In this document: piece after piece, positions 1 through 64,000 of the stretch
How the letters are laid out: every line of letters begins with the position of its first letter
How positions within the stretch are numbered: position 1 is the stretch's first letter
Origin: Octopus vulgaris
Lineage: Eukaryota
Length of the DNA stretch: 64,000 nucleotides
Assembly (NCBI GenBank): GCA_951406725.2
Contig: OX597819.1
Span: forward strand, 12,648,001 to 12,712,000
Reading direction: 5' to 3'
Notes under the pieces: model-generated
Told to the model about the DNA's origin: nothing
What the model saw: the letters and a program-made list of their open reading frames with translations, nothing else
Database searches by the model: none
Position numbers and translations under genes: made by a program

Positions 1-394
1 TGCAGGAGAGGGAGGTGTGGTGGGGGGGAACAGCAGGATAGTAATGAAGATACGGTTACAAGGAGACGGAGAGGATAAGAGAGATGACGTGGTTGGGTAG
101 ACTGCAGGAGGGGGGGGGGAGAGAGAGAAAGAGAGATGGGGGGGGGTGTTGTGCATGATGGAGATAATTTGACTCCCTGTGTGTGACACAATGTAATGTG
201 ATAGTGGAGAGAACAATATTAGTGAATGAAGAATGGCTAACAAGTGGAATGGTACCAATAGCAGGAAAAATAAAGTGGTATCTAGGGAGAGCTGTGGGGA
301 TAGAGATGATGGATGGAGGGGGGTGATGATATGTGGAGGGGGAAGAGGTAAGGTGCAGTATCCGTTTGGGCATATATATATATCCGTTCATGTC

Positions 395-668
395 CATTGC
401 CAGCCTGGCCTGGCCCCCGTGCCGGTGGCATGTAAAAGCACCATCCGTTCATGGCCGTTTGCCAGCTCCGTCTGGCACCTGTGCGGGTGGCATGTAAAAA
501 GCACCCACTACACTCGCGGAGTGGTTGGCGTTAGGAAGGGCATCCAGCCGTAGAAACACTGCTAGATCAGACTGGGCCTGATGCAGCCTTCTGGCTTCAC
601 AGACCCCAGTTGAACCGTCCAACCCATGCTAGCATGGAAAGCAGACGCTAAATGATGATGATGATGAT
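395..668 (+). mobile_element. RTE-LINE 3' end fragment with (GAT)n tail. Other approximate copies: 19035-19207(-), 26845-27010(+), 35821-36275(-), 37252-37447(+), 44215-44497(+), 47107-47400(-), 58630-58865(+), 59060-59370(-), 59475-59982(+), 60733-61030(-)
   Basis: Same sequence as the 3' UTR of the ORF-bearing copy at 6515-7494 (ggttggcgttaggaagggcatccagctgtag ... ccaacccatgctagcatgg ... gatgatgat). Confidence 0.8.
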
Positions 669-1776
669 ATATATACACACACACACACACACAAAGTATT
701 TCCAGAGCTCAGTTTTGCTTAAGTGAGTGGGTCTTCTCAAGAACCTCATATCACTAAACTTCCTGGTCCTTTGTTATCTTTTCTATGAGGCTCAACATCA
801 TGAGGTCATTGTTCACCACTTCATCCTACGTCCTGGGTCTGTCCTTATGCCCTGAACAAAAAAAAAAGGGATGTCCAGTGACCATGATAATATATATCAC
901 ACCTTTATTGATAGCAACAGTAACAACACCACTATCACCATCATCATCATCATTTCATTGTCCACTTTTTGATGCTTGCATGGGTTGGATGGATCTTGCA
1001 TGGCTTGATGCCCTTCCTCTCACCAGCCACCACCTGTTTCTAAATAAGGAAAACATTTCTTTATGGCCAGACATGTTTTCACTGGAAATTAGAAATGGAC
1101 ATGATTTGTGTGTTATTTACAACTATCATATAAAGTAAAGACAAGGAAATACCTATTTCTTTACTACCCATAAGGGGCTAAACACAGAGGGGACAAACAA
1201 GGACAGACAGACAGATCAAGTCGATTACATCGACCCCAGTGGGTAACTGGTACTTAATTTATTGACCCCGAAAGGATGAAAGGCAAAGTCGACCTCGGCG
1301 GAATTTGAACTCATAACGTAACGGCAAACGAAATACAGCTACGCATTTCACCCGGCATGCTAACGACTCTGCCAACACGCACGCACGTGATGGGCTTCTT
1401 CAGTTTCTGTCTACCAAATCATTTTACCAGGCTTTGTTAGCTGGGGCTATAGTAGAAAACACTTGCTCAAGGTCACATGCAATGAGACTGAACCCATAGC
1501 CTTGTGGTTGTGAAGCCAACTCGTCAACCATACAGCCACATCTGTACCAATAACAATGATATTAATGAATTTGGAGAGAGAATATTAATCGATGAGATCA
1601 ATCCTAGAACTTGACTGATGTTTTGTTTTATTAGTCCCAGGAGGATGTAAGAAAAATATAACCTCAGTAGAATTTGAACTTAGTGATCTGGAATCAATAT
1701 TGCAACCCACTGATAACCCTGTTGATTCATTGAATAATAATAATAAAAATAATAATAATAGTATAATAATAATAAT

Positions 1777-2135
1777 TGGGGAGCATCATGGCCATATGTT
1801 GAAAGGGATTCTTTGGGGTTTGAATAATTCACCTGTGGAAATATGGGTGTTTTGTTCAACATCCTTAAGCAACCCTTATTCAGGGACCTTTTTGAGCAGG
1901 ATGGGTTACTTGACCAGAAGAAAATTCTAACTGGGCTCCACCTGCTAGGTCATGTGCTGTTTATCTTGATATGAGATCACCATGTTGCGCACCTATGGTT
2001 GTGATGCATGTGCCTGGTGTACCCTTATCAGACGGGTAGTCATGATGGGTATACTGGGCTTCGTATATTTTACCCCTGTGTCACTTTGATGGCATGCACT
2101 GCTCTCTCACTCAATAATAATAATAATAATAATGA
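1777..2135 (+). mobile_element. Non-coding retroposon end with (AAT)n tail; longer copies at about 8230-8770(-) and 10666-11205(-), fragments 12505-12625(+) and 16002-16112(-)
   Basis: Repeated ~350-540 bp sequence ending gcatgcactgctctctcactc(aat)n; the long copies are embedded in TAA/ATT microsatellite. Confidence 0.7.
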
Positions 2136-2762
2136 CAATGATGATGATGATAGATTGTAGTGGTTGTGAATCAACAGAATAATGGAAACAAGCTTGAGAA
2201 ATATGAAAAGAAACTAAGATATCAAAGTATTTAATCACAAGAGCAGTTTCTGATGCTAATACTGGAGAATTGTAATGGGTGAATGGAAGAATTCTTAAGA
2301 TATGTGACCTGTTGGCATTCTTGTCCTGGCCTTTATGATTTAAAATTCTTGATGTAAAAGAACCAAAGTCTTGTCATCTACAATGAAAGCCTTTGAACAA
2401 AATTGGAATGTCTGACTTAGATATGGAATTACCATCTCATCTCCAGTCAAGAATCAATTGAAGTCAATAAGGCTACTGGCAAGATAGAATCTGTCAATAT
2501 GGATTTTTAATATGTTTTTTTTTCAGTATTTCTTTGTCCTGAAGAAATGAGGGCACTGAATATTGATGGATGAGAGGGAATTAACAGACAAATTATGATA
2601 TTTCTTTATATAAGAGAAGACTATTTATCTTGTTACTCTGGCATTTAGGAATGTTTGCTCTCATTAGACGCTGAGTGGAGCAGAATACTTTTATAAATAT
2701 GAATAGGGGTAAAAAGTACTAGTGTGTAAAGTGGTAAAATTTTGAAGTCTCTTGGATAAGAC

Positions 2763-3087
2763 TAGAGGTTCTGAAACTTTTTCGGTCACCAGCCCCCTCA
2801 TAGCCACGTGATACATTCAGCCCACCTACCTCTATTTGATATTTAATATAATATTATATAACTTGTATACAATACTCTTTTACTTGTTTCAGTCATTTGA
2901 CTGCAGCCATGCTGGAGCACCGCCTTTAGTTGAGCAATTCGTCCCCAGGACTTATTCTTTGGAAGCCTGTTACTTATTCTATCAGTCTCTTTTGCTGAAC
3001 CGCTAAGTTACAGGGGCGTATACACACCACCATCGGTTGTCAAGTGATGTTAGTGGGGACAAACACACAAACATATGCACACACACA

Positions 3088-3127
<40 letters not shown>

Positions 3128-3444
3128 TATATACAACGGCCTTCTTTCAGTTTCTGTCTACCAAATCCACTCACAAGGCTTTGGTCGGCCCGAGGCTATA
3201 GTAGAAGACACTTGCCCAAGATGCCATGCAGTGGGACTGAACCTGGAGCCATGTGGTTGGCAAGCAAGCTACTTACTACACAGCCACTCCTGCACCTATA
3301 ATAATATTATAATAAATTCATAGCGTCCCTCAATCCACTGTCTTCCTCCCAATGCCTCCTTTCCCTCTACTACCCCCTTAGACACCAGTGCCCACCAGGT
3401 CCCTCTTGATGCTCAGCAGGGTGCACCCACTTTGAGAACCTAGG
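2763..3444. mobile_element. Non-autonomous hAT-like element with nested SINE
   Basis: Imperfect TIRs (tagaggttctgaaa / tttgagaacctagg) and 8-bp TSD gataagac/gattagac. Confidence 0.65.
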
Positions 3445-3634
3445 GATTAGACTGACAGATTCCCATGAGTGTGACATAAGTATCACTGTGTGGTTGAGAA
3501 GTTTGGTTCCCAACCCTATGGTCTCAGGTTCAGTCCTACAGCATGGAACCTTGGACTAAAGGGTCTTCTATTATAGCCCAAGGCCGACCAAAGCTTGTGA
3601 GTGGATTTTGTTGACAGAAACTGAAAGAAACCTG

Positions 3635-3669
<35 letters not shown>

Positions 3670-4343
3670 TCTCCGTATCTTGACATTGTGAAATGTTGTG
3701 AATGAGTGTCATTCATTTTTTCTATATTATGTGAAAACAAAAAGCAGTGAACTGATAGAATCTTTAGCTTGCTAGACAAAATGCTTAGCAGCACTTCAGC
3801 TGTCTTTACGTTCTGAGTTCAAATTCCGTCAAGGTTGACTTTACCTTTTATTCTTTCTGGGTCAATAAAATAAATACCAGTTGAACATGGGGGGTTAATG
3901 TAATTAACTTACCCCCTCCCCCACTAAATTTCTGGCCTTGTGCCAAAATTTGAAACCAATATTTTATGAAAACCTGTTTGTCCATGATAAATTATTATTT
4001 ATTTTGAAACAGATGAGGGCTTGTGACAGGAAGGGCATCTAGTCATAGAAAATCTGCCTCAGTAAACTCTTTACAAACATGTAAAAGTGGGCATTAAAAT
4101 GATGACACACAAGTATGGTATAGATTAAATGGCAGTGCTCCAGCATGGCCACAGTCAAAATAACTGAAGCAAGTGAATGAGAAACAATAATTAATAAAAT
4201 AACATTTAATAAGCTAGTGTTTGGAACATAAATTAACATGGAACTAAGATATCAAAGTATTTAATCACAAGAGCGGTTTCTGATGCTAATACTGGAGAAT
4301 AGTAATGGGTGAATGAAAGAATTCTTAAGATATGTGACCTGTT

Positions 4344-4503
4344 GGCAGGAGTGGCTGTGTGGTAAGTAGCTTGCTAACCAACCACATGGTTCCGGGTTCA
4401 GTCCCACTGCGTGGCATCTTGGGCAAGTGTCTTCTGCTATAGCCTCAGGCCGACCAAAGCCTTGTGAGTGGATTTGGTAGATGGAAACTGAAAGAAGCCT
4501 GTC

Positions 4504-4547
<44 letters not shown>

Positions 4548-4760
4548 ATATGTTTGTCTGTGTTTGTCTCTCTAGCATTGCTTGACAACCGATGCTGGTG
4601 TCTTTACGTTCCCGTCACTTAGCGGTTTGGCAAAAAGAGACCGATAGAATAAGTACTGGGCTTACAAAGAATAAGTCCCGGGGTCGATTTGCTCGACTAA
4701 AGGCGGTGCTCCAGTATGGCCGCAGTCAAATGACTGAAACAAGTAAAAGAGTAAAGAGTA
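4344..4760 (+). mobile_element. tRNA-headed SINE family B (~410 bp, CORE-like ttgggcaagtg motif, internal (TA)n(TG)n, tail aagtaaaagagtaaaagagta). Other copies: 2875-3297(-), 14573-14970(-), 17611-18010(+), 22250-22637(+), 27665-28085(-), 35428-35800(+), 45905-46276(-), plus many fragments
   Basis: A-box-like tggctgtgtgg and B-box-like ggttcagtccc; many near-identical dispersed copies in both orientations. Confidence 0.85.
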
Positions 4761-5533
4761 TGAAATTTTAAATGGATGGTTTTAATTCAGATCACATCCT
4801 AGAACCAGGGTGTAATCTCAGCCAGGTTGGTAACAAAAGAGTTAAAACAATTTTTTCCTATTGCTGCTATCTTCAAACAGTTTTCTCCTCCAACCATATC
4901 TGCTTCCCTTACACTTTTACCTCTGCTAAGATATTACTCTGTTTGCGCTGCCTGTGATTAATGACACCAATAACAGTTGATAGATACCGGATAAGGTTAC
5001 CTGCTCTTCTTAGGTTTAGCTATTAAATTTAGCTTAGTCTTTGTGAACCTGTCTGTTGTTAGTTCTGTTATGTTAAGAATAATATCCAACAGTCTTCTAG
5101 TGTTTCCTGTGCACTTTTAAATTACTTCAGTTCGAAGTTTAATATTTTATCTTCCTACAAACAACAAACACTCCAGTCAGCTCATACCTTCCAGGTACAA
5201 CTAGATTTTTGTGTTGGTAGGATTTGTGTTTATCAATATTCAGCTTTACTTCTTACTATATTTCTCTTTTTTTGTGGTATTGATTTTACATTGCTTTCTT
5301 TAGCTCACTCTTGATATTATTTTTATCATCTCATATTTTATCCTAAAAATCTTAAATGGTTTGTCTATCAGTTGTGATTATTGACTATTGGATAGATCTT
5401 CAAAATATTATTTTACGTTACAAGTATTACAGCTTGTTGTGCTGAGATATATTGGCATTTTCTATTTTTCTCTGTTGGAATCTCTTACTGAAGACTTTTG
5501 CTTAGAGCTGTTACATATTTGTTTTATCTAGAA

Positions 5534-5889
5534 CTAGCAGTATCGCCCGGCGTTGCTTGGGTTTGTAAGGGAAATAACTATATAAGCATTTTTAGAGAGT
5601 TATAGCCAAAAAATTGCCAAAAAATGGAAAAAAAATTATGGTAAATTTTTTTTAAATCATGACTCATCGTAGACATTTTTAGAGAGTTACTTCCTTTATA
5701 TAATAGCGAAAAAAATGCATTAAAATGGAAAAAAATGATGGTAAAATTTTTTTAAATCGTAGAAGGGCTCGATATGAATCATGACTATAAGATACCCGGT
5801 TTTGGTTAAACTGCACCGCAAAATGTGGGAGTAGTTAGGAATCTAAATCGTAGGAGACAGACACACAACTTCACTTTTATATATAAAGA
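5534..5889 (-). mobile_element. Non-autonomous Helitron
   Basis: Minus strand begins TC(TTTATATATAAAAG), ends CTAG with a GC-rich hairpin (ccc...ccggg) about 10 nt upstream; inserted between A and T with no TSD. Confidence 0.8.
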
Positions 5890-6272
5890 TTTCACCTTTG
5901 GTTTTCTTTTCACTTTCTGCTTCTCTTTCACAAAAAACAAGGAAGCGTTTTATTTCTCATTCTAAATATTTCCCCTCATTTTCTTCTCTTCGTCTTTAGA
6001 TCTATAGAACCTCTCCTGCTCTTGTGCTTTTCCAATAAATACCCAATTTTGCTCATAATAAATATGGTTGTTGCACAGAAAATTTCTGTTAGAATATTTC
6101 TTAGCTTTTAGATTTTTAAGCGCTACCAAAATGGCTTTGATGTGTTTTGATGCTCTTAGTCACAGACCTAAACTTTTCCTTTATTCCATATATAAATACT
6201 AAGATGTCAGTTTCTTATAATATTTCTTTCTTAGGATTTTGTTTAATTTCACTCCTATCCTTAGACTACAAC

Positions 6273-6437
6273 CATTAGCGTAGCTAGACTGTGTGCCGCC
6301 CAGGGCAGACCTTCCCTTTGCTGCCTCGGGACCCCACAAAAAACACACATTGCCTACAGCAGACCCAAAAGTGTCACCCCATTAAAAGTGCCACCTGGGG
6401 CAGACCACCCCTACCGCTTTGTCTAGCTACGCTAGTG
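6273..6437. mobile_element. hAT-like MITE
   Basis: 17-bp TIRs cattagcgtagctagac / gtctagctacgctagtg; 8-bp TSD actacaac/aatacaac. Confidence 0.75.
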
Positions 6438-6514
6438 AATACAACTACAACATAATATTGTTGTTACTGTTTTTCGAGGTGGTGAGCTGGGCAGAATTAT
6501 GAGCAGCATTATGA

Positions 6515-7494
6515 GCATGCGTAAGCTCGTGAGGAACGAAGCCAGTATGCTCCGATGGATGTGTAATGTCAGTGTACTTACTCGACAGAGCGTTAGTACC
6601 TTGAGAGAAATGTTGTACCTAAGAAGCATCAGTTGTTGTGTGCAAGAGAGACGATTGCGCTGGTATGGTCATGTGGCGAGAATGGATGAAGATAGGTGTG
6701 TGAGAAAGTGCCAATCCCTAGCAGTTGAGGGAACCCGTGGAAGAGGTAGACCCAGGAAAACCTGGGACGAGTTGGTGAAGCACGACCTTCGGACGTTAGG
6801 TCTCACCATGGAAATGACTAGAGACCGAGACCTATGGAAGTATGCTGTGCGTGAGAAGACCCGGCAAGACTAGTGAAGCCATAATCCGTGGCCCCTACCT
6901 GGGACGTAGTCAGTCCACCTGTGCATACCTTCCTTCTTGTGACACTTGTGAAGACCTGTTGAGGCAAGTGAGAATCGAATTGTATCGAATCAAATCGAAC
7001 CAAATCAAAATAGATGAACATCAATGGAATTTGTATCCTTGTGGTACCAGTGCCGGTGGCACATAAGAAAACCATCCGAACGTGACCGTAGCCAGTACCG
7101 CAATGACTGGCCTCCGTGCTGAGGGCACGTAACAAACACCATCCGAGCGTGGCCGTCCGCCAGCCTCGTCTGGCACCTGTGTCGGTGACACATAAGAAAA
7201 CACCATCCGAGCGTGGCCGTCTGCCAGCCTCGTCTGGCACCTGTGTCGGTGGCACATAAAAAACACCATCCGAGCGTGGCCGTCTGCCAGCCTCGTCTGG
7301 CACCTGTGTCGGTGGCACATAAAATCACCCACTACACTCTCGGAGTGGTTGGCGTTAGGAAGGGCATCCAGCTGTAGATACACTGCCACATCTGACTGGC
7401 CTGGTGCAGCCTTCGGGCTTCCCAGACCCCAGTTGAACCGTCCAACCCATGCTAGCATGGATAGCGGACGTTAAACGATGATGATGATGATGAT
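6515..7494 (+). mobile_element. 5'-truncated RTE-clade LINE (ORF C-terminus plus 3' UTR with ~60-bp tandem repeats and (GAT)n tail), nested in a family-A SINE
   Basis: ORF 6499-6873 has RTE motifs EASMLRW, RRLRWYGHVARM, GRGRPRKTW; SINE head at 6478 resumes after 7495. Confidence 0.88.
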
Positions 7495-8786
7495 TTCTTG
7501 TGGCTCTTGATATTCTGAGATCAAATTCTGCTGAGGTTGATTTACCTTTCATCCCTTCAGGGCCAATAAAATAAGTACCAGTTGAGCACTGGGAATTGAT
7601 ATAATCAACTTACCACTTCCCCTAAAACTGCTGGCCTTGTGTCAGAATTTGAAATGGGTATTATTAGGGTGGTTAAATGGTAGAATCATTAGAGTGTTGG
7701 ACAAAATGGTATTTCTTCCAGCTTTCTACATTCTGAGTTCAAATCCTGCCAAAATTAACTTTATCTTTCATCCCTCTGTGTCAATACAATAAAGTACCGA
7801 TCAAGTACTGGAGTTGATGGCTTTTGAACCTTCTCAAAATTGCTGGTCTTGTATCAAAATTTGAAAGTAAAGGTGTGTCAGCTGGCAGAATCATTAGCAT
7901 GTGTGACAAAATTCTTAGTGATATTTCTTCCAACTCTTTACATTCTGAGTTCAAATCCCATCAGGGTCAATAAAATAAGGTATCCATCAAGCACTGGGGT
8001 TGATGTAATCAATTTACCTCTTCACCCTCACTCTAAATTCTTGGCCTTGTGCTAAAATTAGAAAGGATTGTTATTATTACCATTATCAAATTCCACTGTG
8101 GCCTATTTTGCCTTTCATCATTTTGGGGTCGATAAAATAAGTACCAGTTGACTACTGGGGCCAATGTAATCGTCTATTCCTCCCTCCCTCAAAATTTCAG
8201 GCCTTGAATAGAAAGGATTATTATTATTGTTGAGTGGAAGAGCTGCACATGCCATCAAAGTGATGCTGGGGTACAAATATATGAAATCCAATATACCCAT
8301 CATGCCTAGCCATCAGATAAGGATACACCAGGTACATGCATCATGACCATATCAAGATAAACAGCTCATAACCTTGCAGGTGGGGCCCAGTCAGAATTTT
8401 TTTCAGGTTGACTCAACCATCCTGCTCAAAAGGTCCCTGAATAAGAGTTATTTAAGTATGATGAATGAAACACCCATGTTTCCAGGGGTGAATTATTCAA
8501 ACCCCAAAGAATCCCTTTCAACACATGGCTATGATGCTCCCCCATTACTCCTGCTTGTGATTAGAGATGCACATATTGTAATTAGAGGTCCACTAAGGGA
8601 CATGCTCAACTGGTTAAGGACAAGCAATTGACAAGCAAATCTGTGGTATTGAGCAGAATATTTACTGTAGCACATCTTTTACACCAAGACAAAACAATGT
8701 ACATGATAACACTTCCATCAGTTAAGATCAGAAACCATGAGAGCCACTGCCTGGTACTGCATCAGGGCATTCATTATTATTATTAT

Positions 8787-9086
8787 TGCCTTTGCACAGC
8801 TTCTAACGCTGGAGATGTACTACGGTGTCAGCTGTTCACTACTGGTGAACTAAGGTAACACCTCTTATTTTTCGAGCACCTTCCAGAGTATTTGAGCGGT
8901 TCCAAGCAGTGCTGTTTTCTGCAAGTGCTCCATCCTTATTGCAGCCCCTGTTTGTTCCATGTACTTCTCGAGAATTTTACTCACAGTTCTCAGGGCTCCG
9001 ACAATTATTGGTACCACAACCATCTTTTTCATCAACTACAACTGCTTAACCTCCCAAGCTAACCTGTCATACCTATCAACTTTTCT
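8787..9086 (-). mobile_element. R4/Dong-type (RLE-endonuclease) non-LTR retrotransposon 3' fragment
   Basis: Minus strand reads KVDRYDRLAWEVKQL*LMKKMVVVPIIVGALRTVSK...LQKTALLGTAQILWKVLEK*, then a short 3' UTR and (AAT)n. Confidence 0.8.
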
Positions 9087-9171
9087 GGGTATGACAGGTT
9101 AACTTGGGAGGTATCATCATCATCATCATCATCAAGATCATCATCATCATCATCATCATCAAGATCAAGAT

Positions 9172-10490
9172 CAAGGCAGTGAGTTGGCTGAATCATTAAC
9201 ACGCTGGACAAAATGCTTAGTGGTATTTCGCCCGTCGCTATGTTCTGAGTTCAAATTCCGCTGAGGTCAACTTTGCCTTTCATCCTTTTGAGGTCAGTAA
9301 ATTAAATACCAGTGAAACACTGGGGTCAATGTAATCGACTAGTCCCTTCCCACCAAATTTCAGGCCCTGTGCCTATAGTAGAAAGGATTATTATTATTAT
9401 TGAAGGCAGTGAGCTGGCAGAATTGGTAGCATGCCAGGCAAAATACTTAATGACATCTGAGTTCAAATTCTGCCGAGGTCGACTTTACCTTTCATCCTTT
9501 CGGGGTCGATGAAATAAGTACCAGTCACACACTGGGGTTGATGTAATTGACTTACCCCATCCCTTCAAATTTCAGGCCTTGTGCCTATAGCAGAAAGGAT
9601 TATTATTATTATTATTATCCTTATTATTATTGGGACAAACTAGCAGAATCATTAGTGTGTTAGATAAAATGCTTTAGTGGAGTCGCAATGGCCCAGTGGT
9701 TAGGGCAGCGGACTCAAGGTCGTAGGATCGCGGTTTCAATTCCCAGACCGGGCGTTGTGAGTGTTTGTTGAGCGAAAACACCTAAAAGCTCCACGAGGCT
9801 CCGGCAGGGATGGTGGTGATCCCTGCTGTACTCTTTCACCACAACTTTCTCTCACTCTTACTTCCTGTTTCTGTTGTACCTGTATTTCAAAGGGCCGGCC
9901 TTGTCACTTTCTGTGTCACGCTGAATATCCCCAAGAACTACGTTAAGGGTATACGTGTCTGTAGAGTGCTCAGCCACTTACACGTTAATTTCACGAGCAG
10001 GCTGTTCCGTTGATCGGATCAACCGGAACCCTCGTCGTCGTAACCGACGGAGTGCTTCCAGATAAAATGCTTAACAGTATTTTGCCTGTCGCTGCGTTCT
10101 GTGTTCAAATTCCGTCATGGTCAAATTTGCCTTTTGTCCTTTCTGGGTTGATAAATGAAGTACCAATGAAGCACTGGGGTCGCTGTAATCGACTTATCCC
10201 CTCCCCCCAAATTTCAGGCCCTGTGCCTAAAGTAGAAAGGATTATTATTATCATTATTATTATTAAGGCGGGGAGCTGGCAGAATTGTTAGCAAGCTGGA
10301 CAAAATGCTTAGCAGTATATCACCCGTTGCTATATTCTGAGTTCAAATTCTGCTGAGGTCAACTTCACTTTTATCCTTTTGGATTGATAAATTAAGTACC
10401 AGTGAAACACTGGGGTTGATGTAATTGTCTGGTCCCTCTCCCAAAATTTCAGGCCTTGCGCCTACAGTAGAAAGGATTATTATTATTATC
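9172..10490 (+). mobile_element. Head-to-tail array of tRNA-derived SINE family A (~220 bp; ggcggtgagctggcagaat...gttcaaattc...gcctttcatcctttcggggtcgataaa...agaaagg(att)n). Other arrays: 7495-8228, 23516-24212, 41112-42540, 51810-52230
   Basis: Repeated units with B-box gagttcaaattc and a Meta/Sauria-like central motif, separated by (ATT)n. Confidence 0.85.
9675..10059 (+). mobile_element. tRNA-derived SINE family C inserted into a family-A SINE. Relatives at 33038-33290(+), 50379-50672(+), 51415-51715(+), 54695-55030(+), 56725-57012(-)
   Basis: A box tggcccagtgg, B box ggtttcaattccc; 13-bp TSD agataaaatgctt at 9662-9674 and 10060-10072. Confidence 0.85.
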
Positions 10491-11224
10491 TTTTTTTTTC
10501 TTCTTTCAAATTTGCTTCCATTTCTTGCCGAGTGTCTTCCTGACTCCTAGGGCAGAGAAACTCATAGTATACATTGGTAGGCCATTAAACTAAACTCACT
10601 AGTTCGTTCATTTAAAAAAAAAATTAGATTAAGTTTTTTTAAGTTATTGTTATTATTATTATTATTGAGTGAGAGAGCAGTGCATGCCATCAAAGTGACA
10701 CTGGGGTAAAATATACGAAGCCCAGTATACCCATCATGACTACCCGTCTGATAAGGGTACACTAGGCACATGCATCACAACCATATGTGCGCGACATGGT
10801 GATCTCATATCAAGATAAACAGCACATGACCTTGCAGGTGGGGCCCAGTTAGAATTTTCTTCAGGTCGAGTAACCCATCCCACTTGAAAGGTCCCTGAAT
10901 AAGGGTTGTTTAAGGATGTTGAAAGAACCACCCATGTTTCCAGAGGTGAATTATTCAAACCCCAAAGAATCCCTCTCAACACATGGCTATGATGCTCCCC
11001 CACTACTTCTGCTTGTGGTCAGAGATGCACATATCGTCTGCCACTAAGGGACATGCTCAACTGGTTAAAGTCAAACAACTGACAAGCAAATCTGTGGTAT
11101 TGAGCAGAATATTTGCTATAGCCCATCTTTTATACCAAGACAAAACAATGTACATGATAACACTTCCAATCAGTTAAGATCAGAAGCCATGAGAGCCACT
11201 GCCTGATTATTATTATTATTATTA

Positions 11225-11267
<43 letters not shown>

Positions 11268-12330
11268 CTACCTTGAATTCCTCTCTGCCTCAAGTCTTTG
11301 GGTGTGATTCCTGTATAGTTGAAAATGCAGTATCTCTGCTATCAGTGCACAGATTAAGCAGTAAATCTAGAAAACAAACATGGAAATAGGTTATTTATTC
11401 AGAATGCAAAAAATATGGGAATGGCTGAAGTTGTTCAAATAATTAACTAAAAGCAACATGAAGGTGAGGGGGGTGGAGGGGGTGGTGGTTAATTAAATAG
11501 ACTCGTGCCAGAATGAGAAATATAAAAGCAAAAAAGACAGCAATGAAATATAGAATAATACTAAAACTAGTCTTAAAACCCAGCTGATTTGGCCTTATTC
11601 TCAATTTACAGATGTTATTGATGGAATATATTTTAAGCCAGCATCATTCCTATAGAAATAACCATAATAGATTTGCTTGATGCCAAAATTATTTTGGTAT
11701 TGTTCAGTATTGGCTCACATAATTTCCTGGTTTTATTTTATTTAACTTGGTGAGTTTTTAATAGTTCTGGTGGTTTTGTTCTTCACAAAGACTCAGTTTT
11801 GCTTCTGTTCTACTGCATCAGTGCCTCTCTAAATTAAACAATGCTCATCATGATGATAGTGCTGCTGCTGCCGCTGTGGCTGCTGCTGCCGCTGTGGCTG
11901 CTGCTGCCGCTGTGGCTGCTGCTGATGACACATTTTTTTTTTTTTTTTTAGTATTTTCATTTAACGGCTGAAAGCTTTAATGATTTCTGAGTTTTACATT
12001 CAAGATTTGGTTGATGGATTGTAATTGATTTCCTGTAGGTGCAGTTGTTGCTGTGTGACTAAGGAACTTGCTTCCTTATTACATTAGTTTCAGGTTCAAT
12101 CCCACTGCTTGGTACCTTGGGCAAGTTTCTTCTACAGCCATGGACTGACCAAAGCTCTGTGAATGGATTTGGGAGACGGAAATGGAAAAAGCTCATATGT
12201 GACATATATATATATATATGTACACACACACACTCACACATATGTATATGTATATATATATATATATGTATATATATATGTATATGTACATATATATATG
12301 TACACACACACACACACATATATATATATA

Positions 12331-12441
12331 CAGGGTGTCCCAAAATAATTGTAAATTTGTTATTCTTTGTAAGCCTGGTACTTATTCTATCGTTCTCTTT
12401 TGCCGAACCACTATGTGTATACATTTTTTTGGGACACCCTG
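12331..12441. mobile_element. Tc1/mariner-type MITE carrying an internal SINE fragment
   Basis: TIRs cagggtgtcccaaaa / ttttgggacaccctg flanked by TA in a (TA)n tract. Confidence 0.8.
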
Positions 12442-12490
<49 letters not shown>

Positions 12491-12756
12491 ATATATATAT
12501 ATATGATTGTGATGCATGTGCCTGGTGGACCCTTATCAGATGGGTAGTCATGATGAGTATATTGGGCTTCCTATATTTTACCCCAGTGTCACTTTGACGG
12601 CATGCACTGCTCTCTCACTCAATAATGATAATATATTTATTATGATGATCTTTTTCTTATTCTTTTACTCCTTTACTTGTTTCAGTCATCAGACTGTGAC
12701 CATGCTGGGGCACCGCCATATTTAATTTTTCCTAATTTAATGTCTGTCTCTTACAG

Positions 12757-12876
12757 GTTAACAAGATTATGAAATTATGTCCAGTGGAAAGTAACCATGG
12801 AACACTTAAATTGGATAGCCGGTCGCAGGATGTTATCATTGCTTTGGGTATATATCTATTAGAGTCTGGACTTCAG
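12757..12876 (+). CDS. PI4KA: PI4KA exon a ([40 protein letters not shown]), phase 0-0
   Basis: ttacag| acceptor, |gtatga donor, 120 nt; resembles PI4KA 'VQKLLCMCP...DAVIALGIFLIESDLQ'. Confidence 0.9.
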
Positions 12877-13450
12877 GTATGAGTCTTTTTCTATGAATTT
12901 TTATTCATATGGTTGTGTGTTTAATGCAGTCTGAAGAATAAAACTGTACAATTATGGTTGTGCTCCCAAAGGAGGTTTTATTATTTAACTACCACTCACC
13001 CCAATGTGTAATCCAAGGTTGTCATGTATCTCTTCTATAGCAAGGCACCTGTTCCTGTTTCTCTGTCATACTTTAACCTCTTAAAAGCTAGAATAAATCC
13101 ATCTCCCTCTTTATTAAAACCCCACTAAAGTTGAAGGGTCTCTTCCTTGTGAGTTACTTAGCAACCTCAATAATGCTAGTATTGCAAAAAAGAAAAAAAG
13201 CACCCAGTGCTCTCTTGTTATCTCTCAGTTATAGGGGCCACTTTAGGGTCTTGTAAGTTATGAGGAAGCCACCACTAGTGCTGGTGCCATGTAAAAAGCA
13301 CCCATTATACTCTGTAAAGTAGTTGACATTAAGAAGGGTGTCCAGCTACAGAAAGACATTGGTGCATAACACAACCCTAACCCTAACAGTATGGAATTTG
13401 GATGTTAAATGATGATGATGATATGCTTTTTTAGTTCTTTTGTGGCTTAA

Positions 13451-13923
13451 CCCTTTTGTTACCAACCCAACTGAAACCACCTCTGGCTCTAAGTACAAAT
13501 GTGTTGTTTTCATAAGTCTTTAATTAAAATCTTCCACCAAACCTTAGTCACAATTGATGTTCCTGACACTAGCTTAATGATAACTAAGTTATTTTCCTAA
13601 ATTCTTTGTTATATTTAAAATTAATTGAAAGAAACACAGAGCATCTCAAAATAAATATGGTAACAAAAGGGTTAAAATATATAATAGACAAACAATTCTT
13701 AACCCTTTTGATACCAACCTGGCTGAAACCAGCTCTCGTTCTATAGTACAAATGTCTTGTTTTCATAAGTTTTTAATTAAAATCTTCCACCAAACCGTAG
13801 TCACAATTGATGTTCCTGACACTAGCTTAATGATAACTAAGTTATTTTCCTAAATTCTTTGTTATATTTAAAATCAATTGAAAGAAACACAGAGCATCTC
13901 AAAATAAAACAGTAACGAAAGGG
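13451..13923. mobile_element. Two adjacent 221-bp piggyBac-type MITEs (13451-13671 and 13703-13923); further copies 34098-34318 and 42936-43156 (reverse)
   Basis: CCCTTTTGTTACC...GGTAACAAAAGGG termini with TTAA flanks. Confidence 0.85.
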
Positions 13924-16814
13924 TTAATTTATGCTTAAATCCAGCCTTGCCTACCACTAAAAAGAAGTCTAAAAAGTTAATTTTTTTCTCATTATTTTGA
14001 GTTTTAGTCACAAATAACAAATACCAATTTGTTGTGATGTCAATGACAACCAATCCAAATGTTTGTTTGGTATCTGGTTTTGTTCCATGCTAGCATGTGT
14101 TGTATGAAATTTTATTCAAGGCAGGATCTTACAGTGTGGGAACTCTTAATTTCAACAAACCTTACCTGTGTTTCAAAGTAAGGGATTTTATGTTTTTATT
14201 TGACAGGCTTTCAAAAATATAGAGCAACAGTTCTAATCTCAGTAAAGAATGTAAACATTATGGTACCATTTTGCTCAGCTGGTGACAAGCCACATCATGG
14301 AGTAACAATATTCACACAAATACATTCACAAACTCCTTATGCACCCCTTATGATGGGCTTCCATACAGATTCCTCTGTCAGATTCACCTACAACATATCA
14401 TTCAGTGTGGGTCTGTTCTAGAAAACACTTTGCTCCAAAGAGTCACACTGTGGAACTGACTCTAAAATTACAAGGTTTGCAAAGTAATCTTCGTAATTCC
14501 ACAGCCATGTTTGTGCTCTGCAGTCATGGCCTGTGTATTCACTAAGTTTCATATTACAAACATTTTTGAGCTTACTCTTTTACTTGTTTCAGTCATTTGA
14601 CTGCGGCCATGCTGGAGCACCGCCTTTAGTCGAGCAAATCGACCCCGGGACTTATTCTTTGTAAGCCCAGTACTTATTCTATCGGTCTCTTTTGCCGAAC
14701 CGCTAAGTGACGGGGACGTAAACACACCAGCATCGGTTGTCAAGCAATGCTAGGGGGACAAACACAGACACACAAACACATACACACACATACATATATA
14801 TATATACATTTATACGACAGACTTCTTTCAGTTTCCATCTACCAAATCCACTTACAAGGCATTGGTCGGCCCGGGGCTATAGCAGAAGACACTTCCCAAG
14901 GTGCCACGCAGTGGGACTGAACCCGGAACCATGTGATTGGTTAGCAAGCTACTTACCACACAGCCACTCCTATTACATATCTTAATGTCATGATGTCAGA
15001 TTTAATGTCTTGTAGACTAGAAAGAGATATGCTAATTATTAGAATTAAGACACCTTGAGAGATACAAAGTCAAGTTTTTAATGGTGGAACTTGAAGTAGA
15101 TAAAGCTATTAATAATAGCTTGTAGAGTATTGGTTTAAAATATCCACATGTAGTCTTCAATTCCATTTTTTTTTCTCTATGGGATTTATTTTTTTAACCC
15201 AATAATCTATTTATAATTTTATCTACTTTGTGTTCCACCATTAAAAATAATTTATTTCATCTCTCTCAAAGTTTCTAAGTTCTTTTACTGTAAATAATGT
15301 ACAATTCTTACTGGTAAGAATAATGCTTTCAAAATTGGAGAAGATTCAAAGTGTTGCTTTGGCATAATCTTTTATCTTGTTCCATCATTACATTGTGGCC
15401 ATGCTGGGGCACTACCTTGAAAAATTTTAGTCAAATGGATTGACCCCCAGCACTTATTTGTTTTTAAGCCTTGGACTTATTCCATTGTTCCCTTGGACCA
15501 AACCAAGTTACAGGGATGTAAACACACACACACACACACTAAACCAACTGAAATGTGAAATTGTAAATATTAAAATGCTTGTCATCTTTAAAGATGAAAT
15601 TAAAAGTTAAAAAATTAGCAAAATCCTCTTCCTTATCATTTTAATATTTACTTTCCCATGCTTACATGGGTTAGACAAGGGTCTGTAGTAGGGTTTCCCA
15701 TGGCAGGAAGCCTTTCTTGTTGTCAACCCTCCAATTGTTTTCAAGTAAGGTAATAACGTCCCAGTCTATCAAACAAACAGCCTGCACATGTTTTTGTGCA
15801 GGGAATTAAAAACAAATGACACTGAATGAATGAGCCTTTTGTTTACAAAGATTGTGTCACATGTCGAGACATGTTAAGGGGCCTAGACATGCTTTCATGG
15901 TGGACTGCATGCAGATGACATCTGTAATGCCAATGTCTACACATGAACATGTGTAAACAAGGAAATACAAACTCTCCCTCTCTCACTCTTTCACACACAT
16001 GACTCCTGCTTGTGATTAGAGATGCTCATATTGTAATTAGAGGTCCACTAAGGGACATGCTCAACTGGTTAAGGCCAAGCAATTGACGAGCAAATCTGTG
16101 GTATTAAGCAGATTTCAGTTGTTAACATTGTGTTAACAAACAAGATAAGGACAAATATCCGTCAAATGTAACTAATGTAAATATTAAGTATTTATGGAAT
16201 TTTGATTTACTGTTGGGTGACTCATATATTCTGAGTGTAAAGTATAATTATTCTCTAGATTATCAATATATGAAGAGCAAGAAAAGTCTTTTTAAATAAG
16301 TGTGGGTATAACTTTAGTTAAGCTATAAACACAAAATTAATGGAAACCAGATTTGTGTTAACGAAAGATTTATTAAATACATGAGGGTTACATCCGCTAG
16401 TCAACTCCTGCTAAGTAGAAAGCCTGCTTAACTGGAAGTTCACTTTGCTGCGGACCAGCTCCCTGGCTAGCCCATAGCGAAGTTCCTGACTATAGTTTAT
16501 CTGTTGTAAATGGGCATAATATAATTCTCTGAGTCCATGCTGTAAAGTGTTTGATAAGAAGGGCACCCACATGTAGAAAGAATAAAGGAGATATGGACTC
16601 TGCAAGCTGTATCCCAAAGTACCCTGTCTAGAGGAGAGTAACTCAGAATAAGACCTAATGCAGGTAGAGACTCTTTACAGACAACTTATGTAGAGCCAGT
16701 GGCACAAGAAGATCAACCCAGTCCATGCTGTAACTCATGTGAGCGTTCATTTTAAAGGCAGGAAATGAAAGGAAAGGTCGCGGTTTCGCATTGTAGCGAA
16801 ACTAGAGGTGGTTT

Positions 16815-17034
16815 TAAGTTTAATTGTAAAGTGTATTTGTAAAGTTAATTGTAAAGTGCATTTGTAAAGTTAATTGTAAAGTTTAGTCATAAAATGTATT
16901 TGTAAAGTTTAATTGTAAAGTTTAATTGTAAAGTGTATTTGTAAAGTTAATTGTAAAGTGTATTTGTAAAGTTAATTGTAAAGTTTAGTCATAAAATGTA
17001 TTTGTAAAGTTTAATCGTAAAGTTAATTGTAAAG
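16815..17034. repeat. Minisatellite of 12-13-nt units (gtaaagttaatt / gtaaagtgtattt)
   Basis: Directly visible tandem array. Confidence 0.9.
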
Positions 17035-18487
17035 GTATTCACAGTTCGTCTCACAGCAGGGGTGAGATGGCTGTCTCATTTGCATCATAATTATGTTCAT
17101 TTCATTATCATTTTCCATTCATTTTTATGACCCCGCATGTCAGTTGTATGTCCCTCTATATTCAGGCCTTGTGCCTATAATAAAGAGAAATGCTGTAACA
17201 GTTACAAGTCAACAAAAATGGCCAGTTTCTTTTAGTTGCTGTGTGTGCCACATGGTAAGCTCTATGATGAGTGATAAGATACTGTGAGAGTGGCCCAACT
17301 TGTTCCACTATGGAAAGACAGATGTAAAATAACGATGCTCTGATAGCATGATTAACTTTCACACAAATCAGCGATTGTTTTGTTTCCTTTATTTTTATAT
17401 TGAAACCAGCATTTTTGATTTGGCTCAGAACATCTGCAAGATTTGTCACCGTGGAGACTAAATCAAACTGAAACAATATCTGATGATTCATCAGTGTTTG
17501 ATCCCTTGAGGTGGTTCTCTGAGACAAAATATTACAGCTAGTGCCATTCCACATTTCTTTAGATATTATAAATCTTATACACACTGGTGTTTTAAAATAA
17601 TAGTAACTATAGGCGCAGGAGTGGCTGTGTGGTAAGTAGCTTTAACCAACCACATGGTTCCGGGTCCAGTCCCACTGCGTGGCATCTTGGGCAAGTGTCT
17701 TCTGCTATAGCCCCGGGCCGACCAATGCCTTGTGAGTGGATTTGGTAGACGGAAACTGAAAGAAGCCTGTCGTATATATGTATATATATATATATGTGTG
17801 TGTGTGTGCTTGTGTGTCTGTGTTTGTCCCCCTAGCATTGCTTGACAACCGATGCTGGTGTGTTTACGTCCCTGTCACTTAGCGGTTCGGCAAAAGAGAC
17901 CGATAGAATAAGTAATGGGCTTACAAAGTCCCGGGGTCGATTTGCTTGACTAAAAGGCGGTGCTCCAGCATGGCCGCAGTCAAATGACTGAAACAAGTAA
18001 AAGAGTAAAAAAGAGTATTTATGTTTATTAGTCCAAAGTAGGATGGTCAGCCTGCTTAATCTTTGACAATTTACATTGGTGTGTGGAGAATTTAGGTACA
18101 TATTGCTTGTCAACCTTAGTGTTTCAGCTTCAGTCCCTCTGTATAACACCCTGGGCAAACGTCTGCTATAGCCCAGGGTTGACCAAAGCACTTATATTTC
18201 TAGAAATAAGAGGTAAAAAACTCTTAGTGCTGTAAGACGAGTGCATGGTGTACATATGCTGACAGGAGAGGTAACTGCCCCATGACCGTCTCTGGAATCA
18301 TCAGATTAGATCTAGGTCAGCCTCTTCTGTAGGCATCGTCAGTAGTGACTGACCAGATAGCCAATGGTCACCTAATTCAGTCTATCTGCATATATATTTA
18401 CCATAAAAATTTATGGGTGATTTAGCAAAATGTTAATGCATATACTAAAAATTAATATAAACAGCTAGGAGGGATATATATATATAT

Positions 18488-18573
<86 letters not shown>

Positions 18574-19261
18574 CTCTCTCGGCATCATGTAAGAGTTGTA
18601 AATGAGTATCACCATCATACAAGTGGTGTCATTTGTTTCCAGTCTTCCATCAAAAACTTATCCTGTCATGGGGAAAACTCTTGTTTACATACAAGTGCCG
18701 ATTGGTGACAGGAAGGGCATCCAGCTGCAGAAGATCTGCTTCATTGAATTCTGTCCAACTGATGCAAGTGTGAAAATATGGGACATCAAAATAATGAATG
18801 ACTGGGGAGAAAATATTCAAATAATTGCAGTTCTGAGATGAAAATAGAAGAGAACAAGCGAGAGTAGTTAGTGTAGACACTAGGGAATGGTTGATGGAGT
18901 AGGATTACTAAAAAAATAGGGAAAGTACACTTCTTAGAATAGATTTGAGGATTAGCAACAGGAAAGGCATCCAGCCATAGAAAATGCACCTTGGAAGCAT
19001 GGAAATGTTGACATTAAAATGATGATGATGATGATCATCATCATCGTTTAGCATCCGCTTTCCATGCTAGCATGGGTTGGACGGTTCAACTGGGGTCTGG
19101 GAAGCCAGAAGGCTGCACCAAGCCCAGTCTGATCTGGCAATGTTTTTACGGCTGGATGCCCTTCCTAACGCCAACCACTCCGTGAGTGTAGTGGGTGATT
19201 TTTACGTGATGATCATGTTTATTTGCTGGAACTATATTCTTTCTTTTCTTCTTACTGACAG

Positions 19262-19355
19262 TACAAAGAAAAAATCCTACCATATTTGCTGAATGTATTA
19301 AGAGACCTCCCTAAAGTTCAGTGGATTGATGGACCCAAAGGAACACAAAAACACA
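19262..19355 (+). CDS. PI4KA: PI4KA exon b (YKEKILPYLLNVLRDLPKVQWIDGPKGTQKH), phase 0-1
   Basis: ctgacag| and |gtaagt; 94 nt; resembles 'VVPYLLRLLKGLPKVYW'. Confidence 0.9.
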
Positions 19356-21439
19356 GTAAGTCAGTTAAGAATTGTATCTTAAAATGGTTGCAGTTCTGTC
19401 TGGAGAACTACCTTGATGCAGGTGTCGATGCTGTCCTTTCTTGTGGTTAAATCAAAATGTTTCTATCACTTTTGGTATTAATTCAACACACTGATACACA
19501 CACACACATTTACACACATGCATATTCACACATAAACACTCATGATTTGTGTGTTTGGGATTATGTGATTCTGTTGACCACTTTCTTATCAAAGAAATTT
19601 GATTTTATGCCAAGTAAATGATTCTTTTTTTGTTGTTCTTTCTGAGAAAACTCCCAAGACATTTTTCAAACACCTGTGGTATTGTTACACTAACATACAG
19701 GGGTCAACTTATAATTTCTATATTTTGGGAATATTTATAAATTTGGTTGAAATGGATTAATATAATCATTTGTTTTAGTCAGTAAATTAAAATTTAGTTT
19801 TCTTTAAGATGATATGGATCCAAATTTCTTCAAGGCTCTCAACTTGTACCAAGAAAATATTTTGGTTACATTTGAGTTTTTCATGGATTATTGCAGTACA
19901 ACTTACAAATCCAGTTATCTTTGCATTACAAGCAGTAATAGCTAGAGCTGGACGGCATACCATGATGGCATTTTCATATTATGGATCAAGGAATTGTTTT
20001 AAAATCGACTTCTATAATTTTTACGTGTACAACTTTATATTGTTCTTATATTAGCCATGGATTTCAGATACCCACATACATGGTTCAATATTGTGGTGAG
20101 TGGTTATTTTACTTAGATTTTTTTTTTGTTTTTTGATTTTCACATGTAAAAAAAACCCTGATTTCAATCCTGCTGCTATTTTAATTTGTATTTAAATTAA
20201 TTAGCATTAGCATAAATTGTCATGGGATTATTACAAATTTACTAATACTCATAAAATCAATGTTTATATTATTGTAATCCCATTAGGACATAGTACCTCA
20301 CTCATCATTCATACTCTAAACTATTATTTGCTTTTGAAGAAATTTTTCTTTTTTTGTTAACCTCTTCCCTAGAATAACTTCATATTTCACTCCAATTATT
20401 TTATGCACATTTCAATTTTTTTTCTTTTCTATAAAACTTTTCAGGACAGATAAAATATGAAAGTGGTGTTAAAAAATCAGGTGGGTTGACCTCCTTGCCG
20501 GCTGTTCTGTCTCAGTTACTTCCTCCCCTTCTCTTTTCATTGTCACTGATTTCCCTATATCCTACTTCATTGACATGCTAGTTAAAGATGATCATCTCAC
20601 TGTCAGTTTGCTGTGTCTCCTCCTAATGTTCAATTATTCCTAATAACATTAGTATAGAATTTCTTAGTCTTCACTAACCATTTCCCTTAAAAAAACTCAA
20701 AACTGTCTCCTCGTTAGCAATTATTCCTAGCTATATTATAGTTATGAATAAATCAGTGATTCTATGGCCTTAGTATTGCTATTCTCTGTTATTTACTGTT
20801 TAGTCATTCCTTAAATCCCTCTAGTTTTGCTTGATTTGATTTCAGTGTTGTATTAATTTGTGTTGTAATTGCTAAAATTTTCTAGATAAATTTCTAATAT
20901 CAACAAATACTATTTTTTCAGCTGAATATATTTCAAAACAATTTACATGTTTGATTCATACTTAGGCATTATTATTGAGGGGAACATTACATGCTATTTA
21001 TTAGGTTATTTCTATCAACTATTTCCTTAAGTACCATTCTCTATATTTTTAAGCAGAGTGGAAGATGTTTTCTGAAAGAAATTCCCAGTAAAAATTTAGC
21101 AGTAGTCCCAAGAATTCTCTTATATAGTTGGGGCAGGGTTTCCAAAGCTAGAAGAAGGATTCTGTCTGTTGTTTAGCCTCGAGTCAGCTTTGATCCAATA
21201 GATCTTTGATCAAAGGCATGACAACCATGGCCATCCAGTCCATTTGTGTATCTGGGATTGCACTATCCACTGTGTCTTTCCTTTGTTTTTAACATTGTAT
21301 GGTGTGGTTTTATTGAGCTTTAACTGCTATATCTAGGCTCATTGATATTAGTTGTTGCATGAGGTGGTAAAGATTTGAGAAAGTAAAAGTCTGCAACTTT
21401 AAAACGAACCTCTCATAAGCACTCTGCTTATATATCTGT

Positions 21440-21690
21440 GCACACCTTTCAATACTGTGTATGCTATAAGGTCTGCAAATGTAACGGAGGCCTGAAAAGA
21501 CATTTTAAGATCCACAAAGATCAGAACTTAACTGCAACTCTTGGTGGTCCAAATCAGATTTGCAATCAATGTGGATGTCTTTTCAATACATTGTCTGGTT
21601 TAAAAAAGCCACATCAGATGCCATGATGGATCTAAGGTGTAAGTACAAGAGGTGATCAGACTCTGCATAAGGGGTAGACACCTCCTCCCA
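21440..21690 (+). mobile_element. Degenerate LINE 3' end with two C2H2-type zinc fingers (RTE/RTEX-like)
   Basis: Peptide CVCYKVCKCNGGLKRHFKIH...CNQCGCLFNTLSGLK, frameshift, HIRCH; no splice context. Confidence 0.55.
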
Positions 21691-21871
21691 CCCACACACA
21701 TATGTATATATCTTTATAGCCAACTTAAGATGCCTTTCTTGTCAGAACACTGAATCCTGCATCATTAGCATGTTCTATTTGGTGTTCTAACAAGTATCCA
21801 TGTTGAGTTTGATATAAAGATTACCTTTAGTATTAATACTGCTTCTGTCACTAAATATATATATATCATGA

Positions 21872-21944
21872 TGGCTCTGAGGAAGCTACAAGTTGTTGCA
21901 CAATCACTCATCTTTGATTACAATGCAGAAACAGCTGTAAGTTA
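21872..21944 (+). ncRNA. Degenerate type-I hammerhead ribozyme motif (Penelope-like tail); related copy at about 61150-61232
   Basis: tggct-CTGAGGA-...-GAAACAGCTGTA-agtta; palindromic stem III ACAGCTGT; AATAAA downstream. Confidence 0.55.
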
Positions 21945-23480
21945 ATGAATATGATTACATAACTTGTTTTGTGATTCCTTAATAAACAAAACCATAAAAT
22001 GTGAGGGCATATGGCCTAGTAGTTAGGGTGTTGCATTCACAATCCAATATTGTGGTTTCAATCCTCAGACCAAGTGGTATGTTGTGTTCTTGAGCAAAAC
22101 ACTTCATTTTCTATTGCACTATGATCATTTCAACATCTGATGTTGTGTGCTGTGTACCTGTCCAATCAACATCAATTTGATTGAGGGACTGAGGTCATTT
22201 AGGGGACAAACATTTGATCACTTCAAACAAATCTGTGCGGACTGTTCAACAGGAATGGCTGTGTGGTAAGTAGCTTGCTTACCAACCACATGGTTCCAGG
22301 TTCAGCCCCACTGTGTGGTGTCTTGGGCAAGTGTCTTCTACTATAGCCTTGGGCCAACCAAAGCCTTGTGAGCAGATTTGGTTGATGGAAACTGAAGGAA
22401 GCCCATCGTATATATATATATGTGTGTGTGTATGTTTGTGTGTCTGTGTTTGTCCCCCAACATCACTTGATAACCGATGCCGGTGTGTTTACATCCCCGG
22501 AAATTAGCGGTTCGGCAAAAGAGATCGATAGAATAAGTACTAGGCTTACAAAGAATAAGTCCTGGGGTCGATTTGTTCGACTAAAGGTGGTGCTCCAGCA
22601 TGGCCACAGTCAACTGATTAAAACCAGTAAAAGAGTAATTCTCTTTTTTGGACTTGAAAAACTACCAAGAACATTAATAAGCACCATGTTATTGTTTAGA
22701 ATCTCTCAGTCATGCTTATGATTAGCAACAGTATTCAAAAGTTAGCAACTCAATTTGTGATTATGAAACTAATAGTAAAGCTACAAGCTTTTCAATGTTG
22801 AAGCTGAACCTTTGCCATTATCTCTCAGTGGAGTTGCTTTGGTCTTATAATGTTCTATGTTGAAGAATTATTGTGTGGGGTTTCTACCATATTTTGTACA
22901 GCTGTCGCAAGGTGTGATGTAATTTCTGCTTTGCCTTTAAAATCTGGTATATTCTTTGTAGAGAAAGTCTTGTTTTGCTTGTAAAATATATATGCCTTGC
23001 TTAGTTAATGCAGGATGTTGTTAACGAGCCGTGAAATATATATCAAGCTATAAATTTTTATCATGTTTTCTATTGTTAAAAGCATTGTTTTTGAGGTTGA
23101 AGTTATCTGGGCCTGAATAATTGCCAGATTGTGCATGGTAAGCTATACAAACCTGTCTAATTATTGGACTATCCAAGCATAAAACTTGTAGCTCATGTAA
23201 TAACTCCGGTATTCATTAAAAGATAAATATATATGTAAACGTGTGTATATAGACACACATGATGTTAATTAATTTGAGCAAGATAATACATGAAACATTT
23301 ACTGTTGTTAAAAAAATACAGCATACTGTATACAAATACTTTGAAGAATTTAGACAAGAGGTAAATAAGTAGAATCATTAAAGGAAAAAATCAAATTTAT
23401 TAAGGTTCTGTGATGTTTAGTTTGAATTGTACTTACGGCAGTTTCAAAACTTACTGAATTATTAAGCTCAGAAATTATTA

Positions 23481-23517
<37 letters not shown>

Positions 23518-25919
23518 GGTGGTGAGTTGGCAAAATCGTTAGAATGTTGGGCAAAATGCTTAGCAGCATTTCGTCCATCTTTGTGTTCTGAGTTCAAACT
23601 CTACTGAGGTCAACTTTGCCTTTCATCCCTTCGGGTCAATAAAATAAGCACCTGTTGAGCACTGGGGTCAGTGTAATTGACTAACCCCTCCCTCTCCCGC
23701 AATATCAGGCCTTGTGCCTATAGTAGAAAGGATTATTATTATTATTAAGGCAGCAAACTGGCAGAACCATTAGCATGCTGGACAAAATGCTTAACAGTAT
23801 TTCCCCTGTTGCTACATTGTGAGTTCAAATTCTGCCGAGGTCAACTTTGCCTTTCATCCCTTCGGGGTCAATAAAATAAGTACCTGTTGAGCACTGGGGT
23901 CAGTGTAATTGACTAACCCCCTCCCTCTCCCGCAATATCAGGCCTTGTGCCTATAGTAGAAAGGATTATTATTATTATTAAGGCAGCAAACTGGCAGAAC
24001 CATTAGCATGCTGGACAAAATGCTTAACAGTATTTCCCCTGTTGCTACATTGTGAGTTCAAATTCTGCCGAGGTCAACTTTGCCTTTCATCCTTTCAGGG
24101 TCAGTAAAATAAGTACCAGTTGAACACTGGGATCACTGTAACTGACTTGTCCCCTTGCCCAAAATTGTTGCCCTTGTGGCAAAATTTTGAAAGCATTATT
24201 ATTATTATTATTATAGAATGCAATTATAGAATTGTTCTTGAAACATTTTCTGAGAATTTCTTAATTTGTTAATTGTATTAAAACTATGTTGATAAGAAGC
24301 CATATTTAAGAAAAAAAGTTGATTTAGGATATAAACAAGCATCATCATTTTGAAAACTGTTTTTCAAGACAAATGACATATTTGTTTTATTTGAATAAAA
24401 TAGTAAAAAATTATTTTGTTATAAACCTGTTTCATTGTTTAACTCTGCTAGGTAAGCTGTTTTCTTGCAATTTACTGATCAAACATCTTATGAGAGCCTG
24501 AACATTCTTAAGAAACCTTATGATGCATGTTGTTTGGTAATGCGTATTTAATTTTGTTTTAATTTTGTTAAATATTGAACAATGATTTAGACATTAAAAT
24601 TATTATTATCAAAAATAAAGAAATCATTATTTTTGTTTTTGTTGTTATATTTCTATGACTTTCCAGGCTTTTATAAATCTGAGAACCAAGTGAAATTATC
24701 AGGTCAGTTGGTGTGTGTGTGTGTATGGGTTGTTCTCCTACACAATTCCTGGCTTCCACTTGCCCTCTGCTCACAGTTCTGTTCTAATCAGCTTATGTCT
24801 GCCGCCTTGTTCCTTGTTATGATTCCTTGATACCAAATCTATCTGATCCAAATCCTAAAACTGATTTCCCAAGCATCCTTACTACCAGAAAGTTATAACA
24901 GTCTTATTGATTAGTTTGTGTTTAACAACCCCATCATATATTATTATTATTATTATTATGTAAATAGTTGTTGTTATTATTGTTGTTGTTTTCCCGCTGT
25001 AACTAAAGAAATGGACACCATGCTCCTTTTGAATTCAACAGTTCATGTCTCAAAATGAAACTCCTTTTCATTTTGTTCTTTGTAAGTAGAAATAATTAAG
25101 AGAATACAGTTATTATTTATTGTTTTGGTATTTTATTTGTTGTATCTTTGAAAGTATTTAGATATTAACATGAAAGTGGGGGTGTGTGTGGGGGGTGGGG
25201 GTGAGGAAAGTGAAATATTTTAGTTATTTTCAATTTATTTCTTCAAATAACAAATATTTAAGGATTTATTTGAAATGTAAAGTAGCTTCAAAAGTACTCA
25301 TAAAAATAAGATTTAAATTTTAATTCACTTTGTTTTTACTGTGAAACCTTTTTATAATTTTCTTGCAAACTAAAAATCAAACCCCAAAACCTATTCAGGA
25401 AAATCTTTTGAAGTTCTGGGTTTTCATGACTAGGGTTACATATGAAAGGTTGTAAGGGTTGATGAAAATTAGATTTTATTTCAAACAGCAGAGTTTGTAT
25501 GAGAGTTTGGTTAGTTGATTTGTCTTGAGGAGTGAAGATCTAGTTTTGGGTACTTTCCTTTATTTGACAATTGGGCATTGTTATGGACATTGGGCAGTTG
25601 TTTATGGAGCCTGTCACCTAACATATACCACAGTGCTTTCATATTATGCAATATATTAAGTTGGAGGAAGAAGTTCTACTCTTGTTCAGTTTGTCTCAGA
25701 CATGTTCTAGTTGAATGAAATATCAATTTGCTGTATCTCTATTTTATCTCCTCATGTATCTTCAGCAACATTTTTCTTTCACATTTATGTCATCTAAAAA
25801 CGAAATAGTATGCATCATACTACTATGATTACTAATCTTCTAGTGGAATCAGTTGAAATGTTGGTAAATATGGATCTGAGAACTTTATTCTTTCAAAGTA
25901 ACAATAAAATGAAATCGGG

Positions 25920-26184
25920 TTCTATATTTAAGAGATGAGGAATTATTTATATTTGATGGATATTTGTCCTCATCTTGTTTGTTTTTAACACAACATTTCG
26001 GTTGATATACCTTCCAAACTTCATCAAGTGTCTTGGGGAAATTTTGAACCTGGGTTCTCTTTCCTCAGGTATCTTTCAATATTATTATTACTATTATTAT
26101 AATTATTATTCAGGTCACTGCCTGGAATCGAACTCGGAATCTTGGGGTTAGTAGTCCGTGCTCTTAATCACTATGCCATATGCC
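25920..26184 (-). mobile_element. tRNA-headed SINE with hammerhead/Penelope-like 3' tail; followed by an inverted tail copy at 26187-26270(+)
   Basis: Minus strand: A box tggcatagtga, B box gagttcgattcc, (AAT)n, then agacac-ttgatga...ccgaaatgtt-gtgtt; second copy at 63377-63650. Confidence 0.7.
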
Positions 26185-27872
26185 TATGATGAAGGCTGGA
26201 GGGTTTATCAGCCAAAACATTGTGTTAACAACAAACAAGATGAGGACAAATATCCATCAAATGTAAATAATGAAAATGAAATCTGTCGGGGTGGGTTTTA
26301 AATGTCCTGCTATGAATTTGGGAATAGACAAATAATCTATTTATGGAAAATGATGAAACATTCTTAACTTATAAACCTTTACTAAAACAACCCAGAGATC
26401 AGTGACTGACAGAGAAGCATGCAAGAACTGCATGAACTTTCTATTCTTTCCTAAACTGAGTCATAACATATTTTTTTGTTAAAGGGAGTGAGTAATGTGG
26501 GAGAAGAGATGTAGAGGTAGCTAAAACTAATAATCTAAACTAATACTGTAGTTTACATTGAGTTAAATCTGCTGAAACAAAGCTCCTTATTTTCATCTCT
26601 CATCATCTCTGTTGTTTTTCCACAAACTTCTTGAGACAGTCACACATGTTTTCATTCTTTACCCTTATTTCAAGCCTGTTATTTATACATCTAATTCTTC
26701 TCCATTGTACAAGAATACTGCCATCTTTACTCCCTCTGTTTGTAATTCATAAACTATTTGACATTCCTACAAAATCAACAAATTCAATAATTAATAAACT
26801 CATCTGCCTGCTGACTGTGAATTGCCTTCATTTTTTTTTTGTTCTACACTCGCGGAGTGGTTGGCGTTAGGAAGGGCATCCAGCTGTAGAAACACTGCCA
26901 GATCAGACTGGAGCCTGGTGCAGCCTTCTGGCTTCCCAGACCCCGGTCGAACTGTCCAACCTGTGCTAGCGCGGAAAATGGACATTAAACGATGATGCTG
27001 ATGATGATGAACAACAGATTAATTCACCACTTTTGTGCTTTAAATCTTAAAAACAAAACATTATTTCAATTGAATAAACATTTGATGAATTCATTTGTGA
27101 GTTTCCTGCTTAGTAGAGCTATAACCGCTCTGTGTTTACTCATCAGTCAGGTCAGTTGTCATTGAGCAGACCAGTGATTAAAGACATGCCAACTGTGACC
27201 ATCCTGTCTCATTCAGATATATTGGTATCTAGGATGACATTCAATATACTTTTATTTTTATAAGAGATTGGGTGTTGTTTGAGAGAGATTTGGCTGCCAT
27301 GTCAAGCAGGTTAAACAACCACATATGTAGAGTTTCTGCCATTGGCTTGAGAGGAACCCTTGTGGTGTTGAATCGTTTGGAGAAACAATGGTCCTGTCCA
27401 CACTGCTTTTATTTGCTATGTAGGCAGCATCGTTTGTTCTTTAATAGAAACACAATTATGCGTCATTGCACATAGATGCACAGGTCATCCAGTTATCTCA
27501 AGTTGCATTAGCTGCGTCCGAAAGAGTTGCCATGCTTCTTGCTTCAAATTGTGCTGGAATGAGATGCAACTACAAATTAAAAAGAAAGAAAAACAAGATT
27601 ATGGTTAGGATTTGCAGATAAAAGCACCAGCAATGTTTTAAAAGAGGCTGAGATATATATTCTTTATCATTTCCTTGTTTCAGTCATTAGACTGTGGCCA
27701 TGCTGGAGCACCTCTTTGAAGAAATTTTAGCCAAATGAATTGACCGCAGTTTTAATTTTTTAAGACCGGTACTTATTCTGTCAGTTTCTTTTGCTGAATT
27801 GCTAAGTTACAGGGATGTAAACACACCAACATCAGTTGTCAAGCAATGGTGGGAGACACAGGCAGACAGACA

Positions 27873-27920
<48 letters not shown>

Positions 27921-29168
27921 TACACACACACAGATAGAAAGAGGCTTCTTTCAGTTTCTGTCTACAAAATCCTCTCACTAAGCTTTGGTCAGTAGAAGAC
28001 ACTTGCCCAATGTGTCATGGAGTGGGATTAAACCTGGAATCATGTGGTTGTGAAGCAAGCTTCTTACCACATAGCCATGCCTAGGCCTATGAGCCACATA
28101 CACACATGTTTGACTGCAGAATTAATTCTGGTGGTTCTTACATCATTTTGTATATAGTCATAGACAGCAACTTAGATTGCATCTGGCCTCATTTTGAGTA
28201 CATGGTACTGACAAGTCATAAAAGTGTCAAAACATGAATGGGATCTAATGAGAGTTATCTCATTCGTATATGACTTACAGGTATTTTAAAACCAGGCACA
28301 TTGATGAGAATATATTCTTTAATGTTTATAAGCGCAGCCTACCCATGAACTAGCAAAACACATACTATGCATATTTGTGTTCAATATTGTTCTGTGAGCT
28401 GGCAGAATCATTAGCATGCTGGGTGAAATTCTTAGCAGTATTTCATCTGCCATTACATTCTGAGTTCAAATTCTGCTGAGGTTGACTTTATCTTTCATCC
28501 TTTTGGGGTCGATTTAAATAAGTACCAGTTACACATTGGGGGTCGATGTAATCGACTTACTCCCTTTGTCTGTCCTTGTTTGTCCCCTTTATATTTAGGC
28601 CCCTATGGGCAATAAGGAAATAAAAAATATTGTTTATATATTCATGTATGTGTGCATACTCACGCACACATACCCACACATGCCAACTACTTTACAATAC
28701 ACACTTTAAAGTGATTGAGATCAGAAAGGGTGTCCCTTCATTGGAGGACAATGCAGTCTTGGTACCTGTTGTTAAACCAGCCTGCCCATGCCAGCTGAGA
28801 ACATGCTCATTAAAAAATGATGATGCTGTATAGTGTGTGTGTCTATACATACATACACTCATGCATCATCATCGTATCAAAAGCTTTAGTTCTATGAAGC
28901 TTAAAGCTCTATAGTTGAGTATATCATGACTTATTTTTTTAATATTTCATTTATCTTTTCAATGCTGACTTTGGCTAAAATATATTTTTTTTCCCCTTTA
29001 AACCTTCAAACTCTGAACAATATTACATTCATCTCGTGCACATACTGTCATCTTGAGTTGCTTCTTGTGCTGTCATTGTCATCAGCAATCAGTATCATTA
29101 ATTGCTTTGTTTGTTTGTTCGTTGTATTGTTTACTGTCTCTCATATTTACATAAAATGTACAGCCACA

Positions 29169-29468
29169 AGAGCGGTTGTATACTGTCAACTTAACGTGAC
29201 AGTCCCATAAAGGGAATCACACCACTGCTGTTTAGCCCTAGGAAGCATCGACGCTTCCTGTCGGCTTTGACACATTTCCTGTGTCCTTATATTTACGAAG
29301 GGGAGACAAGATAGCTGTTGGGGGTGCTTGTCTCCTCTTCATAAATATAAGGACACAGGAAATGTGTCAAAGCCGACAGGAAGCATCGATGCTTCCTAGG
29401 GCTAAATAACGGTGGTGTGATTCCCTTTATGGGACTGTCACGTTAAGTTGACAGTATACAACTGCTCT
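29169..29468. repeat. 300-bp near-perfect inverted repeat (foldback element)
   Basis: Arms of ~140 bp around a ~16-nt loop; arm is homologous to single copy at ~31790-31900. Confidence 0.9.
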
Positions 29469-29621
29469 ATTGTTTCATCACCGCCCATATCTCTCTGAGA
29501 TATTTAGAAATTTAATATTTCTGATTTAAGTACAAACACAAATATTTCATTAAATCACTTATCATTCTTGTGTTGAACAACTCTTAATACACTCTCTGTG
29601 CTCATACATTGAACATCAAAC

Positions 29622-29675
<54 letters not shown>

Positions 29676-30035
29676 GTTGTTGTTGTTGTTGCTGTCTTAA
29701 CCGTTGCTATGTCTGAGCCGTTTGATGTATTGACTCTGGGGCAGTTTCACTGCTGGTTAAATTACTAGGTTTCATAAAATCATGCTTCATTGCCTGCCAT
29801 TGGTATGTTTTTGATCTGTTATCGTTCTATTGACATGCTCAACCAACATTCATTATATTTAATAAACTACTGCTTGATCTTTTCTTTTCCTTTTTTTTTT
29901 TTTTTTTGAAATGTGTAAGCAATTTCTGTTCCTTTATCTTCTGATGTTTGTCCTACTAATGTTTCTTCATTCATTTCCCATCAGATCGGTTTGTCTAATC
30001 TTTGAATTTTGTCTGTAGCTGCATTTCTGACCAGT

Positions 30036-30205
30036 AATTGCCTGCTCTCTAGATCTGTTTGGTAACATCGCCTGCTCTGTCACTATTGCAAGCAGCATTG
30101 TCTTCTCTGTCAGTATTGCTAGCAACATTGCCTGCCCTATCGGTGTTGCTAGCAAAATTGCCTGCTCTGTTAGTGTTGCTAGCAACATTACTTGCTCTCT
30201 CACTA
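30036..30205. repeat. 30-bp degenerate tandem repeat (agcaacattgcctgctctgtcagtattgct), ~5-6 units
   Basis: Visible periodicity; gives the spurious repetitive ORF 29967-30272. Confidence 0.8.
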
Positions 30206-30322
30206 TCTCATTGCCTGTTCTGGTGATGGGATCAGGAACATTGCCTGATTTGTCAATGGGATTGCAGAACATTTATTTTCTGTTTTTGTATGAATGATAA
30301 AAAATTGCTTGTCATCTTTAAA

Positions 30323-31160
30323 TATCTGACCAACCAATGTCTGTTGTGTCACTGTGCTTGACCAACCAATGTCTGTTATGTCACTGTGTCTGACCAACCA
30401 ATGTCTGTTATGTTGCTGTCTGACCAACCAATGTCTATTGTGTCACTGTATCTGACCAACCAATGTTTATTGTGTCACTGTATCTGACCAACCAATGTTT
30501 ATTGTGTCACTGTATCTGACCAACCAATGTTTATTGTGTCACTGTATCTGACCAACCAATGTCTATTGTGTCACTGTATCTGACCAACCAATGTTTATTG
30601 TGTCACTGTATCTGACCAACCAATGTTTATTGTGTCACTGTATCTGACCAACCAATGTTTATTGTGTCACTGTATCTGACCAACCAATGTTTATTGTGTC
30701 ACTGTATCTGACCAACGAATGTCTATTATGTCACTGTATCTGACCAACCAATGTCTGTTGTGTTGCTGTCTGACCAACCAATGCCTGTTATGTCACCATA
30801 CCTGACCAACCAATGCCTGTTATGTCACCATACCTGACCAACCAATGCCTGTTATGTCACCATACCTGACCAACCAATGCCTGTTATGTCACCATACCTG
30901 ACCAACCAATGCCTGTTATGTTGCTGTCTGACCAACCAATGTCTATTGTGTCACTATATCTGACCAACCAGTGTCTGTTATGCCACCATATCTCACCAAC
31001 TAATGTTTATTTTGTCACTGTCTGACCAACCAATGTCTATTGTGTCACAGTGTCTACCAAGGAATGTCTGTTATGTCACCATATCTGACCAACCAATGTC
31101 TATTTTGTCACTGTCTGACCAACGAATGTCTGTTATGTGACCATATCTGACCAACCAGTG
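30323..31160. repeat. 32-bp minisatellite (tatctgaccaaccaatgtttattgtgtcactg), ~26 units
   Basis: Directly visible array with 30- and 32-nt variants. Confidence 0.95.
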
Positions 31161-32570
31161 TTTGTTTTTTTAATTTTAAATCTTTTTGCTGTGACTAATC
31201 AATGATTGTGCGATTAATGTATCTCACAAACCATCACCTGTATTGCCATAATGTCTCTTTGAACTATAATCTATGTTATCAAACTAATAATGCACTCATC
31301 TCTTTTTTTCCTCAGCCAAGTTCTACATTTCTTAGTGAAAAAAAATCATCCTCACAGAACAACTAGCAGCTCTCACTTTTCCATCTCCTTCAAAACCCAT
31401 ACATACATACATACAATGTCTCATTTATATACATACTCACTCATATATACACACATGCATTCACACTCTCTCTTCACAACATATTTATTCCCTTTATTCC
31501 ATTATTGCATGTTCTGTTCAGTTATCCCAACCATCTCTTATATATTACAACTACCTCTCAACCAGTGTGGAATGACAGAAAGTCCTTTTCTATGTGCATA
31601 TGCGTATTTGTATATATGTATGTATCTAAGGAATGATCAATAAAACATGGAACAATCCATCCAGAGGCTCCTTTCCCCCCTTTATTCCCATATATCAACA
31701 CAAGAAATGTTTACATTCTTAGAAAATTACTATTTTTAAATCTCACAACGAGAGATATTCAGTGACAATACTTTGTAGTAAAGATTGTTTGCCAACATAA
31801 CGTGGCAGTCCTGGTTTAGGATGAATGTTGCTGTAATTTAGTTGCAGGAGACATTGTCTCCAGCTGGCTATATGACATGATTTGTGTCCTTATATTTTTG
31901 AACAAGGGAATCTAGCACCCTCACTCACCTCAAAACAATATCTGTGTATCGGGATCTCTGGGTTATTTCTCTTCCATCAGCACAGAATAATTGCTCAGTT
32001 AGAGGTGGCGCTGCCAAACTCACGTTCAAAATATATGGTTTTCAAAGTGACATTCTTATTTAACTCACAGTAAGGCTCTACAATGTTGCAACTTTGTGTT
32101 GTATCATGGATTGATCTCTGCACTATAATTAATTATTTTTGTTCAGTGTATGTGTGTGTGTGAGTGTACCACATAAAAAGTACCCAGTACACTCTATAAG
32201 ACAGCTGGCATTAGAAAGGGCATGTAGCCATAGAAACCAAAACAAAACAGACAATTGGAACCTGGTGAAGCTCTCCGACTGGCCAGCTCAGGCCAAACCA
32301 TTCAACCCATGCCAGCATTGTAGATTGCTTACAACTTTTGTTTCAGGTATGTTTGGTTAAAGAAAGGAAGTATGAAATAAAGTTTCACATATGAACTTTC
32401 TGATGTCCAACCCCCACCCCCCACACACACCTTCATTCGTATCCTCAGTCTGTCCTATATGCACACATGCACACAAATACATACACATACATATATGCAC
32501 ATGCAGGATGTGCATATATATATATGTATGTGAATTATATCTACATACCTGTCTTGCTATCCATTTCTAG

Positions 32571-32656
32571 AACTTCCGATGGGAGAATGCTTCAGTTTCT
32601 GTCTCAATACAATTCTGAGTGATGTGGCCTATCGTGATTCAGAGCTCAGGGAGCAG
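32571..32656 (+). CDS. PI4KA: PI4KA exon c ([29 protein letters not shown]), phase 1-0
   Basis: ttctag| and |gtaggt; 86 nt; resembles '[22 protein letters not shown]'. Confidence 0.92.
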
Positions 32657-34408
32657 GTAGGTTCATTCTGTTATTTGAAACTTTTTTTGTGAAGTGAGAC
32701 TTATTTCTTAGATTATTTGTTGTTTGATGACAAACGCTCAACACCAATATTTTGCTCTTGGAATTGAACAACCAGCCTAACTTAGTTACATCTTTGTCTT
32801 TCAATGTAAAATGGCTCTGAAAAACAAAAACAACAAAAAGAATGCAACCACAGTGTTACTTTCTCAAAGCAGTTAATTGTAAAAGTTTTTTTTAGTCTCA
32901 TACAGAGATAGGGTTCATTTGGAGCCATGCAATACTTGCATTTCTGAGACTAAAGAATATAAATTTATAGACCTATGTTATCTGAATGTTTTTATATATA
33001 TATATATGTATATATATGTATGTGTGTGTGTGTGTGTGGAGGCACGTGGCTTAGTGGTTAGGGTGTCAGCATCATGATCGTAAGATTGTGGTTTTGATTC
33101 CTGGACCGGGCGATGCGTTGTGTTCTTGAGCAAAACACTTCATTTCACATTGCTCCAGTCCACTCAGCTGGCAAAAATGTGTAACGCTGCGATGGACTGG
33201 CATCCCGTCCACCTTGGGAACACATATGCCATAGAAACCGGGAAACTGGGCCCATGAGCCTGGCTAGGCTTTAAAAAAAATGGCGCATTTATTTTCTTTT
33301 ATTTTATATATATATATATATAAAATGAAGTATAAGGAAAGGAAAAAAATGTAGTTGTAGACGATCTTTAATTCATAATCCAGATTGGTACAGAACCAAT
33401 ATAAACTCTACAAATTGATTTTCATATATAAAAGTAACTCTCTAAAGTTTAAATCTCAGAACGTAAAAAGTACAGACCCCCTCTTTGTGATTAACCATAT
33501 TGAGATGGCTAATATTACACTCTAAAAATGCTTATATAGTTATTTCTACAAACAGACGGGCGATACTCTGTATAACACAAAATGAAGTATAAGGAAAGGA
33601 AAAAAATGTAGTTGTAGACGATCTTTAATTCATAATCCAGATTGGTACAGAACCAATATAAACTCTACAAATTGTTTTGGAGTCTAATTAATTCCAAAGA
33701 CAAAAATGAAAAGCTTTTCTTGAAATAAAAATTAGATTCTTCATCAGGAATTACATATTGGTATGAAATATTACAACCAACAAAAATATATAAAAAGACC
33801 TTAGATGGGAATGAACAAATAATAGAATGAAAAATCACTAGAAGACCAGACTGTTCAAAACCAGAAAAATATATATAAAAGAAACAAAAAAAAAACCCCA
33901 AAAAAACTCCAGCGTTTTATTAATATTACAATTCAAGATATGTAAATATCTAGTAAAGGCAGGTAAATTTAATGAAACAAAAATTAATTACAAAAATAAT
34001 AGGGTTATCTAAAGTAAAAATTAAGAAATTAAAAATTAATAACTACAAACTGACACATCTACTAAAAAGTAATAAATGTCCAGTTTGTTGTCCTTGACCC
34101 TTTCGTTACCAACCCGGCTGAAACCGGCTCTGGCTCTTTAGTACAAATGTCTGGTTTTCAAAAGTTCTGAATTAAAACCTTCCACCAAACCTTAGTCACA
34201 ATTTATGTTCCTAACACTAGCTTAATGATAACGATGTTATTTTACTTAATTCTTTGTTATATTTAAAATAATTGGAAGAAACACTGAGCATCTCAAAATA
34301 AATTCAGTAACGAAAGAGTAAAGTCAGAAAAAAAGCACATTTGATATAATTGGTAATAATAATATAAAATAATATATAATATTTCATTGAGCGATATGAT
34401 ATTGGTTA

Positions 34409-34857
34409 CTAGCAGCATAGCCCGGTGTTGCCCGGGTATGTAAGAGCCCCTAGTAGGCAACGACTAATCCCAATCTAGTCCTTTCCCTCTAGGGAACGAA
34501 GGCGCATGTGTAGGTTGCAATGTCTTCTCTTCACTCGAATACTTCTGTGTATACGATGTTCCTAGCTGTCCCTTTGGGCGAAAACATGAAAACATCATTG
34601 CGCCTCCCAACGCGTGAACAGCCCACGTACAGCCCAGAAAATGTGTTGCATATAAAAAGCTCAGATTCTCGACCCCATGTCAAATTTATCAATTTTTTCA
34701 GAACTGGGTGAACTTTTCAAAATTTTCGCTGCGTTAGTTTTGAATTATGACATTGGGCTATGTGTGTGTCAAGTTTCATCAGAATCGGTTGAAAGCCGTG
34801 GTCAGGGTGAGGGTACAACCTGACAGACACACAGACTGCCGTTTATATAGAGAAAGA
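34409..34857 (-). mobile_element. Non-autonomous Helitron (second subfamily)
   Basis: Minus strand TC start, CTAG end with hairpin cccgggcaacaccggg, A|T insertion site. Confidence 0.8.
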
Positions 34858-35106
34858 TGACATATGACTGGCAAGAATGTTACCATTGGTTTCATACTGA
34901 CTATTGCCTAGATGTAATAGTCAATGAGAAATCAACTGTTGCATTCAAACCAGTTATGTCATAATCAAAATTATATTAATGGACTGTGTGTGTGTGTGTG
35001 TGTGTGTGTGATGCTGTTACGACCAGAATATAAGAAGGTATTTTTGTTCAGTATCCTGGTTTTTCCTTCTGCTTTAATACAATGATTATGTTGCTTTTCT
35101 CTGCAG

Positions 35107-35179
35107 ATTTTGTCAGCACAGTTGGATACAATGGTTGTTCTCACAACACTTTGCCAAGGGACACATGACATACCTAAAG
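35107..35179 (+). CDS. PI4KA: PI4KA exon d (ILSAQLDTMVVLTTLCQGTHDIPK), phase 0-1
   Basis: ctgcag| and |gtaaca; 73 nt; phase fits both neighbours. Confidence 0.85.
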
Positions 35180-36544
35180 GTAACATCAATAATTAATTAA
35201 CTGTTTATGTTGAGTGCTGTGGAATGGTCATTTCTCAACAATCAAATCCCAAAGCTTTCAGAATCCTTTTCCCTTTTGTTTAGGATCAGAAACCCCTTGA
35301 ACTTCTTTGATTCTTAATTCCTTCATATTTCAAGTAAATGGAAATGATCAATCGTGGATGGATCTCCCTGACTGGAAAAAGGGAAAAAGGAATTTACCAT
35401 GTCTGTATATGTATTGGTTCATTACAGACATGTAGCTGTGTGGTAAAGAGTTTGCTTCCTAACTACATGGTTCCAGGTTCAGTCCTACTGTGTGGCACCT
35501 TGGGAATGTGTCTTCGACTGCAGCTTCTGGCTAACCAAAACCTTATGAGTGGATTTGGTAGATGGAAACTGAAAGAAGCCCATATAAATGTGTGTGTATT
35601 TGTTTGTCCCCAACCACCTCTTGATAATTGGTGTTGGTGTGCTTATGTCCTTGTAACTTAGCAGTTCAGCAAAAGGGTGATAGATAGAATAACTATCGGA
35701 CTTTAAAAATAGTTACTGAGTTTGATTCTTTTGACTAAAAGATTCTTCAAGGCTATGCCCCAGCATGGTCGTAGTCTAATGACTGAAACAAGTAAAAGAA
35801 GAAAAAGAAAAACAAGTAATCATCATCATCATCATCGTTTAACGTCCGTTTTCCGCGCTAGCACGGGTTGGACGGTTCGACCGGGGTCTGGGAAGCCAGG
35901 GGCTGCACAGGGCTCCAGTCTGATCTGGCAGTGTTTCTACAGCTTGATGCCCTTCCTAACGCCAACCACTTCGCGAGTGTAGTGGGTGCTTACGTGCCAC
36001 CTGCACAGGTGCCAGGGGGTCCGGCATCGGCCACGATCGGTTGGAGCTTTTAACGTGCCACCGGCACGGGAGCCAGCCAAGGCGGCGCTGTCAACGGCCA
36101 CGTTCGGATGGTGCATTTTATGTGCCACCGGCACAGAAGCCAGTCTGGGTGGCGCTGGCATCAGCCACGTTCGGGTGGTGCTTTTTATGTGCTACCAGCA
36201 CAGGAGCCAGTCGAGGCGGCACTGGCAACGGCCACGTTCGGATGGTGCTTTTTATGTGCCATCGGCACAGGTATCACTACTACTATTTTTATTGATATTT
36301 ATTTCGATGTTCATGTTAAAAAAAAATTTGTATTCAGTGATCATAATTGGTTTAACCATTTTAAAATGGTTGACATATATTTATGTATGCAATGTACATG
36401 CACAGGAGTGGCTGTGTGGTAAGTAGCTTGCTTACCAACCACATGGTTCCAGGTTCAGTCCTACTGCGTGGCATCTTGCTTGCCTTCTACTATAGCTTCA
36501 GGCCAACTAAAGCTTTGGGAATGGATATGGTAAGCAGAAACTGA

Positions 36545-36661
36545 GAAGTAGGGGTGTGATCCACAAAGGACCAACTTCATTTTGATGTACGATACATGTT
36601 CCTGTGTTGGTAATTATACCTGTCCTAAACAAAATAGCATTACTTTTTGACTCACCCTCGT
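36545..36661. mobile_element. Mariner-like terminal fragment adjoining a truncated SINE
   Basis: End ttactttttgactcaccctcg resembles a mariner TIR; only one end seen. Confidence 0.45.
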
Positions 36662-37016
36662 GTATATATATACATATGTAAAAGTTAGTAGAGTTAGAGG
36701 TTGGAATAACCATCTATGGGATAGAAATATCCATTTTACTACCAGTATAATTACCTATGTTAACTCTGGACATACATGTGCAAGCATATTATGCTCATAA
36801 ACATTTATCAGGAATCACATATAAACCCACTGAATTTTGATATAGTAGTAACCAGCATGGTTGCATGTTTGAGAAGTTTGCTTCCTGACCAGATGGTTTT
36901 GGGTTCAGTCCCATTATTGAACCCTCCAGCAAGTGCTTTCTATTATATCCTTGAGCTAACCAAAGCCTTGTGAATATTTTTGATTTGATGGAAACTATAA
37001 AAAAGACCGTTGTATA

Positions 37017-37056
<40 letters not shown>

Positions 37057-37858
37057 TTGTGTATTTGTCTGTGGTCTAAAGTCAGTTGTATAAAAGTGGA
37101 GTTGGCAGTGTTGTTGACAAATTGTTTAGTAACTTTGTATCTTTGAAGTTGTACAGAATAAGAGATCCTTTACTTGAAAAAAAAAAAAAAAAACCCAGCT
37201 AAAGGTTACCATCAGAATGGGCATCCAGCACCTCAAATATTGTATTTGAGGTGCTGGTGGCACATAAAAAGCACCCACTACACTCTCAGAGCGGTTGGCA
37301 TTAGGAAGGGCATCCAGCTGTAGAAATACTGCCAGATCAGATTGGGGCCTGGTGCAGCCTGCTGGCCTCTCAGACCCCAGTCGAACTGTCCAACCCATGC
37401 CAGCATGGAAAACGGATGTTAAACGATGATGATGATTATAATGATGATCCAACCCATGCTAGCATGGGAAAATGGATGTAAAATGAATGAATGATAGGCT
37501 TAGGACTTCTTTGAATTATATTCCTCTTTCTATAGGTTTCTCAGTCATTTGGTGCCATTAATCAGTGCTTAAAGTGAGTCAGCTGTCTATTAAAGATATT
37601 AATCAGCAGTGGTAGCTTTAGTTATTAAGAGAAATTAGTTTTATAGAGATATAAAGCTGTTATACCACACTTTATTAAATAACATTTCACGTGAAGTATT
37701 GGTCAGTGATAAATGTCTATCAAATATATTAATCTGATATCAGCTTGTGAGTTATATTGGTTCTCTCAAACATACTCCTTGAACATATGTATCAACACAT
37801 CTGATATCAAACTTCTTAACTTACATAATTTCATGATTTTTTTTTTCTCTTTTTATAG

Positions 37859-38331
37859 AAACTTTATGCACATCCATTGTACCAGCTCTAATTGGAATGG
37901 CTCGAGCCATTGGCCGTTCTTCTGATGACGAAGTACCTCTCATAAAGCTGCTGTTTCCTTTACCAAGTTCCTGTGTTATGGAAGAGGTGTTGAGCGATGA
38001 CAAAAGCCCTCCAAAGAAACCATTCACCAAATTCCGATCGATATTCCCACGCACGTTATCTTCCCATGTAATCACACCAGAAAGTCCTACAAGTCCCACA
38101 CCAGGCATCAACGATGGCCCCATTGATTTCAGACGTGAACGATCTCCCTCCCCTATGGCACCAACACAACATAAAGGAGGTCTGACGGATGAATTGCTTG
38201 ACCCTACAATCCGTTATTTCAATAAAGTCGGATCTAGTTTCACACGAACCAAACCCTGGGGTTTTGAAATCATTCCTGAAGAAGATCACTTAAAATTTTC
38301 TAGTTCTCAACTCCAGACACTTGTTAGTGTG
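37859..38331 (+). CDS. PI4KA: PI4KA exon e (ETLCTSIVPALIGMARAIGRS...QLQTLVSV), phase 1-0
   Basis: tttatag| and |gtaagt; contains ORF 37897-38343; FTKFRSIFP motif and Ser/Pro-rich loop. Confidence 0.92.
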
Positions 38332-39015
38332 GTAAGTAACTAACCTTAACCCTAAATATCTACTAATGTCATTGTCAGTGCTTGTTGGTTTATTTCATTA
38401 GCAATACTTCTGCCCATCCCCCTACCCCCAACAACCACCCTTTAAAAAAATTTCTTTTTTCGACACAACCCCACCTTTTCGGCTACAGGGAATATGAATC
38501 GGCAAAAAATTTGGCAAAAATCGATATTTCTAAATTACCACCCTCCACCCCCATTTCCTTCATTTTAAACTTTTTTCACAATTTTTTCCTTTCAAAATAT
38601 GCGGAAAAATACGGAGATTATGATTCTGAAAAAAATTTCCAAAAATCTTTGTAAAAAGTTTTTTTTTAAGAATTTTATTCTTCTAAATATGCAGAAAAAT
38701 ATGGACATCATGATTCGGACAAAAATTTCAAAACATTTCTGTACTTATGGTTACAGTTAGGGCTTTAGGGTTAGTGCTGGGGAAAAAGGTCAAAATTGAA
38801 GAAGTTGGTGGGGTGGGTGTGAAATTTCACAATGCCGATTTTTGGCAAAAAAAAAATTACAAAAATAAACAAATTTGAGAGAAAATGGGGAGGGGGGTGG
38901 GGTGACGGAAGTCTTTCCATTTCATTTGCCATCATTCTCCTCTTCTCCTCTCATCCATTGCTACGGCTAAAAAGTATCTTGGTATATTGGATCTTCTGCT
39001 CTTCTATCTTTTCAG

Positions 39016-39081
39016 GCCAAACGTTTGCTGAGTAAGGACATTCTGAAAAATCTAGATAGCATGGCCGCTGAAGTATATACA
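39016..39081 (+). CDS. PI4KA: PI4KA exon f (AKRLLSKDILKNLDSMAAEVYT), phase 0-0
   Basis: tttcag| and |gtaagt; 66 nt. Confidence 0.88.
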
Positions 39082-40512
39082 GTAAGTTGTTCTTTTTGGA
39101 ATTTGTGTTTAATTTTTAAGGCTTTTCATACATCATATCTTTTAATAGGACACACAGTTTCAATTAATTTTGAAAATGAATCTCTCAACTGGCACAAACC
39201 CCTCAATATTCCTCCCTGCTTTCCAGTTGAGGGATTTTTTTTTTGTTTTACAAGTTATTTGGTGACCCTGTTGGTGCTGGTGCCCTGTAAAAAGTACTGG
39301 TGCTGGTGTCACATAAAATGCACCCAGTACATTCTGCAAAGTGGTCACGGTTAGGAAGGGCATCCAGCTGTAGAAACCAGGCCTAAACAAAAAAAGCAAA
39401 AAAAAAAAAAAAACAAGCAGAATTATAACATAGATTTCATTTAGGATCACTTGTGTATTTCTTAGGACCTCATTTGACTTCACTCTCTACAGTTCCTGTA
39501 TTTTACAATTATGGAGATGCAAGTGTTATGAAGTTAAGATGTTTGAGTAGTATTCACAAGGCCGAGGGTTCAAATCTTACTCACATCCAGGCTCATTCAG
39601 TTTGTTTCAGTCTAAGTTTGAAATATGTTGTACACATTTTGAACGATTAATTGTAGAAAGGAATTAAGAACTTAATTTTGTCATAACCCTCACCTAGGAC
39701 TCATAAGATTGGAACTTAAGCTGGTGTCCATGGTGTATGGCGATTACAATGCTCCCTCCTGGACAGGATGCCAGTCCATTGCTGGGTTAACTTCCCAGCT
39801 GTTACTGGAAGTCATTTACAACTGTGTTGACTGGAGCAATGTGGAGTGAAGTAGCTTGCTCAAGAACATAACGTACCACCCAGTCTGGGAATTGAAATCA
39901 TGACTGTGAGATCATGAGAGCAATATCTTAATCACTAGGCCATGCACTTAGCAAGCAGCCATCTATAAAATATTCTTACCCTAACAATATCCAAATCTTT
40001 GAAATGCATTTCTTGTGTTGCAAACATGAAAAGACAATTTTTGTTTTGATTATTAAGCCTGAGTCTGGTGAGGAGAGATGGTGTCAACAGCCATTACAGT
40101 TTCTCTGAGATTGGTAAGGATGACGCAACTGATGTTCAGCTTGTACTTGTGCAAAACAATTTTGGTAGGAAAATTCTTGGCTGCAAAATTCCAGAGGATT
40201 TCATAGGAAAGAAGGATTACGTCAAAAGTGTTTAATGCAGCATTTGTAGAGGAAAATACCATGGATAAAATAGAAAAAAAAAAAGAAAAAGGATGCGTAA
40301 ACCATGTAGGATTCTGAGGGAGTGACATACGGCTTGCTTGTTGAGAAAGGCATGGACAGTTCTAGCATTAATAGTAGAGATAGAATAGATATAGATTGTC
40401 TGTGGAATTCTCACTTTCTTTTAGTTCATAAAAAGAATCTTATTAAATTGTATATTGTTTGTTATATGTTTAAGGTCTTGAATTTTCAATGTCTGTTTTA
40501 TTTTATTTTCAG

Positions 40513-40609
40513 TATGGTCATCTGATGCGATTTCCATACAAATCTTTTAGTGAGACAGTTACCTTGGTAGTGGTTACTTTGCTCAGAGATGTCTTGGAAC
40601 AAGAAAAAG
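40513..40609 (+). CDS. PI4KA: PI4KA exon g (YGHLMRFPYKSFSETVTLVVVTLLRDVLEQEK), phase 0-1
   Basis: ttttcag| and |gtcagt; 97 nt; resembles 'YTSFSDPLYLTMFKMLRD'. Confidence 0.9.
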
Positions 40610-41942
40610 GTCAGTTCCTTTTGAAGAAATTTTATAATTATTCTACTGAATTTAACAATAACTATGATCTTTCCTGTAGCTGGTATCTTTGGGTAATTTA
40701 TTCTCAAAAATATTCTAATTTTCTTTACCAATTAGTGTACAATACTGTATATCTACATAGTTTTTCTCATCTATATTTTGGCAAGTACAGTGAAGTCTAT
40801 TGCTGAAGAGGTATAATAAGATGGAAACATGAACAGAGTTGTTCCCTATATTTTGCTGGGATAATTGAAGTAATATTAACCATTGACTAATAATGTCTTT
40901 TCATTATTGTATAATTATGTTTTAATTAACTTTTTCATGCTTGCTAAAATTCAATATGTCATTGGTGGTTGTTACAATATTTTTTCTTCTCCAGTTGCTT
41001 GTGTCTCCTTAAAAGACTCTTCTCCCTTTGTATTGTCCTTGAAAAAAGCATAACCCTCATTTATTTATTTATATATTTATCTGTTTTTTTTCTAATATTA
41101 CTATTATTATTGAAGGCAGTGAGCTGGCAGAATTACAGCAGACATGAGGGGCATTTCTTTGTCGTTTTGTTCTGAGTTCAAATTCTGCCTTTCATCTCTT
41201 TTAGACTTACTAAAATAAGTACCAGTCAAATATTGAAGTTAATGTAATCAGTTGACTTACTCTTTTGCCTAAAATTGCTTTTAGTGTCGTGGGCAAAATG
41301 TTTTGTGGTATTTCATCAAACTCTTTTACATTCTGAGTTCAAATTTCACTGAAGTCAAATTTACCTTTCATCTTTTCAGAGTTGATGAAACAGGTACCAA
41401 TCAACTGCTGGGGGCAATGTAATCAACTGTCCCCCTCCCTACAAATCTCAGGCATTTCCCCTATTGTAGAAAGGATTATTATTATTCGAACTGGCAGAAA
41501 CATAAGCATGCCGGATGAAATGCTTAGCAGTGTTTCTTCTGTCTTTACATTCTGAGTTCAAATTCTGCTGAGGTCAACTTTGTCTTTCATCCTTTTGAGA
41601 TTGATAAATTAAGTACCAGTTGCATACTGGAGTCGATCTAATCGACTGGCCCCCAACCTCCCTAAAAAAAAAAAATTTCAGGTCTTATGCCTAGAGTAAA
41701 AAAGATTATTATTAAGGTGGCAGGTTGGCAGAATTGCTAGCATGACGGGCAAAATGCTTAGCAGTATTTTGTCTGTCGCTATGTTCTGAGTTCAAATTCT
41801 GCCGAGGTTGACTTTTCCTGTCATCCTTTCAGGGTTGATTAAATAAGTACCAGTTATGCACTGGGGTTGATGTAATCAACTTAATCCCTTCCCCCAAATT
41901 TCAGGCCTTGTGCCTACAGTAGAAAGGATTATTATTATTATT

Positions 41943-42294
41943 ACCTCCACCTTAGCGAAGGTGGAGGTATTGTTTTCAGTTGTGTTTGCTTGTTTGTCCA
42001 TGGACAAAGAACAGCTTGATGGATTTGGATGAAACTTTCAGGGATGTTTGGCCTCATGACTGGCACAAACTGATTAGATTTTGGGATTGATCCAGTACTG
42101 GACAAGGATTCTGGATTATTTTTTTCTGTTTTTTTTTTACTTACTTTTTGAGCGTGGTTGGGTTCATTTCCAGTATCCTTGTTTGTGAGAGCAGTTGAGT
42201 TTATTTCAGATATTCTCATTTTAAAAATCATCTCTGTCTAATCATTGAGAAGATGTTGGTGTTGCCTTGGCAGAGGTTTGCGCTCTCTGAGTGG
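41943..42294 (+). mobile_element. Helentron-associated non-autonomous element (HINE/DINE-1-like)
   Basis: 5' palindromic subTIR acctccacc...ggtggaggt, GTTT repeats, 3' subTIR ggcagaggt plus stem-loop gcgctctctgagtg; inserted at TT in an (ATT)n tract. Confidence 0.7.
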
Positions 42295-42544
42295 TATTAT
42301 TATTATTATTATTAAGGTGGCAAGCTGGCAGAATCGTTAGCATGCCGGGTGAAATACTTTGGGGCATTTCATCCATCTTTATGTTCTGAGTTCAAATTCT
42401 GTTGAGGTTGACTTTGCCTTTCATCTTTTTGGGGGTCAATAAATTAAGTACCAATGAAACACTGAGGGCAATGAAATTGACTAATTCCCTCCCCACAAAT
42501 TTCAGGCCTTGTACGTCCAGTAGAAAGGATTATTATTATTTCTA

Positions 42545-42890
42545 TAACTTGCTAATTTAGTGAACAGATATTTTATCTTGATGTTTGGTGACAGCAAGTC
42601 TCCTCAAACCTCAAGAATGTTTCTTTTGATTCTTGTGGAATACAGGATGGTACATTTCTGCAGATTGACAATGCATATTTCAATTCTGATGTTCTTCAAC
42701 CTCATTGATACCAGTTTGGATGTTGTGCCAAGTGCACCAATACCATAGGAATAATTATCACCTTAGTCTCTCATAATTTCTGCAACTCTCTGGCCAGGTC
42801 AAGATAAAAGATGGTATTTCTTAATTTTCTGAATTCCTTTGGCTTCAATGATTCTCTTATCATTGGGTATTACAAAATCTGTCATCTCAC
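42545..42890 (-). mobile_element. Degenerate R4/Dong-type LINE 3' fragment
   Basis: Minus strand fragments DFVIPND...KIKKY...GIGALGT...LQKCTILYSTRI...GDLLSP; ends in (AAT)n. Confidence 0.6.
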
Positions 42891-43282
42891 TGTTTCTTTT
42901 GTCCTCTTCAATCAGACCTTGTCTTTTTGCTTTAACCCTTTCCTTACTGTATTTATTTTGATATGCTCTGTGTTTCTTTCAATTACTTTAAATATAAGAA
43001 AGAATTTAGTAAAATAACTTAGTTATCATTCAGCTAGTGTTGGGAACATAATTTTTGACTAAGGTTTGGTGGAAGCTTTTAATTTAAAACTTAAGAAAAC
43101 AAGACATTTGTACAACAGAGCCAGAGGCAGTTTTGGCCGGGTTGGTATCAAAAGGGTTTGTCACAGCCTCTGCTTCATATTCTTACCACTTTTCTGCTAC
43201 TATTTTATTATTCTTGTTTCTATTTAATCTATAATTTGAAACACTTGATATACATTTACTGAAAATGTCTTCTTTTGTGCAG

Positions 43283-43480
43283 ATCTGCCAGCATCTTTTA
43301 TGAAGGAAGTGCAAGATTTTGTAAAATCCTTATATTTATCCGGACAAACTGAACTCCAAAGCAAATATCAACGAAGTGCTTCCGACATTCGCCAGTTACA
43401 TTTTGATCCGTATGAATTGATGGTGTGTAGTAATGCTGCCTGTGTTGATTTGTTGTTCTGGGCCGTCAGGGATGACTCTG
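43283..43480 (+). CDS. PI4KA: PI4KA exon h (DLPASFMKEVQDFV...SNAACVDLLFWAVRDDS), phase 1-1
   Basis: gtgcag| and |gtaaga; 198 nt; NAACVDL motif. Confidence 0.94.
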
Positions 43481-44792
43481 GTAAGAAATACAATCTCAAT
43501 GGATCATTATAATCATCATCATCAGTTAACGTCCCTTTTTCTATGCTACCATGGGTCGGATGGTTCAATGTGAACAGACAAGGCAGAGGGCTGCACCAAA
43601 CTCCAAGGTCTACTTTGGAGGGATTTTACAGCTGGATGCCCTTCCTAATGCCAACCACTTCACAGTATCCTGGGTGATTTTATTTTCCATAGCACCAGCA
43701 CTGGTGAGGTCATCAAGTACTTGTAAGACAAGACTCCTCAACTAAATGGGGTATAGTATTGAAAGTATGAAGGGGCCGGGGGTGTCATCACCAATATCTT
43801 CAACATGAAGCCAATAAAGGATCATATGATCATTGAACATGCTAGAAATAGCAGCTAAATCTCTCAAATTACATCTGCTTGTCTAAAAAGAATCCACTCT
43901 TTTGTCATCTTTTAACATCTATGTCCCATTCCGGCAAGGGTTGGACAGTTTGACAGGATCCAATGTCTTAGGACTACATTATTACCCAATGCCCACCACT
44001 TTAGATTATTTGGGTTACAATGTATTCAAATGGGATAGTCATGGTAAGAATACTTTTGAGCATAAGTCTGCTTGATGTGAGCTGACTTATGGCTAGACAT
44101 CATCATCATCATCATCACCATCACAATTTTGTATAATATCCATTTTTACAATGCAAACATGGTTTTTATAAGACACTGTATTTCTTGTATCAACAAAGTG
44201 TTCATCTTGACTCTCGGCCGTTGCCAGCCTTGCCTGGCCCCCGTGCTGGTGGCACGTAAAAAGCACCATCCGTCTGTGGCCGTCTGCCAGCTCCCTCTGG
44301 CACCTGTGCGGGTGGCACGTAAAAAGCACCCACTACACTCACAGAGTGGTTGGCGTTAGGAAGGGCATCCAGCTGTAGAAACACTGCCAGATCTGACTGG
44401 GCCTGATGAAGCCTTCCGGCTTCACAGACCCCAGTTGAACTGTCCAACCCATGCTAGCATGGAAAGCGGACGCTAAATGATGATGATGATGATGATGCTC
44501 TTGTGAAGTTTTTCTTGTTCTTCTTCTTCTGCCATGGCCACTTCCAACCATGGCCACTTCTAATTGGCTGAGGTGTTAGAATGTCACACAAAATGCTTCA
44601 TACTGTTTCTTCTGATTCTCTATGGTCTGGGATCAACCCTGATCAAAGTCAACCTTGCTGTTCATCCTTTCAGGGTCATTAAAAAATTACGAAACCAAAA
44701 TGGTGGATAGGTGGAACTGTAAGAACATGGGACCAGATTCCTTGTGGTATTTGGCCTGGCTCTTCATGTTCTTTGTTCAAATCCTGCTGTAG

Positions 44793-44847
<55 letters not shown>

Positions 44848-44936
44848 CTGGGTAAGGCAGGTTTATGGGATTTCTCTAGGTTTCCCATCCATAAAGGGTA
44901 TACCTTTATGGCATGTCATCAGACATGAAAACCTGT

Positions 44937-45000
44937 TGGGGTCTGATGATACACCATAAAGGTATATTTTTTTATGGAGAGGAAACCCAAGGTAACCCCA
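44937..45000 (+). ncRNA. Type-I hammerhead ribozyme motif with intact core
   Basis: Stem I tggggt/acccca (6 bp), CTGATGA 44943-44949, stem II ccataaa/tttatgg, GAAA, stem III acc/ggt, GUA cleavage triplet ending at 44994. Confidence 0.7.
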
Positions 45001-46318
45001 TAAACTGGCCTTCCCCAGTAATAATTATATACTACTCTACATCTTAGAGAGTGCATCATCACCAGATTTATGTTTATTACAGACAAGATGTCTGTCTGTC
45101 TGTCTGTACAAATATGAGCCAACAGGGGAATCCCTTACATGGTTTTTTAACCTGCTAGAAACAGCACCAATTGTAAATACACTTTCACTCAGTATGTATC
45201 ACTTGTTCCTACAGTACGACCAAGGGAAGACACTTCTAAATTTTAGGGGGAAAAGATAGTTAGTTGTGGTAGTCATGCTTTTCTAAGAACATCGATATAA
45301 ATGAAGACCGTTTCCAAGATGGAATTGGTATTGAGATGTAAGAACTTGGTGCTATGGTAACCATTATATCACGCCAAAATAATATTTTAAGTTTTGTAAG
45401 GTAAGATGCTGTTGTCTACTTTCTTTAACATGTTTACCATAATTGGAACTCCTATTTATGAGAGTAGTCACTCACCTTGCTAGAAATAGCAGTCAAATCT
45501 CCCTGAGGGAAAGTTCTGTTGTCCTTGATATTTCTAAAGTAAATTAGATGGTCATTGTTCAGATACCTTTGATCTAAGGTTCAGTGACAGGATTGACCTA
45601 GGGTTAAATAACATCAATAGTTGTATTTAGTTGTTGTTACTTATCTTCAAGTTAGCCTTAACGAAGCAGACTCTAGGTCAAGCATATTCCAGCCATCGTC
45701 ATGCCATCATTTTCTCTAGACCCCACAGTGCATCCAATGCAATATAATCTATTGTGCCCTTTTTTTTTTTATAACAGTAGGGAGATATGACTGTTATTTC
45801 TAGGAGGTTGTAATAAAATTGAGAGAGTGAGGGATGGTTAGAGAGGGTGTGCGGATATAGAGAACTGGTATTGAAGGATGAGAAGTAAAAGATAGAAAAA
45901 GAGATACTCTTTTACTCTTTTACTTGTTTCAGTCATTTGACTGCGGCCATGCTGGAGCACCGCCTTTAGTCGAGCAAATCGACCCCGGTACTTATTCTTT
46001 GTAAACCCAGTACTTATTCTATCGGTCTCTTTTGCCGAACCGCTAATTGACGGGGACGTAAACACACCAGCATCGGTTGTCAAGCAATGCTAGGGGGACA
46101 AACACAGACACACAAACACACGCACATATATATATCCACTCACAAGGCATTGGTCGGCCCGGGGCTATAGCAGAAGACACTTGCCCAAGATGCCACGCAG
46201 TGGGATTGAACCCGGAACCATGTGGGAACCATGTGGTTGGTTAGCAAGCTACTTACCACACAGCCACTCCTGCGCCATGATGAAAAATATTTTATTTGAA
46301 ATTCTTTTTTTTTTGTAG

Positions 46319-46419
46319 AAGCTGAGAATCTATGTCTACGATTGACCGAAAAGATCAACTCCATAACAGACAAAAAGTTACTTCTGATGCATATGCCGTT
46401 ACAAATGGTATCTCTAGAG
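46319..46419 (+). CDS. PI4KA: PI4KA exon i (EAENLCLRLTEKINSITDKKLLLMHMPLQMVSLE), phase 1-0
   Basis: ttgtag| and |gtgcgt; 101 nt; resembles 'GAENLCIKLSEKL'. Confidence 0.9.
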
Positions 46420-46533
46420 GTGCGTTACACACTTCTGTATTCAATTATCTTCCAAAATGTTTCTTATTTCGGTTTCCAATGTTCAAATATGTACTTTCTG
46501 TCACCTGTTTCTTTCCTTTCTCTCTTTTTAAAG

Positions 46534-46784
46534 GCTCTTGGTAAATTAGCCACCAAATTTCCTTGTCTTGCGAGTACCATGTTAGCATCTTTGCGGGAAT
46601 ACCTCGTTATACCTTCCCCTGTGCTCAGCAAACTCAACAAATATGCAACACAAGAGGCCAACATAAAAATCACAGTCACTGATGAAAATCGCATTTTAAA
46701 CAAACGGACCAGCAATCACCCCAAAAATAAATTAATGGCTACTTTAGAAAACCTTCGAGACACAGCAGTAACGAATGTATGCAG
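46534..46784 (+). CDS. PI4KA: PI4KA exon j (ALGKLATKFP...LREYLVIPSPVL...LRDTAVTNVC), phase 0-2
   Basis: tttaaag| and |gtaaga; LVIPSPVL motif. Confidence 0.92.
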
Positions 46785-47007
46785 GTAAGATTAGTGCTGT
46801 TGTTTTTTTTTTTGACCCCATAATACTTTGATTTAAGGAAACCTATGATCAAAGCTAATCCATGCCGTACAGACCAAGCATGTTAAATGATGTTCCAGCC
46901 ATTTTTATTTTTATATATTAAGCTCTGCATCATCCAATACATACCTTTTTAAGATAATTTTTAAGAGATTTTGGCTGCTGTTTCTAGCAGGTTGAATGAC
47001 TGTAGAG

Positions 47008-47576
47008 CAGTAGTTCTCAACCACTTTTACCTATGGACCCCTTTGATTCTTATTTTTCTCTACTGGCCCTTTATAGCCATTTGATGTTTAAAAATATCCT
47101 ATTCTTCATCATCATCGTTTAACAACCACTTTCCATGCTGGCATGGATTGGACAGTTTGACTGAGGACTGGCAAGCCAGGAGGCTGCACCAACTTCCAGT
47201 CTGTTTTGGCAAGGTTTCTACAGCTGGATGCCCTTCCTAACACTAACCACTCTGAGAATATAGTGGGTGCTTTTTATGTGTTACCGGCATGGGAGCCAGT
47301 CAGGCGGCACCGGTATCTACCATGCTCGAATGGTGTCACAAGCATGGGTGCCAGTCAGGCAGTTCTGATATCAGTCACACTCGAATGGTGCACCTTTCGA
47401 GCATGGCTGATCCTATTATATTTTCATAATTAATAATAAGAAATTGTGTTGAAAAAAAAATTTTAATATTTTGTGTGTTGTAGAAATATAACCAACTTAT
47501 TTGCTAATAAATTTAAAAAACGGAATCTTATGTGCCCCCCACCCAAGGTCATATGGACCCTGAATGAAAACTACTG
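47008..47576. mobile_element. Non-autonomous hAT (Charlie-like) element with nested RTE 3' fragment
   Basis: TIRs cagtagttctca / tgaaaactactg; 8-bp TSD ctgtagag/ctgtaaag. Confidence 0.75.
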
Positions 47577-47776
47577 CTGTAAAGGCTCCATCATAGGCTC
47601 AATATGTAAGATATTGAAGTAGGTTCCCAAATTAAAACTGTTTATAACGAAGTGGTATATTTGTTGTTCCTTTGGTGGGCATTCTCTGGTTTTTATTGTA
47701 ATAAATGTTGCTATACTTGAGACGGATCAAACAAACATTGATATGTGTGTATATATATATATATATATATTATATA

Positions 47777-48059
47777 GAGGGTACTATTATTCATAGGTAC
47801 CGCATGCTAGGAGGGACTTTTGCAGTCAAAACTACTAAAATAAACAAATTGTACCGAATGCAAAACTTCAAAGCGAGTCATTTAAAAACAGAATTTAGTT
47901 ACATATCACCTGTGATTTCGCAATCAATGCAGAATATGCATTCTATGCTCTTCAGTGCAACATTGTACCGAATTGCATTCGGTACAATTTGTTTATTTTA
48001 GTAGTTTTGACTGCAAAAGTCCCTCCTAGCATGCGGTACCTATGAATAATAGTACCCTC
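47777..48059. mobile_element. MITE with perfect 87-bp TIRs (possibly Sola-type)
   Basis: GAGGGTACTATTATTCATAGG... termini; TATA on both flanks. Confidence 0.85.
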
Positions 48060-48175
48060 TATATAATATAAATAAGTATTTTCAAAGTTGAAAAAATTTA
48101 CAGATTTTTTCTCTTACGAGGTTTTTCACGCTAACTACTGATAATTTCTTATAAATATTTTATCCTTATTTTAAA

Positions 48176-48208
<33 letters not shown>

Positions 48209-49359
48209 GTGTGTGTGTGTGTGTATCCTTGCCTTGACATCAAATGGTAGTTGTAAATGGTTATCACTGTCATAAGAGCAGTATTCTTCAGTTCTAATCT
48301 TTGGTAAAAAAAAAATGTGTCGCCATGGGAAAATATGACCTTACTTTGAAGTAGGTAAAGGGAAGGGCTGATGACATGATGGGCATGTGGACATAGAAAA
48401 TCTGCCTCAGTGAATTTCCTCTGTCCCATACATGCATAGAAAAGGGAACATTAAAACGATGATGATGATGATACTATATATCAACTTTAAAAAGAAAAAA
48501 GATAACAAAAACTGCATGGCTGTTAGATAGAACCTATTCAGATTGAAGTGTGAGATCAAACATGTTTGGTCAAAATAAGTAACCGACACTGAATTTGCAA
48601 ATGTGAAAAATCCAAGAGAAAATATTCTGATCTTGGTTAATTTTGTGACCCACCAAAGTGTGGCCACATGCAGTTTGGAAAGTACTGGAAAATGTTTTAT
48701 TGCAATGCTTCAAGAAAGCTACAACGCTCTTCATTCATTATGCTGGGGCCGGGACAAGTCAGGGGACTACATCAAGCTGCAATGTCTGTTTTGGCCTGGT
48801 TTCTATAGCTGGATGCCCTTCGTAATGCCAACCACTTTACTAGAGTTTACAAGGTGCTTTTTTCATGACATCAGCTCTAGTGAAGTCACCAAGCACCTTA
48901 CAAGACATGACCCATCGACTGAGTGAGGGTGTAGTATTGAAAGGAGGTGGCTATGTGCCAAGTGTTGAGAAGTTACAGTATGATAGAGAGACAGGAGCAG
49001 ATCTTGCTGTAGAACAGATACATAACTATCCCAGCTGGAAAGAAAGAAAAAAAGATGGTGGTGAAGAGGTTGTTAAATTTATTCCTTTTTCTGCATTCTA
49101 AGAAGCTTTCCGTATTTATTTATTTTGTTGCTTTATTCTCAGACTTAGTTCCTTAATTTACTCTTTTTGCTATTTTATTTCTGTGTTTACTCATATTTAG
49201 TCTATGCTGGCTTTCATAAAAATCTCTTGTTGATAAGGTCTATAAATTTATATATTTCCTTAATTTTGTGCAGTATTTTCCTATTTTCTTAAAATTCATC
49301 AATGTAATAATACTTGGACAAAAAAAAAACATCTAAAAACAAATTATTTTTTTTTCCAG

Positions 49360-49455
49360 GTGTTTGAAAGCTGGTTTACAAGTTGACCAAGATATTGTAC
49401 AAGCGTTTCTTGCCTCTGTCTCGAATCGATTATATCGTACAGAGACCAGTGATAG
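49360..49455 (+). CDS. PI4KA: PI4KA exon k ([32 protein letters not shown]), phase 2-2
   Basis: ttccag| and |gtattt; 96 nt; resembles '[25 protein letters not shown]'. Confidence 0.94.
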
Positions 49456-49773
49456 GTATTTGTTCTTACTATCCATTTATTCTTGTACATTAATATTATT
49501 TGTCTAAAAGTTAAGGTATTTTTTTTGTTTCACTCTTATAAACATTCACAAAAAGATTCAGTTGTGAATTTGTAACTCTGTTTTTAAAACAATCAACAAA
49601 TTTTTTATATAATTAATCAGGTAGACAACATATACCATGATGGTACAATGTAATCACTGAAAGGTAAAGGTAGTGGGTACATCCCTTCCTGCTTTGAGTA
49701 AGTTGTATATGTGTGTGTGTAGGTATGTGTGTATATAATATAAATAATATAACAATATATATGTATATATATA

Positions 49774-49817
<44 letters not shown>

Positions 49818-50197
49818 TGTATATACCTACATATATATGTATATATACATGCATATATGAGTACAGGACGTCAAAAAATAACGTGAACAAAATAAAAAAA
49901 ACGAGAACATAAAAAAACAAAAGCATGGAAAATGAACTTTTTTTCGAACAAAGAAAGAAACAAATAGAAAAATGAGACAGGCAACAGAAAGAACAATCCC
50001 TTCATCAGTTGTCCCCTGTTTTGTCTACTCCGCATTTTGAACATTATATATATGATAGGTATTGGTATCTAGAAGATCCAAAGAGTGTCAGGTAACGCTA
50101 AGTAATTGCTATGGCCAGACTGTAGTTAAACTCTTGGTTTGATAGTGATACGAGTGAGGAGTCTAATGTGGGTCTTGCATTAGCATGCATATATACA

Positions 50198-50360
50198 TTA
50201 GATAAAATGAGATAACAAAGCCAAGGCTGTGAGGAGTTTCCAGGACATTTATTAGGAAAAAGATATAAAGCCTTACAGCTGTAAAACTATATCTATATCT
50301 TTTCCCTTATAAATGTCCTGAAAACTCCTCACAGCCTTGGCTTTATCTCATTTTGTCTAA
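50198..50360. repeat. ~160-bp inverted repeat centred on ttacagctgtaa
   Basis: Arms ttagataaaatgagataa...ccaaggctgtgaggagttt / aaactcctcacagccttgg...ttatctcattttgtctaa. Confidence 0.85.
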
Positions 50361-51121
50361 TATATATATATATATATGTGGAGGCGCAATGGCCTAGTGG
50401 TTAGGGCAGCAGACTCGTGGTCGCAGGATCGCGGTTTCGATTCCCAGACCGGGCGTTGTGAGTGTTTATTGAGCGAAAACACCTAAAGCTCCACGAGGCT
50501 CCGGCAGGGGGTGGTGATCCCTGCTGTACTCTTTCACCACTCTTTCTCCCACTCTTTCTTCTGTTGGCCTGCTCACTTAGCCAGCGGGGTGTCGTCATTC
50601 GAAGGCTAAAACAATGCGAACGCATTGTGACCAGCGATGTGTAACAACATCTGATGGTCTGGTCGGTCACGTGATATATATATATATATATATGTATGAG
50701 TGAGAGAACTGATGCATAAATATCAAACATTATATCCACAGTAACTGATAGGCCATTAGATTAAAAATAAAACCTGTCTACTCTGTATATTTTTAACTTA
50801 TTGAATAGACAAAATATCTTACACATTTACCTCTTGAAAATAAACTGTTTATTTAGTTCTATATTTAAGGAATTATGTAAATAATGTGTTTATTTATTTA
50901 TTTTTTCTTTTGTGCCATGATTTCATCATAGCTGTCCAAGACATTTTCTGTTTTAGTAGGACGTCCATTACACACGTTTCGTTTCTGCTGTTCCTTGTTT
51001 GTTACTCCCACCCCCCATCTCTCATCTCCCTTCTTCTAATGACACGAAGGCACCTTTGATGTTTCTGAATGTTATAGTTAGTTACCTTGACTGCATGCTT
51101 TATTTTGCATGTCCACTACAG

Positions 51122-51229
51122 GAAAAAAGCAGCCGAGAAGATTCATACGACATACCTCCGAAGATTGATTCGCTCTTGGGATGGGATTGGCGGCAAACAC
51201 CGAAGTTCCAAAAATATTGACATCCTGAG
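51122..51229 (+). CDS. Candidate alternative cassette exon of PI4KA (RKKAAEKIHTTYLRRLIRSWDGIGGKHRSSKNIDIL), phase 2-2, GC donor
   Basis: cactacag| acceptor; 108 nt, stop-free in the PI4KA frame; ends ctgag|gcaact; two TGCATG motifs immediately upstream; no transcript evidence available. Confidence 0.5.
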
Positions 51230-54200
51230 GCAACTTTGCTTCTTATTTATCTTAATTTTATTTTTCACTTTCATTTCATTCAGTCAGAAACAAATTGCAG
51301 CTGAACAAATAATCACATCCATTTTTTTATAGCTTTCAGAAAGACAAAATAGCTTCTTAAACATCAATGAAGTATTGACTTCATTGATATTTCATCAAAA
51401 GCCTAAATGTATAGGTCCCTGGCTCAGTGGTTAGCGTATTTGGCTCATGAGTTAGTTAAGTCGTGAGTTCAATTCCTGACTGTGCATTATGTCCTTTCAC
51501 GTTGCTCCTGTCCACTCAGCTAGCAAAAATGAGTCATACCCGTAATTCAAAGGGGCCAGCCTTGTCACGTTCTATGTCATGCTGAATCTCCCTGAGAATT
51601 ACATTGAGTGTATGCATGTCTGTGGAGTATTCAGCCACTTGCACGTTAATTCCACAAGCAGGTTGCTTCGTTGATTGAATCAACTTCAACACTCGTTGCC
51701 ATAATCAATGGAGCCCCTGAATAATCCACCTCTGTACAATCCACTGTATCATCTGTGTTCGATTGTACATTCTCTTCATATTGTAGTGAATGTTTGAAAA
51801 TGCAAAGGCAGCAAGCTAGCAGAAATGTTAGCACACCGGGCAAAATGCTTAGTGGTATTTTGTTTGTCTTTATGTTCTGAGGTTGACTTTGCCTTTCATC
51901 CTTTCAGGGTTGATAAATTAAGCACCAATTGCATACTGGGGTTGTTCTAATAGACTGGCCCCCTCCCCAAAAATTTCGGGCCTTTTACCTAGAGTAGAAA
52001 AGATTATCTAAAAGGTGGCAAGCTGGCAGAATTGTTAGCACACCAGGCAAAATGCTTAGCAGTATTTTGTCTGTCTTTACATCCCGAGTTCAAATTCTGC
52101 CAAGGTTGACTTTGCCTTTCATCCTTTTGGGGTTGATAAATTAAGTACCAGTTACATACTAGGATCAATTTAATCGACTGGCCCCCTCCCCCAAAATTTT
52201 GAGCCTTGTGCCTCGAATAAAAAAGAAAGTTTGAAAATGTATTTGGTTGCCATGTATAATAAGCCACTGCATGGAATTGAACCAATGAGGCAGTGTTCAT
52301 ACATTTACCTGCTAGAAATAGCCAGCAACCAAATGTCCCTCACATCACATGCAACCATCTTAAAATATGCAAGGAAACATTAGACAATGTTGTACTAGAT
52401 ACGCTATGCCTAATAGAAATAAAAAAAAAAAAAGGACCTGATGGTTGCTGGTAAAGTACTTTTGATTATAATTCTGAATGATCCAGCTTAACATCAACAA
52501 CAACAGAAACATTTAAATAAGCAACTTACATATTTCACTTGTTTCAGTCATTGGACTGTGGCCATGCTACAGCACTGCCTCGAAGGGTTTTACAGGAGCA
52601 AATCAACTCCAGTACTTATGGTTTATTCACAAGCCTGGTACTTATTTCGTTGGTCACTTTTGCAGAAACATTAAGTTACGAGGACATAAACAAACCAACA
52701 CCAGATATCAAGTGGTGGTCACGGAAAGCATCACACACACACACAATTTGTGTGCGTGTGTGTGTTACTGTCTCCTTTTCTTGACATCAGGTGATAATTG
52801 TAAATGAGTGTCACCATCATGCAAGCGGTGTCTCTCATTTCCAATCTTCTGTGAAAATATGTCTGATCGTAGAGATTACCTTCCCTGGAAACGAGAGAGG
52901 GTTGGCGATAGGAAGAGCATCTGAATATAGGAAATCCACCCCAACAAATTCCATCTGATCCATGTGAGCATGGAAACGTAGATGATTAAAGAATGATGAT
53001 ATAGATACATATAGGTCCAACCCATGGAAAATGGACGTTAAACGATGATGATATGTATGAATAGTATTTTGGGTCTCAAAAACTGGTTAATATTAGCATA
53101 AGACCTGTACATAGCAATGACGTTTTCTGGTCTCGAATGAATTTTAGGATATTATATTTCTGGAGACTAAAATATCCGACTTTGTTTTCCCATTATGCTT
53201 TAGACTGTGGCAGGCACAGGTTTCTAATTTAGAGCTGTTCACAGTTAATGTAGACTCATCTGGGCAATTAAAAAAAAAATACCCAACCCCCATCCTATTT
53301 GTGAAGCTGCAATTTAACATCTTTGCATTGTGCACTCCACATACTTTACTTCTCTTCCACATATTTTCAATTTCTAGCTTTTTTTTTAAAATTTTGCTTT
53401 GAGCCTAAACTGTGTCATTTTCCTGACACCAATTAGCTTTTGTGTCCATTTTACTTGTGTTATTTCCCAAATAAGCACAATAGAGAAGTCGGGGCTTGGC
53501 AGTATAGATCAAAGGAAATATCAACTGAGGTGCTGTATTAACTTTCACTTTGCTGTGTCCTTTTATCATCTTCCATAGTTTGTGTGTCAAATTTGTGGTT
53601 TGGCTTCATCTTAATTTTTTTCTTATGTTTACTTTGTGTGTCTGTGTTTATATCACCTTTCTTGTTACTTTCAGCACACATCATGTTTTGCTATTCAATA
53701 TATATAATATTTGTTAATGCTCTTGTATGTGTTTCAACGGTGCCAGGCCAATATAACTAAAAGATTCAGTCAGTTTATCTTAACAATATCATGGAACCTA
53801 GATTGGTAGAATCGTTAAAACATCAGACAAAATGCTTTTAGTTACGACCCTTCACAGCCTGAGTTCAAATCTTGCTGGATTGAATTTTTCTTTTCATCCT
53901 TTTAGGGTGGACAAAATAAAGTACCAGTCATATACCGGAGTTGATGTACTTGCGACAGTTAATATAACTTTAAAATATATGCAACAACGTTTTTACTATT
54001 TGCTGACTTAATTCCAAGTCAACAAATTAGAGTTGTTTTATTTTCAGGTAGAAAGAATGATTGAAGTCATACAATGTATTGCCTAATAAGGTAATAAGTG
54101 AAACTGAGACTTTCTTTGCCATATCTGATGATATATCTGAGACTTAACAATGTCAGGTAAAAGTAGTTTAATAACTACCTTGTGGTTATCAAACTATTTT

Positions 54201-54398
54201 TTTTTCACCTACAACTGAAGAAAAAACCCCAACGCAAACCATTGTTACTTAAATTGAGTCTAATATTTTCTGTTTTGTTACTGTTTGTTGTATGATTTTT
54301 GTTTATTTCAGCTGATTATTTCATGTGGTCTTAACTTTGTCTGATCCTATTTATTGCTGATCTCAGTTCATTTTTTATACAATGATTTGTTTCAACAG

Positions 54399-54582
54399 AG
54401 AATCTGCTCTGATCTCAACAAATACAATTCTAACACTTGGTCATGTTGCTGTGGCGCTAAAAGATACACCGAAGACTGTAGAATCTGTATTGCAAATATT
54501 CCAGCAACGATTCTGTTCCCCCCAATCTCATCTTGATGAGTTGATCATTGATCAGCTAGGATGTATGATAATGGCTGGATGT
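54399..54582 (+). CDS. PI4KA: PI4KA exon l ([26 protein letters not shown]...[13 protein letters not shown]), phase 2-0
   Basis: caacag| and |gtgagt; strong PI4KA motif. Confidence 0.95.
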
Positions 54583-55114
54583 GTGAGTAGAAACTGTTTA
54601 CATCTTTTATTTAGATTTTTAAAAAATTTCTTTTAAATGATATCACTGGGTTATATTGTTGCTATTATTGGTAATATTTAATGTATATGGCTTGTGAAGG
54701 CTCATGGCTCGAGCATCGAGCATCGACCTTATGATTGTGAGATTGTGAGTTCAAATTTCAGACCAGGCTGTGTGTTGTATTCTTGAGCAAGACACTTTAT
54801 TTCACGTTGCTCCAGTTCACTCAGCTGTAGAAATGAGTTGCAATGTCACAGGTGCCAAGCTGTATCAGCCCCTTTGCCTTTCCCTTGAATAACACTGGTG
54901 TGACGGAGAGGGGAGGCCAGTATGCATAGGCAACTGCTGGTTTTCCATAAACAACCTTGCCCGAACTTGTGCCTGGGAAGGTAGCTTTCTAGGTGCAATC
55001 CCATGGTCAGTCATGTCTGAAGGGGGTTTCAGCATGGCTTGTAGAAGCTTTACATACAACTTAAAAAATGCCTGCATACTTACATGTATGATTTATTTTT
55101 CTCTACATCTATAG

Positions 55115-55218
55115 TCCAGCATATCAGGAGAAGTGATGAAGATGTTTTCTCAGATCAGCATTGAAAGCAGTTCAGCCTATGGACGCTATGACAACGAAGA
55201 TAAAGTCAATGCATACAG
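55115..55218 (+). CDS. PI4KA: PI4KA exon m (SSISGEVMKMFSQISIESSSAYGRYDNEDKVNAY), phase 0-2
   Basis: ctatag| and |gtttgt; 104 nt. Confidence 0.88.
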
Positions 55219-55895
55219 GTTTGTACTGTGTCAGTCTGTTAATCATGTCAAGTTACCTTGGAGCAGATTTGATTCCTATATCTCTCTGTACTTGATTATT
55301 TATTTGTATTTGTGGAGTAAATATTCTTGGTGATGTTTCATTAAACCATTACCACAAGTAATTATTAATTAACTTCAAAGGGTGTTTGAGAGGATTTCAT
55401 TGATGTTTTAATCAAGGGGATTTGAGTGGGGTTTGATTTAGGAGGTTGGAGAGACATTTGATTGAAATGATTTAAATGACTGGTTGATTGATGTCATTTG
55501 AATGATGTTCTGTTGCGAGCATTTGAATGATATTTAATTTGAAGTATTGTGATATTTGACTGATGTCATTTAAGTGACATTGGACTGATTTGCTTTGAAT
55601 AAAGTTGATTGTGGTGATCGAGTGATGACTGATGTACTGTGGGCAATGATTGACTGAATATTTTCAACAATTGCTGACAGATATTTTTGATAACAATTTT
55701 GGGTTATGATTGATTAAACTATTTTGATCAATAATTTAAAAAAATAGCATGGATGATGGTTTATTGAGGTACTGTGGGTGCCTTTGAAGAACTGTGGGTG
55801 ATATTGAGGTACTGTGTGTAAAGCAGTGAGGTACTGTATTTGAAACAGAATTTTGGTTAAACCAGTACAGGCAAATTTTGTTTTTTGTTTTTCAG

Positions 55896-56055
55896 ACATG
55901 TTTCCCTGTCAGTAATAAATGCTTTTGCAAACATCTCAGCTAATATACAAACTGAGAATGAACAAATTGAGTTACTGATTCGGTTATTGGAACTGTTTGT
56001 GCAAATGGGGCTGGAAGGCAAACGGGCGAGTGAGCGTGCTCAAGGAGCAATGAAG
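55896..56055 (+). CDS. PI4KA: PI4KA exon n ([19 protein letters not shown]...[24 protein letters not shown]), phase 2-0
   Basis: tttcag| and |gtaagg; highly conserved motif. Confidence 0.95.
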
Positions 56056-56239
56056 GTAAGGGTCACATTGAGATTTGTTTTGTTGCATACCTATATCATT
56101 TAATACTGGCTGTTTAGCTACAGGATGAAAGCTATATATGTATGCGTTGGTTTGTGTGGGTGTGAATTAATTTGATTGTGTGTCTGACCCATCAACGTTG
56201 TAGAAAGGGGAGCAAAAGAGCAGTTTTGAAATTGCATTG

Positions 56240-56470
56240 TGGGAGGGAGAGAGAGAAACAAGAGAGTGAGTGAGAAGCAATAGACGAGCGAGAGGCGAGA
56301 AAGAGACAAGAGAGGAGAAAAAGAGATGAGCAAGAGGAAAGAGAGAGAGATGAGAGAAGAGAAAGAGACGAGAGACATGAGAGAGACGGGAGAGAGATGA
56401 GAGAGAGAGACGACAGAAAAGAGAGATGAGAGAAGAGAAGAGAGAGAGAGATGTGAGTGAGACAGCAAGA
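56240..56470. repeat. Purine-rich (GA)n low-complexity tract
   Basis: Directly visible. Confidence 0.85.
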
Positions 56471-56519
56471 GTGTAAGATGAATATTTATCTTAAAATCAT
56501 TTATTAATTATATTAACAG

Positions 56520-56570
56520 GCATCAAGCAGTGCTGGAAATCTTGGTTTACTCATACCAGTAATTGCTGTG
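56520..56570 (+). CDS. PI4KA: PI4KA exon o (ASSSAGNLGLLIPVIAV), phase 0-0
   Basis: taacag| and |gtaagt; 51 nt; near-identical to recalled vertebrate peptide. Confidence 0.95.
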
Positions 56571-57416
56571 GTAAGTATTAATTATTGCCATCATATTAAA
56601 AATATGACTTGGTATATTTTCATTGATACCAACTGAGTTGAGTTGCTGCCAGCTGTGTTGGTTGGCCAGTTGTCTGTTTTGGTATGATTTCTATGGCAAA
56701 ATGCCAACCTCTTTACAAAGTGTTTGTTTTTTCTTGAGCCATGCCTGGCTCATAAGGGGCGGTTTCCTTGGCGTATAGGTTTCCCACCTGGACGGGATGC
56801 CAGTCCGTCTCAGGTGAGCTGCAAGATGCAGGAGGAAAGAGTGAGAGAAAGTTGTGGTGAAAGAGTCAGCAGAAGTTCGCTATTACCTTCTGCCAGAGCC
56901 GCGTGCAGCTTAGGTGTTTCGCTCATAAACACACACATCGCCCGGTCTGAGATTCAAACCTGCGATCCCTCGACCGCGAGTCCTCTGCTCTAACCACTAG
57001 GCCATGTGCCTCCACCTTTACAGAGTGTACTGGGTGCATTTTACATGGCACCAGTATGGGTTCTTTATACATGGAACTGGCATAGGTGCCTCATATGTGG
57101 TACCCGCATGGATGGATGCCCCTCATGTGGAACTGGCATGTGTTCTTTTTCTCTCTTTGTATGTATAAATACACACACACACACATACACACATTCTTTT
57201 CACTTTCTGTCTACCAAATCCACTCGCAGGGCTTTGGTTGGTCAGGAGTTATAGAAGAAAACATTTGCCTAAATGGGAATGAACCTGAGACCATTTGGTT
57301 GGGAAGCAAGCTTCTTAAGCACACACTCACACCTACACCTCAATGAAAATTTTAAAATGAAATTTCTTTTCTCTCACATCTTCATCTTTTCTTCCTTTTT
57401 TTTTTTCTCCTTTTAG

Positions 57417-57525
57417 CTCGTTCGGCGTTTGCCTCCAATTCGGGATCCCAAACAACGTTTAAACAAACTATTCAGGGATTTCTGGCTTTATTGTGTAATT
57501 ATGGGATTTGCCGTAGAAGATTCAG
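57417..57525 (+). CDS. PI4KA: PI4KA exon p ([36 protein letters not shown]), phase 0-1
   Basis: ttttag| and |gtttgt; 109 nt. Confidence 0.95.
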
Positions 57526-60484
57526 GTTTGTATCATTCACCAGTATTTTACAGATATTGATTTTTATTTTACGAGGCACACGGTTAATTATTGTGATTGA
57601 AGGAATGTAGTCAATTGAATTAATTATAATATTACTGATACATATTAAGGTGGTGAGCTGGGCAGAAGCACTATTGTGCTGGGCAAACTGCTTAATAGAA
57701 TTTCATCTGTCTTAACTTTCTGAGTTTTAATTCCCCCAAATTCAACTTTAGCTTTTATCCTTTCAGAGTTGATAAAATAGGTACTGGTTGAGCCCTGGGA
57801 TCAATGTAATCAACTTACCTTCTTCCCTGAAATTTATGACCCTCTATCAAAATTTGAAGCCAGTTTTTCTGATCCCAGACAGATGAAATGCAAAGTTGAT
57901 CCCAGCAAGAGTTGAAGTCAGAATACAAGACATTTTTGTCTAGTATATATGTCTATTACTGCCAAATCCTTGTTCTTTGTTTTCTAAATATTAATGTTCT
58001 TGTAGTGATATAATCCTAAGCAACATGTTTTTCCCTGCATCCACTTGGCTTATACTCATGGTACACATCCTGTATTTGATGCCATAAAAGTTGCACAAAC
58101 TTATTGGTTGCTCCCCAATTTCAACAATGCATATTCAGGAAAAGATCACTTTACTGCATTACAGCATGTAAACTCAACTTCATGTAAAAAACCTAGAATT
58201 ATTTTTTTTTAATAATTCTTTTTTTGAGGCATGCTTTTGAAAAAAAGAAGTGCATTTTATATACCAGCAAATCATCATCATCATCATTTAACGCCTGTTG
58301 GACAGTTTGATTGAAGTTGGCCTACCAGAGAGCTGCACCAAGCTCCAGTTGCCTGATTTCTATGGCTGGATGCCCTTCCTGATGCCAATCACTTTACAGA
58401 GTGTAGTGGGTGCTTTTTATGTGGCACCAGCACCAGTGGTTTCTACATGGCACTGGCACATAAATGTATTTTATTTATCAGCAACCAGGTGACTTTGTAA
58501 GATGAGTATATCATCTAAAACTGTTGACTTGTAGGCTCGCTATGCCAAAATGATTTATTTAGAAAGAAATTTAGTTCACATATGCTTCATCAAACTGATT
58601 GAACCAAGTGCCCAAGACTATTCCACAAAGCACCATCTGAACATGGTCAATGCCAGCACCACCTTGACTGGCTCTTGTGCCGGTGGCACGTAAAAAGCAC
58701 CCACTACACTCTCGGAGCGGTTAGCATTAAGAAGGGCATCCAGCTGTAGAAACACTGCTAGATCAGACCGGAGTCTGGTGCAGCCTCCTGGCTTCCCAGA
58801 TCCCAGTTGAACCGTCCAACCCTTGCCAGCATGGAAAATGGATGTTAAACGATGATGATGGTGATTAGGATAATGGCAGATGTAAGAAGATAAAATGAGA
58901 GTACAGCAAAAAGATAAATAAAAGAACAAGGAAAAAAAATTAGGTGAATAAATAATAGCAATTAAGGGAATTGACAAATTTGGAAAAGTTACAAATGATT
59001 TTAATGTTGGTCATCATAATTGTGATACTGTAGACAAGGATGATGATGTTCATGCTGACCATCATCATCATCATCATTTAATGTCCGTTGTCCATGCTGG
59101 CATGGGTTGGGTAGTTCGACTGGGCTGGCATGCTGGAAAGCTGCACCAGGCTCCTGTCTGATTTGGCATTGTTTCCTACAGCTGGATGCCCTTCCTAACA
59201 TCAACCACTACAAGAGTGTAACCAGTGCTTTTACATGCCACTGGCACGGGTGCCATTTTGCATGACACAGGTCTCTGCCATGACTGTGATTTTGCTCGGA
59301 TTGATGGGTCTTCTTCTCGAGCATGACATAATGCCAAAGGTCTTGGTCATTGCCTCCGTGAGGCCCGACACTTGAAAGGACCAGGAATAGACAATAAAAG
59401 AAACTGAGAGAAAGAAGTAAAAGGAGATGAATAATCATAAAAATAATAACAATAAGAAGAAGAAGCCTGATCTTTGAACTTTGGGCCTCACGGAGGCAAT
59501 GACTAGTGACCGAGACCTTTGGCGATATGCTGTGCTTGGGAAGACACCCCAAGCCAAGTGAAATCATAGTTGTGGCTAATGCTGGTAACCCGTAACTGGC
59601 ACCCATGCTGGTGGAACGTAATAAGCACCTTTCAAGCATTGGGCCTCATGGAGGCAAAGTGGCTGAGCTCCTTTTGAGTGTTGGGCCTCACGGAGGCAAT
59701 ATCTGAGACCTTTGGCATTATGTTGTGCTTGAGAAGACCCATCAAGCTGAGCAGAATCGCAATTGTGGCAGATGCTGGTGTCATGCAAATGGCACCTGTG
59801 CTGTTGGTACATAAAAGCACTCATTACGCTTGCAGAGTGGTTGGCGTTAGGAAGAGCATCCAGCCGTAGAAACTATGCCAAATCAGATTGGATTCTGGTG
59901 CAGCCTTCCAGCTTGCCAGCCCCAGTCAAACCATCCAACCCATGCCAGCATGGACAACAACGGACGTTAAATGATGATGATAATTAAACAATAACAGAAA
60001 ATGAAGTCGAAACAGCAAAAGAAACTGATGATATTCAAACCTGAATCCACCAAAACATTAAGGATAAGTAGACATGTGATTGTTTGGATTCTTGCTGTTC
60101 TGCTGCACTTTATGAATTATTATCTGCTTGGTAAACATCAACATCAATCAACAAATAATTTGTTTTACTGATTTCTGTAAACAAGAGCTTGTACTCTTCT
60201 AAGATTCATCTGTTTGATGAGGTAGCTTCAACTGAGGAGATAAACATAAGGTTGAAGCATGACAGTGTCTCAAAGACTTTTGACACTAATAAATGCCATC
60301 TGTTATGAACACATTCTGTCTAAAGGGAGGCGGCACTCTCTTGGTGGCAAAAAAACAACAGCAATCAGATATTTGTGTTCAAATCAGATGGAATGTGTTA
60401 ATGAATAGATGCATTGTTGCTTGTGTTCCTACTGTTCTGTGTGCATCCTTCTGAATAATAATAATAATGTTGTTTCTTTTGTAG

Positions 60485-60615
60485 GTATTTGGCCCCATGA
60501 TTGGTTTGAAGGCGTCTGTGAAATTGCTGTAAAATCTCCTTTACTGCTTTCGAGAGAACACCTACGTTCAGAGTTGCGCTACAATACAGCACTTAAAAAT
60601 GATGGAGTTGCACCA
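60485..60615 (+). CDS. PI4KA: PI4KA exon q ([21 protein letters not shown]...[12 protein letters not shown]), phase 1-0
   Basis: ttgtag| and |gtaaga; 131 nt. Confidence 0.95.
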
Positions 60616-62525
60616 GTAAGAAGAATTTTTAACCCTGATTTTATATTCTTGCCCTAGTGAGATGTAGGGTTTTCCATGTAAAATTTGACCCTTGTTGTCC
60701 CACTCTATTTTAATGATGTGTTTACTTGTTGCCATCATCATCGCTTAATGTCTGTTTCCATGCTGGCATGGGTTGGGCGGTTTGACTGAGGTCTAGAGAT
60801 AGCCAGCAGCTGCACCAGGCTCCAATCTGATTTGGCAATGTTTCTACAGCTGGATGCCCTTCCTAACGCCAACCACTCTGAGAGTGTAATAGATGCTTTT
60901 TATGTGCCACTGGCATGAGGGCCAGTTAGTGGGTACTGGCATTGGCCCCATTTGTTTGGATGGTGCTTTTTATGTGCTATCTGCATGGGGGCCAGTCAGG
61001 AGGTATTGGTATCGTCCACATTTGGATGCTGCTCTTTGAGAGCCAAACATTTTTATTAGAGCATATGAATACAGATTTGAATTGTTATTGCTGTTTCCTT
61101 TTCATATTCACCTTGTTTATTTCCTGTCAACTGTAAACTCTTATTTTCTACCTTAAGGAAACTATACAATGTTGCACAAGCACTCAGTTCTGAGTGCACT
61201 GCTTCTTATAGCAGAAACAACTGTAAGCCAATGAAGTTATGTAATTCATGTTACCTTGTCATTCAATAATATATATTATGCTCTGTATTTGACTCGTGCT
61301 TAATCTAAAGCTTATGTATACTGAGTTCTAACAATTGGCTATTAGTATTGCTATTCCTAAGCAAAATCATAAAATATTGTTGAGATCTTGAGATGATAAT
61401 TCGTATCCCATTGCTAGCACTGTACCATGTTCATTGTCCAAAGCGTGTGTAACTGTTGCTGGTTTAGACTGCATCATCGCCAGTTAACATCCACTTTTCC
61501 ATGCTTGCATGGATTGGATGAGATTTGCTTTAGCAGATGTTCTATGGTCTGCTGCCCTTCCTATTGCTGACCCTCACCTGGAAATATTTTACATGGTGTA
61601 TTGGTTTATGATCAACATTGCTTGTTTGATGGTAATGCTTGTTTACAGCCACCATATGATGTCAAGGACATGGACACACACACACACGGACACACACACA
61701 CACTCTCTCTCTCTGGGTGTCTTTCCGTTTGTCTAGTAAGTCCACCCTCAAGTTTTGGTTGACCTGGCACGATAATAGAAGACATTTGCTGCCAGGTGCT
61801 GCATTGTGGGACTGAACCCAAAACCATTGGTTTAGGAAGCACATTTCTTAACCACACAGCTACACCTGCCCCTTATAACTACTAGTTATAAATACTCTGT
61901 TATTGTTGAGTTCCATCTAATGTCCCCCACCACTGCTTTTTTTTTTTAAAGACAATAATTTGAAAGGAACTTATTTGCTATTTCTAGCATATCAAGTAAT
62001 CACGTAGTGGCACCCTCATGGGCTCATTACAAATATCAGCAGCAGCACTGAATACATGTTCATAGTGATTGAGTCCTCATCATCACTGTTTAACGTCTGC
62101 CTTCCATGCTGGGATGGTACCACAAGGGATGACCAAGCAGAAGCCTGCGCCAGACTTCTGTGACTGTTTTGGCAGGATTTTTGCAGCTGAATGGTCTTCT
62201 TAACACCAACCACTCAGCAGAGTAGACTTAGGGCTTTTTACATGGCACAAGCACAGGTGAGGTTAGTTTTGGCAAGGTTTTTACAGCTTGATGCCCTTCT
62301 GAACACCAACCACTTTAGTGTAGACTGGGTGCTTTTAAGTGGCACCTACACTGACAGGGGCACCGAGTACTTTCAAGGCAAAAAAAAAAAGACGAGACCG
62401 ACTGCCGCGCGAGGCGACGGCGGACAACGAACAGCACGCCAGCTTTGTGACTAACTTAACTCTGGGACTAATTATCTATGTCTATTAACGACCTGTTTCT
62501 CTTTCTTCTTTGTTCTTTCTTGCAG

Positions 62526-62659
62526 GCTGAAGTGAATGAACTACGATTAAGTATTTGCAATTTGCTCAATCAAAGCACAGAAGTGACAGCTATTATAAAC
62601 CGACTCAACTTCGCACAGTGCGCTTATCTCCTTTCAGTGTTTCGCTTGGAGACACTCAG
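62526..62659 (+). CDS. PI4KA: PI4KA exon r (AEVNELRLSICNLL...AYLLSVFRLETL), phase 0-2
   Basis: ttgcag| and |gtaata; 134 nt. Confidence 0.95.
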
Positions 62660-62774
62660 GTAATACCATTTAGATTAGGATTTATTCTCTCAGACTTTCT
62701 GTTGTCTTCAGAATATTTTCTGGTTTTCTTGCTTATAATTTGTCTATTTTTCTTTCTTTTTTTTTTAATTCCAG

Positions 62775-62857
62775 GGTAACTTATTCCACTGATCCATTAT
62801 CATTCCAAGGGTTATTCCATTACTTAGAAGACAATACAATCATCAAAGATAAAGCCA
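62775..62857 (+). CDS. PI4KA: PI4KA exon s (RVTYSTDPLSFQGLFHYLEDNTIIKDKA), phase 2-1
   Basis: ttccag| and |gtatgt; 83 nt; resembles '[23 protein letters not shown]'. Confidence 0.93.
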
Positions 62858-63376
62858 GTATGTACTACAACACAGCTTCCTTTTTTTTTAATTTTATTTA
62901 TATTTGCACTGAGTTTTTTCATTCACATACTTTCATTTCTAAACTTATTTTTTACCTTTTGATCTATCAAATTATTGTAGTTTAGCACCCACCTTCCCTA
63001 CCACCAGCACCACATCAGCTCTGATAAAGCAGTCCTATGACCAAGAGCATTTCAGCTCTAGCCATCCTCTGAGGTTTGACTGCTATTTCTAGCAGGTTAA
63101 GTGACCACATAGAGATTCCTTTATTGATTTAATCTAACCAATCAGATGTGTGATCTGCTATTATAGTCTTTTTCAGTTCACTTAACCTTCATCATTAATA
63201 CACCTGCGAAAGATATGAATGTTACGCCTCATTTATCTTCTTGCTAAAATTTCAAGTCATTATGGTAGTGTAACACAGTGGTTCCCAAAGTGGGCAGTGG
63301 AAAGTTCCAAGGGGGTGTTGAAGAAAAGTGGGGGCAATAATGGGGTGGTGATTCATGCAAAAACAAAATAATGGTG

Positions 63377-63540
63377 TTCTGTATTTAAGAGATGAGAATT
63401 ATTTACATTTGACGGATATTTGTCCTCATCTTGTTTGTTGTTAACACAATGTTTTGGCTGATACATCCTCCAGCCTTCATCAGGTGTGTTGGAGAAATTT
63501 TGAACCTTGGTTCTCATTCTTAAAGTAGTTTTCAATATTA

Positions 63541-63582
<42 letters not shown>

Positions 63583-63650
63583 TCACTGCCTGGAATCAAA
63601 CTTGGAATCTTGGGGTTAGTAGCCTGCGCTCTTAACCACTACGCCATATG
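63377..63650 (-). mobile_element. Second copy of tRNA-headed hammerhead-tailed SINE; inverted head fragment at 63709-63747(+)
   Basis: Minus strand: catatggcgtagtggttaagagc...(aat)n...acacac-CTGATGA-a-ggctg...cagcc-aaaacatt-gtgtt. Confidence 0.72.
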
Positions 63651-63821
63651 AAAGATATGAAAATACTAGATTTATAAGCCCCCAAAATTCACTCCATAAT
63701 TGCCCACAGGCATATGGCGTAGTGGTTAAGAGCATGGGCTACTAACCATTTCTGGTACCGTAATGACTGACCAAAGCTTTGTGAGTGGATTTGGTAGACT
63801 GAAAGTGTGTAGAAGCCTGTC

Positions 63822-63853
<32 letters not shown>

Positions 63854-64000
63854 TTATATTTATGCGGAATGAGATTTTTTTAAAGTTTTCATCTTCCAGC
63901 TTCATTCACAGGGTTTTGGTTGGCCTGAGGCTTTAGTAGAAGATACTTTCCCAAGTTGACATGGAGTGGGATTGAACCCAAAGCCGTGTGGTTAGGATGT

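What the first reader, a model, noticed from the sequence alone, without database searches (positions are those of the whole stretch)
63377..63650. Pol III SINE whose 3' tail is a Penelope-type hammerhead ribozyme module
Seen: two full copies (63377-63650 and 25920-26184, both minus strand), an inverted tail (26187-26270) and a tail fragment (~16124-16180). Each full copy has a tRNA-like head (A box TGGCGTAGTGG, B box GAGTTCGATTCC), an internal (AAT)n spacer, then a tail. Combining copies and reversing CpG decay gives gacac-CTGATGA-a-ggctg[loop]cagcc-GAAACGTT-gtgtt. That is stem I gacac/gtgtt, the hammerhead core, stem II and a loopless palindromic stem III (ACGU). Established: Penelope-like elements (PLEs) carry such minimal type-I hammerheads, which cleave as dimers. 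Inference: this is a tRNA-derived SINE mobilised by PLE machinery rather than by a LINE, with self-cleavage shaping its RNA. No single copy here keeps every core base.
Basis: partly seen in the sequence, partly recalled or inferred. Interest (0 to 1): 0.85.

Follow-up and report, generated by a model that had tools for sequence, protein, structure and literature searches.

The report
Penelope retrotransposon with a tRNA promoter
In this genome, likely an octopus, the apparent SINE is the terminal repeat of a Penelope-type jumping gene that carries a tRNA-like sequence, likely its promoter, just ahead of its coding region and a predicted self-cleaving ribozyme within its first codons, and most copies consist of only this short piece.

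Summary
The family has over 5,000 exact head matches, and 1,759 copies keep the full minimal hammerhead pattern.

Insertions carry Penelope signatures. They are head-to-head inverted pairs with one long and one short 3' end (29 of 35), and 16 of 35 have target-site duplications of 8 bp or more.

The autonomous partner is a Poseidon-type Penelope-like element (PLE), and it contains the whole 'SINE'. The order is: ORF stop, 30 nt, tRNA-Arg-like head, (AAT)n, ATG, hammerhead within the first ~23 codons, tail running in frame into the next ORF. So the head is part of the PLE's pseudo-LTR, not a SINE head that captured a PLE tail.

Most heads (75 of 83) begin within 7 nt of the tRNA-like start. The element's sense strand has no conserved TTTT run, unlike 41 of 41 control PLE frames (shuffle P about 0.06). 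Likely mechanism: Pol III starts at the head and reverse transcription starts internally at the tail, giving SINE-like copies. Pol III use and self-cleavage are untested.

The parts
63579..63650 (-). tRNA-like head with A and B boxes (head positions 4-75)
   Evidence: best match tRNA-Arg among 10 genomic tRNAs tested, z about 7.8
63540..63578 (-). (AAT)n spacer of variable length
63376..63539 (-). Tail region = 5' leader end plus first ~51 codons of the PLE ORF (ATG at 63517-63515)
63443..63488 (-). Minimal type-I hammerhead (stem I, core at 63483-63477, stem II, palindromic CG); two core bases decayed in this copy
63376..63397 (-). PLE 'tail' extension, present on the long arm only
63651..63677 (+). 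Last codons and stop of the PLE ORF on the inverted arm; the stop lies in a TATA-like TTTATAA (63671-63677)
63678..63707 (+). 30-nt spacer between ORF stop and head; its last 7 nt form a hairpin with the head start
63708..63747 (+). First 40 nt of the head on the inverted arm, followed by unrelated sequence
25919..26184 (-). Second full arm (head, spacer, hammerhead, long end)
26187..26272 (+). Inverted, 5'-truncated partner arm with the short end
25906..25916 (.). Left copy of an 11-bp target-site duplication
26273..26283 (.). Right copy of the 11-bp target-site duplication
16124..16183 (+). 5'-truncated tail fragment with the short end

Best explanation
[quoted passage not shown] SHOWN: the order stop, 30 nt, head, (AAT)n, ATG, hammerhead, tail, rest of ORF; two preferred 3' ends 24-30 nt apart; head-to-head arms with one long and one short end inside one target-site duplication; a sharp 5' edge at the head. 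INFERRED from Poseidon_Ac (PMC11167929): the protein cuts both target strands and primes two cDNAs at two internal RNA sites, so the RNA's own 3' end does not matter. INFERRED here: transcripts start about 6-7 nt ahead of the head, about 24-30 nt behind a TATA-like TTTATAA. Priming at the first tail gives head-to-tail short copies. Priming at the second tail of a read-through RNA copies the ORF. The two cDNAs are joined, often through the palindrome at the head start. Every short copy keeps promoter and priming sites, so it could itself act as a SINE. The hammerhead is predicted to cut only as a dimer or with protein help, about 70 nt after the ATG, and is likely not needed for insertion.
For: Partner: RT-picked loci that reach the ORF end continue into the head in 18 of 19. 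ORF-5'-picked loci have the tail directly upstream on the same strand in 20 of 30, running in frame into the ORF. The tail frame matches the N-terminus of foreign PLE proteins P0005 and P0140. L272 has a natural 569-aa open frame with DKG, RT and C-terminal endonuclease motifs. L329 is a partial tandem; L340 and L307 start at the head and run into the ORF. PLE signature: 29 of 35 pairs are long/short, P=6e-5; 16 of 35 share 8 bp or more at their outer flanks against 2.4% of mismatched pairs. 5' edge: of 83 heads from loci not picked by ORF sequence, 16 are symmetric fold-backs, 59 reach 7 nt or less upstream, 0 end at 8-18 nt and 8 go further. In a contiguous 468 kb, 2 of 21 head hits pass -20. 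Copies that do pass run on for a median of about 175 nt. Pol III fit: T>=5 runs 0 and T>=4 runs 0.41/kb in 48.3 kb of copies, none at a conserved place. T>=4 runs occur in 16 of 16 control PLE frames from this genome and 25 of 25 foreign ones. Hammerhead: 18 core-only sense hits in 80 foreign relatives, 15 with stem II of 4 bp or more and 16 with stem I of 3 bp or more, against 33% and 10% when halves are swapped between families.
Against: No transcription start, polymerase or cleavage was observed. RNA-seq reads fall equally on both strands, with no pile-up at the head start or the cut site. T-run absence is not significant against synonymous shuffling (0 vs 2.5 expected, P=0.057, with an imperfect frame), no single copy is significant, and L272 has 3 runs. 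A 10-bp hairpin spans the head start and could itself fix the 5' edge; the piles at -7 and -14 partly reflect this palindrome. The TATA-like motif fits Pol II as well. [quoted passage not shown] The dimer fold was not the minimum-energy cofold. No intact full ORF was found.
Confidence: 0.68

Rival explanations
1. Ordinary Pol II-driven PLE. The tRNA-like piece is a passenger (an old SINE or tRNA insert), and the short copies are 5'-truncated PLEs whose cDNAs stop or snap back at the hairpin around the head start.
For: The hairpin at -14..+10. 16 of 83 symmetric junctions, plus 14 junctions with a short fold-back extension. No diagnostic variants between short and long copies. TATA-like motif upstream. 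PLEs are known for heavy 5' truncation (PMC8557442, passages).
Against: Solo copies L340 and L307 begin 2-3 nt before the head with no inverted arm. RT stalling would be expected at the hairpin's 3' base, not its 5' side (inference). A and B boxes match the tRNA while the cloverleaf is lost. No conserved T>=4 run in the unit.
Confidence: 0.2
2. Mixed model: Pol II read-through RNA from tandems or flanks supplies the protein and the ORF-bearing copies, while Pol III from the head makes only short RNAs. These form a true SINE lineage mobilised in trans, closest to the first reader's view.
For: Short copies outnumber ORF copies: 2 of 21 head hits reach the ORF end, and first-look candidates number 35,207 for the tail, 2,541 for the RT region and 258 for the ORF 5' part (different query types, so rough). 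Head-start copies are less diverged than ORF-linked ones (3.7% vs 5.4%), though the sets were picked differently. Pol III is described as poorly suited to long templates (PMC10886601, passage).
Against: No SINE-specific diagnostic changes. Copies that start at the head and run through the ORF exist (L340). This model does not explain the lack of T runs in the ORF. It overlaps the best explanation and differs only in which polymerase makes the coding RNA.
Confidence: 0.3
3. Retrozyme-like element: hammerhead cleavage of multimeric RNA makes unit-length or circular templates that are reverse transcribed.
For: Intact hammerhead pattern in 1,759 copies; model proposed in PMC4209133 and bioRxiv 10.64898/2026.07.22.740005.
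Against: Units are head-to-head pairs, not head-to-tail arrays. Copies neither start nor end at the cut site. 29 of 294 tails have a 3-nt deletion that removes the cleavage triplet.
Confidence: 0.04

Closest known systems
Poseidon_Ac (PAc), Penelope/Poseidon clade PLE of Anolis (PMC11167929, main text read)
   Same: RT plus C-terminal GIY-YIG-type ORF; hammerhead overlapping the ORF start; two 3' ends that bound a 'tail'; AT-rich targets.
   Different: No tRNA-like head is described in the text read. Here the ATG lies 34 nt before the core instead of at stem II, and most copies are head-start short forms.
Minimal hammerheads of metazoan PLEs (PMC4209133, results and discussion read)
   Same: Core boxes, extra base between positions 9 and 10.1, G10.1-C11.1 pair, palindromic 15.2-16.2, 5-bp stem I, no loop 3.
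   Different: Nothing in the ribozyme itself; foreign relatives have the same form. This part is already known.
Schistosoma Sm-alpha / Sj-alpha SINE-like elements (PMC6765202, passages)
   Same: Pol III-type promoter followed by a hammerhead in a short repeat.
   Different: Those occur in tandem repeats and are cleaved out of multimers, and no PLE partner is named in the passages. Here the ribozyme is the minimal form, copies are inverted pairs, and the partner contains the whole unit.
Non-autonomous PLE derivatives: Chlamys MRC1 (PMC8557442, passage) and animal non-LTR retrozymes (bioRxiv 10.64898/2026.07.22.740005, parts 1-3 of 5)
   Same: Short non-coding copies related to the pLTR of a PLE.
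   Different: No tRNA-derived promoter is described; retrozymes are head-to-tail arrays.
TRIMp3: Cassandra, Helenus, Ajax (PMC10886601, passages)
   Same: Small-RNA-derived Pol III promoter inside a terminal repeat.
   Different: Those are non-autonomous LTR elements, and the paper expects their autonomous partners to use Pol II. Here the coding element itself has the tRNA-like repeat.
Octopus OK, OR1, OR2 tRNA-derived SINEs (Ohshima and Okada 1994; seen only as citations in PMC3531059, PMC4758252, PMC4824008)
   Same: Octopus tRNA-derived short repeats; that OR1/OR2 derive from tRNA-Arg is recalled, not from a call.
   Different: OR1 and OR2 are listed as CORE-SINEs.

Membership tests
PLE, Penelope/Poseidon clade | Single ORF with PLE-type RT and C-terminal GIY-YIG endonuclease | tested here: met
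   569-aa natural frame with DKG, RT and endonuclease motifs. Pfam gives only RVT_1 below cut-off. Homologues carry PF00078, PF26215, PF28514 and a few PF01541.
PLE, Penelope/Poseidon clade | No Zn-finger-like linker between RT and EN (present in Neptune/Nematis) | tested here: met
   The Cys-bearing insert of the 781-aa family is absent in the alignment; criterion from PMC8557442.
PLE, Penelope/Poseidon clade | Partial tandems forming pLTRs; inverted 5'-truncated upstream copy; tail at one end | tested here: met
   L329 tandem; 29 of 35 long/short pairs; tail 24-30 nt against the 30-40 bp quoted in PMC8557442.
PLE, Penelope/Poseidon clade | Phylogenetic placement with named reference elements | not tested
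   No named PLE references were available; no tree was built.
Minimal type-I hammerhead | Core CUGANGA/GAAA, stems I and II, palindromic 15.2-16.2, NUH triplet | tested here: met
   covarying stems in foreign relatives; no Rfam model matches
Minimal type-I hammerhead | Self-cleavage as dimer or with protein help | not testable with these tools
   No genomic or RNA-seq sign of the cut.
tRNA-derived SINE | tRNA-related 5' head with A and B boxes; 100-700 bp; non-coding | tested here: met
   for the short copies
tRNA-derived SINE | Shares only its 3' tail with the autonomous partner; head of separate origin | tested here: not met
   The partner carries the head too (18 of 19).
tRNA-derived SINE | Amplifies from its own short source copies | tested here: inconclusive
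   No diagnostic variants; lower divergence, but the sets were picked differently.
tRNA-derived SINE | Transcribed by Pol III | not testable with these tools
   Indirect only: 5' edge and T runs.
Non-LTR retrozyme | Head-to-tail tandem units, each with a hammerhead | tested here: not met
   Head-to-head pairs and singles dominate.
Sm-alpha-like SINE | Pol III promoter plus hammerhead, released from tandem multimers | tested here: not met
   The order promoter-then-ribozyme is shared; tandem multimers and cut-site ends are not seen.

The most novel reading that the evidence does not exclude
A protein-coding retrotransposon transcribed end to end by RNA polymerase III from a captured tRNA-Arg promoter. 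Its 2.6-kb unit is free of T-run terminators, its uncapped RNA is translated through an A-rich leader, and its internal priming produces a self-contained SINE from its own 5' end: a direct route from autonomous element to SINE with no chimera step.
Probability: 0.38. Interest if true: 0.88.

Novelty: new variant of a known kind. Interest (0 to 1): 0.72.

Why it matters
SINEs are usually described as Pol III heads fused to tails copied from a LINE, while autonomous non-LTR elements use Pol II (PMC10886601, passage). Here head, ribozyme and priming sites all belong to one autonomous Penelope element, and the SINE-like copies are its own terminal repeat.

If the promoter works, this gives a simple origin for PLE-driven SINEs, and possibly a Pol III-made coding RNA.

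The thousands of two-arm insertions, with one long and one short end inside a target-site duplication, are also a large natural test of the two-site internal priming model shown in vitro for Poseidon_Ac.

For annotation, an abundant 'tRNA SINE' of this genome belongs with the PLEs.

Tried and rejected
Rfam and ARAGORN: no hammerhead or tRNA hit on the element.

Neptune-type PLEs as partner: the GIY-YIG search found them, but 0 of 30 loci and 0 of 20 longer stretches share head or tail.

The tail-peptide search gave no long coding frame; the 425-aa frame was microsatellite.

Cleavage-defined 5' ends: 12 of 117 start in the 10 nt after the cut against 2 in the 10 nt before, P=0.25 against uniform, and alignment edges shift there; inconclusive.

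A dead-ribozyme subfamily: the 3-nt deletion (29 of 294) is only weakly tied to the N7 variant (P=0.02), so recurrent slippage is not excluded.

Subfamily markers for short copies: none beyond CpG sites at P<0.01. Dimer cofold did not give the dimeric stem III.

Sequencing runs: no RNA holder listed; three added RNA runs were laid and gave no strand or end information.

Foreign relatives: none found with P0005 or in viral contigs. Of 80 metagenome loci, one A/B-box hit, in L422, not in the repeat position.

Literature: searches showed no PLE with a tRNA-derived promoter in titles, abstract starts or passages read (searches returned 0 papers). Repbase, Dfam, Ohshima and Okada 1994, Lunse 2017, Albertin 2015 and the SINEBase supplements could not be seen and may already list this family. 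Three look-ups of earlier scan findings were empty.

Full report
1. Observation. The copies are at the stated places. The genome has 2.8 Gb in 227 contigs. The tail frame hits the N-terminus of a protein its source names as Octopus sinensis, so the host is likely an octopus (inference). Exact 20-mers give 5,148 heads and 6,592 hammerhead 5' parts, and 1,759 sites keep stem I, core, stem II and GAAACGTT exactly; all reversed controls are 0. Exact-match rates of 15 of 32 and 6 of 11 in copies not picked by the same motif suggest roughly 11,000-12,000 arms, a rough figure. 24 of 30 head-picked hits have a same-strand tail within 650 bp.

2. Hammerhead. Over 294 tails, the only common non-CpG substitution in the core is at N7 (A in 48), the free position of CUGANGA. 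The drawn structure scores -12.2 kcal/mol against -13.6 for the minimum, which keeps stems I and II. It fits the minimal form of PMC4209133 (results and discussion read). In 80 metagenome loci of related PLEs, a core-only scan gave 18 sense and 2 antisense hits. 15 of 18 form stem II and 16 of 18 form stem I, against 33% and 10% for swapped halves, and 13 of 18 share the GUU triplet. Rfam does not detect it. Cleavage is untested.

3. Insertion signature. 3' ends are bimodal, near tail positions 142-151 and 172-175. Among 35 head-to-head pairs from 90 motif-picked loci on C1, 29 have one long and one short end (17.5 expected, P=6e-5), 3 have two long and 3 have two short. Outer flanks share 8 bp or more in 16 of 35 pairs, against 2.4% of mismatched pairs, so each such pair is one insertion. 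The window unit 25906-26283 has an 11-bp duplication. Inverted upstream copies and a one-sided tail are PLE hallmarks (PMC8557442, passages). PMC11167929 (main text read) shows for Poseidon_Ac that the tail lies between two internal RT start sites, that both strands are cut, and that hammerhead mutants still insert in vitro.

4. The partner. Neptune-type PLEs do not share the sequence. A minority of heads run upstream into a conserved sequence (540 exact 22-mers) that translates as an endonuclease C-terminus and, in L218, an RT. Of 30 RT-picked loci, 19 reach the ORF end and 18 of these continue into the head; the other 11 break off earlier. Of 30 loci picked by the ORF 5' part, 20 have the tail directly upstream on the same strand, and it runs in frame into the ORF. 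The same start is seen in foreign proteins P0005 and P0140. The longest natural open frame found is 569 aa (L272), 68% identical to its best homologue, and it lacks the Cys-bearing linker of the Neptune-type family. This points to Penelope/Poseidon; no tree was built. L329 is a partial tandem with a repeat at each end, and L340 starts 2 nt before the head and spans the ORF. ORF segments differ from their majority by a median of 5.8% (30 segments), and none was intact. The flagged locus itself holds the ORF's last codons and stop at 63651-63677(+). So the 'SINE' is the pLTR.

5. The head. It aligns best to tRNA-Arg(TCG) and tRNA-Arg(TCT) among 10 genomic tRNAs of 6 isotypes (z 7.9 and 7.7; next Ala, 6.4); other isotypes were not tested. 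A and B boxes are kept and the cloverleaf is not. Of 83 heads in loci not picked by ORF sequence, 16 are symmetric fold-backs, 59 extend 7 nt or less, none ends at 8-18 nt and 8 extend 19 nt or more (matches allowed 7 substitutions in 40 nt, so a few start just inside the head). In 400 kb of contiguous C1 plus the window and its 4-kb neighbour, 2 of 21 head hits pass -20, and no other ORF sequence occurs (the C1 stretch was chosen for high density). Copies that pass run on for a median of about 175 nt, so the edge is not smooth truncation. TTTATAA lies at -36 to -30. Against this, a hairpin spans -14 to +10 and clearly takes part in junctions: 14 heads show a short fold-back extension.

6. Could Pol III read the whole element? 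In 48.3 kb of natural ORF copies there are no T>=5 runs and 0.41 T>=4 runs per kb, none shared by more than 3 copies. The column majority has none in 2,241 nt, and none in head, tail or spacer; 0 of 9 copies of the linker have one. All 16 control PLE frames and 3 other transposon frames of this genome, and all 25 foreign frames of 1.5 kb or more, have such runs. However, synonymous shuffling expects only 2.5 (P=0.057), no single frame is significant, and 2 of 8 family frames have runs. This is suggestive only.

7. Are short copies a lineage of their own? 65 head-start and 49 ORF-linked arms show no non-CpG difference at P<0.01; 56 arms with other starts were left out. Head-start arms are less diverged (3.7% vs 5.4%), but they were picked by exact motifs in these very parts. 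Unresolved.

8. RNA. Three RNA-seq runs of coded organism B carry the repeat at hundreds to about 2,500 reads per strand and the ORF 5' part mostly at 1-10, equally on both strands, with no pile-up at the head start or the cut site. This fits copies embedded in other transcripts and says nothing on the promoter. Genomic 5' ends show no significant pile-up after the cut site.

9. Mechanism and verdict. Most likely: transcription starts just ahead of the tRNA-like head (Pol III; inferred). The PLE protein primes two cDNAs at the two tail sites on a staggered cut (inferred from Poseidon_Ac). The cDNAs are joined head to head, often through the palindrome (junctions shown, steps inferred). Priming at the first tail gives the short copies. 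The ribozyme is structurally real but has no shown role. Known pieces: minimal hammerheads in pLTRs, non-autonomous PLE derivatives, Sm-alpha (Pol III promoter plus hammerhead; PMC6765202, passages) and tRNA-bearing LTRs (PMC10886601, passages). Not found in nine literature searches: an autonomous PLE with a tRNA-derived repeat. The octopus repeat paper PMC13282606 (parts 1-2 of 3) and PMC8967140 (passages) do not describe it. Repbase, Dfam and the 1994 OR1/OR2 paper were out of reach, so the short form may already have a name. Rating: new variant of a known kind, interest 0.72.

Noticed in passing
L061:1245-3587 and one search list: A young Neptune-type PLE family: 16 of 150 scored GIY-YIG hits lie in open frames of exactly 781 aa. 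No hammerhead was found by my scan in the two full copies examined.
   Followed up: partly
P0002: An annotated Octopus sinensis protein isoform begins with about 36 residues read from this element's tail frame; possible exonisation or an annotation artefact.
   Followed up: no
L120:1689-2100 (about 690-1,100 bp beyond the window end): Another complete two-arm unit of the family next to the flagged one.
   Followed up: partly
L130, L138, L255, L279 (AAT spacer): The (AAT)n spacer is often interrupted by other insertions; L279 holds a 351-aa LINE-like frame there.
   Followed up: no
L302, L305, L312, L317, L321: Internally deleted forms that join the ORF 5' part (reference positions about 320-420) to a downstream tail, two of them at nearly the same points; possible further non-autonomous forms.
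   Followed up: no
tail positions about 108-160 (L016, L203): A 9-bp hairpin closes the region that holds the short end; a 9-bp in-frame repeat varies in number in its loop. Candidate RT start structure.
   Followed up: partly
window 6439-6873 (+): Frame resembling the C-terminus of an RTE-like LINE protein (resemblance recalled; Pfam gave only a weak AT-hook).
   Followed up: partly
window 50225-50336: About 110-bp near-perfect inverted repeat, MITE-like, seen through a sub-threshold Rfam miRNA match.
   Followed up: no
window 37837-38343 (+): 168-aa open frame with exon-like, non-repetitive composition; no Pfam match.
   Followed up: partly
L422:2473-2526: tRNA-like A/B box upstream of a truncated foreign PLE ORF, followed by a T-rich stretch; not repeated at the ORF end.
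   Followed up: yes
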